From a virus (lineage: Duplodnaviria > Caudoviricetes): a DNA stretch of 39,641 nt. Below the pieces are notes generated by a model that made no database searches, was not told the DNA's origin, and was given only the letters and a program-made list of their open reading frames with translations. The translations under genes and the position numbers were made by a program. This document shows, piece by piece, positions 1 through 39,641 of the stretch (its first letter is position 1; every line of letters starts with the position of its first letter). The stretch covers positions 1-39,641 of IMG/VR virus record IMGVR_UViG_3300033407_000385; one strand, 5' to 3'.

Positions 1-11
1 TGCGCCGATTT

Positions 12-37
12 TGTGACGCGACAGATGGTTCTGGCAC
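12..37 (+). repeat. Left terminal repeat (L1 transposase-binding site)
   Basis: TGTGACGCGACAGATGGTTCTGGCAC matches the reverse complement of 39597-39622 (TGTAACGCGACAGATGGTTCTGGCAC) at 25/26 positions. Confidence 0.93.
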
Positions 38-95
38 GGGGTGGGATCCGGGACCAGGCGGGACATACGGGTCAAAATCGGGACAAGAGTCGGAG

Positions 96-108
96 AATCA
101 GGGGGTTA
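96..108 (+). promoter_or_regulatory. IHF-binding consensus in the L1-L2 spacer
   Basis: AATCAGGGGGTTA fits WATCARNNNNTTR exactly. Confidence 0.55.
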
Positions 109-136
109 GCGGAGGGGGTACTGAGCGGGCGCGCGC

Positions 137-153
137 TTGAGAATGATTCTCAA
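137..153. promoter_or_regulatory. Perfect 8-1-8 palindrome, Fur-box-like
   Basis: TTGAGAAT-G-ATTCTCAA; core resembles the 7-1-7 Fur box TGATAATnATTATCA. Confidence 0.5.
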
Positions 154-173
154 ACGACACATGGATCTGGCAC
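154..173 (+). repeat. L2 transposase-binding site
   Basis: ACGACACATGGATCTGGCAC, degenerate copy of the end repeat in the same orientation as L1. Confidence 0.85.
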
Positions 174-183
174 GCGGGACGAC

Positions 184-204
184 CGCGACACATGGTTCTG
201 ACAC
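184..204 (+). repeat. L3 transposase-binding site
   Basis: CGCGACACATGGTTCTGACAC, copy of the end repeat. Confidence 0.85.
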
Positions 205-243
205 GAAGCGTCGGCCGCGCCGGCGGCGGGTGGCTGGTCCGAT

Positions 244-609
244 TCAGTCGTGCTTGGCGTCTATCTCCCAGGCCATCCGCAGGAAGGGATCTCCACCGCC
301 GTCGTCGATGATGTAGTAGTAAGCATTGCGCGGGGAAAGGCGGATTTGCTTAGGAATTCCGGCTTCCGGAATTGCCGGTGCGTGTCCCACGAGCGAACCT
401 TTCGGTCTCCAGCTCACACCGACGATTCGGCCCAATTTGACAGCGCGCATCGCCGGAATGCCATAGGCGTTATATGCGTACTTTCCCACCTGGTCGCAAT
501 ATTCTGAGGCTACCCTGTTCGGGCAAGTGTTCGTCCACGGGCCGATTGTTTCCGCCGAGGCTGTTGCTACTAAAGCACAAAGTGCCATCAATACGACTAA
601 AACACGCAT
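244..609 (-). CDS. Hypothetical secreted/periplasmic protein (accessory gene)
   Basis: GGAGG RBS upstream; N-terminal signal peptide MRVLVVLMALCALVATASA; directly downstream of the repressor gene. Confidence 0.7.
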   Translation of the reverse strand: MRVLVVLMALCALVATASAETIGPWTNTCPNRVASEYCDQVGKYAYNAYGIPAMRAVKLGRIVGVSWRPKGSLVGHAPAIPEAGIPKQIRLSPRNAYYYIIDDGGGDPFLRMAWEIDAKHD

Positions 610-631
610 TTATAGACCCTCCAAATCGGGG

Positions 632-1336
632 TTACATTCTCCTGCCTGACCAGACGACGCGGCCGATGACGGCGACTTCCCCGGTCACGTCTACCTCGAA
701 AGGCTGGTAGGCGGGGTTGTCGCTGGATGCCCGTATACGCCCGCCCGGCAGGCGCTGCAGGCGCTTTACCAATAGCGCGTCGTCCATCCTGAGCACGTAG
801 ATACCGTCCCGGCTGGGGCCGGTGTCACGGTGGTTGACCAGGATCACGTCACCCGGCCGCAGCGTCGGCTCCATGCTCTCTCCGTCCACATATATAAGGT
901 ACAGGTCGCCCGGGTTGGCGTGCAGCTCCGATCGCACCCATTGGGACTTGAATGCCAGATCGTCGACGGCGGCGCCCTCCTCGACGATGGCGCCACCACC
1001 CGCCGCCGCCCGCACATCATAGAGCGGGATGTACTCATAGCCCGCCAGCTCCTCTGCGACGCCGCCCCGCCTGGATTCACGGTGCTTTGGGCCTTTTCCG
1101 GTGGCGAGCCATTGCACTGTTACGTCTCCGGCCTCCGCGAGGGCCATGAGTACTGGCCGTGTCGGTTCACCCTTCCCATTTAGCAATTTCCGTAAAAATG
1201 TATCCGATAAACCTGCAGTGCGAGCGAAAGCTCGCACAGATCCATCTCCGACTAGCCCCCGCAGTCGATCGGAGAACGCGTCAGACTTCGGCACACGAAC
1301 CTTGACCGTCGCGTCAGTGTTGTGAGTTTCGGTCAA
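632..1336 (-). CDS. Phage repressor, XRE-type HTH plus S24 (LexA/CI-like) peptidase domain; start codon uncertain
   Basis: HTH (SVRAFARTAGLSDTFLRKLLNGKGEP...WLATGKG), Ala-Gly site (AAAGGG), catalytic Ser (GESMEP) and Lys (LVKRL); divergent from ner. Confidence 0.92.
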   Translation of the reverse strand: MTETHNTDATVKVRVPKSDAFSDRLRGLVGDGSVRAFARTAGLSDTFLRKLLNGKGEPTRPVLMALAEAGDVTVQWLATGKGPKHRESRRGGVAEELAGYEYIPLYDVRAAAGGGAIVEEGAAVDDLAFKSQWVRSELHANPGDLYLIYVDGESMEPTLRPGDVILVNHRDTGPSRDGIYVLRMDDALLVKRLQRLPGGRIRASSDNPAYQPFEVDVTGEVAVIGRVVWSGRRM

Positions 1337-1411
1337 TGTTTCCGTAACTCATTGATCGGCAGCCATTAACTTTTAGTGTCAAAACCGCAGCGGCGCCACA
1401 AACATTGACCG
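1330..1411. promoter_or_regulatory. Putative operator/enhancer region: 12-bp inverted repeat flanking an IHF-like site
   Basis: CGGTCAATGTTT (1330-1341) / AAACATTGACCG (1400-1411); 1345-1357 reads GATCAATGAGTTA on the minus strand (1 mismatch to IHF consensus). Confidence 0.5.
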
Positions 1412-1424
1412 CGCGTTATAGCTC

Positions 1425-1453
1425 TTGACCTGCAATCTTTAGTTGGCTATGTT
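1425..1453 (+). promoter_or_regulatory. Early promoter Pe (sigma70 type)
   Basis: TTGACC (1425-1430), 17 bp, TATGTT (1448-1453), just upstream of the ner ATG. Confidence 0.65.
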
Positions 1454-1462
1454 TACCGGGCC

Positions 1463-1798
1463 ATGCCGAATAGACGGGCCCCAAAAAAAAGCGCCGTCCG
1501 TGAAGACTGGCACCCCGCCATTGTCGTCGCCCGGCTGCGCATGGCCGGGTGGTCGCTGCGTAGCCTGAGCGTCCGTCACGGGCTGACTCACAGCACCTTA
1601 CAAAAGGCGAACAGTCAACCGTACCCGCACGCCGAACGCATTATCGCCCGGGCCATCGGCGTCAAGCCGCAAGACATCTGGCCTAGCCGTTACGACGCTA
1701 ATGGCCGAGCACTCCACCGGCGACGCGGCCCCAAACCGAAAACCCAGTCTACCCACAACGGCGCCGCACGCAATGTATGCCGCGCAGGAGCTGAATAG
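1463..1798 (+). CDS. ner: Ner/Nlp-family transcriptional regulator
   Basis: DWHPA..VARLRMAGWSLRSLS...PYPHAERIIARAIGVKPQDIWPSRY signature; Mu position. Confidence 0.92.
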   Translation: MPNRRAPKKSAVREDWHPAIVVARLRMAGWSLRSLSVRHGLTHSTLQKANSQPYPHAERIIARAIGVKPQDIWPSRYDANGRALHRRRGPKPKTQSTHNGAARNVCRAGAE

Positions 1799-1800
1799 AC

Positions 1801-2169
1801 ATGTCAGAGCCCCAGGCCCCGCTCATTCGCCAGAACAGCATCAGTCTCCAACGCGGCGACCGCGTCCTGCCTGAGCACATTATTAAGGGCACCGATCCTG
1901 TGATTTTGCGGCTCGGTTGCCTCGATCTTGCCCTCAGACACGCGGAGACGGTCCCAAAGGCGTTTGAGTTGGCGGATACCTTCTACGCCTACGTCACCGG
2001 CAGCGTTGTCTCCACCGAGGCGGCGGAGTTACTCGCAGATATCGAGCTCGCGCGCGACGCCAGGTTCTTCGGCCTCCCCGTCAATCGGAACGAGGATGCC
2101 GGGAGTCGCGTCTTCTGGGGGAATTTTCTCTCCCGCTTCTCTACTCCTCTGACTCGAGCACCTGAATGA
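1801..2169 (+). CDS. Hypothetical protein
   Basis: Starts 2 nt after ner stop with AGGAG upstream; no recognised motif. Confidence 0.55.
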   Translation: MSEPQAPLIRQNSISLQRGDRVLPEHIIKGTDPVILRLGCLDLALRHAETVPKAFELADTFYAYVTGSVVSTEAAELLADIELARDARFFGLPVNRNEDAGSRVFWGNFLSRFSTPLTRAPE

Positions 2170-2347
2170 GATCGGAGATCACCCCTGCCTCCACTTCGCG
2201 TCCCGTCGCCTGCGAGAGCGAGCGCGCGACCAGCAATTCGGTGGTCAGGTCATCTAGTTCGATCATGCCTTTTTTCACGAGCACTCGAACGAGTGCTGTC
2301 ACGGCGGTCAGCGCGGCAAAACCGCGCATGTCAGCAGAGTTTTCCAT
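2141..2347 (-). CDS. Hypothetical small protein, antisense to the early operon
   Basis: GGGAGG RBS ~8 nt upstream of ATG on the minus strand; protein-like helical composition. Confidence 0.55.
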   Translation of the reverse strand: MENSADMRGFAALTAVTALVRVLVKKGMIELDDLTTELLVARSLSQATGREVEAGVISDLIQVLESEE

Positions 2348-2498
2348 TCGGAGGTCCTCCCGTGTCGGGTGATTGGTGTGGCAGCCGGCACCTTAGCACT
2401 GGACATGGCCTCCGTCCTTACCAGGGTGACGTAGGGGTGCGCGACCCGAGCGCCGGCCATAAACGCGTGGATCCCCCGAGCGGGTGCGAGGCCCGCAC

Positions 2499-2750
2499 AT
2501 GACGACATTCGACCGTGAACTGACCAGGCACCGCCGGCAATTCATCCAGCGCCTGCTGTCGCTGTTCGGGCAGGGCGGGCTGATCGACGAGATGATCCTG
2601 TATCTGGTCAATCACTTCGGGTACAACGCATCCCTCGATCGGGTACGTACAGACCTGACCTGGCTCGCAGACCAGTGCCTGGTGTCCACGTCCGAGGTCG
2701 TCTTCAAGACCGTCGTCACGAAGACCGTCATCTTTGCCAAGGCGATGTGA
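2499..2750 (+). CDS. Paralog of the Mu gp26-like winged-HTH protein at 12761-13060
   Basis: FGYNASLDRVRTDLTWLADQCLV versus FGHNVSRDRVRTDLAWLAEQGLV; ATG at 2499 chosen by alignment. Confidence 0.7.
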   Translation: MTTFDRELTRHRRQFIQRLLSLFGQGGLIDEMILYLVNHFGYNASLDRVRTDLTWLADQCLVSTSEVVFKTVVTKTVIFAKAM

Positions 2751-2752
2751 CG

Positions 2753-3196
2753 ATGGCGCGGCGGCCCGATCCGACAACACCCGATCTGTTCGACGCCGAG
2801 CCGCCGGCGCCGCGTGCCGGCTCCGGGAACCACGCCATCGAACTGCGACATCTTCTGAGCGACATCCTCAAGCGCTGCCCGCATGACCGCTACGAGATAG
2901 CGGCGCGCATGTCGCGTCTGCTCGGCACAGACGTCACCAAGCACCAGCTCGACGCGTGGACGGCGGAGAGCCGAACGCCCTGGCGCTTTCCGCTCGAGTA
3001 CCTGTGGGCGTTCGAGCAAGCGGCCGAGACGCACGAGCTGACGCGGTTCGTCGTGGAGCTGGGAGGCGGCTGGTACGTCGAGAACGATGAGCTGCTGTGC
3101 CTCGAGCTCGGGCGCGCGCAGCGCACGCTCCACGCCGCGCAGGACCGGCGCGACGATCTCGCGGAACGGCTGCGCCGACGGGAGAACACAGCGTGA
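2753..3196 (+). CDS. Conserved Mu-like early protein, probable DNA-binding (CII-like)
   Basis: RYEIAARMSRLLGTDVTKHQLDAWTAESR motif; stop overlaps the transposase start. Confidence 0.7.
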   Translation: MARRPDPTTPDLFDAEPPAPRAGSGNHAIELRHLLSDILKRCPHDRYEIAARMSRLLGTDVTKHQLDAWTAESRTPWRFPLEYLWAFEQAAETHELTRFVVELGGGWYVENDELLCLELGRAQRTLHAAQDRRDDLAERLRRRENTA

Positions 3197-5367
3197 GAGA
3201 GTGGTTCTCAGCATCGGAGCTGGCGGGGCTGCCGGGAATGCCGGCCACGCATAGTGCTGTGATCCGATTGTCGAAACGGAATCGTTGGGACTTCCAACAT
3301 AAATCCGGCCGCGGCGGCGGCCGCGAATATCACATTGCCTCGCTGTCGGCCGAGACGCGCGCCCACCTCGCCACCACTCATTTGAGTGGGGCGGATGTCG
3401 ATGCCGGCGCGGCCGAGGCACGCAAGCTCGATATTGTGGCCCGCGTCGGCCAGGCGGCCGAACGGCGCACGCGCACATACGGCCTGGCGCGCGCCGCGGC
3501 ACTGCGCCCAGCCGACCGCGCACGTCTCGCCGCGAAGCGCCGCATCCTGATCCTGGCAGACGATTACCGCCGCGCAGCGCAATTGCCCCTGCGCGATGCA
3601 GACCTCGCTTTTGCGCGCGCGTACACGACCGGCGCCCTCGAGGTGGACGAGGCCACACGCGCCGCGGTCCGGCGCGTGTCGGCATCGACGTTGCGTGCCT
3701 GGCGCCGGAGGCTACAGACCGAAGGGGACGCCGCGCTCGCCGGCCGCTACGGCAACCGGCGCGGCACGTCGCGGATCGACCGTACGCCAGAGATCCACGA
3801 TTTCATCCTGGCGATGGTGCACGACAACCCGCACGTGATGTGCAAGGGCATCTACCGCGGGTTAAAGGCCCGTTTTGCCGCCGATTTGCGGCCGTCGAAA
3901 CGCGCGCTGCAGCGCTGGCTCAAGCGCTGGAAACGGGAGCACGCGGAACTCTACCAGCACATCTTGAACCCCGACCGGTGGCGGTCCCGCTACCAGGCCG
4001 CCGGCGGCAACGCTGCCGAGGCGATTACCGCGCTCAATCAATTGTGGGAGATGGACTCGACGCCGGGCGACGTGCTGCTGGCAGACGGCCATCGCCACGC
4101 ACTCATCGGCGTCATCGACGTGCAGAGCAGACGCCTCAAGTTCCACGTGTCGCGAACGAGTCGATCGACGGCTATCTCCGCGCTGTTGCGCCGGGCAATC
4201 CTCGAATGGGGCGTGCCCGACACCGTCAGCACCGACGAAGGTTCGGATTACACCAGCCTGCACGTCCGGCGCGCGTTCTCCGGTCTGGATACCCATCACC
4301 ATATCTGCCGGGCGTTCACCCCCGAGGACAAGCCGTTCATCGAGCGCGCCTTCGGCACGTTCTGCCGGGACCTGGTGGAGCTGCTGCACGGCTACATCGG
4401 GCACGACGTCGCCGGGCGCAAGAACATCGAGGCGCGCCGCTCGTTCGCCGATCGACTGATGAAACGCGGCGAGGAGCCGGCGGAGCTGCGGTTGACGCCG
4501 GAAGAATTCCAGGCGTTTTGCGACGCGTGGTGCGATCAGGTCTACGGAATGGAGCCGCACAGCGGTCTCGACGGCAAGGCGCCGCTCGAGGTCGCGGCGA
4601 GCTGGCCGCACCCCATCCGGCGCATCGACGACGCGCGCGCGCTCGACATTCTGCTTTCCGAGGCGCCAGGCGACGGGCACCGCACGGTCACCAAGAAGGG
4701 CATACGCATCGACGGCGCCCTGTTCGACTCGCCGGCGCTCGGCGAGATGGCCGGCAAGCGCGTGCGTGTGCTGCTGGACGAGACTGACCACGGATCCATC
4801 TACGTGTTCGACGGCGACACGGGCGCATTCGTGTGCCAGGCGGTGTGCCCGGAGCGCACCGGGATCTCCCGCAAGGAAGTCGCCACCCATCGCAAGCAAA
4901 AACAGAAGGCACTCATCGCTGAGCAGCGCAAGGAGCTGAAGGCCATCGCGCGCCGCGTCGACACGACAAACATCGTCTCGGAGATCCTGGCCGAGCGCGC
5001 CGCGGCCGCCGGCAAGCTCGCTTACTTCCCGCAGCGCTCGATCGATCACACCACGCCCGAGCTCGAGGCCGCCGGCGAGGCCGCGCGCCGCGCCGCGCCC
5101 AGTGCCCGCCCGCTCGACGACGACGAGCGCGCCGCGCAAGCGCGCATCGCCGAACAGCTCCGATCAGGCCGCGGACCGCACGAGCCGGAGGAAACCTTGG
5201 ACCAGCGCGCGCGCCGGTGGGACGCGATCCGCGTCCGCATCGAGCGCGGCGAGCGCGTGACGGACGACGAATACGCCTTCTACGAGGGCTGGCGGGACAC
5301 GCCGGAATGCCGGGCCTACGAGCGCATGCGAGTGGACCTCGGCTGGCGCGCCAGCGAAGCGAACTGA
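3193..5367 (+). CDS. muA: MuA-type DDE transposase
   Basis: N-terminal Mu DNA-binding domain (EWFSASELAGLPGMP...GRGGGREYH); catalytic WEMDST, STDEGSDY, KPFIERAF; C-terminal Mu-transposase domain; GTG start in GTGA overlap. Confidence 0.96.
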   Translation: MREWFSASELAGLPGMPATHSAVIRLSKRNRWDFQHKSGRGGGREYHIASLSAETRAHLATTHLSGADVDAGAAEARKLDIVARVGQAAERRTRTYGLARAAALRPADRARLAAKRRILILADDYRRAAQLPLRDADLAFARAYTTGALEVDEATRAAVRRVSASTLRAWRRRLQTEGDAALAGRYGNRRGTSRIDRTPEIHDFILAMVHDNPHVMCKGIYRGLKARFAADLRPSKRALQRWLKRWKREHAELYQHILNPDRWRSRYQAAGGNAAEAITALNQLWEMDSTPGDVLLADGHRHALIGVIDVQSRRLKFHVSRTSRSTAISALLRRAILEWGVPDTVSTDEGSDYTSLHVRRAFSGLDTHHHICRAFTPEDKPFIERAFGTFCRDLVELLHGYIGHDVAGRKNIEARRSFADRLMKRGEEPAELRLTPEEFQAFCDAWCDQVYGMEPHSGLDGKAPLEVAASWPHPIRRIDDARALDILLSEAPGDGHRTVTKKGIRIDGALFDSPALGEMAGKRVRVLLDETDHGSIYVFDGDTGAFVCQAVCPERTGISRKEVATHRKQKQKALIAEQRKELKAIARRVDTTNIVSEILAERAAAAGKLAYFPQRSIDHTTPELEAAGEAARRAAPSARPLDDDERAAQARIAEQLRSGRGPHEPEETLDQRARRWDAIRVRIERGERVTDDEYAFYEGWRDTPECRAYERMRVDLGWRASEAN

Positions 5368-5389
5368 AGCCCGCCGAAGAAGGCGGGCT
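5368..5389. other. 8-bp GC hairpin between the A and B genes
   Basis: AGCCCGCC-GAAGAA-GGCGGGCT; no clear downstream U-tract on either strand. Confidence 0.45.
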
Positions 5390-5411
5390 AAAAATTTGAG
5401 GAGCTTAATCA

Positions 5412-6134
5412 ATGGAAACTAACGGTACGACCGCGCCGATCCAGAACGTGGCGATTTGCGCCTCGGCGATCGGCAAAGCGATGGACCGGCCCGCGCACCT
5501 GCCGGGCATGGTGTGCTTCTACGGGCCGTCCGGCTGGGGCAAGAGCTCGGCGGCGGCCTATGCGGCCAACGCCAACCGCGCTTACTACGTGGAGGCGAAG
5601 TCCTCCTGGACGCGCAAGGCGCTGCTGATCGCGATCCTGCGCGAGATCGGCATCGTGCCCGCTCGCACCATCTACGAGCTGACCGACCAGGTGTCCGAGC
5701 AGCTCGTGCTCTCGCAGCGCCCGCTGATCGTCGACGAGATGGACCACCTCGTGGACCGCAACGCGGTTGAAGTGGTGCGCGACATCTATGAGGGATCGAA
5801 CGCGGCCATCCTGCTCATCGGCGAGGAAATGCTGCCGTCGAAACTGAAGAAGTGGGAGCGGGTCCACGGCCGCATGCTGCACTGGGCGCCGGCGCAGCCG
5901 GCCAGCATCGACGACGCGACGCACCTGCGCGCGCTCTACTCGCGCGGCGTCGACATCGCCGACGACCTGCTCGGCTGGATCCACGAGCTGAGCAAGGGCT
6001 CGGTGCGGCGCATCTGCGTCAACCTGGAGCGCGTTACCAGCGAGGCGAAGGGCAAGGGCCAGATGGCCGTCGATCTCGACTGGTGGGGCGGGCGCGAGCT
6101 GTTCACCGGCGAGGCGCCGGTGCGGCGGGTGTGA
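5412..6134 (+). CDS. muB: MuB-like AAA+ transposition ATPase
   Basis: Walker A GPSGWGKS, Walker B LIVDEMD; follows the transposase; GAGGAG RBS. Confidence 0.93.
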   Translation: METNGTTAPIQNVAICASAIGKAMDRPAHLPGMVCFYGPSGWGKSSAAAYAANANRAYYVEAKSSWTRKALLIAILREIGIVPARTIYELTDQVSEQLVLSQRPLIVDEMDHLVDRNAVEVVRDIYEGSNAAILLIGEEMLPSKLKKWERVHGRMLHWAPAQPASIDDATHLRALYSRGVDIADDLLGWIHELSKGSVRRICVNLERVTSEAKGKGQMAVDLDWWGGRELFTGEAPVRRV

Positions 6135-6141
6135 CGCCGAT

Positions 6142-6756
6142 ATGAGCGACCACCAAATCACGCTCGAGAATCTGCGCGATCGCATCTGGCAGGCGATTCG
6201 CAACCGGCTCGACTTCACGGTGAGCGACATCCACGCCGACATCATCCGCGGCTCGGTGCCGCGCGGCGTCGTCCGCTCGCATATCTACCAGTACGTCCGG
6301 CTGCTCGAGCGCGCCGGATACCTGGAGCGCTGCGGCCACGTGCCCGGCAAGCGCAGCACGTGCCTGCAGGTGCTTTTCCGCCTGCGCCAGGATGTCGGTG
6401 TCGAGCGTCCGATGTTGACCACTGCCGGCACGCTGTCCAGCGCAGGGGTCAGGCGCGAGCGCCTGTGGCGGACGATCAAGATTCTGAAGGAATTCAGTCT
6501 CGACGAGCTGGCCGCGCACGCCTCGACCCACGACCTCGAGGTCTCCAGGGCGGCGGCCACGAGGTTCGTCCGCGCACTGACCAAGGCCAGCTACCTGGTC
6601 GTCACACGGCGCGCGTCGGCGCGCTCTGTCCGCCGCTGGCGCGCCGTGCCGTCGAAAGTCCGCGGCCCGCATACGCCCCGGTACCGGCGGCGCGACCAGG
6701 TCCTGTTCGATCCGAACACCGGCGAGGCGATCCGGCTTGGCGACGGCGATGAGTGA
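6142..6756 (+). CDS. Hypothetical early protein (two wHTH-like repeats)
   Basis: Repeated IW..I...F...E/D pattern; usual position after B. Confidence 0.7.
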   Translation: MSDHQITLENLRDRIWQAIRNRLDFTVSDIHADIIRGSVPRGVVRSHIYQYVRLLERAGYLERCGHVPGKRSTCLQVLFRLRQDVGVERPMLTTAGTLSSAGVRRERLWRTIKILKEFSLDELAAHASTHDLEVSRAAATRFVRALTKASYLVVTRRASARSVRRWRAVPSKVRGPHTPRYRRRDQVLFDPNTGEAIRLGDGDE

Positions 6757-7069
6757 CTGGATAGAGACCCTGGCCAAGGCGTGCGCCGCGACCTCTCAGA
6801 AGCGCGTCGCGGACCGCCTCGGCATCAGCGCCACCGTGGTCAACCAGGTGCTCCACGCCAAGTACCCGGGGAATTTGAGGCGGATCCAAGACCTCGTCGA
6901 ATTCGGGCTAACGGGCACATCCGTGCGATGTCCCGTCCTCGGCGAGATAGGAAAGGAGGACTGCCTCGCCCACCAGCGCCAGCCGTTCGCGGCGACGAAC
7001 GCGCAGCGCGTCCGACTGTTCCGCGCGTGCCGGAACGGATGCCCGCACAGCCGGATAGGAGGTGACTGA
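6749..7069 (+). CDS. HTH protein with Cys-rich C terminus
   Basis: SQKRVADRLGISATVVNQVL HTH; CPVLGEI...C...ACRNGCPHS. Confidence 0.75.
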   Translation: MSDWIETLAKACAATSQKRVADRLGISATVVNQVLHAKYPGNLRRIQDLVEFGLTGTSVRCPVLGEIGKEDCLAHQRQPFAATNAQRVRLFRACRNGCPHSRIGGD

Positions 7070-7071
7070 CC

Positions 7072-7452
7072 ATGACTCTAAGCGACGAGACCATCGACAC
7101 CCTGGCAGAAATCTACATTGCCAATCGACTGTCCGCGTTCGGCGTGACGTTCGGCGAGTTCGTCGCGTTGCCCGGGCACTACAAAAACACGCTGCTGTTC
7201 GGCGCGCGCGAGGCGATCGAGGAAGGCTTTCGGCCGCTGCTGCCCCGCCAGGCGAAAGCGCAGCTCGAGGCCGACTTCCAGGAGACCCTGGCGCAGCTCC
7301 GCGACGACCTTGAGAACGAGCTCGATCACCTGCATCACGTCATCGGACCGCGGCGCCAGTCCCAGGCGGCACGCATGTGCGACGGCCGCGCCATTCAGCC
7401 CATGCACCCCCGCGCCATCGCCGGCGAGCGCTGCACGCGAGTCCGGCGATGA
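7072..7452 (+). CDS. Hypothetical protein
   Basis: AGGAGGT RBS; operon packing. Confidence 0.65.
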   Translation: MTLSDETIDTLAEIYIANRLSAFGVTFGEFVALPGHYKNTLLFGAREAIEEGFRPLLPRQAKAQLEADFQETLAQLRDDLENELDHLHHVIGPRRQSQAARMCDGRAIQPMHPRAIAGERCTRVRR

Positions 7453-7553
7453 GGTTGCCGGCGGAGCGCTGGGTCGACGCCGCGGTGATCGCGATTGCGA
7501 TCGCGGGCGTCGTTACCGGATTTCTCGTGGCGCTCGGCGCCATCGGAGGATGA
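7449..7553 (+). CDS. 34-aa single-pass membrane peptide (not in the ORF track)
   Basis: ATGA overlap with the upstream stop; MRLPAERWVDAAVIAIAIAGVVTGFLVALGAIGG; fills the operon gap exactly. Confidence 0.6.
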   Translation: MRLPAERWVDAAVIAIAIAGVVTGFLVALGAIGG

Positions 7554-7554
7554 G

Positions 7555-7740
7555 ATGAGGAAACCGCAGCACAGGTTCATCGAGCGTTTAGCCGGGCATG
7601 TGCGGGACTATATCGCCGACCACCCGCTGTGCGATTGCGGCGATGTCGCGAGACGCGTCACTGAGCCCGCGCTTGATGGCTATACGCTCTTTTACAAGCT
7701 GCCGGGGCTTGGCGAGGAATACGCGCGCGCCCGGTCGTGA
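7555..7740 (+). CDS. Hypothetical protein
   Basis: GGAGG RBS before ATG 7555; GTGA overlap with the next gene. Confidence 0.55.
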   Translation: MRKPQHRFIERLAGHVRDYIADHPLCDCGDVARRVTEPALDGYTLFYKLPGLGEEYARARS

Positions 7741-8048
7741 GCGGCGCCGATCGCATCGTCATCGACACGCGCGCGGAATCGGGATCCGTATTCGCCATGC
7801 CGGCCGACCGAACCGATTACGCGGCCTGGCTCAAGGAGCGTTACGAGGCGCTGAAGGGCGAGCAAGTCACGATCATGAAAACCACCTACCGGCAGAGCCT
7901 GGGCGGCGTCAACCAGGCGATCAATCACGCTATCGCGCACGCTCAAGCGGGAGGGCGGGTCGTCGCCATCGGCCCCTACGCGTTCGAGGCCGCGGAGGTG
8001 GTGGCGGAGCTGTCCCGCGACACGGTGCGCCCGGAGGTCGCGGCATGA
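7737..8048 (+). CDS. Hypothetical protein
   Basis: Coupled overlaps at both ends. Confidence 0.6.
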   Translation: MSGADRIVIDTRAESGSVFAMPADRTDYAAWLKERYEALKGEQVTIMKTTYRQSLGGVNQAINHAIAHAQAGGRVVAIGPYAFEAAEVVAELSRDTVRPEVAA

Positions 8049-8359
8049 CCACGGAGCAGTTTCTCCAGGTGCTCTCGTGGCACGTCGGCCAGGCGTACGG
8101 CATCACCGCCCGCGAGCTGGCCGAACGCTGCGGTATTGCCGAGCGCGAGGTGCGCCGCCACGTGAGCGAGCTGCGCGACGAGGGGATCGCCGTCTGCGCC
8201 CACCCGCGCACCGGGTACTTCATTGCGCAGACGCCCGCCGAGCTCGACATGGCGTGCAAGTACCTGCGCCGCCGCGCGCTGCACAGCCTCACCCTCGAAT
8301 CGCGGATGCGCAAGATTTCGATGGCCGAGCTGCTCGGCCAGATAAAGGTGCCGACATGA
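8045..8359 (+). CDS. Winged-HTH (HTH_11-like) protein
   Basis: ITARELAERCGIAEREVRRHVSELRDEGIAV...GYFIA; GGAGG RBS. Confidence 0.8.
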   Translation: MTTEQFLQVLSWHVGQAYGITARELAERCGIAEREVRRHVSELRDEGIAVCAHPRTGYFIAQTPAELDMACKYLRRRALHSLTLESRMRKISMAELLGQIKVPT

Positions 8360-8574
8360 AGCGCTGGACGTCGAAGCTCGCCGTCGCGCGCTCAAGACGC
8401 CAGTTAAATGCGGCCATCGAGCGACTGAGGAAAGTCAGCATCGAGTGGGATGACGTGGATCAGATCTTCGTGTTTCGTGCGGAGGATCTGATCGACGAGC
8501 TGGAGCAATTCGCGGACGAGATACGCGACGTAGTCCAGGAGCGCCTGGAAGCCGGCGAGGACATAGGGCTTTAA
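8356..8574 (+). CDS. Hypothetical protein (acidic helical C terminus)
   Basis: ATGA overlap; AAGGTG RBS. Confidence 0.6.
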   Translation: MKRWTSKLAVARSRRQLNAAIERLRKVSIEWDDVDQIFVFRAEDLIDELEQFADEIRDVVQERLEAGEDIGL

Positions 8575-8587
8575 CGGAGGTGAAAAG

Positions 8588-9118
8588 ATGGATTTATACG
8601 AAATTGAGGAGCTGACCGCGCAGTACAGCGAAGCGCGCGGCAAGCTGGCCGAGCTGGTCGGCGTTCTGCAGGCCGAGATCGAGGACGCCAAGCGCCGTCG
8701 AATCGCCGCCATCAAGCGCGCCGTTGCGGTCACGGCGGACAAGCACGCCGCACTGCATGCCGCGGTGGACGGCTCTCGCGAGCTGTTCGGCAAGCCGCGC
8801 ACCAGAACGTTTCACGGCGTGAAGGTGGGCCTGCAGAAGCAGCGCGGCCAGGTCGTCATCGACGACGAGGAACGCACCATTGCGCGCGCCCGCGCGCAGC
8901 TACCGGCGGACCAGGTAGAGCTGCTGGTGCGCGTGCGCGAGTCGGTGCACAAGCCCGCGGTGTACGACCTGGTCGCAAGCGACCTCAAACGCCTCGGCAT
9001 CAAGATCGAGGACGACGTCGACGCGGTAATCATCAAGCCGACAGACGGCGAAGTCGAGAAGCTGGTCAACGCGCTCCTTAAAGACGCCGAGCGGATCGAG
9101 GAGGAGCAGGCGGCGTAA
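8588..9118 (+). CDS. gam: Gam-like host-nuclease inhibitor (DNA end protection)
   Basis: Coiled-coil N terminus, then KPRTRTFHGVKVGLQK...ESVHKPAV...LKRLGIKIE; Mu early position; GGAGGT RBS. Confidence 0.72.
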   Translation: MDLYEIEELTAQYSEARGKLAELVGVLQAEIEDAKRRRIAAIKRAVAVTADKHAALHAAVDGSRELFGKPRTRTFHGVKVGLQKQRGQVVIDDEERTIARARAQLPADQVELLVRVRESVHKPAVYDLVASDLKRLGIKIEDDVDAVIIKPTDGEVEKLVNALLKDAERIEEEQAA

Positions 9119-9453
9119 TGGACCTAGTTGGCACCTGTCCGAAGGGTTTTTGGGCGGAATGGCTCGCGGAAGGTGACTGTGCGGGCGATCCGTGGAGCGG
9201 CGTGTATTACGACTGGGTCAGCGGGCATCCGTTCCTGCGACTCATCGAGCCCGATGATCGATTCTACGTGGTCGCGCACGGAAAGCTACGCGGATGGGCT
9301 CCAGTTGTCCGTATCGATGGCTGTTGCATCATTCGTGGTGGCGGCGCCGTTGCCTGCACGATAGCCGATCCGATCCCGGGCTTTCGCGGGCTGCGCAAGC
9401 GCTGGTGGCCGCGTGAGCGCGAGATTCCCTTCCAGGACTGGATGCGGCCGTGA
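9118..9453 (+). CDS. Hypothetical Trp/Cys-rich protein
   Basis: TAATG overlap; GAGGAG upstream. Confidence 0.65.
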   Translation: MDLVGTCPKGFWAEWLAEGDCAGDPWSGVYYDWVSGHPFLRLIEPDDRFYVVAHGKLRGWAPVVRIDGCCIIRGGGAVACTIADPIPGFRGLRKRWWPREREIPFQDWMRP

Positions 9454-9671
9454 GCGGCTACGGCCTGCACGAATGTCACTGGCCTGGTTGCACCGTGCGC
9501 GTGCCCACGGAGAAGTGGGGATGCGCATACCACTGGTACAAATTGCCGCGGCGCCTGCGGGAGACGCTCTGTTACGCGTGGTTTCATCGCGGCACGCGGG
9601 CGTACATGGCCGTGCACGACGAGATTTCCGAATGGTGTCGAGAGCACGCGGTTCGGGTGACCCCGCCATGA
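9450..9671 (+). CDS. Hypothetical zinc-finger-like protein
   Basis: HECHWPGC...WGCAYHW motif; coupled overlaps. Confidence 0.65.
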   Translation: MSGYGLHECHWPGCTVRVPTEKWGCAYHWYKLPRRLRETLCYAWFHRGTRAYMAVHDEISEWCREHAVRVTPP

Positions 9672-10102
9672 GCTCGAGAAACGCACAGCTCGCGAAGATC
9701 CACATCGCAAAGAAAGCGCTCGCGCTAGACGACGACGCCTACCGCAACATCCTCTGGACGATCGCGCGGGTCAGGAGCGCGCGCGACCTCGACGACGCCG
9801 GCCGGCGGCGTGTGTTGGATCACTTCCGCGCCTGCGGCTGGCGGCCGGCGCCCCGGGCAAAGCGCAGGCATCACGCCGGCGCGCCTCACAACATCGACTC
9901 CGAGGAGCGCGGCCCCATGCTGCGGAAGATCGAGGCGTACCTCGCCGAGGCTAAGCGGCCGTGGGCGTATGCGGACGGCATGGCCAGGCGGATGTTCCAC
10001 GTGGACCGCATCGCGCTCTGCAGCCCGGCGCAGCTCCACAACATCATCGCCGCGCTCGAGAAGGATGCGCGGCGCCACAACCGCTACCGGGGGCGCGCGT
10101 GA
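9668..10102 (+). CDS. gemA: GemA/Mu gp16-family protein (DUF1018)
   Basis: LAKIHIAKKALALDDDAYRNIL...SARDL signature. Confidence 0.88.
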   Translation: MSSRNAQLAKIHIAKKALALDDDAYRNILWTIARVRSARDLDDAGRRRVLDHFRACGWRPAPRAKRRHHAGAPHNIDSEERGPMLRKIEAYLAEAKRPWAYADGMARRMFHVDRIALCSPAQLHNIIAALEKDARRHNRYRGRA

Positions 10103-10470
10103 CGGCGTCGGCGAAACCGGAGACGCACGCAGTCGTGCTGCCGGATTCTCTGCACGAAATGACGGCCCTCGTCGGGATGTCAGACACGCTGAGGCTCGTC
10201 CGGGCATACGGTGGCACCCGGCTCTGGGTCCCCGCCGACATCACTCCCGACCATCCATTCTCGACGCTGCTGGGCCGCGCCCAGGCGCGGGCGATCTCGG
10301 CGCGATTTGGCAACACGTATATCGATATTCCGCGCTGCGCCGGTGTCGCCCGCGCCGCCCGCGACGCAGAAATCCAGCGCCGATACGCCAGCGGCGAGAC
10401 GCAAAACGCCATCGCGCTTGCATACGGGCTGACGGAACGCCGCGTCCGCGAGATCGTCAGCGCCAGGTGA
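10099..10470 (+). CDS. mor: Mor/C-family late transcription activator
   Basis: LVRAYGGTRLWVP...IDIPRC...RDAEIQRRY...IALAYGLTERRVREIV; last gene before the lysis cassette. Confidence 0.88.
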   Translation: MTASAKPETHAVVLPDSLHEMTALVGMSDTLRLVRAYGGTRLWVPADITPDHPFSTLLGRAQARAISARFGNTYIDIPRCAGVARAARDAEIQRRYASGETQNAIALAYGLTERRVREIVSAR

Positions 10471-10484
10471 ATTGAGCTCCGTCG

Positions 10485-10531
10485 AAGCGGAACCCCTTCC
10501 GCTACGTGTCGCCCGGCGCCAAACCTACAAT
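10485..10531 (+). promoter_or_regulatory. Activator-dependent late promoter (Plys-like)
   Basis: AAGCGGAA-CCCC-TTCCGCTACGTG dyad plus TACAAT -10 (10526-10531); no -35; same motif recurs at 19951. Confidence 0.8.
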
Positions 10532-10539
10532 CTGCCCGC

Positions 10540-11064
10540 ATGGGACGCCGGCGCGAAATTTCCGACATCGACACCATCGTCATCCACTGCGCGGCGACGT
10601 ATAACGGCATGCCCGTGACCGCGGCCGAGATCGACGGATGGCACCAGCAGCGCGGATTCCGGCGCGACATGGCCATCGATCCCGATCATGCGCCAAAGCT
10701 CCGGCACATCGGCTACCACCTGGTGATCCTGCTGGACGGGTCCGTGCAGCGCGGCCGGCCGTTGATCGAGTCCGGCGCGCACGTGCGCGGCCACAACGCG
10801 CGCAGCATCGGCATCTGCATGATCGGCACCGACGCATTCGCGCCGGCACAGTGGCGCGCGCTCGCCGTGGAGGTTGGGGATCTGCGCCGGCGCATTCCTG
10901 AGTTGCGCGTCGTCGGCCACCGCGATCTGTCGCCGGACATCGACGGCGACGGCACCGTCGAGCCGCACGAATGGCTCAAGACCTGTCCCGGGTTCGAGGT
11001 GGCCGCCTGGCTCGCCTTCGGCATGCAGCCGCTGCAGGGGCACGTGCTGGGGGAGACCGGATGA
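10540..11064 (+). CDS. Endolysin, N-acetylmuramoyl-L-alanine amidase (T7 lysozyme-like)
   Basis: IVIHCAAT, IGYHLVI, GAHVRGHN, SIGICMIG, GHRDLSPD, KTCPGF motifs. Confidence 0.95.
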   Translation: MGRRREISDIDTIVIHCAATYNGMPVTAAEIDGWHQQRGFRRDMAIDPDHAPKLRHIGYHLVILLDGSVQRGRPLIESGAHVRGHNARSIGICMIGTDAFAPAQWRALAVEVGDLRRRIPELRVVGHRDLSPDIDGDGTVEPHEWLKTCPGFEVAAWLAFGMQPLQGHVLGETG

Positions 11065-11393
11065 GCCGGATAACCGGTGTACGAATCGGGGCAGCGCTCG
11101 CACTCGCGGGCGTCCTCGCATGTTCGGGCGCGACGGCCTCGCCTGCGCCGTCCCAGGGAGCAGGGTCGTCGCGACAGGCGCCACCTGCCGGTGCGCCGGT
11201 GATTCTGCCCGGCCTGTTGATCCCGGTGGCCGGCGGCAGCATCGCGTGCCAGGGGCGGCTGCCGGATGACCTCACCTGTTATCGCATTGTCGAGCCGGCG
11301 TTCCGATGCGTGGCGAAACTGCCGCGCATCCATTGCAGCGAGGTGAAGGACCCGTCCGGGGATCCAACCGAGCAGGAGGGCACTGACCGGTGA
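11061..11393 (+). CDS. Exported/lipoprotein-like hypothetical protein in the lysis cassette
   Basis: Signal-like N terminus ending GVLAC-S; Pro-rich linker; four further Cys. Confidence 0.55.
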   Translation: MSRITGVRIGAALALAGVLACSGATASPAPSQGAGSSRQAPPAGAPVILPGLLIPVAGGSIACQGRLPDDLTCYRIVEPAFRCVAKLPRIHCSEVKDPSGDPTEQEGTDR

Positions 11394-11932
11394 GTTTCCT
11401 CAGCAATCTGATCGGAGGCGGCGCCAAGGGGATTATCGAGGGCGTTGCCGAGGCCGCGGACCGCTTCATCACCACCGGCGACGAAAAAAACAAGTTCGTC
11501 GTCGAGGTCGAGAAGCTGGTCACCGAGCGCATGGGAATGATGGAGCAAAGCGCCCGGGACACCGTCAAGGCGCGCATGGAAGTGATCGTGGCCGAGCTGC
11601 AGCACGGCGACGAGTACACCAAGCGCACGCGCCCCATGATTGCCCGTTGGGGGCTGTACACCATCATGTGGAATCACGCGGCGGTCCCGACGCTGGGCGG
11701 CCTGGTCAAGTTCGCGCTCGCCGCCGCCGGCTCGGACATTGCGGCCGCGGTCAACGTCGCTCCTATCGACCTGCCCACCGAGTTCTGGGTGGCGTGGGGC
11801 GGCATCGTCGGCACGTATGCCGTCGGCAGAAGTTTCGAGAAATTCGGCGTGCGCAACCCGCTCACAAGCGCCGCCACCGGTACCCCTTCACCGGAGGGCG
11901 TGGCCGACCGGGTCCTCCGAGGGCTGGGATAG
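11390..11932 (+). CDS. Holin, 3TM (GTA holin-like) family
   Basis: RFITTGDEK, RTRPMIA, hydrophobic segments, YAVGRSFEK motif. Confidence 0.75.
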   Translation: MSFLSNLIGGGAKGIIEGVAEAADRFITTGDEKNKFVVEVEKLVTERMGMMEQSARDTVKARMEVIVAELQHGDEYTKRTRPMIARWGLYTIMWNHAAVPTLGGLVKFALAAAGSDIAAAVNVAPIDLPTEFWVAWGGIVGTYAVGRSFEKFGVRNPLTSAATGTPSPEGVADRVLRGLG

Positions 11933-11947
11933 CCGAGCGCCGGGACA

Positions 11948-12169
11948 TTGGACGACGCCGACCGCGCCCAGGTGCTGGAGGAAATGGAGAGAGACGCGGC
12001 TTTAACGGCCGTTTTGGCGCGCCACAAATCAGGCCAGGCGAAGGCCGGCAACGGCGCGTGCGAGGACTGCGGCAGCCGGATCCCGGCAGCGCGCCGGCTG
12101 GCGGTGCCGTGGGCGACGCGCTGCGTCGAGTGCGCATCGATCGCCGAGCGTAACGGGGGACACACATGA
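11948..12169 (+). CDS. TraR/DksA C4-type zinc-finger protein
   Basis: DDADRAQ N-terminal motif; CEDCGSRIPAARRLAVPWATRCVEC. Confidence 0.88.
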   Translation: MDDADRAQVLEEMERDAALTAVLARHKSGQAKAGNGACEDCGSRIPAARRLAVPWATRCVECASIAERNGGHT

Positions 12170-12396
12170 CACCGAGCATCGGACGAATCGTCATCTACAG
12201 GCAGCCCGACACGGAGCTGCCAATCAACGGGACGCGGGAGCACCCGGCGATCGTCACCCGCGCGTGGAGCGAGCGCTGCGTGAACCTGACGGTGTTTCTT
12301 GACGGATGCTCTCCGGTACCGGTGACCTCGGTCGAGCGCATCGACGACGGCACGCCCGATCAGCAGGCGGGCTGGCGCTGGCCGGAGAGGACGTGA
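12166..12396 (+). CDS. Hypothetical conserved phage protein
   Basis: PSIGRIVIY...PAIVTRAW...VNLTVF...WRWPER; coupled overlaps. Confidence 0.7.
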   Translation: MTPSIGRIVIYRQPDTELPINGTREHPAIVTRAWSERCVNLTVFLDGCSPVPVTSVERIDDGTPDQQAGWRWPERT

Positions 12397-12761
12397 ACCC
12401 TGACGTGCTCAAGGGCGCGCTCGAGGCTGCGCAGCTCGCCATCACGCTGGCGGGCTGGCTCGTGGCCTGGTACGTGGCGCGCTCGCGCGCGACGCGGGCG
12501 AGTATCGCCGAGCTGGACAAGCGCCTGGACGATACGGCCGAGCGCATCGTGCGCGTGGAGAAGGACCTCGAGCACGCCCCGACCCGCGAGGACATCGCCG
12601 CGCTGTACGACACGATCAAGCCTATCGATCGCCAGCTCGCGGGCCTGGCTGCGAGCGTCGGCGCCATGCAGGGCACGTTGGAGTCGGTGGGCCGCGGCGT
12701 GCAGATGGTGCAGGACTACCTGCTCAACCGCTCCGGGTTCGATCTCAAGGGAGGCCGCTGA
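12393..12761 (+). CDS. Mu gp25-like (DUF2730) membrane-anchored coiled-coil protein
   Basis: N-terminal TM segment; RIVRVEKDLEHAPTREDI motif; position. Confidence 0.75.
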   Translation: MNPDVLKGALEAAQLAITLAGWLVAWYVARSRATRASIAELDKRLDDTAERIVRVEKDLEHAPTREDIAALYDTIKPIDRQLAGLAASVGAMQGTLESVGRGVQMVQDYLLNRSGFDLKGGR

Positions 12762-13060
12762 TGGTGTTCGGCAAATATCTCACCGAGGGCCGCCGCCTGG
12801 TGATCCTGAGACTGCTGTCGCAGGCGCCGGAGTACGAGCTGAGCGACGCGATGATCCAGGAGCTACTCGATAGATTCGGCCACAACGTCTCGCGCGACCG
12901 CGTGCGCACCGACCTCGCCTGGCTCGCCGAGCAGGGCCTGGTGACCACAATCGACGTCGCCGAGCACGTCGTCACCGCCACCGTCACCAGGCTCGGCTTC
13001 GACTGTGCCGCGGGACGCCACGTCGTGCCGGGAGTCAAGCGCCCGGGGCCGCTGGGCTGA
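12761..13060 (+). CDS. Mu gp26-like winged-HTH protein
   Basis: RRLVILRLL...SRDRVRTDLAWLAEQGLV...PGVKRPGP. Confidence 0.85.
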   Translation: MVFGKYLTEGRRLVILRLLSQAPEYELSDAMIQELLDRFGHNVSRDRVRTDLAWLAEQGLVTTIDVAEHVVTATVTRLGFDCAAGRHVVPGVKRPGPLG

Positions 13061-13063
13061 CAC

Positions 13064-13606
13064 GTGCCGCGTAAGTCCTCCATCCTGAAGCTCGATCCGG
13101 AGCTACGCGATGCGCTAGACCGGCTGCTGCGCGAGGGCCGGCTCAGCCAGCGCGAGATAGCGGAGCGCGTCAACGCGATGGCCGGGGAGCAGGTGATCAG
13201 CAAGAGCGCGGTCAATCGCTACTCGATGCGCATGGAGGAGGTGGGCGCGAAGCTCAGGCAGATGCGCGAGGTCTCCCAGCAGTGGATCGGCGAGCTCGGC
13301 ACCATCCCCGAAGGCGAGGTCGGCCGGCTGCTGATCGAGGTGGTGCGCGGCCTCGCCTGGGACACCGCCACCCGGCTTTCCGAGGGCGAGGAGCCGCCGC
13401 CGCCGAAGCTCATTCGCGAGCTTTCCGTCGCCGTCGAGCGCCTGCAGCGATCGGCCAGGAGCTCGCTCGACTACGAGCGCGAGATCCGCCGCCAGGTGGC
13501 CGAGCAGGCGAGCGAGGCCGTCGAGCGCGAGGGACGACGCCAGGGCGCGAGCACTGCCACCATCGACGCGCTGCGCGCGGCCATCGGTCAGGAGCTCTCG
13601 GCGTGA
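13064..13606 (+). CDS. Mu gp27-like (DUF3486) small terminase subunit
   Basis: PRKSSILKL...ISKSAVNRY; directly upstream of the large terminase. Confidence 0.85.
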   Translation: MPRKSSILKLDPELRDALDRLLREGRLSQREIAERVNAMAGEQVISKSAVNRYSMRMEEVGAKLRQMREVSQQWIGELGTIPEGEVGRLLIEVVRGLAWDTATRLSEGEEPPPPKLIRELSVAVERLQRSARSSLDYEREIRRQVAEQASEAVEREGRRQGASTATIDALRAAIGQELSA

Positions 13607-15141
13607 GCGCGTCGATCCTGCTGCCGTACCAGGCGCGCTGGACCGCGGATCGCTCGCCGGTGAAGATCGGCGAGAAGAGCCGGCGTATCGGGTGGAGCTA
13701 TTGCGAGGCGTCGGACAGCGTTCTCCATGCCGCCGACGGCGAGCGCGGGGCGAACGTGTATTACATCTCCTACGACAAGGAGATGACCGCGGGCTTCATC
13801 CAGGACTGCGCGACCTGGGCGCGCGCGTTCCACGTCGCCGCCGGCGCGATCGGCGAGCAGGTGCTGACGCGCGACGACGGGCGCGACATCCACGTCTACG
13901 ACATCGCGTTCGACTCCGGGCACCGGATCCAGACGTTCTCGTCCAATCCTCGCAACCTGCGCAGCAAGGGACGGCCGGGCGAGCGCCTGGTCATCGACGA
14001 GGCGGCGTTCGTCGACGATCTCGAGGAGCTGCTGAAAGCCGCGCTGGCGATGACCATGTGGGGCGGCAGCGTGCACATCTTCAGCACGCACAACGGCGAC
14101 GACAACCCGTTCAACACACTCATCCAGGACGCGCGCGCCGGGCGCAACGATTATCCGGTACATCGCGTCACTCTGGACGACGCGATCAGTGACGGGCTGT
14201 TCCGCCGGATCTGCGAGGTCACCGGACGGGCGTGGTCGCCCGAGGCGGAACGCGAGTGGCGCGAGTCGCTGATCCGCCGCTACCGCCCGAACGAGGACGA
14301 GGAGCTGTTCTGCATCCCGGCGCTCGGCGGTGGCACCTACCTCCCGCGCGAGCTGGTCGAGGCGTGCATGGCCGATGCGCCGCTCGTCCGATTCGACGGC
14401 TCGCGCGCTTTCAATCTATTGCCCGAGCCCGCGCGCGCGGCCGAGATCGACGACTGGCTCGCCGAGGTGGTGCGCCCCGTGCTCGCAGGTCTCGACCGCG
14501 GCCGGCGCCACGTCTTCGGCATGGACTTCGCCCGCTCGGGCGATATGACCTGTATCGTGCCCCTCGAGCTGGGCGCCGATCTGCGCAAGCGCTGGCCGTT
14601 CGTGCTCGAGATGCACAACGTGCCGTACCGGCAGCAGTCGCAGGTCATGCGCGCCGTGGGCAACGCGCTGCCGCGGTTCTCGGGCTGCGCGATCGACGCC
14701 ACCGGCAACGGCGGGTTCGTCGCCGAGGACGCGCGCGACGAGTGGGGCTCGCTGGTCGTCGACGAAGTGCACTTCACCGAGGAGTTCTACCGCACCGAGT
14801 TCCCGCGCTACAAGGCCAGTCTCGAGGATCGCATGACCATCATCGTGCGCCACGACGACGTGCTCGAGGACCACCGCGCGGTGAAGCTCATCCGCGGCGT
14901 GCCGCGGGTGCCGCCGGCGAAGACCGACAAGAAGGGCGAGCGCCACGGCGACAGTGCGATCGCGGGGCTTCTGGCCGACTACGCGGCGCGCCGCGACGTC
15001 GCGCCCATCGATTTCGAGAGCGCGGGGCCGAGCGAGAGTATGGCCGGACTCGACGGCTGGACCGGCGCCGGCGCGCACGACGCGTACCGCGATGCCGGCT
15101 TCGGCACCGTCGCCGGCGACAACGATTTCAGGGGGTGGTGA
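13603..15141 (+). CDS. Terminase large subunit (Mu gp28-like)
   Basis: LLPYQ, EKSRRIGWS, LVIDEAAF, STHNG, GMDFARSGD, HGDSAIA. Confidence 0.95.
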   Translation: MSASILLPYQARWTADRSPVKIGEKSRRIGWSYCEASDSVLHAADGERGANVYYISYDKEMTAGFIQDCATWARAFHVAAGAIGEQVLTRDDGRDIHVYDIAFDSGHRIQTFSSNPRNLRSKGRPGERLVIDEAAFVDDLEELLKAALAMTMWGGSVHIFSTHNGDDNPFNTLIQDARAGRNDYPVHRVTLDDAISDGLFRRICEVTGRAWSPEAEREWRESLIRRYRPNEDEELFCIPALGGGTYLPRELVEACMADAPLVRFDGSRAFNLLPEPARAAEIDDWLAEVVRPVLAGLDRGRRHVFGMDFARSGDMTCIVPLELGADLRKRWPFVLEMHNVPYRQQSQVMRAVGNALPRFSGCAIDATGNGGFVAEDARDEWGSLVVDEVHFTEEFYRTEFPRYKASLEDRMTIIVRHDDVLEDHRAVKLIRGVPRVPPAKTDKKGERHGDSAIAGLLADYAARRDVAPIDFESAGPSESMAGLDGWTGAGAHDAYRDAGFGTVAGDNDFRGW

Positions 15142-16652
15142 TGGAGTACGTGCGCACAGGCAGCGGCGTGCTCGTGCCCGAGGCGGCATTCGCGGAGGCG
15201 CCGGAGAATCGCGAAATCGCCACCACGGCAGACGGGCGCGACGTCACCCGCGGCTTCGTCGACGCGCTCGATCTGCTGACCACGCAGGACACCGTGCTCG
15301 CGGGGCGCGGGATCGATCTGCGCATCTACGAGGAGCTGCTGCGCGACGACCAGGTGGCGGCGTGCTTCGGCCAGCGGCGCATGAGCCTGCTGGCGGCCGA
15401 GTGGGAGGTGGAGCCGGGCGGCGAGCGGCGCATCGACCGCAAGGCGGCCGAATCGCTCAAGGCGCAGCTCGACGAGGTGGGCTTCGACCGGATCACCGAC
15501 CGGATGCTCTACTCCATTATCTACGGCTACAGCGTCGGCGAGTGCCTGTGGGCGCGCGACGGCGACGAGGTGGTGCTCGCGGATCTCAAGGTGCGCAAGG
15601 CGCGCCGGTTCGCCTTCGCGCCCGACATGAGCCTGCGCCTGCTCACGTCGCGCAACACGCGCGGCGAGGCGTTGCCCGATCGCAAGTTCTGGGTGGTGGC
15701 GACCGGCGCGGACAACGACGACGAGCCGTACGGGCTCGGCCTCGGTCACCAGCTCTACTGGCCGGTGCTCTTCAAGCGCAACGACATCAAGTTCTGGCTC
15801 GTCTTCCTGGAAAAATTCGGAATGCCGACCAGCAAGGGCACCTATCCGCCGAACGCGCAGCCGCAGGAGAAACAGAAGCTGCTGGCCGCGGTGCGCGCGA
15901 TCCGCAGCGACAGCGGTATCATCGTCCCGGAAGGCATGATGATCGAGCTTATCGAGGCGGCGCGCTCGGGCACCGCGGACTACAAGGAGCTCTGCGCGCG
16001 CATGGATTCGGCCATCGCCAAGGTGGTTCTCGGCCAGACCGCGAGCAGCGAGGGAACGCCCGGCCGGCTCGGCAACGACGAGCTGCAGGGCGACGTGCTC
16101 GCCAGCGTGGTCAAGGCCGACGCGGATCTCATTTGCGGCTCGTTCAATCGCACCGTCGTGCGCTGGCTCACCGACTGGAACTACCCAGGCGCCGAGTACC
16201 CGCGCGTGTGGCGCGTGCTCGAGGCGCCCGAAGACCTCAACGGGCTTGCCGAGCGCGACGAGCGGCTCGCGGGTATCGGCTACCGACCGACGGCAGAGCG
16301 CATCGCCGAGGTGTACGGGGACGGATACGAGGAGGCGGCGCCGCCGCCGGATGCGGCGTCACCGCCCGCGGCGCCGGCGCCGGACGACGCGAGTTTCGCG
16401 GAGCGCGATGCGGAGCGCGATGCGGCCGACGTCCTCGCCGACAGGCTCGAGACGGACGCCGGCCCGCTCGTCGACGATCTGATCGAGCCCGTGCGGCGCC
16501 TGGTGATGGAGGCCGATTCATTGGAGGCCGTGCGCGACGGTCTGCTCGAGCTCTACGCGGAGATGGACCCGGCCGAGCTCGGCACGCTGATGCAGCGCGC
16601 GCTCATGGCCGCGGAGATGGCGGGACGCTTCGACCTAGACGCCGGGGACTGA
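15141..16652 (+). CDS. Portal protein (Mu gp29/DUF935)
   Basis: PYGLGL...YWPVLFKR...FLEKFGMP...IAKVVLGQT. Confidence 0.93.
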   Translation: MEYVRTGSGVLVPEAAFAEAPENREIATTADGRDVTRGFVDALDLLTTQDTVLAGRGIDLRIYEELLRDDQVAACFGQRRMSLLAAEWEVEPGGERRIDRKAAESLKAQLDEVGFDRITDRMLYSIIYGYSVGECLWARDGDEVVLADLKVRKARRFAFAPDMSLRLLTSRNTRGEALPDRKFWVVATGADNDDEPYGLGLGHQLYWPVLFKRNDIKFWLVFLEKFGMPTSKGTYPPNAQPQEKQKLLAAVRAIRSDSGIIVPEGMMIELIEAARSGTADYKELCARMDSAIAKVVLGQTASSEGTPGRLGNDELQGDVLASVVKADADLICGSFNRTVVRWLTDWNYPGAEYPRVWRVLEAPEDLNGLAERDERLAGIGYRPTAERIAEVYGDGYEEAAPPPDAASPPAAPAPDDASFAERDAERDAADVLADRLETDAGPLVDDLIEPVRRLVMEADSLEAVRDGLLELYAEMDPAELGTLMQRALMAAEMAGRFDLDAGD

Positions 16653-16655
16653 TCG

Positions 16656-17885
16656 GTGGCCGTCGCGGAATACGGCGGGCTCTCGTTCAAGGAGCAGATC
16701 GAATTCTTCCGCCAGAAGGACCTGGTCCCGACCGAGCGCTGGACGGATCTGTGGAAGGCGCAGCACGACCGCGGCTTCATGGTGGCAGGCGCCGCAAAGC
16801 GCGAGCTGCTGGAGAATTTCCAGGCAGCGATCGGCAAGGCGATTTCCGAGGGCACCACGCTCGCCGAGTTCCGCAAAGACTTCGACGGTATCGTCGCGCG
16901 GCACGGCTGGTCGTACAAGGGCGGGCGCGGCTGGCGCACGCGCGTCATCTACGAGACGAACCTGCGCACCTCGTACCAGGCAGGGCGTCTCGCCCAGATG
17001 CGCCGCGTCGCGGACCGCCGCCCTTACTGGCGCTACGTGCACTCGGACTCGGTCACGCACCCGCGCCCGCTGCACGTCTCCTGGGACGGTACGGTGCTGC
17101 GCCACGACGATCCCTGGTGGGAGACGCATTCCCCGCCGAACGGCTGGGGCTGCAAGTGCCGGGTGTTCTCGCTCGGCGAGCGCGACCTCGAGCGGCTGGG
17201 AAAGGACGGCCCGGACACCGCGCCCGACGACGGCACGCGGGAGTGGACCGACCGCGCCACCGGCGAGGTCCACCGCGTGCCGAACGGGATCGACCCCGGG
17301 TGGGACTACCCGCCGGGGCGCGGCTGGGTCGAGGGGCTCACCCCGCGCGAGCTGGAGGCCGACGACCTGCTGCCCGCAGACGCTGGCGGAGCGGCCCGCC
17401 CCACCGACGCGCTCCCGCGAGCCCGCCCGGCGCCGGCTAGCCGGCTGTTGCCGGCAGGGTTGTCCGAACAGGAGTATGCCGACCGTTTCTTGGCGGAGTT
17501 CGGCGTGCGCGCGCCGGCGCGCCACACCATTTTCGAGGACGTCACCGGCGAGGTGCTGCTGATCAGCGACGCGCTGTTCTTGCGGCGCGACGGCACCCTC
17601 AAATCCGATAAGCGCGGACGCGGGCGTTACCTGCTCTTGTCGGCCGACACGATTCGATCGCCCGACGAGATCTGGCAGGCGTGGGAAAACGTTGGCGGGA
17701 AGACCACGCTCCGCAGGCGTTACGTCGCGCGATGGGAGATCGAGGGCGAGGAGGCCCCGGCGCTCAGCGTGTTCGGCTGGGGACGCGACGGCTGGACTGG
17801 CGTGACGGCATTCAGCCCGGAGTCGATCAGGAATATCGAGTCACGGGCCAGGCGGGGGAAACGTGTCTATCGGCGGCCGGAGTAA
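16656..17885 (+). CDS. MuF (gp30) minor head protein with a C-terminal PBECR2-like nuclease-fold extension
   Basis: FKEQIEFFRQK, YETNLRTSYQAGR, PPNGWGCKCRV (MuF); C-terminal DTIRSPDEIW...RRRYVARW...WTGVTAF...RRGKRVYRR. Confidence 0.88.
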   Translation: MAVAEYGGLSFKEQIEFFRQKDLVPTERWTDLWKAQHDRGFMVAGAAKRELLENFQAAIGKAISEGTTLAEFRKDFDGIVARHGWSYKGGRGWRTRVIYETNLRTSYQAGRLAQMRRVADRRPYWRYVHSDSVTHPRPLHVSWDGTVLRHDDPWWETHSPPNGWGCKCRVFSLGERDLERLGKDGPDTAPDDGTREWTDRATGEVHRVPNGIDPGWDYPPGRGWVEGLTPRELEADDLLPADAGGAARPTDALPRARPAPASRLLPAGLSEQEYADRFLAEFGVRAPARHTIFEDVTGEVLLISDALFLRRDGTLKSDKRGRGRYLLLSADTIRSPDEIWQAWENVGGKTTLRRRYVARWEIEGEEAPALSVFGWGRDGWTGVTAFSPESIRNIESRARRGKRVYRRPE

Positions 17886-17962
17886 GCCCGCGGCGCCGCC
17901 CCACCGCGAGCGTCCCGCGCGTAGGAGTAGAGGCCGGGGCGGCGGCCGCTCGCGCGATGGAC
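17886..17962 (+). ncRNA. Predicted two-hairpin kissing-loop RNA downstream of muF
   Basis: HP1 CGCGG/CCGCG with loop containing CCGCCC; HP2 GTCC/GGAC, CGCGC/GCGCG, GAG/CTC, GGCCG/CGGCC with loop GGGCGG. Confidence 0.5.
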
Positions 17963-17978
17963 TGTAGATAAGGTACGG

Positions 17979-18431
17979 ATGGCAGGCACGAGATTCAAGG
18001 TCGAGATCGACGACGCCGCGGTGCGCCGCACGCTCGAGCGGATCGTCGCCGCCGGCGAGGACCTGACGCCGGCGCTCGAGGACATCGGCGAGGCGCTACT
18101 GGCGAGCCACTTCGATCGCTGGCGGCGCGAGGAGGCGCCGGACGGTACGCCCTGGGCGCCGCTCTCGCCCAAGTACGCCGCGCGAAAGGCGCGCAAGCGC
18201 CCAAACGCCGGGATCCTCGTGTTCGACGACCTGCTGCGCTCGCTCGCCTGGCAGGTGCAGGGCGACGAGCTCGAGCTTGGCACCGGCCGGGTCTACGGCG
18301 CCACCCACCAGTTCGGGCGCGGCGGCATCCCCGCCCGCCCCTTCCTCGGGCTCTCCGGCGACGACGAGGCGGAGGTGCTGGAGATCCTGCGGCGGCACCT
18401 GGCGGACGCGATCCCCGGCGGCGGCACCTGA
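17979..18431 (+). CDS. Virion morphogenesis protein (Mu gpG/gp31)
   Basis: APDGTPWAPLSP, YGATHQFG, IPARPFLGLS. Confidence 0.92.
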   Translation: MAGTRFKVEIDDAAVRRTLERIVAAGEDLTPALEDIGEALLASHFDRWRREEAPDGTPWAPLSPKYAARKARKRPNAGILVFDDLLRSLAWQVQGDELELGTGRVYGATHQFGRGGIPARPFLGLSGDDEAEVLEILRRHLADAIPGGGT

Positions 18432-18593
18432 CCGCCTGTGCGGCCCGTGAGGCTTACGTGGCCGTCCGCACGGATGGAGGGCCGCGTGCGATGGAGTTAA
18501 ACGTTTTGGGGGAAATTTAAACGCCTTCCCCGGCGGCTGGCGGCAGAGGCGGCAGGCGACAAAGGCGACCGCACCTAAAATTAGCAAAAAGCC

Positions 18594-18622
18594 TTGACGG
18601 TTTCCCCTGACGCGCGTAGAAT
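18594..18622 (+). promoter_or_regulatory. Strong sigma70 promoter of the inserted accessory operon
   Basis: TTGACG (18594-18599), 17 bp, TAGAAT (18617-18622); A-rich upstream sequence; AGGAGG RBS at 18673. Confidence 0.8.
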
Positions 18623-18682
18623 TGAACTCACGCTGGCAGACACGCCAGCACCCATCAATCTCTTGATTAGACAGGAGGCAGC

Positions 18683-18991
18683 ATGAAAATCTACCACAAA
18701 AGCAATCTCGGCAGCGCCAATCAGTGGGGCACCTCTCACCCCGATGATGACATCGAATTCGACACGGCCTACGCGCCAACGGAATTCCGTAATAAATACG
18801 GCGTGGAGTGGGATGTGTTTGGCCGCTTTATCCCGCTCGACGGCATGGTGGTCGGCGAGCGACTAGCTGAAATCGATGGCGGATTAGTCCTCGTCGGGCA
18901 AAACGACGATGGCGAGATTGAAGTGTGGACTGGCACCGCGATCCAGGACCTCGAGGGATACTATTACGAGGCTGAGATTTCAGCTTCCTGA
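18683..18991 (+). CDS. Small acidic hypothetical protein (anti-defence candidate)
   Basis: Own promoter and AGGAGG RBS; about 20 D/E versus 6 K/R in 102 aa; visibly lower GC than flanks. Confidence 0.8.
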   Translation: MKIYHKSNLGSANQWGTSHPDDDIEFDTAYAPTEFRNKYGVEWDVFGRFIPLDGMVVGERLAEIDGGLVLVGQNDDGEIEVWTGTAIQDLEGYYYEAEISAS

Positions 18992-19028
18992 GTATTGATT
19001 TTTTGCGCGGCGGCGGCCTCATTGCAGC

Positions 19029-19427
19029 ATGGCACATAGATTTATTGCGGATGATAGTGCCACACATTTCCGCCGCCGCGCCCCTGATCTAATGAAAGAA
19101 TTCCGAGGAAAACCCGACACGCGCCTGGCGTTCCAGTGCCGCCCTGACGGCGGCACTGACACGTACAAGCTCATCTTGCGCCACCCGTTCCAGTCCGCGG
19201 AGCTGCGCGAGCTGCTCGGTACGGCGCTCGCGCAGTGGAAGCGCGATGGCCGGCGCGAGCCGAGACAAATAACGCTCGGCCGATACACGCCGCACGGGTT
19301 TTCGCCGTCGCGGCGCTGGCTGTCGGCGCTAGAGCTGGAGGCTGTCGCCGACCGCATCGCCTACGATTTGATGCGGCTCTACGGCGAGGGCGGGCCATAC
19401 CATCAGGTGCCATCCGATGACACATAA
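19029..19427 (+). CDS. Hypothetical protein (start could be 19092)
   Basis: Fills the operon between 18991 and 19417; first ATG lies inside a long hairpin. Confidence 0.55.
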   Translation: MAHRFIADDSATHFRRRAPDLMKEFRGKPDTRLAFQCRPDGGTDTYKLILRHPFQSAELRELLGTALAQWKRDGRREPRQITLGRYTPHGFSPSRRWLSALELEAVADRIAYDLMRLYGEGGPYHQVPSDDT

Positions 19428-19599
19428 CCAGCAGAAGAAACTGCGGCGAATCCAACGAGAGATCGCCGAGTTCGCGGCGCGCGCAGGCGCGCCGGCGGAT
19501 ACGCCGCGGCAACGCGCGACCGTCACCAGGGCCAACCGCTGCCTGATGCGGCGTTGCCGGGATCTCGATGCACTCATGCGAGTGGTGGCGGCCGAATGA
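19417..19599 (+). CDS. Hypothetical small basic protein
   Basis: Overlaps the upstream stop; AGGTG upstream. Confidence 0.5.
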   Translation: MTHNQQKKLRRIQREIAEFAARAGAPADTPRQRATVTRANRCLMRRCRDLDALMRVVAAE

Positions 19600-19629
19600 A
19601 ATACGGGCCGTATCGCGAGGTCCCTGACA

Positions 19630-19929
19630 ATGACGCCGACTGAATTCGCCGCGGCCGCCGACCAAACACGCCTGCGCGAGAAGCGCCGCGAGGCGGCGCG
19701 ACTCGTCCTGGTCGGCGGGCACTCGATGGCCGCGGCCGGGCGCGCGGTCGCGATCTCGCGCCAGGCGGTGCACGAGGCCGTGGCGCGCATCGAGCGCGTG
19801 CACCAGGGCCTCGCCGGCGCGCCGCGCGACTGGTGCGTGGTCACGGTGTGCGTGCCGGCCGGCGACGTGGACGCGGTGCGGAACATCGAGCGCGCGGCAC
19901 TGATCGACGCCGGGTTACGTCAGACTTAA
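19630..19929 (+). CDS. KorA/TrfB-like HTH transcriptional repressor
   Basis: AARLVLVGG.SMAAAGRAVAISRQAVHEAVARI...PRDWCVVTVCVP parallels IncP KorA (ARGVLVDG...GLTRGAVSQAVHRV...PEGYARVTAVLP); GAGGT RBS. Confidence 0.75.
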   Translation: MTPTEFAAAADQTRLREKRREAARLVLVGGHSMAAAGRAVAISRQAVHEAVARIERVHQGLAGAPRDWCVVTVCVPAGDVDAVRNIERAALIDAGLRQT

Positions 19930-19950
19930 GCAACTGCGCCGTCCTGCCCA

Positions 19951-19997
19951 AAGCGGAAGCCCTTCCGCTACGTGATGGCCTGATCGCTTCGTACAAT
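19951..19997 (+). promoter_or_regulatory. Activator-dependent late promoter (PI-like)
   Basis: AAGCGGAA-GCCC-TTCCGCTACGTG plus TACAAT (19992-19997); same 55-nt spacing to the ATG as at 10485. Confidence 0.8.
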
Positions 19998-20005
19998 CCG
20001 CCCCG

Positions 20006-21136
20006 ATGAACGGGGCATCCCTGCAAATCTTCCGCGCCGGCCGTCACCGCGCCATGAGCGGCGTCGAGATCGAGTTCTCCGCGGACGACCTGGCCGCGAG
20101 CGCAGCCGCCTACGATCCGGCGCTGCACGAGGCACCGCTCGTCGTCGGCCATCCGACGCTCGACGCGCCGGCGTACGGCTGGGTGGGCGCGCTCTCCGCG
20201 CGCGACGGTTCGCTCGAGGCCTCCCCGCGGCAGGTCGACCAGGCGTTCGCCGAGCTGGTGCGTGGCGGGAAATTCAAGAAGGTGTCGCCCGCATTCTATC
20301 CACCGGACCACGCCGACAATCCAAAGCCGGGGATCTACTACCTGCGCCACGTCGGTTTTCTCGGCGCGCAGCCGCCGGCGGTCAAGGGACTGCGCCCCAT
20401 CGAGTTCGCCGACGATGTCGACGGTGTCGTCGTGTTCGCCGACGCCATCGATCGGGACGTCGCGACGCTGTTCCGCCGGCTGCGAGAGTGGATTATCGGC
20501 AAGTTCGGCGCGGAGGACGCGGACGCCGCGGTGCCGGGGTGGGCCGTCGATTACGTTCAGGAGGTCGCGGCGGCCGACGAGCCGGCGCAAGCATTCGGCG
20601 AGGAGGATGACGACATGACCAAGGCAGAACTGGAGCGTCTCGAACGCAAGCTCGCGGAGGAAAAGCAAGCCCTCGATGCGCGAGCGGCGAAAGTGGAGCA
20701 GCAGGAGGCGGCATTCGCAGAGCGCGAAAGCCAACTCGCAGCCGAGTCGCAAAAACGCCGGAAGATCGAGGTCGCTGCCTTCGTCGAGACGCTCGCCAAG
20801 GACGGCCGGATCCTGCCGCGCCACCAGGCCGGGCTCACGGAGTGCCTGCTTGCGTGGCCGGCGGACGCCGTCATCGAGTTCGGCGAGGGCGACGACGCGC
20901 ACAAGGGGGCGCCCGATGCGTGGCTGCGCGACTTCCTCGGCGAGCTGCCGGGTCGAATCGAGTACGCCGAGCTCGCGCCGGGCTATCTACAGGCCCCGGA
21001 CGCCGGCGCAAACGACGAGGAGATCGCGCACAGGGCGCGGAAGTATCGGGAGCAGCGCATCGAGCAGGGAGCGCGGCTGAGTTTTGCAGAGGCCGTCGAC
21101 GCGGTGCGCCGCGGCGACGACCGGGACGCCGCCTGA
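20006..21136 (+). CDS. Prohead protease/scaffold (Mu gpI/gp32-like)
   Basis: HEAPLVVGHP, PAYGWV, YYLRHVGFLGAQPPAVKGL; coiled-coil scaffold C terminus. Confidence 0.92.
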   Translation: MNGASLQIFRAGRHRAMSGVEIEFSADDLAASAAAYDPALHEAPLVVGHPTLDAPAYGWVGALSARDGSLEASPRQVDQAFAELVRGGKFKKVSPAFYPPDHADNPKPGIYYLRHVGFLGAQPPAVKGLRPIEFADDVDGVVVFADAIDRDVATLFRRLREWIIGKFGAEDADAAVPGWAVDYVQEVAAADEPAQAFGEEDDDMTKAELERLERKLAEEKQALDARAAKVEQQEAAFAERESQLAAESQKRRKIEVAAFVETLAKDGRILPRHQAGLTECLLAWPADAVIEFGEGDDAHKGAPDAWLRDFLGELPGRIEYAELAPGYLQAPDAGANDEEIAHRARKYREQRIEQGARLSFAEAVDAVRRGDDRDAA

Positions 21137-21162
21137 ACCAGGCTTCAACGGGGGATTAAACC

Positions 21163-21750
21163 GTGCGTAACGAGACACTAATCAAGACTTACGAGGCGGA
21201 CGCCGCCATCACCAAGTACCGCATCGTCAAGCCAGGCGACGCCGACGGCGACGTCGCCCAGGCCGCGGCGTCACACGATCCGCTCTTTGGCATCGCCGAC
21301 CGGCTCGGCGCCGCGGCCGCGGCCGACCGCGTGGAGATCGTGCGCGCCGGCATCGCCGAGGTGGAGTACGGCGGGACCGTCTCCCGCGGCGATTTGCTCA
21401 CCAGCGACGCGGACGGCAAGGCGGTCGCCGTTGCCGAGGACAGCATCGAGCAGACCATCGTCGCCGGCGGCGCGGCCGGTAACCACACGGTGACCGGCAT
21501 CAAGACCACCGACAAGCTGCTGGCCGTGATCCACCTGGACATGACCGACGCCAGCGAGACCGGCGACGACGTGACGAGCGAGTTCTCGATCACCGCCGCC
21601 GACACGATCAACAACACCGGCGGCACGGACACGACGGACGGCTTCCTGCTCGTCACCTACCGCCGCCCGGTGCGCGTCATCGGCGTCGCCGAGGTGGCGG
21701 GCGTCGCCAGCGACGTCGGCTCGTGCCTGATCGCGCCGGGCTACGTCTGA
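21163..21750 (+). CDS. Capsid decoration/cement protein (DUF2190-like) with an internal insertion
   Basis: GIAEVEYGGTVSRGDLLTSDADGKAVA...VIGVA; lies between protease and capsid genes. Confidence 0.75.
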   Translation: MRNETLIKTYEADAAITKYRIVKPGDADGDVAQAAASHDPLFGIADRLGAAAAADRVEIVRAGIAEVEYGGTVSRGDLLTSDADGKAVAVAEDSIEQTIVAGGAAGNHTVTGIKTTDKLLAVIHLDMTDASETGDDVTSEFSITAADTINNTGGTDTTDGFLLVTYRRPVRVIGVAEVAGVASDVGSCLIAPGYV

Positions 21751-21790
21751 GCGCAAGGCGCCACATCTGATTACCGGGAGGACCTGACCG

Positions 21791-22756
21791 ATGCTCGACA
21801 CCGCAGCAGCACCATTCACCATCCAACCGCGCCTGACGCAGATCGCGATGGCGATCAAAGTCGCCGGCATGATCGCCGACAGCGTCTGCCCCAGGGTCCG
21901 CGTGCCCGGGCAGCTCTTCGTCTACACCAAGCTCACCACCGAGGAGGGGTTCACCATCCCCGACACCAAGATCGGGCGGACCTCGCGCGCCAACCAGGTG
22001 GAGTTCGGATCGACAGACGTGGAGGCGAGCACCGAGGACCACGGTCTTGAGGACCCCGTCCCGGTCAAGGACATCCAGCTCGCGCAGGCGCAAGGCGCGA
22101 ACTACGACCCGCTGGCACTCGCCACCGAACGCACCACGCAGCTCATGGAGCTCGCACGGGAGGAGCGCGTGGCCAACCTGCTGTTCACCATCGGCAACTA
22201 CAGCTCCTCCTTGCGCACCACGCTCAGCGGCAACGACCAGTGGAGCGACTACACGAACTCCAACCCGGTGGACGCCATCCTCGACGCGATGGACCAGATG
22301 CTCATCCGGCCGAACACGGTGGTGATGGGGCAGGCGGTGTGGACCAAGCTGCGCCAGCACCCGAAGGTCGTGGAGAGCGTGAAGGCGACCGGCGCGGGCG
22401 GCATCGCTGCCACGGGCGTCGTCGCCAGATCGGCGGTCGCCGAGCTGCTGGAGGTCGACGAGGTCCAGGTCGGCGCGACGTACAAGAACACCGCGAAGAA
22501 GGGGCAGACCGCTGACTACTCGTTTCTCTGGGGCAAGCACTGCGCGCTGCTGCATCTGAACCGCAACATAGTGAGCGCGCGCGACGCGATGCCGACTTTC
22601 GCCTTCACCGCGGAGTGGCAGGGACGGCGCTCCGGCACGTACACGGATCCGAGCCGCGGCATCGAGGGCTCCACGATCGTCAAGGTCGTCGACCAGGTGA
22701 AGGAGCTGATCCCGTTCACCGACGCGGGGTATTTCTTCGCCGACGCGGTCGCCTGA
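21791..22756 (+). CDS. Major capsid protein (lambda gpE-like family)
   Basis: IADSVCPRVRV, EERVANLLF, QWSDYTNSNP, RPNTVVMG...LRQHP, AGYFFADAVA; size and position. Confidence 0.88.
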   Translation: MLDTAAAPFTIQPRLTQIAMAIKVAGMIADSVCPRVRVPGQLFVYTKLTTEEGFTIPDTKIGRTSRANQVEFGSTDVEASTEDHGLEDPVPVKDIQLAQAQGANYDPLALATERTTQLMELAREERVANLLFTIGNYSSSLRTTLSGNDQWSDYTNSNPVDAILDAMDQMLIRPNTVVMGQAVWTKLRQHPKVVESVKATGAGGIAATGVVARSAVAELLEVDEVQVGATYKNTAKKGQTADYSFLWGKHCALLHLNRNIVSARDAMPTFAFTAEWQGRRSGTYTDPSRGIEGSTIVKVVDQVKELIPFTDAGYFFADAVA

Positions 22757-22786
22757 TACATCGCACGCCGCAAACGCGCCCATGAA

Positions 22787-22865
22787 GGTGCCGCTGTCGT
22801 GAGGCACAGCGGTATCCCGAGGCACAGGGTGACGCGGGCGGGGAGCCTCACCTACCCCGCCCGCG
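22787..22865 (+). ncRNA. Predicted kissing-loop RNA downstream of the capsid gene
   Basis: 11-bp stem 22787-22797/22806-22816 (2 G-U); perfect 11-bp stem 22833-22843/22855-22865; loops GTGAGGC and GCCTCAC are complementary. Confidence 0.62.
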
Positions 22866-22886
22866 CTGCATAGCGGAGACATCGAC

Positions 22887-23222
22887 ATGAAATCATTCCG
22901 AGTGCTCGACAGGCTGAATCACGACGGCAAGCGCTACGGGCCGGGCGACACAGTCAAGCTGGATGCAGACACGGCGGACCACCTGGTCGATGCCGGCGTC
23001 GTCGCGCCCCCGTCGGCGCCGGACGCAGAGCAGCCCCCGCCCCGCACCGAGCTGCTGCGCGAGGCGGTGAACGCGATGCTCGCAGAGGATCCGGAGCGCG
23101 CGCAAAAGGACTGGTGGCTCAACGACGGGCGGCCGGAGGCGCGCGAGCTGGCGCGCCGCGTCGGGTTCGACGTGTCGGCCAAGGAGCGCGACGCGCTCTG
23201 GGCGGAGATGGGGGGCGGATGA
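22887..23222 (+). CDS. Mu gp35-like head-associated hypothetical protein
   Basis: LNHDGKRYGPGDTV N terminus; DGRPE...VSAKERDALW C terminus; position after the capsid gene. Confidence 0.65.
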   Translation: MKSFRVLDRLNHDGKRYGPGDTVKLDADTADHLVDAGVVAPPSAPDAEQPPPRTELLREAVNAMLAEDPERAQKDWWLNDGRPEARELARRVGFDVSAKERDALWAEMGGG

Positions 23223-23380
23223 TGTCGCCGATCACCATGTCCATGCGCGAAGCCGTGCAATCAGCGTTTGCGTACCCGGCGCTCCGGAGCAGGCTGCGCG
23301 AGGAGATCGCGAAGTCGCCGGCGCGTCGCAGGCGAGCGCCCAAGGGCACATTCATGCGGCGCCGTGACCGGGCGGCATGA
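23219..23380 (+). CDS. Small basic hypothetical protein
   Basis: ATGA overlaps at both ends. Confidence 0.45.
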   Translation: MMSPITMSMREAVQSAFAYPALRSRLREEIAKSPARRRRAPKGTFMRRRDRAA

Positions 23381-24987
23381 GCAACGAACGACATGCCCCC
23401 GATGCACTGATCGGTAATACCGGTCACGGGTCCTGCGCGCTCTCCGATCTGACGAGCGATCCGGATTCCGGCGACGCCAACTGGTGCGTGGCCGCCGACA
23501 ACAAGATCAGCACCGAGTGCCACGTGGCATTCGCCACGCCGAGCGGCGATCCGGCAGTCGGCGCCGACTTGCAGGAATTCCGCGCCGAGTTCCGTCGCAC
23601 GTCCGGCTCGGGCAGCGGCACGCCCACGGCCCGCCTGGAGCTGTGGGAAAACGGCGCCCTGGTGCGCGCGGGGAGCGAGGTCGATATCACCAGCGACACC
23701 TCGCAAGTGGTGAGCTTCCCGTGGAATGCGAACGAGATCAGCAACGCTGACGGCTCGCTGGTCGAGTGCAAAACCGTCACCACGGCCATCGGCGGACAGC
23801 CCGCGCAACGCTCCGCGATTGACACCGGCGGCATCGAGTGGAACGCCGAAATCCCGGACCAGGTCGCCAAGTTCGTGACAGACGCCGGCACCGGCGCTGA
23901 CGCCGTGGCGGGACTCGGCGTCACGCTCTCCGTATCGGATGCCGGTGCGGGCGCCGATGCGCTGGTGCCGGCGGCAAGCCTGACGCTGACGGAATCGGGC
24001 GCCGGCGCCGACAGCGTCGCCGGCGTGAACGTGACGCTCGGGATCGCGGACGCAGGCACCGGTAACGATGCCCTGGCACCCGCCGCGAGTCTCTCGCTCA
24101 GCGAATCGGCATCGGGCGCGGACGTGCTGTCGCTCGCCGCGCTGCTCGCGCTCGCAGACAGCGCGAACGGCGCAGATGCGATCGACGTGGGCGCGGCGCT
24201 CACACTCCTGGACACGGGCGCCGGCGCCGACGTGCTCGGCGGGTTGAGCGCCCTGGTGCCGGTGTCCGACGCCGGCACAGGCAGCGACGGGATTGCCGGC
24301 ATCACGGTGACGCTCTCCGTGTCGGATACAGGCGCCGGCGCGGATGACGTCGATGTCACCCAGCTCCTGTTCAAGGCGGTGAGCGATCTCGCCGCCGGCG
24401 ACGACGCCATCGGAGCGGTACGTGTCCATGTGCCGGTCACTGACATCGGCACGGGCGCGGACAGTCCCGGCATTGCCGCCCGGGTGCCGGTCGCGGACGC
24501 CGGCACGGGCGCGGACAGTCCCGGCATTGCCGCCCGGGTGCCGGCCTCGGACAGCGGCTCGGGCGCGGACGACGTCTCCATCGGTGCCGCCGTCGGCATC
24601 GGTGACGCCGGCGCCGGTGCCGACAGTCAGAGCATCCAGGTGCAAATCGGCGTCGGCGACAGCGGAACCGGCAGCGACGCCGTGCTGCTGCGCGTGCTGC
24701 TGCAGGTCGCAGACGCCATGCAGGGCGGCGACAGCGTCGCCTGCGCCGTCAGCGCCTCGGTCTCGGATTCGGCGAGCGGCGCTGACGCGGTTGCCGGCAT
24801 CGCCGCGCTGCTGCGCGTGCTGGACCAGGTCAACGCCAGCGACGTCGTGACGATCTTCGACCCGGGCAAGCGCATCGTGACGATGACGTTCACGCTCGCC
24901 AACCGCAGCGTCGTGTTCGCCCCGCTGCTCGCGCGCTCGATCGATTTTCAATTCTCCGCGCGGTCGATGGAGTTCGCGCTTAACTAG
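23377..24987 (+). CDS. Repetitive Asp/Gly-rich structural protein (head/neck fibre candidate)
   Basis: About 20 tandem ~18-aa units of type xSVSDAGxGAD after a globular N-terminal domain. Confidence 0.75.
   Translation: MSNERHAPDALIGNTGHGSCALSDLTSDPDSGDANWCVAADNKISTECHVAFATPSGDPAVGADLQEFRAEFRRTSGSGSGTPTARLELWENGALVRAGSEVDITSDTSQVVSFPWNANEISNADGSLVECKTVTTAIGGQPAQRSAIDTGGIEWNAEIPDQVAKFVTDAGTGADAVAGLGVTLSVSDAGAGADALVPAASLTLTESGAGADSVAGVNVTLGIADAGTGNDALAPAASLSLSESASGADVLSLAALLALADSANGADAIDVGAALTLLDTGAGADVLGGLSALVPVSDAGTGSDGIAGITVTLSVSDTGAGADDVDVTQLLFKAVSDLAAGDDAIGAVRVHVPVTDIGTGADSPGIAARVPVADAGTGADSPGIAARVPASDSGSGADDVSIGAAVGIGDAGAGADSQSIQVQIGVGDSGTGSDAVLLRVLLQVADAMQGGDSVACAVSASVSDSASGADAVAGIAALLRVLDQVNASDVVTIFDPGKRIVTMTFTLANRSVVFAPLLARSIDFQFSARSMEFALN
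24447..24544 (+). repeat. Exact 44-bp direct repeat, 54-bp period
   Basis: CGGCACGGGCGCGGACAGTCCCGGCATTGCCGCCCGGGTGCCGG at 24447-24490 and 24501-24544. Confidence 0.9.
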
Positions 24988-24996
24988 GAGACAGAG

Positions 24997-25485
24997 ATGC
25001 ATATCAGTGAGGCCATCACCATCCGCCGGACCTGGACCCTCCGCAAGTACCAGGACGATCTCGCCTACGCGCGGCGCGACGCGTACGCGGTATCGCGATT
25101 TGACGGCAACATCCTGCTGGAGGAGGGCATCACGGAGGCGCTTAACCTCATAGGCGGCATTGCGGCGACCGCCTTCGACAACGCGAACGCCAGCATCGGC
25201 GTGGGCGACGACGCCACCGCGGAGGACGCCGGGCAGACGGGTCTTCAGGCAGGGGCAAACAAGCTCTACAAGGGCATGGAGGCGGGCTACCCGCAGGTCA
25301 CAGATCAGACCATCACCTGGCAGGCGGTGTTCGGCTCGAGCGAGGCGAATTTCGCGTGGAACGAATTCACGGTGGCAAACGGCGGATCCGACGCCGCCGA
25401 CAACCTGAACCGGAAGGTCTCCGCGCAGGGGACCAAGACCAGCGGACAAACGTGGACCATCGACTTTGACATCACGCTCAGCTAA
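24997..25485 (+). CDS. Structural protein, collar/fibre-anchor-like
   Basis: AGGAG RBS; IGVGD..TA...QTGL, EANFAWNEF, NRKV...GTKTSGQTW. Confidence 0.65.
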   Translation: MHISEAITIRRTWTLRKYQDDLAYARRDAYAVSRFDGNILLEEGITEALNLIGGIAATAFDNANASIGVGDDATAEDAGQTGLQAGANKLYKGMEAGYPQVTDQTITWQAVFGSSEANFAWNEFTVANGGSDAADNLNRKVSAQGTKTSGQTWTIDFDITLS

Positions 25486-25496
25486 CAGGCGCGGCG

Positions 25497-25808
25497 ATGA
25501 ACGAAGTCCCGCAGCGCACGACGGCGTATCTGTCGGTCACGTTCCGGGACAAGAACGGCGACGCGCAGGCGCCGGCGTCCGTGCAATACCGGATCGATTG
25601 CCTCACCACCGGCACCGCCGTGAAGGCGCTGACCGGGCTGACGCCGGGCGCGACGATCGAGATTGTGCTGAGTGCGGATGACAACGACATCATCACCGAG
25701 AGCAACACGCGCGAGGCGCGCCGCGTCACCGTCATCGCCGTGCACGGCGCGGGCGACGAGGTGACCGGGGCATTCGACTACGCGGTGAAAAACCTGACGG
25801 GCGTTTGA
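25497..25808 (+). CDS. Hypothetical beta-rich (Ig/BppU-like) protein
   Basis: Alternating beta-strand pattern; operon packing. Confidence 0.6.
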   Translation: MNEVPQRTTAYLSVTFRDKNGDAQAPASVQYRIDCLTTGTAVKALTGLTPGATIEIVLSADDNDIITESNTREARRVTVIAVHGAGDEVTGAFDYAVKNLTGV

Positions 25809-26234
25809 ATGGACTACATCACGAGACAGGCACTCATCGACAGATTCGGCGAGACCGAATTGATCGAGCTGACTGATCGCAGCGGCTCCGGCGCGATCGA
25901 CGACGCCGTGCTCGACCGCGCGGTCAACGACGCAACCGCCGAAATCAACAGCTACCTCGAGGCCAGATACACGCTGCCGTTATCCGCGGTCCCGCAGGTC
26001 ATCAAGACCCTGGCCGCGAATATCGCCCGCTATTACCTGTTCGATGACCGGGCCACGGAAGTCGTGGAGGCTCGCTACACCAACGCCGTCAAGTTCCTGC
26101 GCGCGCTGGGCAAGGGCGAGGTGAGTCTGGGGCTGGACGATGCAGGCGACGCAACGTCCCCCGCCGGCGGGCCGGATTTCGAGGCGCCGGACGCCGTGTT
26201 CAGCGGCGACGCGAAGACGCTCGATGACTTCTGA
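25809..26234 (+). CDS. Head-tail adaptor (Mu gp36/DUF1320)
   Basis: YIT..LIDRFGETELIELTDR, EINSYLEARYTLPL, IARYYL. Confidence 0.9.
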   Translation: MDYITRQALIDRFGETELIELTDRSGSGAIDDAVLDRAVNDATAEINSYLEARYTLPLSAVPQVIKTLAANIARYYLFDDRATEVVEARYTNAVKFLRALGKGEVSLGLDDAGDATSPAGGPDFEAPDAVFSGDAKTLDDF

Positions 26235-26245
26235 GGCGCGGCATC

Positions 26246-26671
26246 GTGGCGACACTCCGGCAGCTCATCGAGGCGCGCATCAAGTCGGAGGTCGACGGGC
26301 TGCGGGCTGTCGCCGGCGCGGCCGATATGCAAAGCGTGCTCCAGGGCCGCGTGTCGCCGCCGGCCGCTTACGTGTTCCGCCTGCGGAACGCTGCCGGGCC
26401 GAACACGCTCGCCAATGCCGTCGACCAGCGCGTGAACGAACAGTACGCCGTGGTGGTGGTGACGCGGAACGTGGGCGACTCCCGGGGCGGCGACAGCTCG
26501 GATGCCAACGAGGCGATTTGCGACGACATCGGCGATGCGCTGCTCGGCTGGGAGCCGGCGGCGGATGCCGAGCCGATGGAGTACGGCGGGGGCAGGCTGG
26601 TGAGCCTGCAGGACCAGTTTTTGTTCTGGCAGGAAACCTACACCACGGCGCGCTACCGGCGGGCGGTGTGA
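26246..26671 (+). CDS. Tail terminator/completion protein (gp37-like)
   Basis: PAAYV, ALLGWEP, GGRLV; position after gp36. Confidence 0.75.
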   Translation: MATLRQLIEARIKSEVDGLRAVAGAADMQSVLQGRVSPPAAYVFRLRNAAGPNTLANAVDQRVNEQYAVVVVTRNVGDSRGGDSSDANEAICDDIGDALLGWEPAADAEPMEYGGGRLVSLQDQFLFWQETYTTARYRRAV

Positions 26672-26684
26672 GGGAGGCGAGACC

Positions 26685-26948
26685 ATGAGACGAGGCGGGA
26701 GCTATATCGCAGAGCGGGGCAAGAAACCGCAACGCGTCGAGGGCACCGAGCCGCACCCGGAAGGGCCTCGCGCGCGCGATGCGGAGGGCAATCCGCTCGA
26801 CGACCAGGGGAGGCCCGTGGCGCCGCGCAAGCAGCCTGAGCGCCCGCGCGACGAGACGAGCGAGGCCGCCGGCGCGCCGCGCAAGTCCACAGAGACGGAG
26901 ACCGACGGCAAGCAACCCGGCACGCTCAAAGAGGGGAGGCGTAACTGA
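26685..26948 (+). CDS. Hypothetical protein
   Basis: GGAGG RBS; MRRGGSY start; precedes the tail tube. Confidence 0.6.
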   Translation: MRRGGSYIAERGKKPQRVEGTEPHPEGPRARDAEGNPLDDQGRPVAPRKQPERPRDETSEAAGAPRKSTETETDGKQPGTLKEGRRN

Positions 26949-27886
26949 TGTTGTTCTGGCGCAAAAAATTGCTGCTCTCGAAGATCGAGTCGAGCTATGG
27001 CGTGGACTCGTCGCCGGCGGCGGCGACAGACGCGGTCCTCATCCAGGCGAGCGACGTCACGCTGACGCCGCTCGAGGCCGAGGAGCTGCCGCGCGACGTC
27101 GTGCGCGCCGGCGGCGAGAAGGGCGCGTTCCTGCGCCAGCTCGTCGGCAAGCACGTCGTGCTCGAATTCTCGGTCGAGATGGCGGGCTCGGGCACGGTCG
27201 ATACGCCGCCCGCATACGGCACGCTGCTGCGTGCCTGCGGGCTCGCCGAGACCATCAACGCCACGACCTCGGTGCAGTACGACCCCGTCAGCGAGTCCGA
27301 GGAGAGCGTCTCTGTGTACATGCACATCGACGGCGTGCTGCACAAGCTGCTCGGCGCGCGCGGCAACGTGTCGCTCGAGTTCGCGGTCCGGCAGAAGCCC
27401 CGGTATCAATTCCGGCTCATGGGCCTGTTCGCCGCCGTCACGGACGTGGCTTTCCCGTCGCCGACCTACGCGAACCAGCAGCAGCCGCTGCCGGTGTCGA
27501 ATGAGAACACGCCGACCGCGACCCTGCACGGCACGTCGATCCTGTTCTCGAACCTCAACGCCGATCTGGGGAACGCGGTCGTGCACGACGAGCTGGTCGG
27601 CTCCGAGGAGATGATCATCGAGGACCGCGAGGCGTCCGGAGAGGTGACCATCGAGGCGGTCACCGTGGCGACCAAGGACTGGTTCGGCGCGGTGACGGCC
27701 GAGACGCTGGACGCGCTGCAGGTCGTCCACGGCACGGTCGCCGGCAACATCGTGCAGATCGACGCGCCGAAGGTGCAGCTCCTCAGCCCTCGCTACGACA
27801 ACCGGGCCGGCAAGGCGATGCTGACGATGGGACTCAATCTCACGCCTGACTCGGGCGACGACGAGCTCCGTATCACCACCCAGTAG
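26948..27886 (+). CDS. Major tail tube protein (siphovirus type)
   Basis: KIESSYGVD, EMAGSGT..TPPAYGTLLRACG, HGTVAGNIV, GDDELRI; no sheath gene nearby. Confidence 0.88.
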   Translation: MLFWRKKLLLSKIESSYGVDSSPAAATDAVLIQASDVTLTPLEAEELPRDVVRAGGEKGAFLRQLVGKHVVLEFSVEMAGSGTVDTPPAYGTLLRACGLAETINATTSVQYDPVSESEESVSVYMHIDGVLHKLLGARGNVSLEFAVRQKPRYQFRLMGLFAAVTDVAFPSPTYANQQQPLPVSNENTPTATLHGTSILFSNLNADLGNAVVHDELVGSEEMIIEDREASGEVTIEAVTVATKDWFGAVTAETLDALQVVHGTVAGNIVQIDAPKVQLLSPRYDNRAGKAMLTMGLNLTPDSGDDELRITTQ

Positions 27887-27899
27887 GAGGCGAGGCAGC

Positions 27900-28226
27900 A
27901 TGTTCCGTATCCAGAGCGCATCGGAGCCGGTCGAGTGGCCGGTGACGGTGAAGATCCCGCAGCACGGCGGCAAAACGGTTAAGGCCACGTTTAATGCCCG
28001 TTTTCGGGTGCTCGACGAAGACGAGCAATCGGAGTCGTCGGCACAGGGCGACCCCGCGTTCATTGCGCGGGTCCTGGTCGGGTGGCAGGGCGTGGAGGAC
28101 GCAGACGGGAACGAGCTCGCGTTCTCCGACGAGGCGCGGGACAAGCTGGCGCAGATCCCGTACGTCAAGACCGCGATCATCAGCGCGTATTTCTCCTGCG
28201 CCAACGGGGTCGCCGCAAAAAACTGA
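27900..28226 (+). CDS. Tail assembly chaperone (lambda G analogue)
   Basis: WPVTVKIP..GG, LVGWQGVEDADGNELAFS; ends at a slippery site. Confidence 0.85.
   Translation: MFRIQSASEPVEWPVTVKIPQHGGKTVKATFNARFRVLDEDEQSESSAQGDPAFIARVLVGWQGVEDADGNELAFSDEARDKLAQIPYVKTAIISAYFSCANGVAAKN
28217..28223 (+). other. Programmed -1 frameshift heptamer A AAA AAC
   Basis: GCA AAA AAC TGA; the -1 frame stays open to 28555. Confidence 0.85.
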
Positions 28227-28555
28227 CAGCAGCGGCGCGTTACTGGATCAGTCAACCGAGCGCCGCCGGTGAAGACGAACTCGAAACAGACGCCGCGTTC
28301 TTCGGCGTCGATATACCAGACACCGGTCGCGACGATGAGCCCTTCGCGGTCCTCGCAATCAACTGGCCGACCGTCGAGGCATTTCTCACGGTGCAGAGCC
28401 AGATGACGAGGACGGGATTTGGTTACGCGGGCGTCGAAGCGGGGTTGCGCATGGCCGGCCTGACGTCAACGCCTGAAATCTTCAGCGGCCTGCAGATCAT
28501 GGAGGGCGCCGTGCTCGATTGGGTGGCCAGCACAAGGGACCGAGGCAATGGCTGA
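28223..28555 (+). CDS. Frameshift extension of the tail chaperone (GT analogue, DUF1799-like)
   Basis: -1 frame; NWPTVEAFL, GYAGV, FSGLQIMEGAVL; overlaps the tape measure start. Confidence 0.78.
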   Translation: MTAAARYWISQPSAAGEDELETDAAFFGVDIPDTGRDDEPFAVLAINWPTVEAFLTVQSQMTRTGFGYAGVEAGLRMAGLTSTPEIFSGLQIMEGAVLDWVASTRDRGNG

Positions 28556-30788
28556 AGACCTGGAACTCAGCGTACGCCTGAAGGCCGACGGCTCCGGCCT
28601 GGTCGGCGAGGTGCGCGTCTCGAAGGAGGCGCTTGAAAAACTCGGCAAATCCGGTGCCGCGGCGGAGCGCGGCATGGGGAGGCTCGGCCGCGGCGCCGAC
28701 TTCGCACAGCGCCAGCTCGGACAGCTCCGCAACCACGCCAACCGCGTCGGCCGCGCGCTCACGTCGCTGCGCGGTATCGCCGCCGGCCTCGGCATCGGGT
28801 TCCTGGCGAAATCCTTCATCAACGCCGCGTCCACTGCCGAGCAATTCCGGGTGCGCCTCAACGTCCTGCTGCAAAGCGTATCGGAAGGCAATCGCCTGTT
28901 CGCCGAGATGGCGCAGTTCGCGGCGACCGCGCCGTTCGAGAAACAGCACATCATGGCTGCGGCGACACAGCTCGCGGGCGTCATGCGCGGCGGCGTCGAC
29001 GAGATCGTGCAATGGATCCCGTTGATCGCCGATCTTGCGGCGGCGGCGGGACTCGGCATACAGGAGACCACCGACCAAGTAGCAAGAATGCTCTCGTCCG
29101 GAGCGTTGTCGGCCGATCTCTTCCAGCAGCGCGGGACCCTGGCGATGATGGGATTCACGGCCGGCGTGTCCGTATCCGCCGAGGAGACGAAGCGCCGCCT
29201 GATGGAGGCATGGCAGTCGACGACCTCGCAGTTTCGCGGCGCGACCGGCCAGCTCGCGAAAACCTGGAACGGGTCCATGTCGATGCTGGCCGACAAGTGG
29301 GAGGAGTTCCGCCTTCAGATCATGGACGCCGGCCTGTTCGATTTCCTGAAAGCTGTCGTCAGCACGTTCGATGAGGACCTGGGCGCAGCGCTGCAGGGCA
29401 ATCAGGACATGGCCAAGCGCTGGTCGGATGCGACCATCAACGGCATCGAGAACGTGGTCAAGGCGATCGGCGTCATGGCCGACGGCTGGCGCGGCATCGA
29501 GGCAATCTGGAAACTGCTGGAGATCTCGTTCACGGCCTGGAAGCTGACGATACTCGAGGGGCTCGGCAGCATCACGGCCAAGGCTGCCGAGTTCCAGGCG
29601 ATGTTCGAGGACAAGGTGCCGGCGGCGCTGCGCAAGGTGCTCGAGGTCACGCCGCAGTTCGGCCCGCTGCTGGCCGCGATGCGTGGACTGTCGAATCTGG
29701 ACAGCTCCGCGATCCAGCTCTGGGGACAGGACACTCGCGCCGAGCTCGACGGACTGAAGCGCGAGCTGGAGGATCTCCTGACCCGGCAGCTCCCGAGCGA
29801 GCAGCTCGCGGCGAAGCTCGAGCAGGTGCGGGAAAAGTACGCGGAGCTGCGCGAGGCGGCCGCGCGCGCAGCGACAGCGACGGACAAGTTTACCGGCAGC
29901 ACGAAAGCGTCGACGGCGGCCAACGAGAAGGAAACCGAGGCGCTGCAAAAGCGGCTCGACGCGCTGGCCGACTCATTGCAGTCCGAGATCGAGGCCGAGC
30001 GGCGACGGCACAAAGAATCGATCGCATTGCTGGACCAGGCGGAGGCGGCGAAGCTCGCATCGATCTTAAGCTTCGCCGAGCTGCGAGCGCGCGCGACCCG
30101 GGAACACGCTCGCCGTCTCGGTGAAATCGACAGCGCTCGTGTCCAGAAGCAGATCGATCTGGAAGACGCGCGCATCGCCAGGTTCGAGGCCGGCATCAAG
30201 GACTCGACAGACACGGCGGGGGAAGCGGCGCGCGAGCTGGGACTGACATTCGAGTCCGCATTCGAGAACGCCGTCGTCAGGGGCGAAGGATTGCGCTCCG
30301 TCCTGCACGGCATCGCCCAGGACATTCAGCGCATCATCCTGCGCAAGACCGTCACCGAGCCGCTGGGCGGGTTCTTGAGGGGCGCGATCGCCGGGTTGTT
30401 TTCGGGCGACGAGCTTGGATTCGACGCCATCGGTACCGACGTCGGCTTCCAAATGCACCGCGGCGGCATCGCCGGAGAGGCAACGACCAGGCGCACGGTG
30501 CACCCCGCCGTCTTCGCCGGCGCGCCGCGGATGCACCGCGGCGGCCTCGCCGGCGACGAGGTGCCGGCTATTCTGAGGCGCGGCGAGGAAGTGCTGGTGC
30601 GCAGCGACCCGCGACACCGCGCCAACGCCGGCGGCGCCAGCATCACGGTGATCAACAACATCGACGCCCGCGGCGCAGACGCCGGCGTCGACGCAAAGAT
30701 CCGCGCGGCGATGAAAGAGACCAGCGACATCACCATCCAGCGCATCCGCGAGGAGAAGCGCGCCGGCGGGCCGCTGTCGAGAATGTGA
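28548..30788 (+). CDS. Tail tape measure protein
   Basis: Ala-rich helical protein; QFAATAPFE, TWNGSMSMLADKW; C-terminal MHRGGLAGDEVPAILRRGEEVL. Confidence 0.92.
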   Translation: MAEDLELSVRLKADGSGLVGEVRVSKEALEKLGKSGAAAERGMGRLGRGADFAQRQLGQLRNHANRVGRALTSLRGIAAGLGIGFLAKSFINAASTAEQFRVRLNVLLQSVSEGNRLFAEMAQFAATAPFEKQHIMAAATQLAGVMRGGVDEIVQWIPLIADLAAAAGLGIQETTDQVARMLSSGALSADLFQQRGTLAMMGFTAGVSVSAEETKRRLMEAWQSTTSQFRGATGQLAKTWNGSMSMLADKWEEFRLQIMDAGLFDFLKAVVSTFDEDLGAALQGNQDMAKRWSDATINGIENVVKAIGVMADGWRGIEAIWKLLEISFTAWKLTILEGLGSITAKAAEFQAMFEDKVPAALRKVLEVTPQFGPLLAAMRGLSNLDSSAIQLWGQDTRAELDGLKRELEDLLTRQLPSEQLAAKLEQVREKYAELREAAARAATATDKFTGSTKASTAANEKETEALQKRLDALADSLQSEIEAERRRHKESIALLDQAEAAKLASILSFAELRARATREHARRLGEIDSARVQKQIDLEDARIARFEAGIKDSTDTAGEAARELGLTFESAFENAVVRGEGLRSVLHGIAQDIQRIILRKTVTEPLGGFLRGAIAGLFSGDELGFDAIGTDVGFQMHRGGIAGEATTRRTVHPAVFAGAPRMHRGGLAGDEVPAILRRGEEVLVRSDPRHRANAGGASITVINNIDARGADAGVDAKIRAAMKETSDITIQRIREEKRAGGPLSRM

Positions 30789-30791
30789 TCG

Positions 30792-31394
30792 ATGACGGGC
30801 ACATTCCCCACCGCACCGAGGCCGGAGAGCGTGGAGTTCCACCTGGAGGTCAACGCCAAGGCGATCGTGTCGCCGTTCGACCGCTCCGCCGACGTCGCGG
30901 AGATGGCGGGTGACCAATGGGTCGCGTCGCTGTCGTTCACCCGCCTGCGGCGCGCCACGGCGGACGTGCGCGCGCTGCTCAATTTTCTCTCGGCGCGGCG
31001 CGGACCGATCAACAATTTTTTCCTGTGGGACCACTCCCGCGAGTCTCCCCAGGGCAGCGCGCTCGGCGCGCCGCTGGTCAACGGCGCATCGCAGACGGGG
31101 CTCTCGATCGTCACTGACGGCTGGACGGCGAGCGAGAACGGCCTGCTGCTGCCCGGCGATCTGATCGAGTTCGGCGGCGAGCTGAAGGAAGTCACCGCGC
31201 AGGTGGACTCGGACGCCTTCGGCGATGCCACCATTGCGTTCGTGCCGCCGATCCGGGTCTCGCCCGCGGACGACGCGGCGATCGCCACCAGCTCGCCGAA
31301 GACGCTGTTCCGCCTCGCGACCAAGGACGACGGCCGGCCGCGCCATCACGGCTCGCTCGTCGACGTGCAATTCACGGCGCTGGAGGACTTCTAA
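30792..31394 (+). CDS. Distal tail protein
   Basis: Follows the tape measure; VNGASQTG, LLPGDLI, FVPPIRVSPAD. Confidence 0.7.
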   Translation: MTGTFPTAPRPESVEFHLEVNAKAIVSPFDRSADVAEMAGDQWVASLSFTRLRRATADVRALLNFLSARRGPINNFFLWDHSRESPQGSALGAPLVNGASQTGLSIVTDGWTASENGLLLPGDLIEFGGELKEVTAQVDSDAFGDATIAFVPPIRVSPADDAAIATSSPKTLFRLATKDDGRPRHHGSLVDVQFTALEDF

Positions 31395-32059
31395 TGGGGA
31401 GGCCGCTCACCGCCGCCATGTCGGACGAGCTCGCCGAGCGGATCTACCGGCCCGTGGTGTTTGCCGAGCTCAATTTCGACGGCGGTGTCGAGCGGGTGCA
31501 CACCTGGCGCGGCAATCTCACCGTAGACGGCAATACATTCGTGGGGCTCGGCGAGATGGTCGGCGTCGGCGATATCGTCGAGGGCGGGGGCCTGAGCGCC
31601 GAGGGCCTGACGGTGAACGCCACCGGCCTCACGGACAAGTGGCTGCAGATCGCGCGCGACGAGCACATGCACGGGCGCACAGCGCGGTTGTGGTTCGGCC
31701 TGCTGGACGACGACTACGCGCTGATTCCAGATCCTGACGGGCCGTATCTCATGCGCATGGACGGCAACGAGATCACCCGCGACGACGAGACCGGCACGGT
31801 GTTTCTCAAGCTGCAGACCCTGGCGGTGCTGTGGGCGCAGGCCAACATCCGGCGCTGCACAGACGAGGATCAGCAGGCGGTGAACCCGGGCGATCGGTTT
31901 TTCGAATTCATGCCGGAGATGGCGGAACGCGAGCTTATTCTCGGTACGCCGGAGAGCGCGTCGAGCCCGGTGGCGCGGGTTGTCACTTCGTCGGGCAACA
32001 TAAACTACGACCGCATGGGCGAGTTTACCGACGATTACATCGAGGACCGCTCGCCGTGA
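31394..32059 (+). CDS. Tail-tip/hub protein
   Basis: RCTDEDQQAVNPGDRFFEF motif; position. Confidence 0.7.
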   Translation: MGRPLTAAMSDELAERIYRPVVFAELNFDGGVERVHTWRGNLTVDGNTFVGLGEMVGVGDIVEGGGLSAEGLTVNATGLTDKWLQIARDEHMHGRTARLWFGLLDDDYALIPDPDGPYLMRMDGNEITRDDETGTVFLKLQTLAVLWAQANIRRCTDEDQQAVNPGDRFFEFMPEMAERELILGTPESASSPVARVVTSSGNINYDRMGEFTDDYIEDRSP

Positions 32060-32472
32060 TCAGGCGCCGGCATGCATGGCAGTCCGCGCTCTCGCAAGAG
32101 TGCGCGCGGGCACGCGAGAGCATGTTCACCTGGGGGTCGCACGACTGCGTGACGTTCGCCGCGGACTGCGTGCTGGCGATGACGGGGTTCGATCCGCTGG
32201 GCGACTGGCGCGGGGCGTACGACAGCGAGATCGGCGCCGGGCGCCTGCTGGTTGCCCGGGGCCACGGGTCGCTCGAAGACGCCATCGCCGAGCGTCTTGG
32301 ACCGCCGTTGTCGAACGTCGCCCGAATGGGGCGCGGCGACGTCGCCCTGGTCGACCGCGCCGGCACGCGCGCCGCCGGGATCTGTCTCGGCGAAGTCGTC
32401 GCGGTGCCGGCGCAGACCGCGGGACTGGTGTACGTGAGCCGTAGCGCGGCGCTCGCCGCCTGGCGGATCTGA
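32056..32472 (+). CDS. NlpC/P60-like tail assembly protein (DUF6950-like)
   Basis: FTWGSHDCVTFAADCV.AMTGFDP, RGDVALV. Confidence 0.8.
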   Translation: MIRRRHAWQSALSQECARARESMFTWGSHDCVTFAADCVLAMTGFDPLGDWRGAYDSEIGAGRLLVARGHGSLEDAIAERLGPPLSNVARMGRGDVALVDRAGTRAAGICLGEVVAVPAQTAGLVYVSRSAALAAWRI

Positions 32473-35400
32473 TGCCCGGCTTTGCCGCAGCGCTCGCCCC
32501 GCTCGTCGCAGGCTTCACCGTCAAGTCGCTGGTGATCAAGCTCGCGCTCAACTTCGCGATCATGGCGGTGACGAAGAAGCTCAGCCGCAAGAAACGCCCG
32601 TCAGGATCGACTCTCGCCTCGGAGACCTCGCGCAAGAAATTCATCGTGCGAAGCTCCACCGCGCCGATGCGCATGATCTACGGCCGCGACAAGGTGTCCG
32701 GCGTGCTGGTCTACGCCGCCGTGACCGGCACAAAAAAAGACATCGTGCACATGGTGATGTTCGTGGCCGGCCATCCGTGCGAGGCGATCGACCAGTTCTG
32801 GCTGGACGACATCCAGGCGGGCGCGCGCGACGGCAACGGCAACGTCACTACCGGACAATTCGCGGGCAAGGTGCGCATCGTCGAGCACCTGGGCGCGCAC
32901 GCCGGGCCGGATGCCGATCTGGTGAGCGAGGTCGCGGCCTGGACTGACGACCACAAGGGGCTGGGTCTGACCTGGGTGTGGCTGAGGCTCGACATGAGCG
33001 ACGCGGACAAGACCTTCCCCGGCGGCCTGCCGACGCCGCGATTCGTCGTGCGCGGCAAAAACGACCTCTACGATCCGCGCACGGCGTCGAGCGGGTACAC
33101 CGACAACGCGGCGCTTTGCCAGCTCGATTATCTGCGCGGCGGCCACGGCTTCGGCGCGCCGGACAGCGAGCTGGACATGGTCCATTTCGAGGCGCAGGCG
33201 AATCTGTGCGACGAGTGGGCGCCGGCGCAGGATGCCATCGCTATCTCGAGCGCGGACATAGGCAACCCAGGCACCCTGCACCTCGCGGCCGCGCACAACA
33301 TGCGAACCGGCGATACCGCGCAGATCGCCGGCACCACAGGCTACACGCCTGACATCAACGGCGAGCACACGATCACCGTGGTCGACGCCGACAGCTTCAC
33401 GATCCCGGTCAACGTCACCGCCACCGGCACCGGCGGCACGTCGCAGCACGTGGAGCGGCGCTACACGTGCAACGGATCGTTCACGCGCGATCGCCGCATG
33501 CGCGACGTGATGGAGGACCTGCTCACCGCCAGCGCGGGCACCATCGCACCGCTGCGCGGTCTCTGGCGTGTGCACGGCGCGGCCGCCGGCGTGGTGACGC
33601 GCCCCAATCTCTCCGAGTCCGACATCGCCGGCGGCGTCAGCATCCGGCCGAAGCCCGGGCGGGACAACCTGTTCAACGCCGTGCGCGGCGTCTACGTCGA
33701 TCCGCTTCGCGCGTACCAGGACACCGACTTCCCCGTCGTGACCAACGCCACCTACGAGACCCAGGACGGCGGCGAGCGGATCTACCGGGACATCGAGCTG
33801 CCGTTCACGCAATCGGTCTTTGCCGCGCAGCGCCTGGCCCGCATCGAGCTGGACCGGGCGCGCACCGGCGTGATTTTCGAGGCGCCGCTGAAGAAGGCCG
33901 CGCTCGACATCGCCTACTGGGACGTGGTCGCGTGGGATCTCGATTTCATGGGGTGGAGCGGGAAGGAGTTTCGCCTGCTGAAATTCTCTCTCAAGCCCGA
34001 CGGTCAGATCGCCGGCGTGTTCCAGGGTGACGACCCGACCAGCTACGACGACGACCCGACGACGATCGCGCTCGGCGCCGGCGAGCAGACCATCGACTGG
34101 ACAGATCCCACGGTGGTTGCGCCACCCACGGGCGTGACGCTCGAGAGCGGGACCAATCATCTGCGACAAGGCAACGACGGCACCATCGTGTCCGTGATCC
34201 ACGTCGAGTGGACGCTCTCGGACGACGCCTACGTGCAGCACTACCGCATCGAGTACCGCCGGGTTGGCGCGGCCGAGTGGACGCCGGCGCACGTGACCGG
34301 CCCCGCCACCACGGAGGCCGATATCGTCGGCGTGGTCGACGGTGCCGATTACCAGGTGCGCATCCGCGCAGAGAATCGCCTGGGGTTTGCGTCAGACTGG
34401 GTCGAGCCGGCGGATCATACGGTGGTCGGCAAGACCGCCCCGCCCGCCGACGTCACCGGCTTCGCCGCGGCGCCCGGCACGGACGGCGTCGTCACCGCCT
34501 CGTTCCAGCCCGTGCAGGACGTCGACGTCGTCAGCGGCGGCGGCTACGAGATCCGCTACCTTCTCGGCGGCACGTTCGATTGGGGCACGGCAACCGCGCT
34601 CACCAGCGGGCATGTGACGGAGAGTCCGGTGCGTGTCGAGTTCACCGCGAGCGACGACGTTTATTCATTCGGTATTAAGGCCGTGGACACCTCGGGCAAC
34701 GAGTCAGTCAACGCAGACACCGTGCTGGGCGTCACGACTACCCACCCGAGTAATGTAGATGCGCCGATCGACATCGTGCTGTCCAGCGGCGACGCAACGG
34801 CGTATCGAAAAGCAGACGGCACCGTGGTCTCACGGCTGCTGGTGCAGTGGACGGATCCAACACACGCCAGTGCCGAGACCATCACCATCCAGATCCGCAG
34901 GCAAGGCGGCGCATGGGAGCCCGCGGGAACGGTGGATATCGACGTCGGCCAGGCGTACGTGTGGGACGTGGAGGACGGCGTCACCTACGAGGTGCGGCTG
35001 CGCGCGGTGGCCAAGCGCGGATTCGTCTCCACCTGGTCCGCCATCGATGCGCACATCATCGAGGGGTCCACCGCGCCGCCCTCGGACGTGCAGAATTTCA
35101 GCGTGACGGCCGGCGCCGACGGCTCCCTCACCTGCACCTGGGACGCCGTGCCGGACGTGAGCATCAAGGGCGGAGGCGGTTATCAGATCCGCTATCAGAT
35201 CGGCGCCACCTTCGATTGGGGGCCCGGCATCAACCTGCACGACGGCAACCTGCCGGGGTCGCCTTTCCGGGTGGAGTTCAACCAGGGAGACGAGACTTAC
35301 TCGTTCGGCTGCCGCGCGATCAATCCGACCGGCATCCTGTCGGATAACGTGGCGACGGCGCTCGCCGTGGACACCGCCCATCCGAGCCAGGTGGATGCGC

Positions 35401-36719
35401 CGACAGGGCTCACGCTGAGCTCCGGAGACGCTACCGCCTATGTGAAAAGCGACGGCACGGTAGTCTCTCGCATCAAGGTGGAGTGGACCGACCCCGTCCA
35501 TGCAGCCGCCCAGGCTATCGGCATCCAGGTGCTACGGCCCGCCGGCGTGTGGGAACCGGGGGGAACAGCGGAGCTGGGGCTCGGCCAGGCATACGTGTGG
35601 GACGTGGAGGATGGCGTTGGGTACTCGGTGCGGATCAGAACCCGCGCCTTCGGCTATGTCTCCGCCTGGGTCACCGAGCTCAATCATGTTGTGATCGGCA
35701 AGACGGCGCCGCCGCCGGATCCGGGGTCTCTGCTGGTCAACACGATGCCGGACGGCACGCGCGAGTTCCGCTGGTCGCTGCCCTCGCTGCCGAAAGACCT
35801 CGCGGGTTATCTGCTGAGATACCAGCCTGGCACCGGGCACGCCTGGGGAGCGCTCACCAAGCAGCTCTCGGATGAGGGCACGGGCATGGTGCTCTCCAGC
35901 CCGTACGAAACCGCGCAGCTCCCGGCCGGTACGTTCACTTTCGGCGTGGCGGCAGTGGATACATCCGGTAACGTCTCCGGCACGCCCAAGGTCGTCGAGG
36001 CCACGCTCGGCGATCCGCCGATTCTCGGCAGCTTGACGCAGTTGGACCTCGTGCGCGAGGGCTGGAGCGGGCAAAAGATCTCCTGCTCGTTGGGCTCGGT
36101 ATTCGGCGATCTGGTGGGCGATACGGCCGCCGGCCAGCAGTGGGCCAACATGATCACCTGGGCGACTCATCCGAACTGGATCTTCGCCTCCGTCTCGGCG
36201 TGGGAATACCGGCACGAGGACGGCGCCGGTGGCGCGCTTATCGACCTGGGATTCGACGGCCTGTTCACGCCGTTATTGAGCCTCACTACGGTTAACGCCA
36301 ACGTCACCGTCACCTACAACTATAAAACGGACGCCGGCGCGTATTCCGGTTGGGTGGGCGTGACGGGCCCCATCACCGCGCGCTACATCCGTATCAGGAT
36401 AGAGGTTGCGGTGCCGGATACCGGCAGGGCATCCGTTATCAGCCAGGCGTTTTTCATCGCCGCGGCGCAGCCGATCGAAGAGGTCGTCAACGATCTCGAT
36501 ACCTCCACCCTGGGCGCGCCGGCGGGGGATTTCCGTGTGCCGATCACAGAGACCTACGCCGTCATCACCGCCGTGCAGGTGATTTTCCAGAACACGGGCG
36601 GCGGCTGGAGCTACGAGGTCATCGACAAGGACCCGTCGCTTGGGCCGCGCATCAAAACGTACAACGCGACGCCGGCGCTGGCGGACGCAACCATAGACGC
36701 AGTAGTAAGAGGGCTTTAA
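32472..36719 (+). CDS. Central tail-tip/host-specificity protein (lambda J-like) with FN3 repeats
   Basis: IYGRDKVSG, LYDPRT...YTDNAALCQLDYL, AQRLARIEL; three repeated FN3 modules. Confidence 0.88.
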   Translation: MPGFAAALAPLVAGFTVKSLVIKLALNFAIMAVTKKLSRKKRPSGSTLASETSRKKFIVRSSTAPMRMIYGRDKVSGVLVYAAVTGTKKDIVHMVMFVAGHPCEAIDQFWLDDIQAGARDGNGNVTTGQFAGKVRIVEHLGAHAGPDADLVSEVAAWTDDHKGLGLTWVWLRLDMSDADKTFPGGLPTPRFVVRGKNDLYDPRTASSGYTDNAALCQLDYLRGGHGFGAPDSELDMVHFEAQANLCDEWAPAQDAIAISSADIGNPGTLHLAAAHNMRTGDTAQIAGTTGYTPDINGEHTITVVDADSFTIPVNVTATGTGGTSQHVERRYTCNGSFTRDRRMRDVMEDLLTASAGTIAPLRGLWRVHGAAAGVVTRPNLSESDIAGGVSIRPKPGRDNLFNAVRGVYVDPLRAYQDTDFPVVTNATYETQDGGERIYRDIELPFTQSVFAAQRLARIELDRARTGVIFEAPLKKAALDIAYWDVVAWDLDFMGWSGKEFRLLKFSLKPDGQIAGVFQGDDPTSYDDDPTTIALGAGEQTIDWTDPTVVAPPTGVTLESGTNHLRQGNDGTIVSVIHVEWTLSDDAYVQHYRIEYRRVGAAEWTPAHVTGPATTEADIVGVVDGADYQVRIRAENRLGFASDWVEPADHTVVGKTAPPADVTGFAAAPGTDGVVTASFQPVQDVDVVSGGGYEIRYLLGGTFDWGTATALTSGHVTESPVRVEFTASDDVYSFGIKAVDTSGNESVNADTVLGVTTTHPSNVDAPIDIVLSSGDATAYRKADGTVVSRLLVQWTDPTHASAETITIQIRRQGGAWEPAGTVDIDVGQAYVWDVEDGVTYEVRLRAVAKRGFVSTWSAIDAHIIEGSTAPPSDVQNFSVTAGADGSLTCTWDAVPDVSIKGGGGYQIRYQIGATFDWGPGINLHDGNLPGSPFRVEFNQGDETYSFGCRAINPTGILSDNVATALAVDTAHPSQVDAPTGLTLSSGDATAYVKSDGTVVSRIKVEWTDPVHAAAQAIGIQVLRPAGVWEPGGTAELGLGQAYVWDVEDGVGYSVRIRTRAFGYVSAWVTELNHVVIGKTAPPPDPGSLLVNTMPDGTREFRWSLPSLPKDLAGYLLRYQPGTGHAWGALTKQLSDEGTGMVLSSPYETAQLPAGTFTFGVAAVDTSGNVSGTPKVVEATLGDPPILGSLTQLDLVREGWSGQKISCSLGSVFGDLVGDTAAGQQWANMITWATHPNWIFASVSAWEYRHEDGAGGALIDLGFDGLFTPLLSLTTVNANVTVTYNYKTDAGAYSGWVGVTGPITARYIRIRIEVAVPDTGRASVISQAFFIAAAQPIEEVVNDLDTSTLGAPAGDFRVPITETYAVITAVQVIFQNTGGGWSYEVIDKDPSLGPRIKTYNATPALADATIDAVVRGL

Positions 36720-36721
36720 TT

Positions 36722-38053
36722 ATGGCGTGGCCGACCGGCGGCGATATCGTAGTCAACAACGTAGACGCCTCCACCGACGATCCCGATCTCGCCCGCGGCG
36801 ATCTGTTACTGCTGTTCCCGCAGCATAACGACATGAAGAACGCACGCGGCAATGCGAACGGCGTCGCGAGCCTGGACAGCGGCGGCAAAGTGCCGGTGGG
36901 CGAACTGCCCACCAACGTCGCCAACGGCATTGCCGGGCTCGATGCCGGCGCCAGGGTGCTGCCCGGGAACCTGCCGCGCGGTATCGCGAACGGCGTCGCG
37001 AGCCTGAATGCTTCGACGAAGATCCCCGCGGCCGAACTGCCGAACGCTACAGAGACCGCGGTGGGCGCCAGCGAGATTGCGACGCAGACGGAAGTAAACG
37101 CCGGCACCGACGATTTCCGGTACGTGACGCCCGCGAAGCTCAACAACTGGAACGGCGACGCATCCATCGTGACCGTGGGCACCGTCACCACCGGCGCGTG
37201 GAATGCAAGCACCATCTCCGTCAACAAGGGAGGCACGGGGCAGACTGGCTACACGAACGGCCAACTGCTGATCGGCAATACTACGAACTCGACGCTCGTC
37301 AAATCGACGCTGAGCGCCGGCACCGGGATCAGTATCGCCAACGGTGCCGGCAGCATCACTATCTCCATTGCATCACCCGTCGCGATCGTCAACGGCGGCA
37401 CCGGCGCGACCACGGCTTCTGGAGCCAGGACTAACCTGGGTCTGGGGTCCCTCGCGACGCTCTCGACCATCAACAACGGCAACTGGTCCGGCACCGACCT
37501 GGGCATCGTCAACGGCGGTACGGGGGGCAGCACTTCCAGCGCCGCGTTCGCAAACATTAAACAGGCCGCGAGCGAGACAGCCACCGGCGTCGTCGAGCGC
37601 GCCACGCAGGCGGAAGTGGACGCCGGGTCCGACGCCACGCGATACGTATCACCTGCAACGCTCAAGGCTTCGACTACCGCCTCTTTCCCCGCCGGGACCT
37701 TGATGCTGTTCCAGCAGACCTCCGCGCCCCCGGGATGGACGAAGCAGACGACGCATAACAACAAAGCTCTGCGCGTCGTCACCGGCACGGCGGGCAACGG
37801 CGGCGCGGCAGGCTTTACCAGCGTGTTCGGCAGCGGTAAGACGACCGGGGCGCACACGTTGACAGAGGCCCAGATGCCGGCGCACACGCACACGGAAGAG
37901 GAGGTTGCCGGCGGGGGATCCATTTTCGGAGGCGCCGGTACCCTGTTCACGCCGCTCAAAGACACAGGGTCTACCGGCGGTGGCGGGAGCCACTCGCACA
38001 CTCTGTCCCTCGACCTGCAGTACGTTGATCTGATTATCGCAGCGAAGGCCTAA
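36722..38053 (+). CDS. Tail fibre protein
   Basis: GVASLDSGGKVP-type repeats; ATQTEVNAGTD..YVTP twice; NGGTGATTASGARTNLGL; C-terminal FQQTSAPPGWTK...HTLTEAQMPAHTH. Confidence 0.88.
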   Translation: MAWPTGGDIVVNNVDASTDDPDLARGDLLLLFPQHNDMKNARGNANGVASLDSGGKVPVGELPTNVANGIAGLDAGARVLPGNLPRGIANGVASLNASTKIPAAELPNATETAVGASEIATQTEVNAGTDDFRYVTPAKLNNWNGDASIVTVGTVTTGAWNASTISVNKGGTGQTGYTNGQLLIGNTTNSTLVKSTLSAGTGISIANGAGSITISIASPVAIVNGGTGATTASGARTNLGLGSLATLSTINNGNWSGTDLGIVNGGTGGSTSSAAFANIKQAASETATGVVERATQAEVDAGSDATRYVSPATLKASTTASFPAGTLMLFQQTSAPPGWTKQTTHNNKALRVVTGTAGNGGAAGFTSVFGSGKTTGAHTLTEAQMPAHTHTEEEVAGGGSIFGGAGTLFTPLKDTGSTGGGGSHSHTLSLDLQYVDLIIAAKA

Positions 38054-38056
38054 TCA

Positions 38057-38437
38057 ATGAAATTAAGTGTAATCGTACCTGACAACAAAATTGTAATAGA
38101 CGGCGAGGCCCGCACAGTCGATCTGTCGGCACCCGCGGCACTCGGCATCCACGCCGTGCAGTGGGACGGTTCCAGAGGTCATCTCGAAGCCGCCGATCCG
38201 GGAACGGAGAACACCCCGCTCAACAAGCTGGACGCCGTACAGGAATATATCGATCTGTGGGAGACTAACCGCCCTGCGGCGCCCGACCTTCCGGCCGAAG
38301 ACCCCCAACGATTGCGGTATTTCGAGTTGCGCGAAAAGTTGGTTGATCAACTGATCTCAGGCGAGACGCTTATGCAGGCTGAAAAAGCGGAGTTCGCGGC
38401 ACTCGCCCGCACGTACGGCAGACTGACCGATGTTTAG
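38057..38437 (+). CDS. Hypothetical fibre-associated protein (possible chaperone)
   Basis: IHAVQWDGSRGHLE motif; follows the fibre gene. Confidence 0.65.
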   Translation: MKLSVIVPDNKIVIDGEARTVDLSAPAALGIHAVQWDGSRGHLEAADPGTENTPLNKLDAVQEYIDLWETNRPAAPDLPAEDPQRLRYFELREKLVDQLISGETLMQAEKAEFAALARTYGRLTDV

Positions 38438-38753
38438 CCGGCGGGCATCGTCACAGGGAGACGACCTTTGCCCATTCGACAAGCAACCCTGCGTCAAGCA
38501 TCAGTGCAAGCTGTATCTGGGGTTGATTGGCAGCAACCCCCAGACCGGAGAACCGGCGAAGGAGTACGATTGCGCGATAAACTGGCAAGTGGTGGTGACG
38601 CTGGAAGGTAACAAGGAGACGAGGCAAGCTGCGGCGGCAACAGAGTCCTTTCGCAACGAGGTCGCCGCATCCGTGCAGATTATGTTTCCAGGCAGCAGGG
38701 AAGAAATTGACAGGCAAGTGCGCCTGCTCGGCCGGGCAGGGGAGGAGAACTGA
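38430..38753 (+). CDS. Hypothetical Cys-containing protein
   Basis: CPF...C....C...G.NPQTG.....DCAI...ESFRNEV. Confidence 0.7.
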   Translation: MFSRRASSQGDDLCPFDKQPCVKHQCKLYLGLIGSNPQTGEPAKEYDCAINWQVVVTLEGNKETRQAAAATESFRNEVAASVQIMFPGSREEIDRQVRLLGRAGEEN

Positions 38754-39085
38754 TGCCCTACAAGCTCAGCGAACCCATACAGGTTGACGAGACGCGGGTG
38801 GTCCGCCAGGAAACGATCGCCGCGGAAGTCACAGCCTACCGCGTGGTGCGGTTCACGGTGGATCTCGACAAGGACCGGCTGGAGATTGTCGCAGTCGCCG
38901 AGGACGCGACCGGCCGGCGCGTCGAGACCGCACCCTACGGGCTGAGGCTCTCCGACCAGCCGGAGGCGTTCGCCGTCATCGAATCCGCCGACGCCGGCGT
39001 CTCGCTACGCGACCTCATCGCCCAGCGCCTCTACGCGCTCCTCGAACGGCGCGGCCTGGTGCCAATAGCGGGGACCGTGGAATGA
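38753..39085 (+). CDS. Hypothetical protein
   Basis: GGAGGAG RBS; TGATG overlap. Confidence 0.65.
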   Translation: MPYKLSEPIQVDETRVVRQETIAAEVTAYRVVRFTVDLDKDRLEIVAVAEDATGRRVETAPYGLRLSDQPEAFAVIESADAGVSLRDLIAQRLYALLERRGLVPIAGTVE

Positions 39086-39459
39086 TCACGATTGCAATCA
39101 GCGTGCTGATAATCTGGTCCGTCTTCGGCCCGGCCCTGCGCCGTTATGACGGCGGGGGGCGCGCGTTACCGTCTGACGGCTGCACCATCGCGGGGACCCT
39201 CTACGGCTGGTTCGGCGATGCGCCGCCCTGGCGGGACCACTGCATCCACGTCCACGATCCGGCCTACGCCAAGGGCGGGTCCTGGTGGCACCGCATCGTG
39301 GCCGACTGGCACCTCGCGCGTGTCATATGGCGCTGCGGCGACTGGCACCGCCTGGAGGCGGCGGCGGTGTTCGTGGGCTTGCTCTGCCTGGGCGGCCTGC
39401 CCTGGCCGTGGCGCCACTATCGGTGGGGCGGCGCGACGACAGCGTTGCTGACAGTTTAG
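39082..39459 (+). CDS. Phospholipase A2-like membrane-anchored protein
   Basis: N-terminal TM segment; DGCT...W..HC..VHD.AY..GG....R..AD pattern of prokaryotic PLA2-like proteins. Confidence 0.6.
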   Translation: MITIAISVLIIWSVFGPALRRYDGGGRALPSDGCTIAGTLYGWFGDAPPWRDHCIHVHDPAYAKGGSWWHRIVADWHLARVIWRCGDWHRLEAAAVFVGLLCLGGLPWPWRHYRWGGATTALLTV

Positions 39460-39574
39460 GCGACTTCCTCCAGCGCACGCCGGGGGCGAGCCGGAGGAGA
39501 TTTTGCAGGGTCTCGAGACAGCATTTAACCGGGCCTCAATGGCAGATTTTGAGCCCATTTTCGGCCCAGCGGCG

Positions 39575-39596
39575 GTGGCAGAACCATGTGTCGCGT
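39575..39596 (-). repeat. R2 transposase-binding site
   Basis: Reverse complement ACGCGACACATGGTTCTGCCAC, abutting R1. Confidence 0.9.
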
Positions 39597-39622
39597 GTGC
39601 CAGAACCATCTGTCGCGTTACA
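39597..39622 (-). repeat. Right terminal repeat (R1) ending in CA
   Basis: Inverted match to 12-37. Confidence 0.93.
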
Positions 39623-39641
39623 GCTCCATACGCTGGGTCCT

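Follow-up and report, generated by a model that had tools for sequence, protein, structure and literature searches.

A Mu-like phage cassette with a KorA/ArdK-type repressor and uncharacterised cargo is probably an Aca-style counter-defence operon

We describe a promoter-led cassette of four genes, inserted among the head genes of a transposable phage, which is probably an Aca-style, self-repressing counter-defence operon. The stretch of DNA analysed (39,641 nt, here called the window) is by its gene-family content a complete-looking Mu-like transposable phage, with genes for a repressor, a Ner-like protein, transposase, MuB, Gam, amidase, terminase, portal, gpF, gpG, protease, capsid and tail. 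The cassette sits between gpG (Neck1; 17979-18431; PF05069, phrog_26, TIGR01635) and the head maturation protease/scaffold gene (20006-21136; B3/BcepMu type, phrog_976, E 1e-109). It comprises a promoter at 18594 followed by ORF1 (18683-18991), ORF2 (19092-19427), ORF3 (19417-19599) and a gene of the KORA family, korA (19630-19929), all of which, like the two flanking genes and, unless noted, the elements described below that lie between those two, are on the + strand. We note that the C-terminal domain of gpF (MuF; 16656-17885) is PBECR2, a predicted RNase (PF18810, E 1.6e-26), and that fusions of MuF to an effector of this type are known.

An initial annotation, made from the nucleotide sequence, had described a cassette that interrupts the head genes under its own near-consensus sigma70 promoter, ends in an HTH gene and is followed directly by a late promoter, and each of these points is borne out. 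The promoter, TTGACG-17-TAGAAT (18594-18622), matches the consensus at 10/12 positions (shuffles mean 0.4) and is the sole site of at least 10/12 on either strand of the whole window. Downstream of korA lies a late promoter element, an inverted repeat plus TACAAT (19954-19997), and its sequence, CGGAAnCCCTTCCGCTACGTG...TACAAT, has exactly two copies in the window, this one and a twin at 10488-10531, each ending 8 nt from its ATG (that of the protease and that of the lysis amidase, respectively). Mu lysis and head genes have late promoters, and the paired elements fit that expectation. Neither element is separated from its ATG by a Shine-Dalgarno sequence in the 8 nt that follow it (10488-10542 and 19954-20008), so that translation of both the lysis and the protease transcript may be leaderless. 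The three small unknown ORFs of the annotation are also present and match no known family; the start of ORF2 had been placed at 19029, and is corrected here to 19092 because the homologues begin there and the stretch upstream is a hairpin.

The cassette is not an assembly chimera, since 18019-20500 is spanned with zero differences by a contig (6,458 nt) from the run that is the probable source, and exact short pieces occur in three runs from other studies, some of them bridging the left flank, the promoter and ORF1. By their record, the seven listed runs in which window DNA occurs, four of which were compared, come from metagenomes of soil or sediment, and no RNA run is among them.

Comparison with relatives identifies the cassette as an insertion at an often-empty site. 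All seven cultured relatives examined have gpG adjoining the protease gene, and the window protease is less than 60% identical to every one of 77 cultured matches. Among 93 protease loci, 54 have gpG upstream (one contig counted twice), while in the other 39 gpG is elsewhere, undetected or cut off; the gap at the junction is 317 nt or less in 44 of the 54 and 410-2275 nt in the remaining 10. The inserts scanned in five of those 10 loci hold RES/HEPN, peptidase S24, DUF2158 or nothing, and a KorA relative in none. For instance, L064 has an antisense RES/HEPN-RES protein in the slot (2512-3810) and L074 is similar by eye (1031-2470), a 270-aa unknown protein occupies the slot in L024 (3085-3897) and in L058 (1806-3901), the L058 copy being interrupted by an insertion sequence, and L006 has an antisense UmuD-like peptidase S24 gene (4163-4645). 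The intergenic DNA between gpG and the promoter (18432-18560, no strand assigned) is AT-rich with a GTTAA...TTTAAA core, which is loosely common to the empty-site relatives (mean column identity only 44%). A strong gyrase site (SGS) is reported to map near G and I in Mu (PMC10052514), and by its position near the genome centre this core is possibly a region of the same kind.

Because 10 of 54 relatives carry unrelated inserts, the gpG-protease position is a general accessory (moron) slot and is by itself no sign of anti-CRISPR function. The cassette might then be a lysogenic-conversion moron, with a promoter active in the prophage, cargo that protects the lysogen by superinfection exclusion or anti-phage defence, and a KorA protein that only sets the level of expression. 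The RES/HEPN-domain and other morons found in this slot (as in L064) speak for such a reading, and sigma70 promoters are usual for morons. However, PADLOC matched none of 12 proteins, cargo included, the links of the ORF2 family are with ArdC and not with defence genes (see below), and a terminal autorepressor with modular small acidic cargo suits counter-defence better, so we consider a moron of this kind improbable.

The counter-defence reading draws much of its support from ORF2 (111 aa), which belongs to a phage family that is small and unnamed. Among 1.84 billion representatives it matched 10 sequences including itself, one of which (a 974-aa repeat protein) was dropped as spurious; a profile search gave 13 matches, and the 17 sequences in the alignment are all unnamed or "hypothetical". 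No match was found in cultured phages or GTDB contigs, nor any viral locus for the ORF2 subfamily A7, and we found no earlier description of the family in the open literature searched. The structure model is confident and of alpha/beta type (pLDDT 88, pTM 0.79), and the Foldseek comparison that the initial annotation had proposed gave no match to it in PDB or BFVD with an E value of 0.001 or less. VIA matches (best Z 4.2, mostly GNAT-like fragments) were taken to reflect a common arrangement and allowed no fold call. Since the invariant residues (P57, G63, G69, P72, R88, I89, D92) form no recognised catalytic motif, ORF2 would most simply be a non-enzymatic binder. ORF3 (60 aa), which overlaps ORF2, is very basic (pI 11.5), and ORF2 is likewise basic and not acidic. 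In line with the statement that none of the ORFs is recognisable as a known Acr, ORF1-3 have no match to a known Acr or anti-defence protein in Pfam, PHROGs, NCBIfam or PDB sequences, or in fold searches with the ORF2 model, libraries which are incomplete for Acrs.

The DNA context of ORF2 homologues could be read in three other phages: L094, a Mu-like phage that was assembled twice (L096/L097), and the fragment L103. L094 has a lambda-type terminase and portal and is unrelated to the window phage; its antisense cassette (6060-8550), between terL and a gpW-like gene, starts with ArdC and DUF2958 and closes with a winged HTH, and between these come an unknown ORF and then the ORF2 homologue. 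The ArdC protein matches PF08401, PF18818 and the anti-restriction family phrog_7245; ArdC is reported to counter type I restriction (PMC7213743) and is described as rare in phage-type polyvalent proteins (PMC5512222). This cassette also has a two-hairpin leader and, between its genes, a pair of long hairpins that are related to each other (z -6.9 and -5.1). Its apparent promoter, which was seen by eye only and failed the 10/12 scan, has in its spacer an inverted repeat of 7 bp that is perfect. The leader and hairpins have the architecture of those in the window but do not share their sequence. In L096/L097 the cassette is inverted beside the protease gene with its own 10/12 promoter, a nearly identical leader and an identical intergenic stem; ORF2 and ORF3 are 65% and 80% identical to those of the window, and the first gene and the HTH differ, the terminal winged HTH being 46% identical to that of L094. 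Gene order in L097 (1537-6322) is a rearranged Mu-like one, in which two repressor/Ner-like pairs and a transposase adjoin the cassette and the cassette abuts the protease gene. In L103, where only the tail of the ORF2 homologue is present, the next gene encodes an XRE HTH of 73 aa, which reached only E 0.84 as Aca3 and is a generic XRE protein.

Thus in four of four phage contexts read, the window included, the ORF2 family stands at most one gene 5' of a terminal HTH, and these HTHs are of three families. A recognised anti-defence gene is present in one of the three contexts with a readable 5' end, and an Acr in none. The proposal to examine the neighbourhoods of homologues therefore yielded the terminal HTH in every case and ArdC in one, but no Acr in any neighbourhood read. 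We note that the counter-defence role gains position-independent support in this way, because the family precedes a terminal HTH throughout and is once found with ArdC. CRISPR is not specifically indicated, since neither the cassette nor any neighbourhood read has an Acr homologue and the sole recognised neighbour is an anti-restriction protein. Of the initial proposal of an acr-aca-like architecture carrying a new anti-defence set, the architecture and the counter-defence role gain support, from the ORF2-HTH association, ArdC and the KORA precedent, but nothing points to CRISPR specifically. As to the target, a CRISPR system is a possibility that we would doubt if taken singly, restriction-modification is rather unlikely, and some other defence is slightly less likely again.

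The first cargo slot is a further argument for counter-defence. ORF1 encodes an orphan protein of 102 aa (pI 4.1, net charge -14) that is the most acidic of 39 window ORFs scored, with a net charge per length of -0.137 (next -0.092), and its GC content is low (GC 0.55, GC3 0.66), while that of korA matches the genome. Among 5.8 billion proteins, compared at near lengths, it found only itself; there was no usable Atlas match and no PDB sequence match below E 0.7, a single weak phage match was found by tblastn (E 0.06), and the single-sequence model was unusable (pLDDT 42). Homology between the window and L096 ends at the ORF1 start codon, is back at the intergenic stem and stops at the ORF3 stop, and in place of ORF1 L096 has an unrelated acidic protein of 216 aa. 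That product (497-1147) is more acidic still, with 25% Asp/Glu, a net charge of -42 and Cys-x-x-Cys motifs, and the search for a family, phage or PDB match to the L096 gene gave none. The two slot-1 proteins have a pI of about 4.1 and no mutual relationship. The L096 protein is a strong candidate for a nucleic-acid mimic, and ORF1 would most simply be an acidic nucleic-acid mimic or nuclease binder; counter-defence is supported because the slot swaps between very acidic proteins.

The untranslated elements are retained across this exchange. The 5' leader (18632-18678; z -3.8) forms two hairpins (18632-18649 and 18659-18678) and is kept in L096; in both phages the Shine-Dalgarno sequence of the first gene is predicted to be taken up in hairpin 2, with unpaired probabilities of 0.04 and 0.07. 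Between ORF1 and ORF2 lies a 12-bp GC stem with a variable inner part (19005-19081; z -2.6), of which the stem is identical in L096 and the inner part has diverged. Rfam had no match at E up to 10 across 17800-20100, which covers both elements, and a scan of IMG/VR with the leader motif gave two matches, neither with the promoter and Shine-Dalgarno context, that were judged to be chance. Hairpins of this kind adjoining the start site are reported to be bound by Aca1 and Aca2 (PMC13551039). Because the same leader occurs with two different repressors, that of the window would be either independent of the repressor or read by a shared product.

On a further reading, ORF2 and ORF3 would be regulatory co-factors that bind the leader or intergenic hairpins, as RNA or DNA, leaving slot 1 as the sole effector. 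The leader and stem are kept together with ORF2 and ORF3 while ORF1 and the HTH swap, ORF2 is close to the terminal HTH in every context, and both proteins are basic. Yet the leader and hairpins of L094 match in architecture and not in sequence, and the ORF2 model matched no RNA-binding fold in the fold searches. We regard this role as very unlikely; it is compatible with counter-defence and differs only in which genes are the effectors.

The terminal gene encodes a KorA/ArdK/TrfB-family repressor (P0004) of 99 aa. It scores 41.9 bits against PF16509 (KORA; curated cut-off 26.7) and aligns to TrfB/KorA over residues 2-87, so that both the HTH and the C-terminal dimerisation domain are covered, and its best PDB match is 7BBQ, ArdK of R388 (E 1.8e-4, residues 13-95). 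The annotation had assigned it to a family other than that of Aca1, which is right, but KORA is not new among Acas, as Aca4 belongs to the same family (PF16509; PMC9410906, PMC9765179). It is about 40% identical to the Aca4 reference (24 of about 62 positions, a by-eye count), the level given for "solo" homologues, whereas acr-linked Aca4s are described as about 67 aa long and 72% identical to the reference (PMC9410906). The reported Aca4 operator, tacaccc-N4-gggtgcA (PMC9410906 supplement), is absent from the promoter and leader, its sole window match with up to 3 mismatches being at 4607, inside the transposase gene. Because of its length, identity and operator the repressor is, as judged from sequence, not an Aca4, though it would be Aca-like in its working. 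No relative of the protein was found in IMG/VR, cultured phages, GTDB contigs, the 5.8-billion set (exact-word limited) or the 93 protease loci. Two TrfB-like genes of Thiothrix plasmids (about 40%) head small hypothetical genes, with no named anti-defence gene among these.

As to how korA arrived, a 15-codon frame (19596-19643) resembles the C-terminal tail of an ORF2 homologue. In the 30 nt 5' of korA this frame matches the L096 ORF2 tail at 6/8 residues, the best of 79,230 six-frame 8-mers in the window, and at the DNA level the same stretch gives 21/33 compared with 20 elsewhere, a value reached in 9 of 2000 shuffles, which is modest support. Because of this resemblance it is likely a scar left by korA arriving from a donor ORF2-korA cassette.

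There are two candidates for the operator. A CTAA-N2-TTAG palindrome (18575-18589, no strand assigned), 4 nt 5' of the -35, overlaps a stretch that agrees at 8/10 positions with the core of the KorA operator of RK2 (PMC2680271). When 2 mismatches are allowed the window has no other match, with 1.17 expected by chance; the match lies in an A-rich stretch, was noticed post hoc and is a weak candidate. Alternatively, a TGACG direct repeat (18595 and 18608) overlaps the -35 and might be an ArdK-like operator, also a weak candidate, being one of four such repeats in the genome.

Characterised KORA members argue for counter-defence, since the targets of repression by Aca4 and ArdK are acr and ardC operons. 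ArdK of R388 is reported to repress ardC and four other early establishment promoters via direct repeats at the -35 (PMC9723621, PMC3937220). It also controls ssb and others besides ardC (PMC3937220), and this would also suit an early host-takeover or fitness module that acts outside immunity, for instance on transcription, replication or proteolysis, with the co-occurrence of ArdC reflecting shared early timing only. That the basic ORF2 and ORF3 could bind nucleic acid, and that defence-related homology was not found for the cargo, fit a module of this kind too. The patchy presence of the cassette, the swapping of slot 1 and the replacement of the repressor point instead to fast-turnover conflict cargo, and we judge a takeover module improbable, a shade more so than the moron considered above.

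If the cassette is a counter-defence operon, its likely working is as follows. On entry of repressor-free phage DNA the host-type sigma70 promoter would fire at once, and a burst of three small proteins, ORF1-3, would blunt a host defence early in infection, with hairpin 2 damping the translation of ORF1 by pairing with its Shine-Dalgarno sequence. As the KorA/ArdK-family protein accumulates it would silence the promoter, by analogy to Aca4 and ArdK, through the palindrome at 18575-18589 or the direct repeat at the -35. Silencing would presumably also limit read-through into the late protease promoter, for which Aca1 provides a precedent (PMC9410906).

This leads us to a more specific proposal, which we put forward tentatively and think somewhat more apt to fail than to hold. 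The ORF2 family would be a new counter-defence family, with a fold unmatched in PDB and BFVD, traded among phages that are not related to each other, with at least three repressors able to stand in for one another; ORF1 would be a swappable acidic inhibitor; the full-length KorA/ArdK protein would be a new Aca borrowed from a plasmid establishment regulon; and the winged HTH of L094 and L096 would be a second new Aca-type marker. If true, this would provide three clonable candidate inhibitors, one of them from a family without a fold match, and two new markers, full-length KorA/ArdK and the winged HTH, with which uncultured phages could be mined for anti-defence genes through guilt by association. 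It would also tie Aca-type control in phages to the plasmid ArdK control of anti-restriction genes. As the design is well known, the value lies in new parts rather than a new principle.

The closest counterpart is the acr-aca1 module of the JBD30/D3112 group of Mu-like phages, for which position, promoter and terminal HTH are described (PMC4704812). The window cassette has in common with it the gpG-protease/scaffold site, a -35/-10 promoter, small genes and the terminal HTH, as well as a hairpin directly past the predicted start site, as in the reported Aca1 RNA motif (PMC13551039). It differs in having a KorA-type repressor in place of Aca1 and no Acr homologue, and in belonging to a phage with a B3/BcepMu-type protease whose seven cultured relatives examined have the site empty. 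With acr-aca4 as described (PMC9410906) it shares PF16509 and the terminal position in a promoter-led operon of small genes, but the repressor is of 99 aa with a dimerisation domain as compared to 67 aa, its identity as counted by eye is about 40%, and there is no Aca4 inverted repeat. The same source reports that acr genes pair with different Acas (PMC9410906), which the occurrence of ORF2 with three repressor families mirrors.

With the ArdK regulon of IncW/IncN plasmids, in which a negative feedback loop is reported to give a burst of expression of ardC, ssb and other establishment genes on entry (PMC9723621, PMC3937220), the cassette shares a full-length KorA-family repressor and a strong promoter. 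Here the repressor is phage-borne and in the same operon as the cargo, ArdC co-occurs with the ORF2 family elsewhere but not in the window itself, and the TGACG hexamers are spaced by 7 nt, slightly more than the reported 3-6 bp (PMC9723621). The overall design is familiar: the module is acr-aca-like, its repressor is of the ArdK type and its cargo is uncharacterised.
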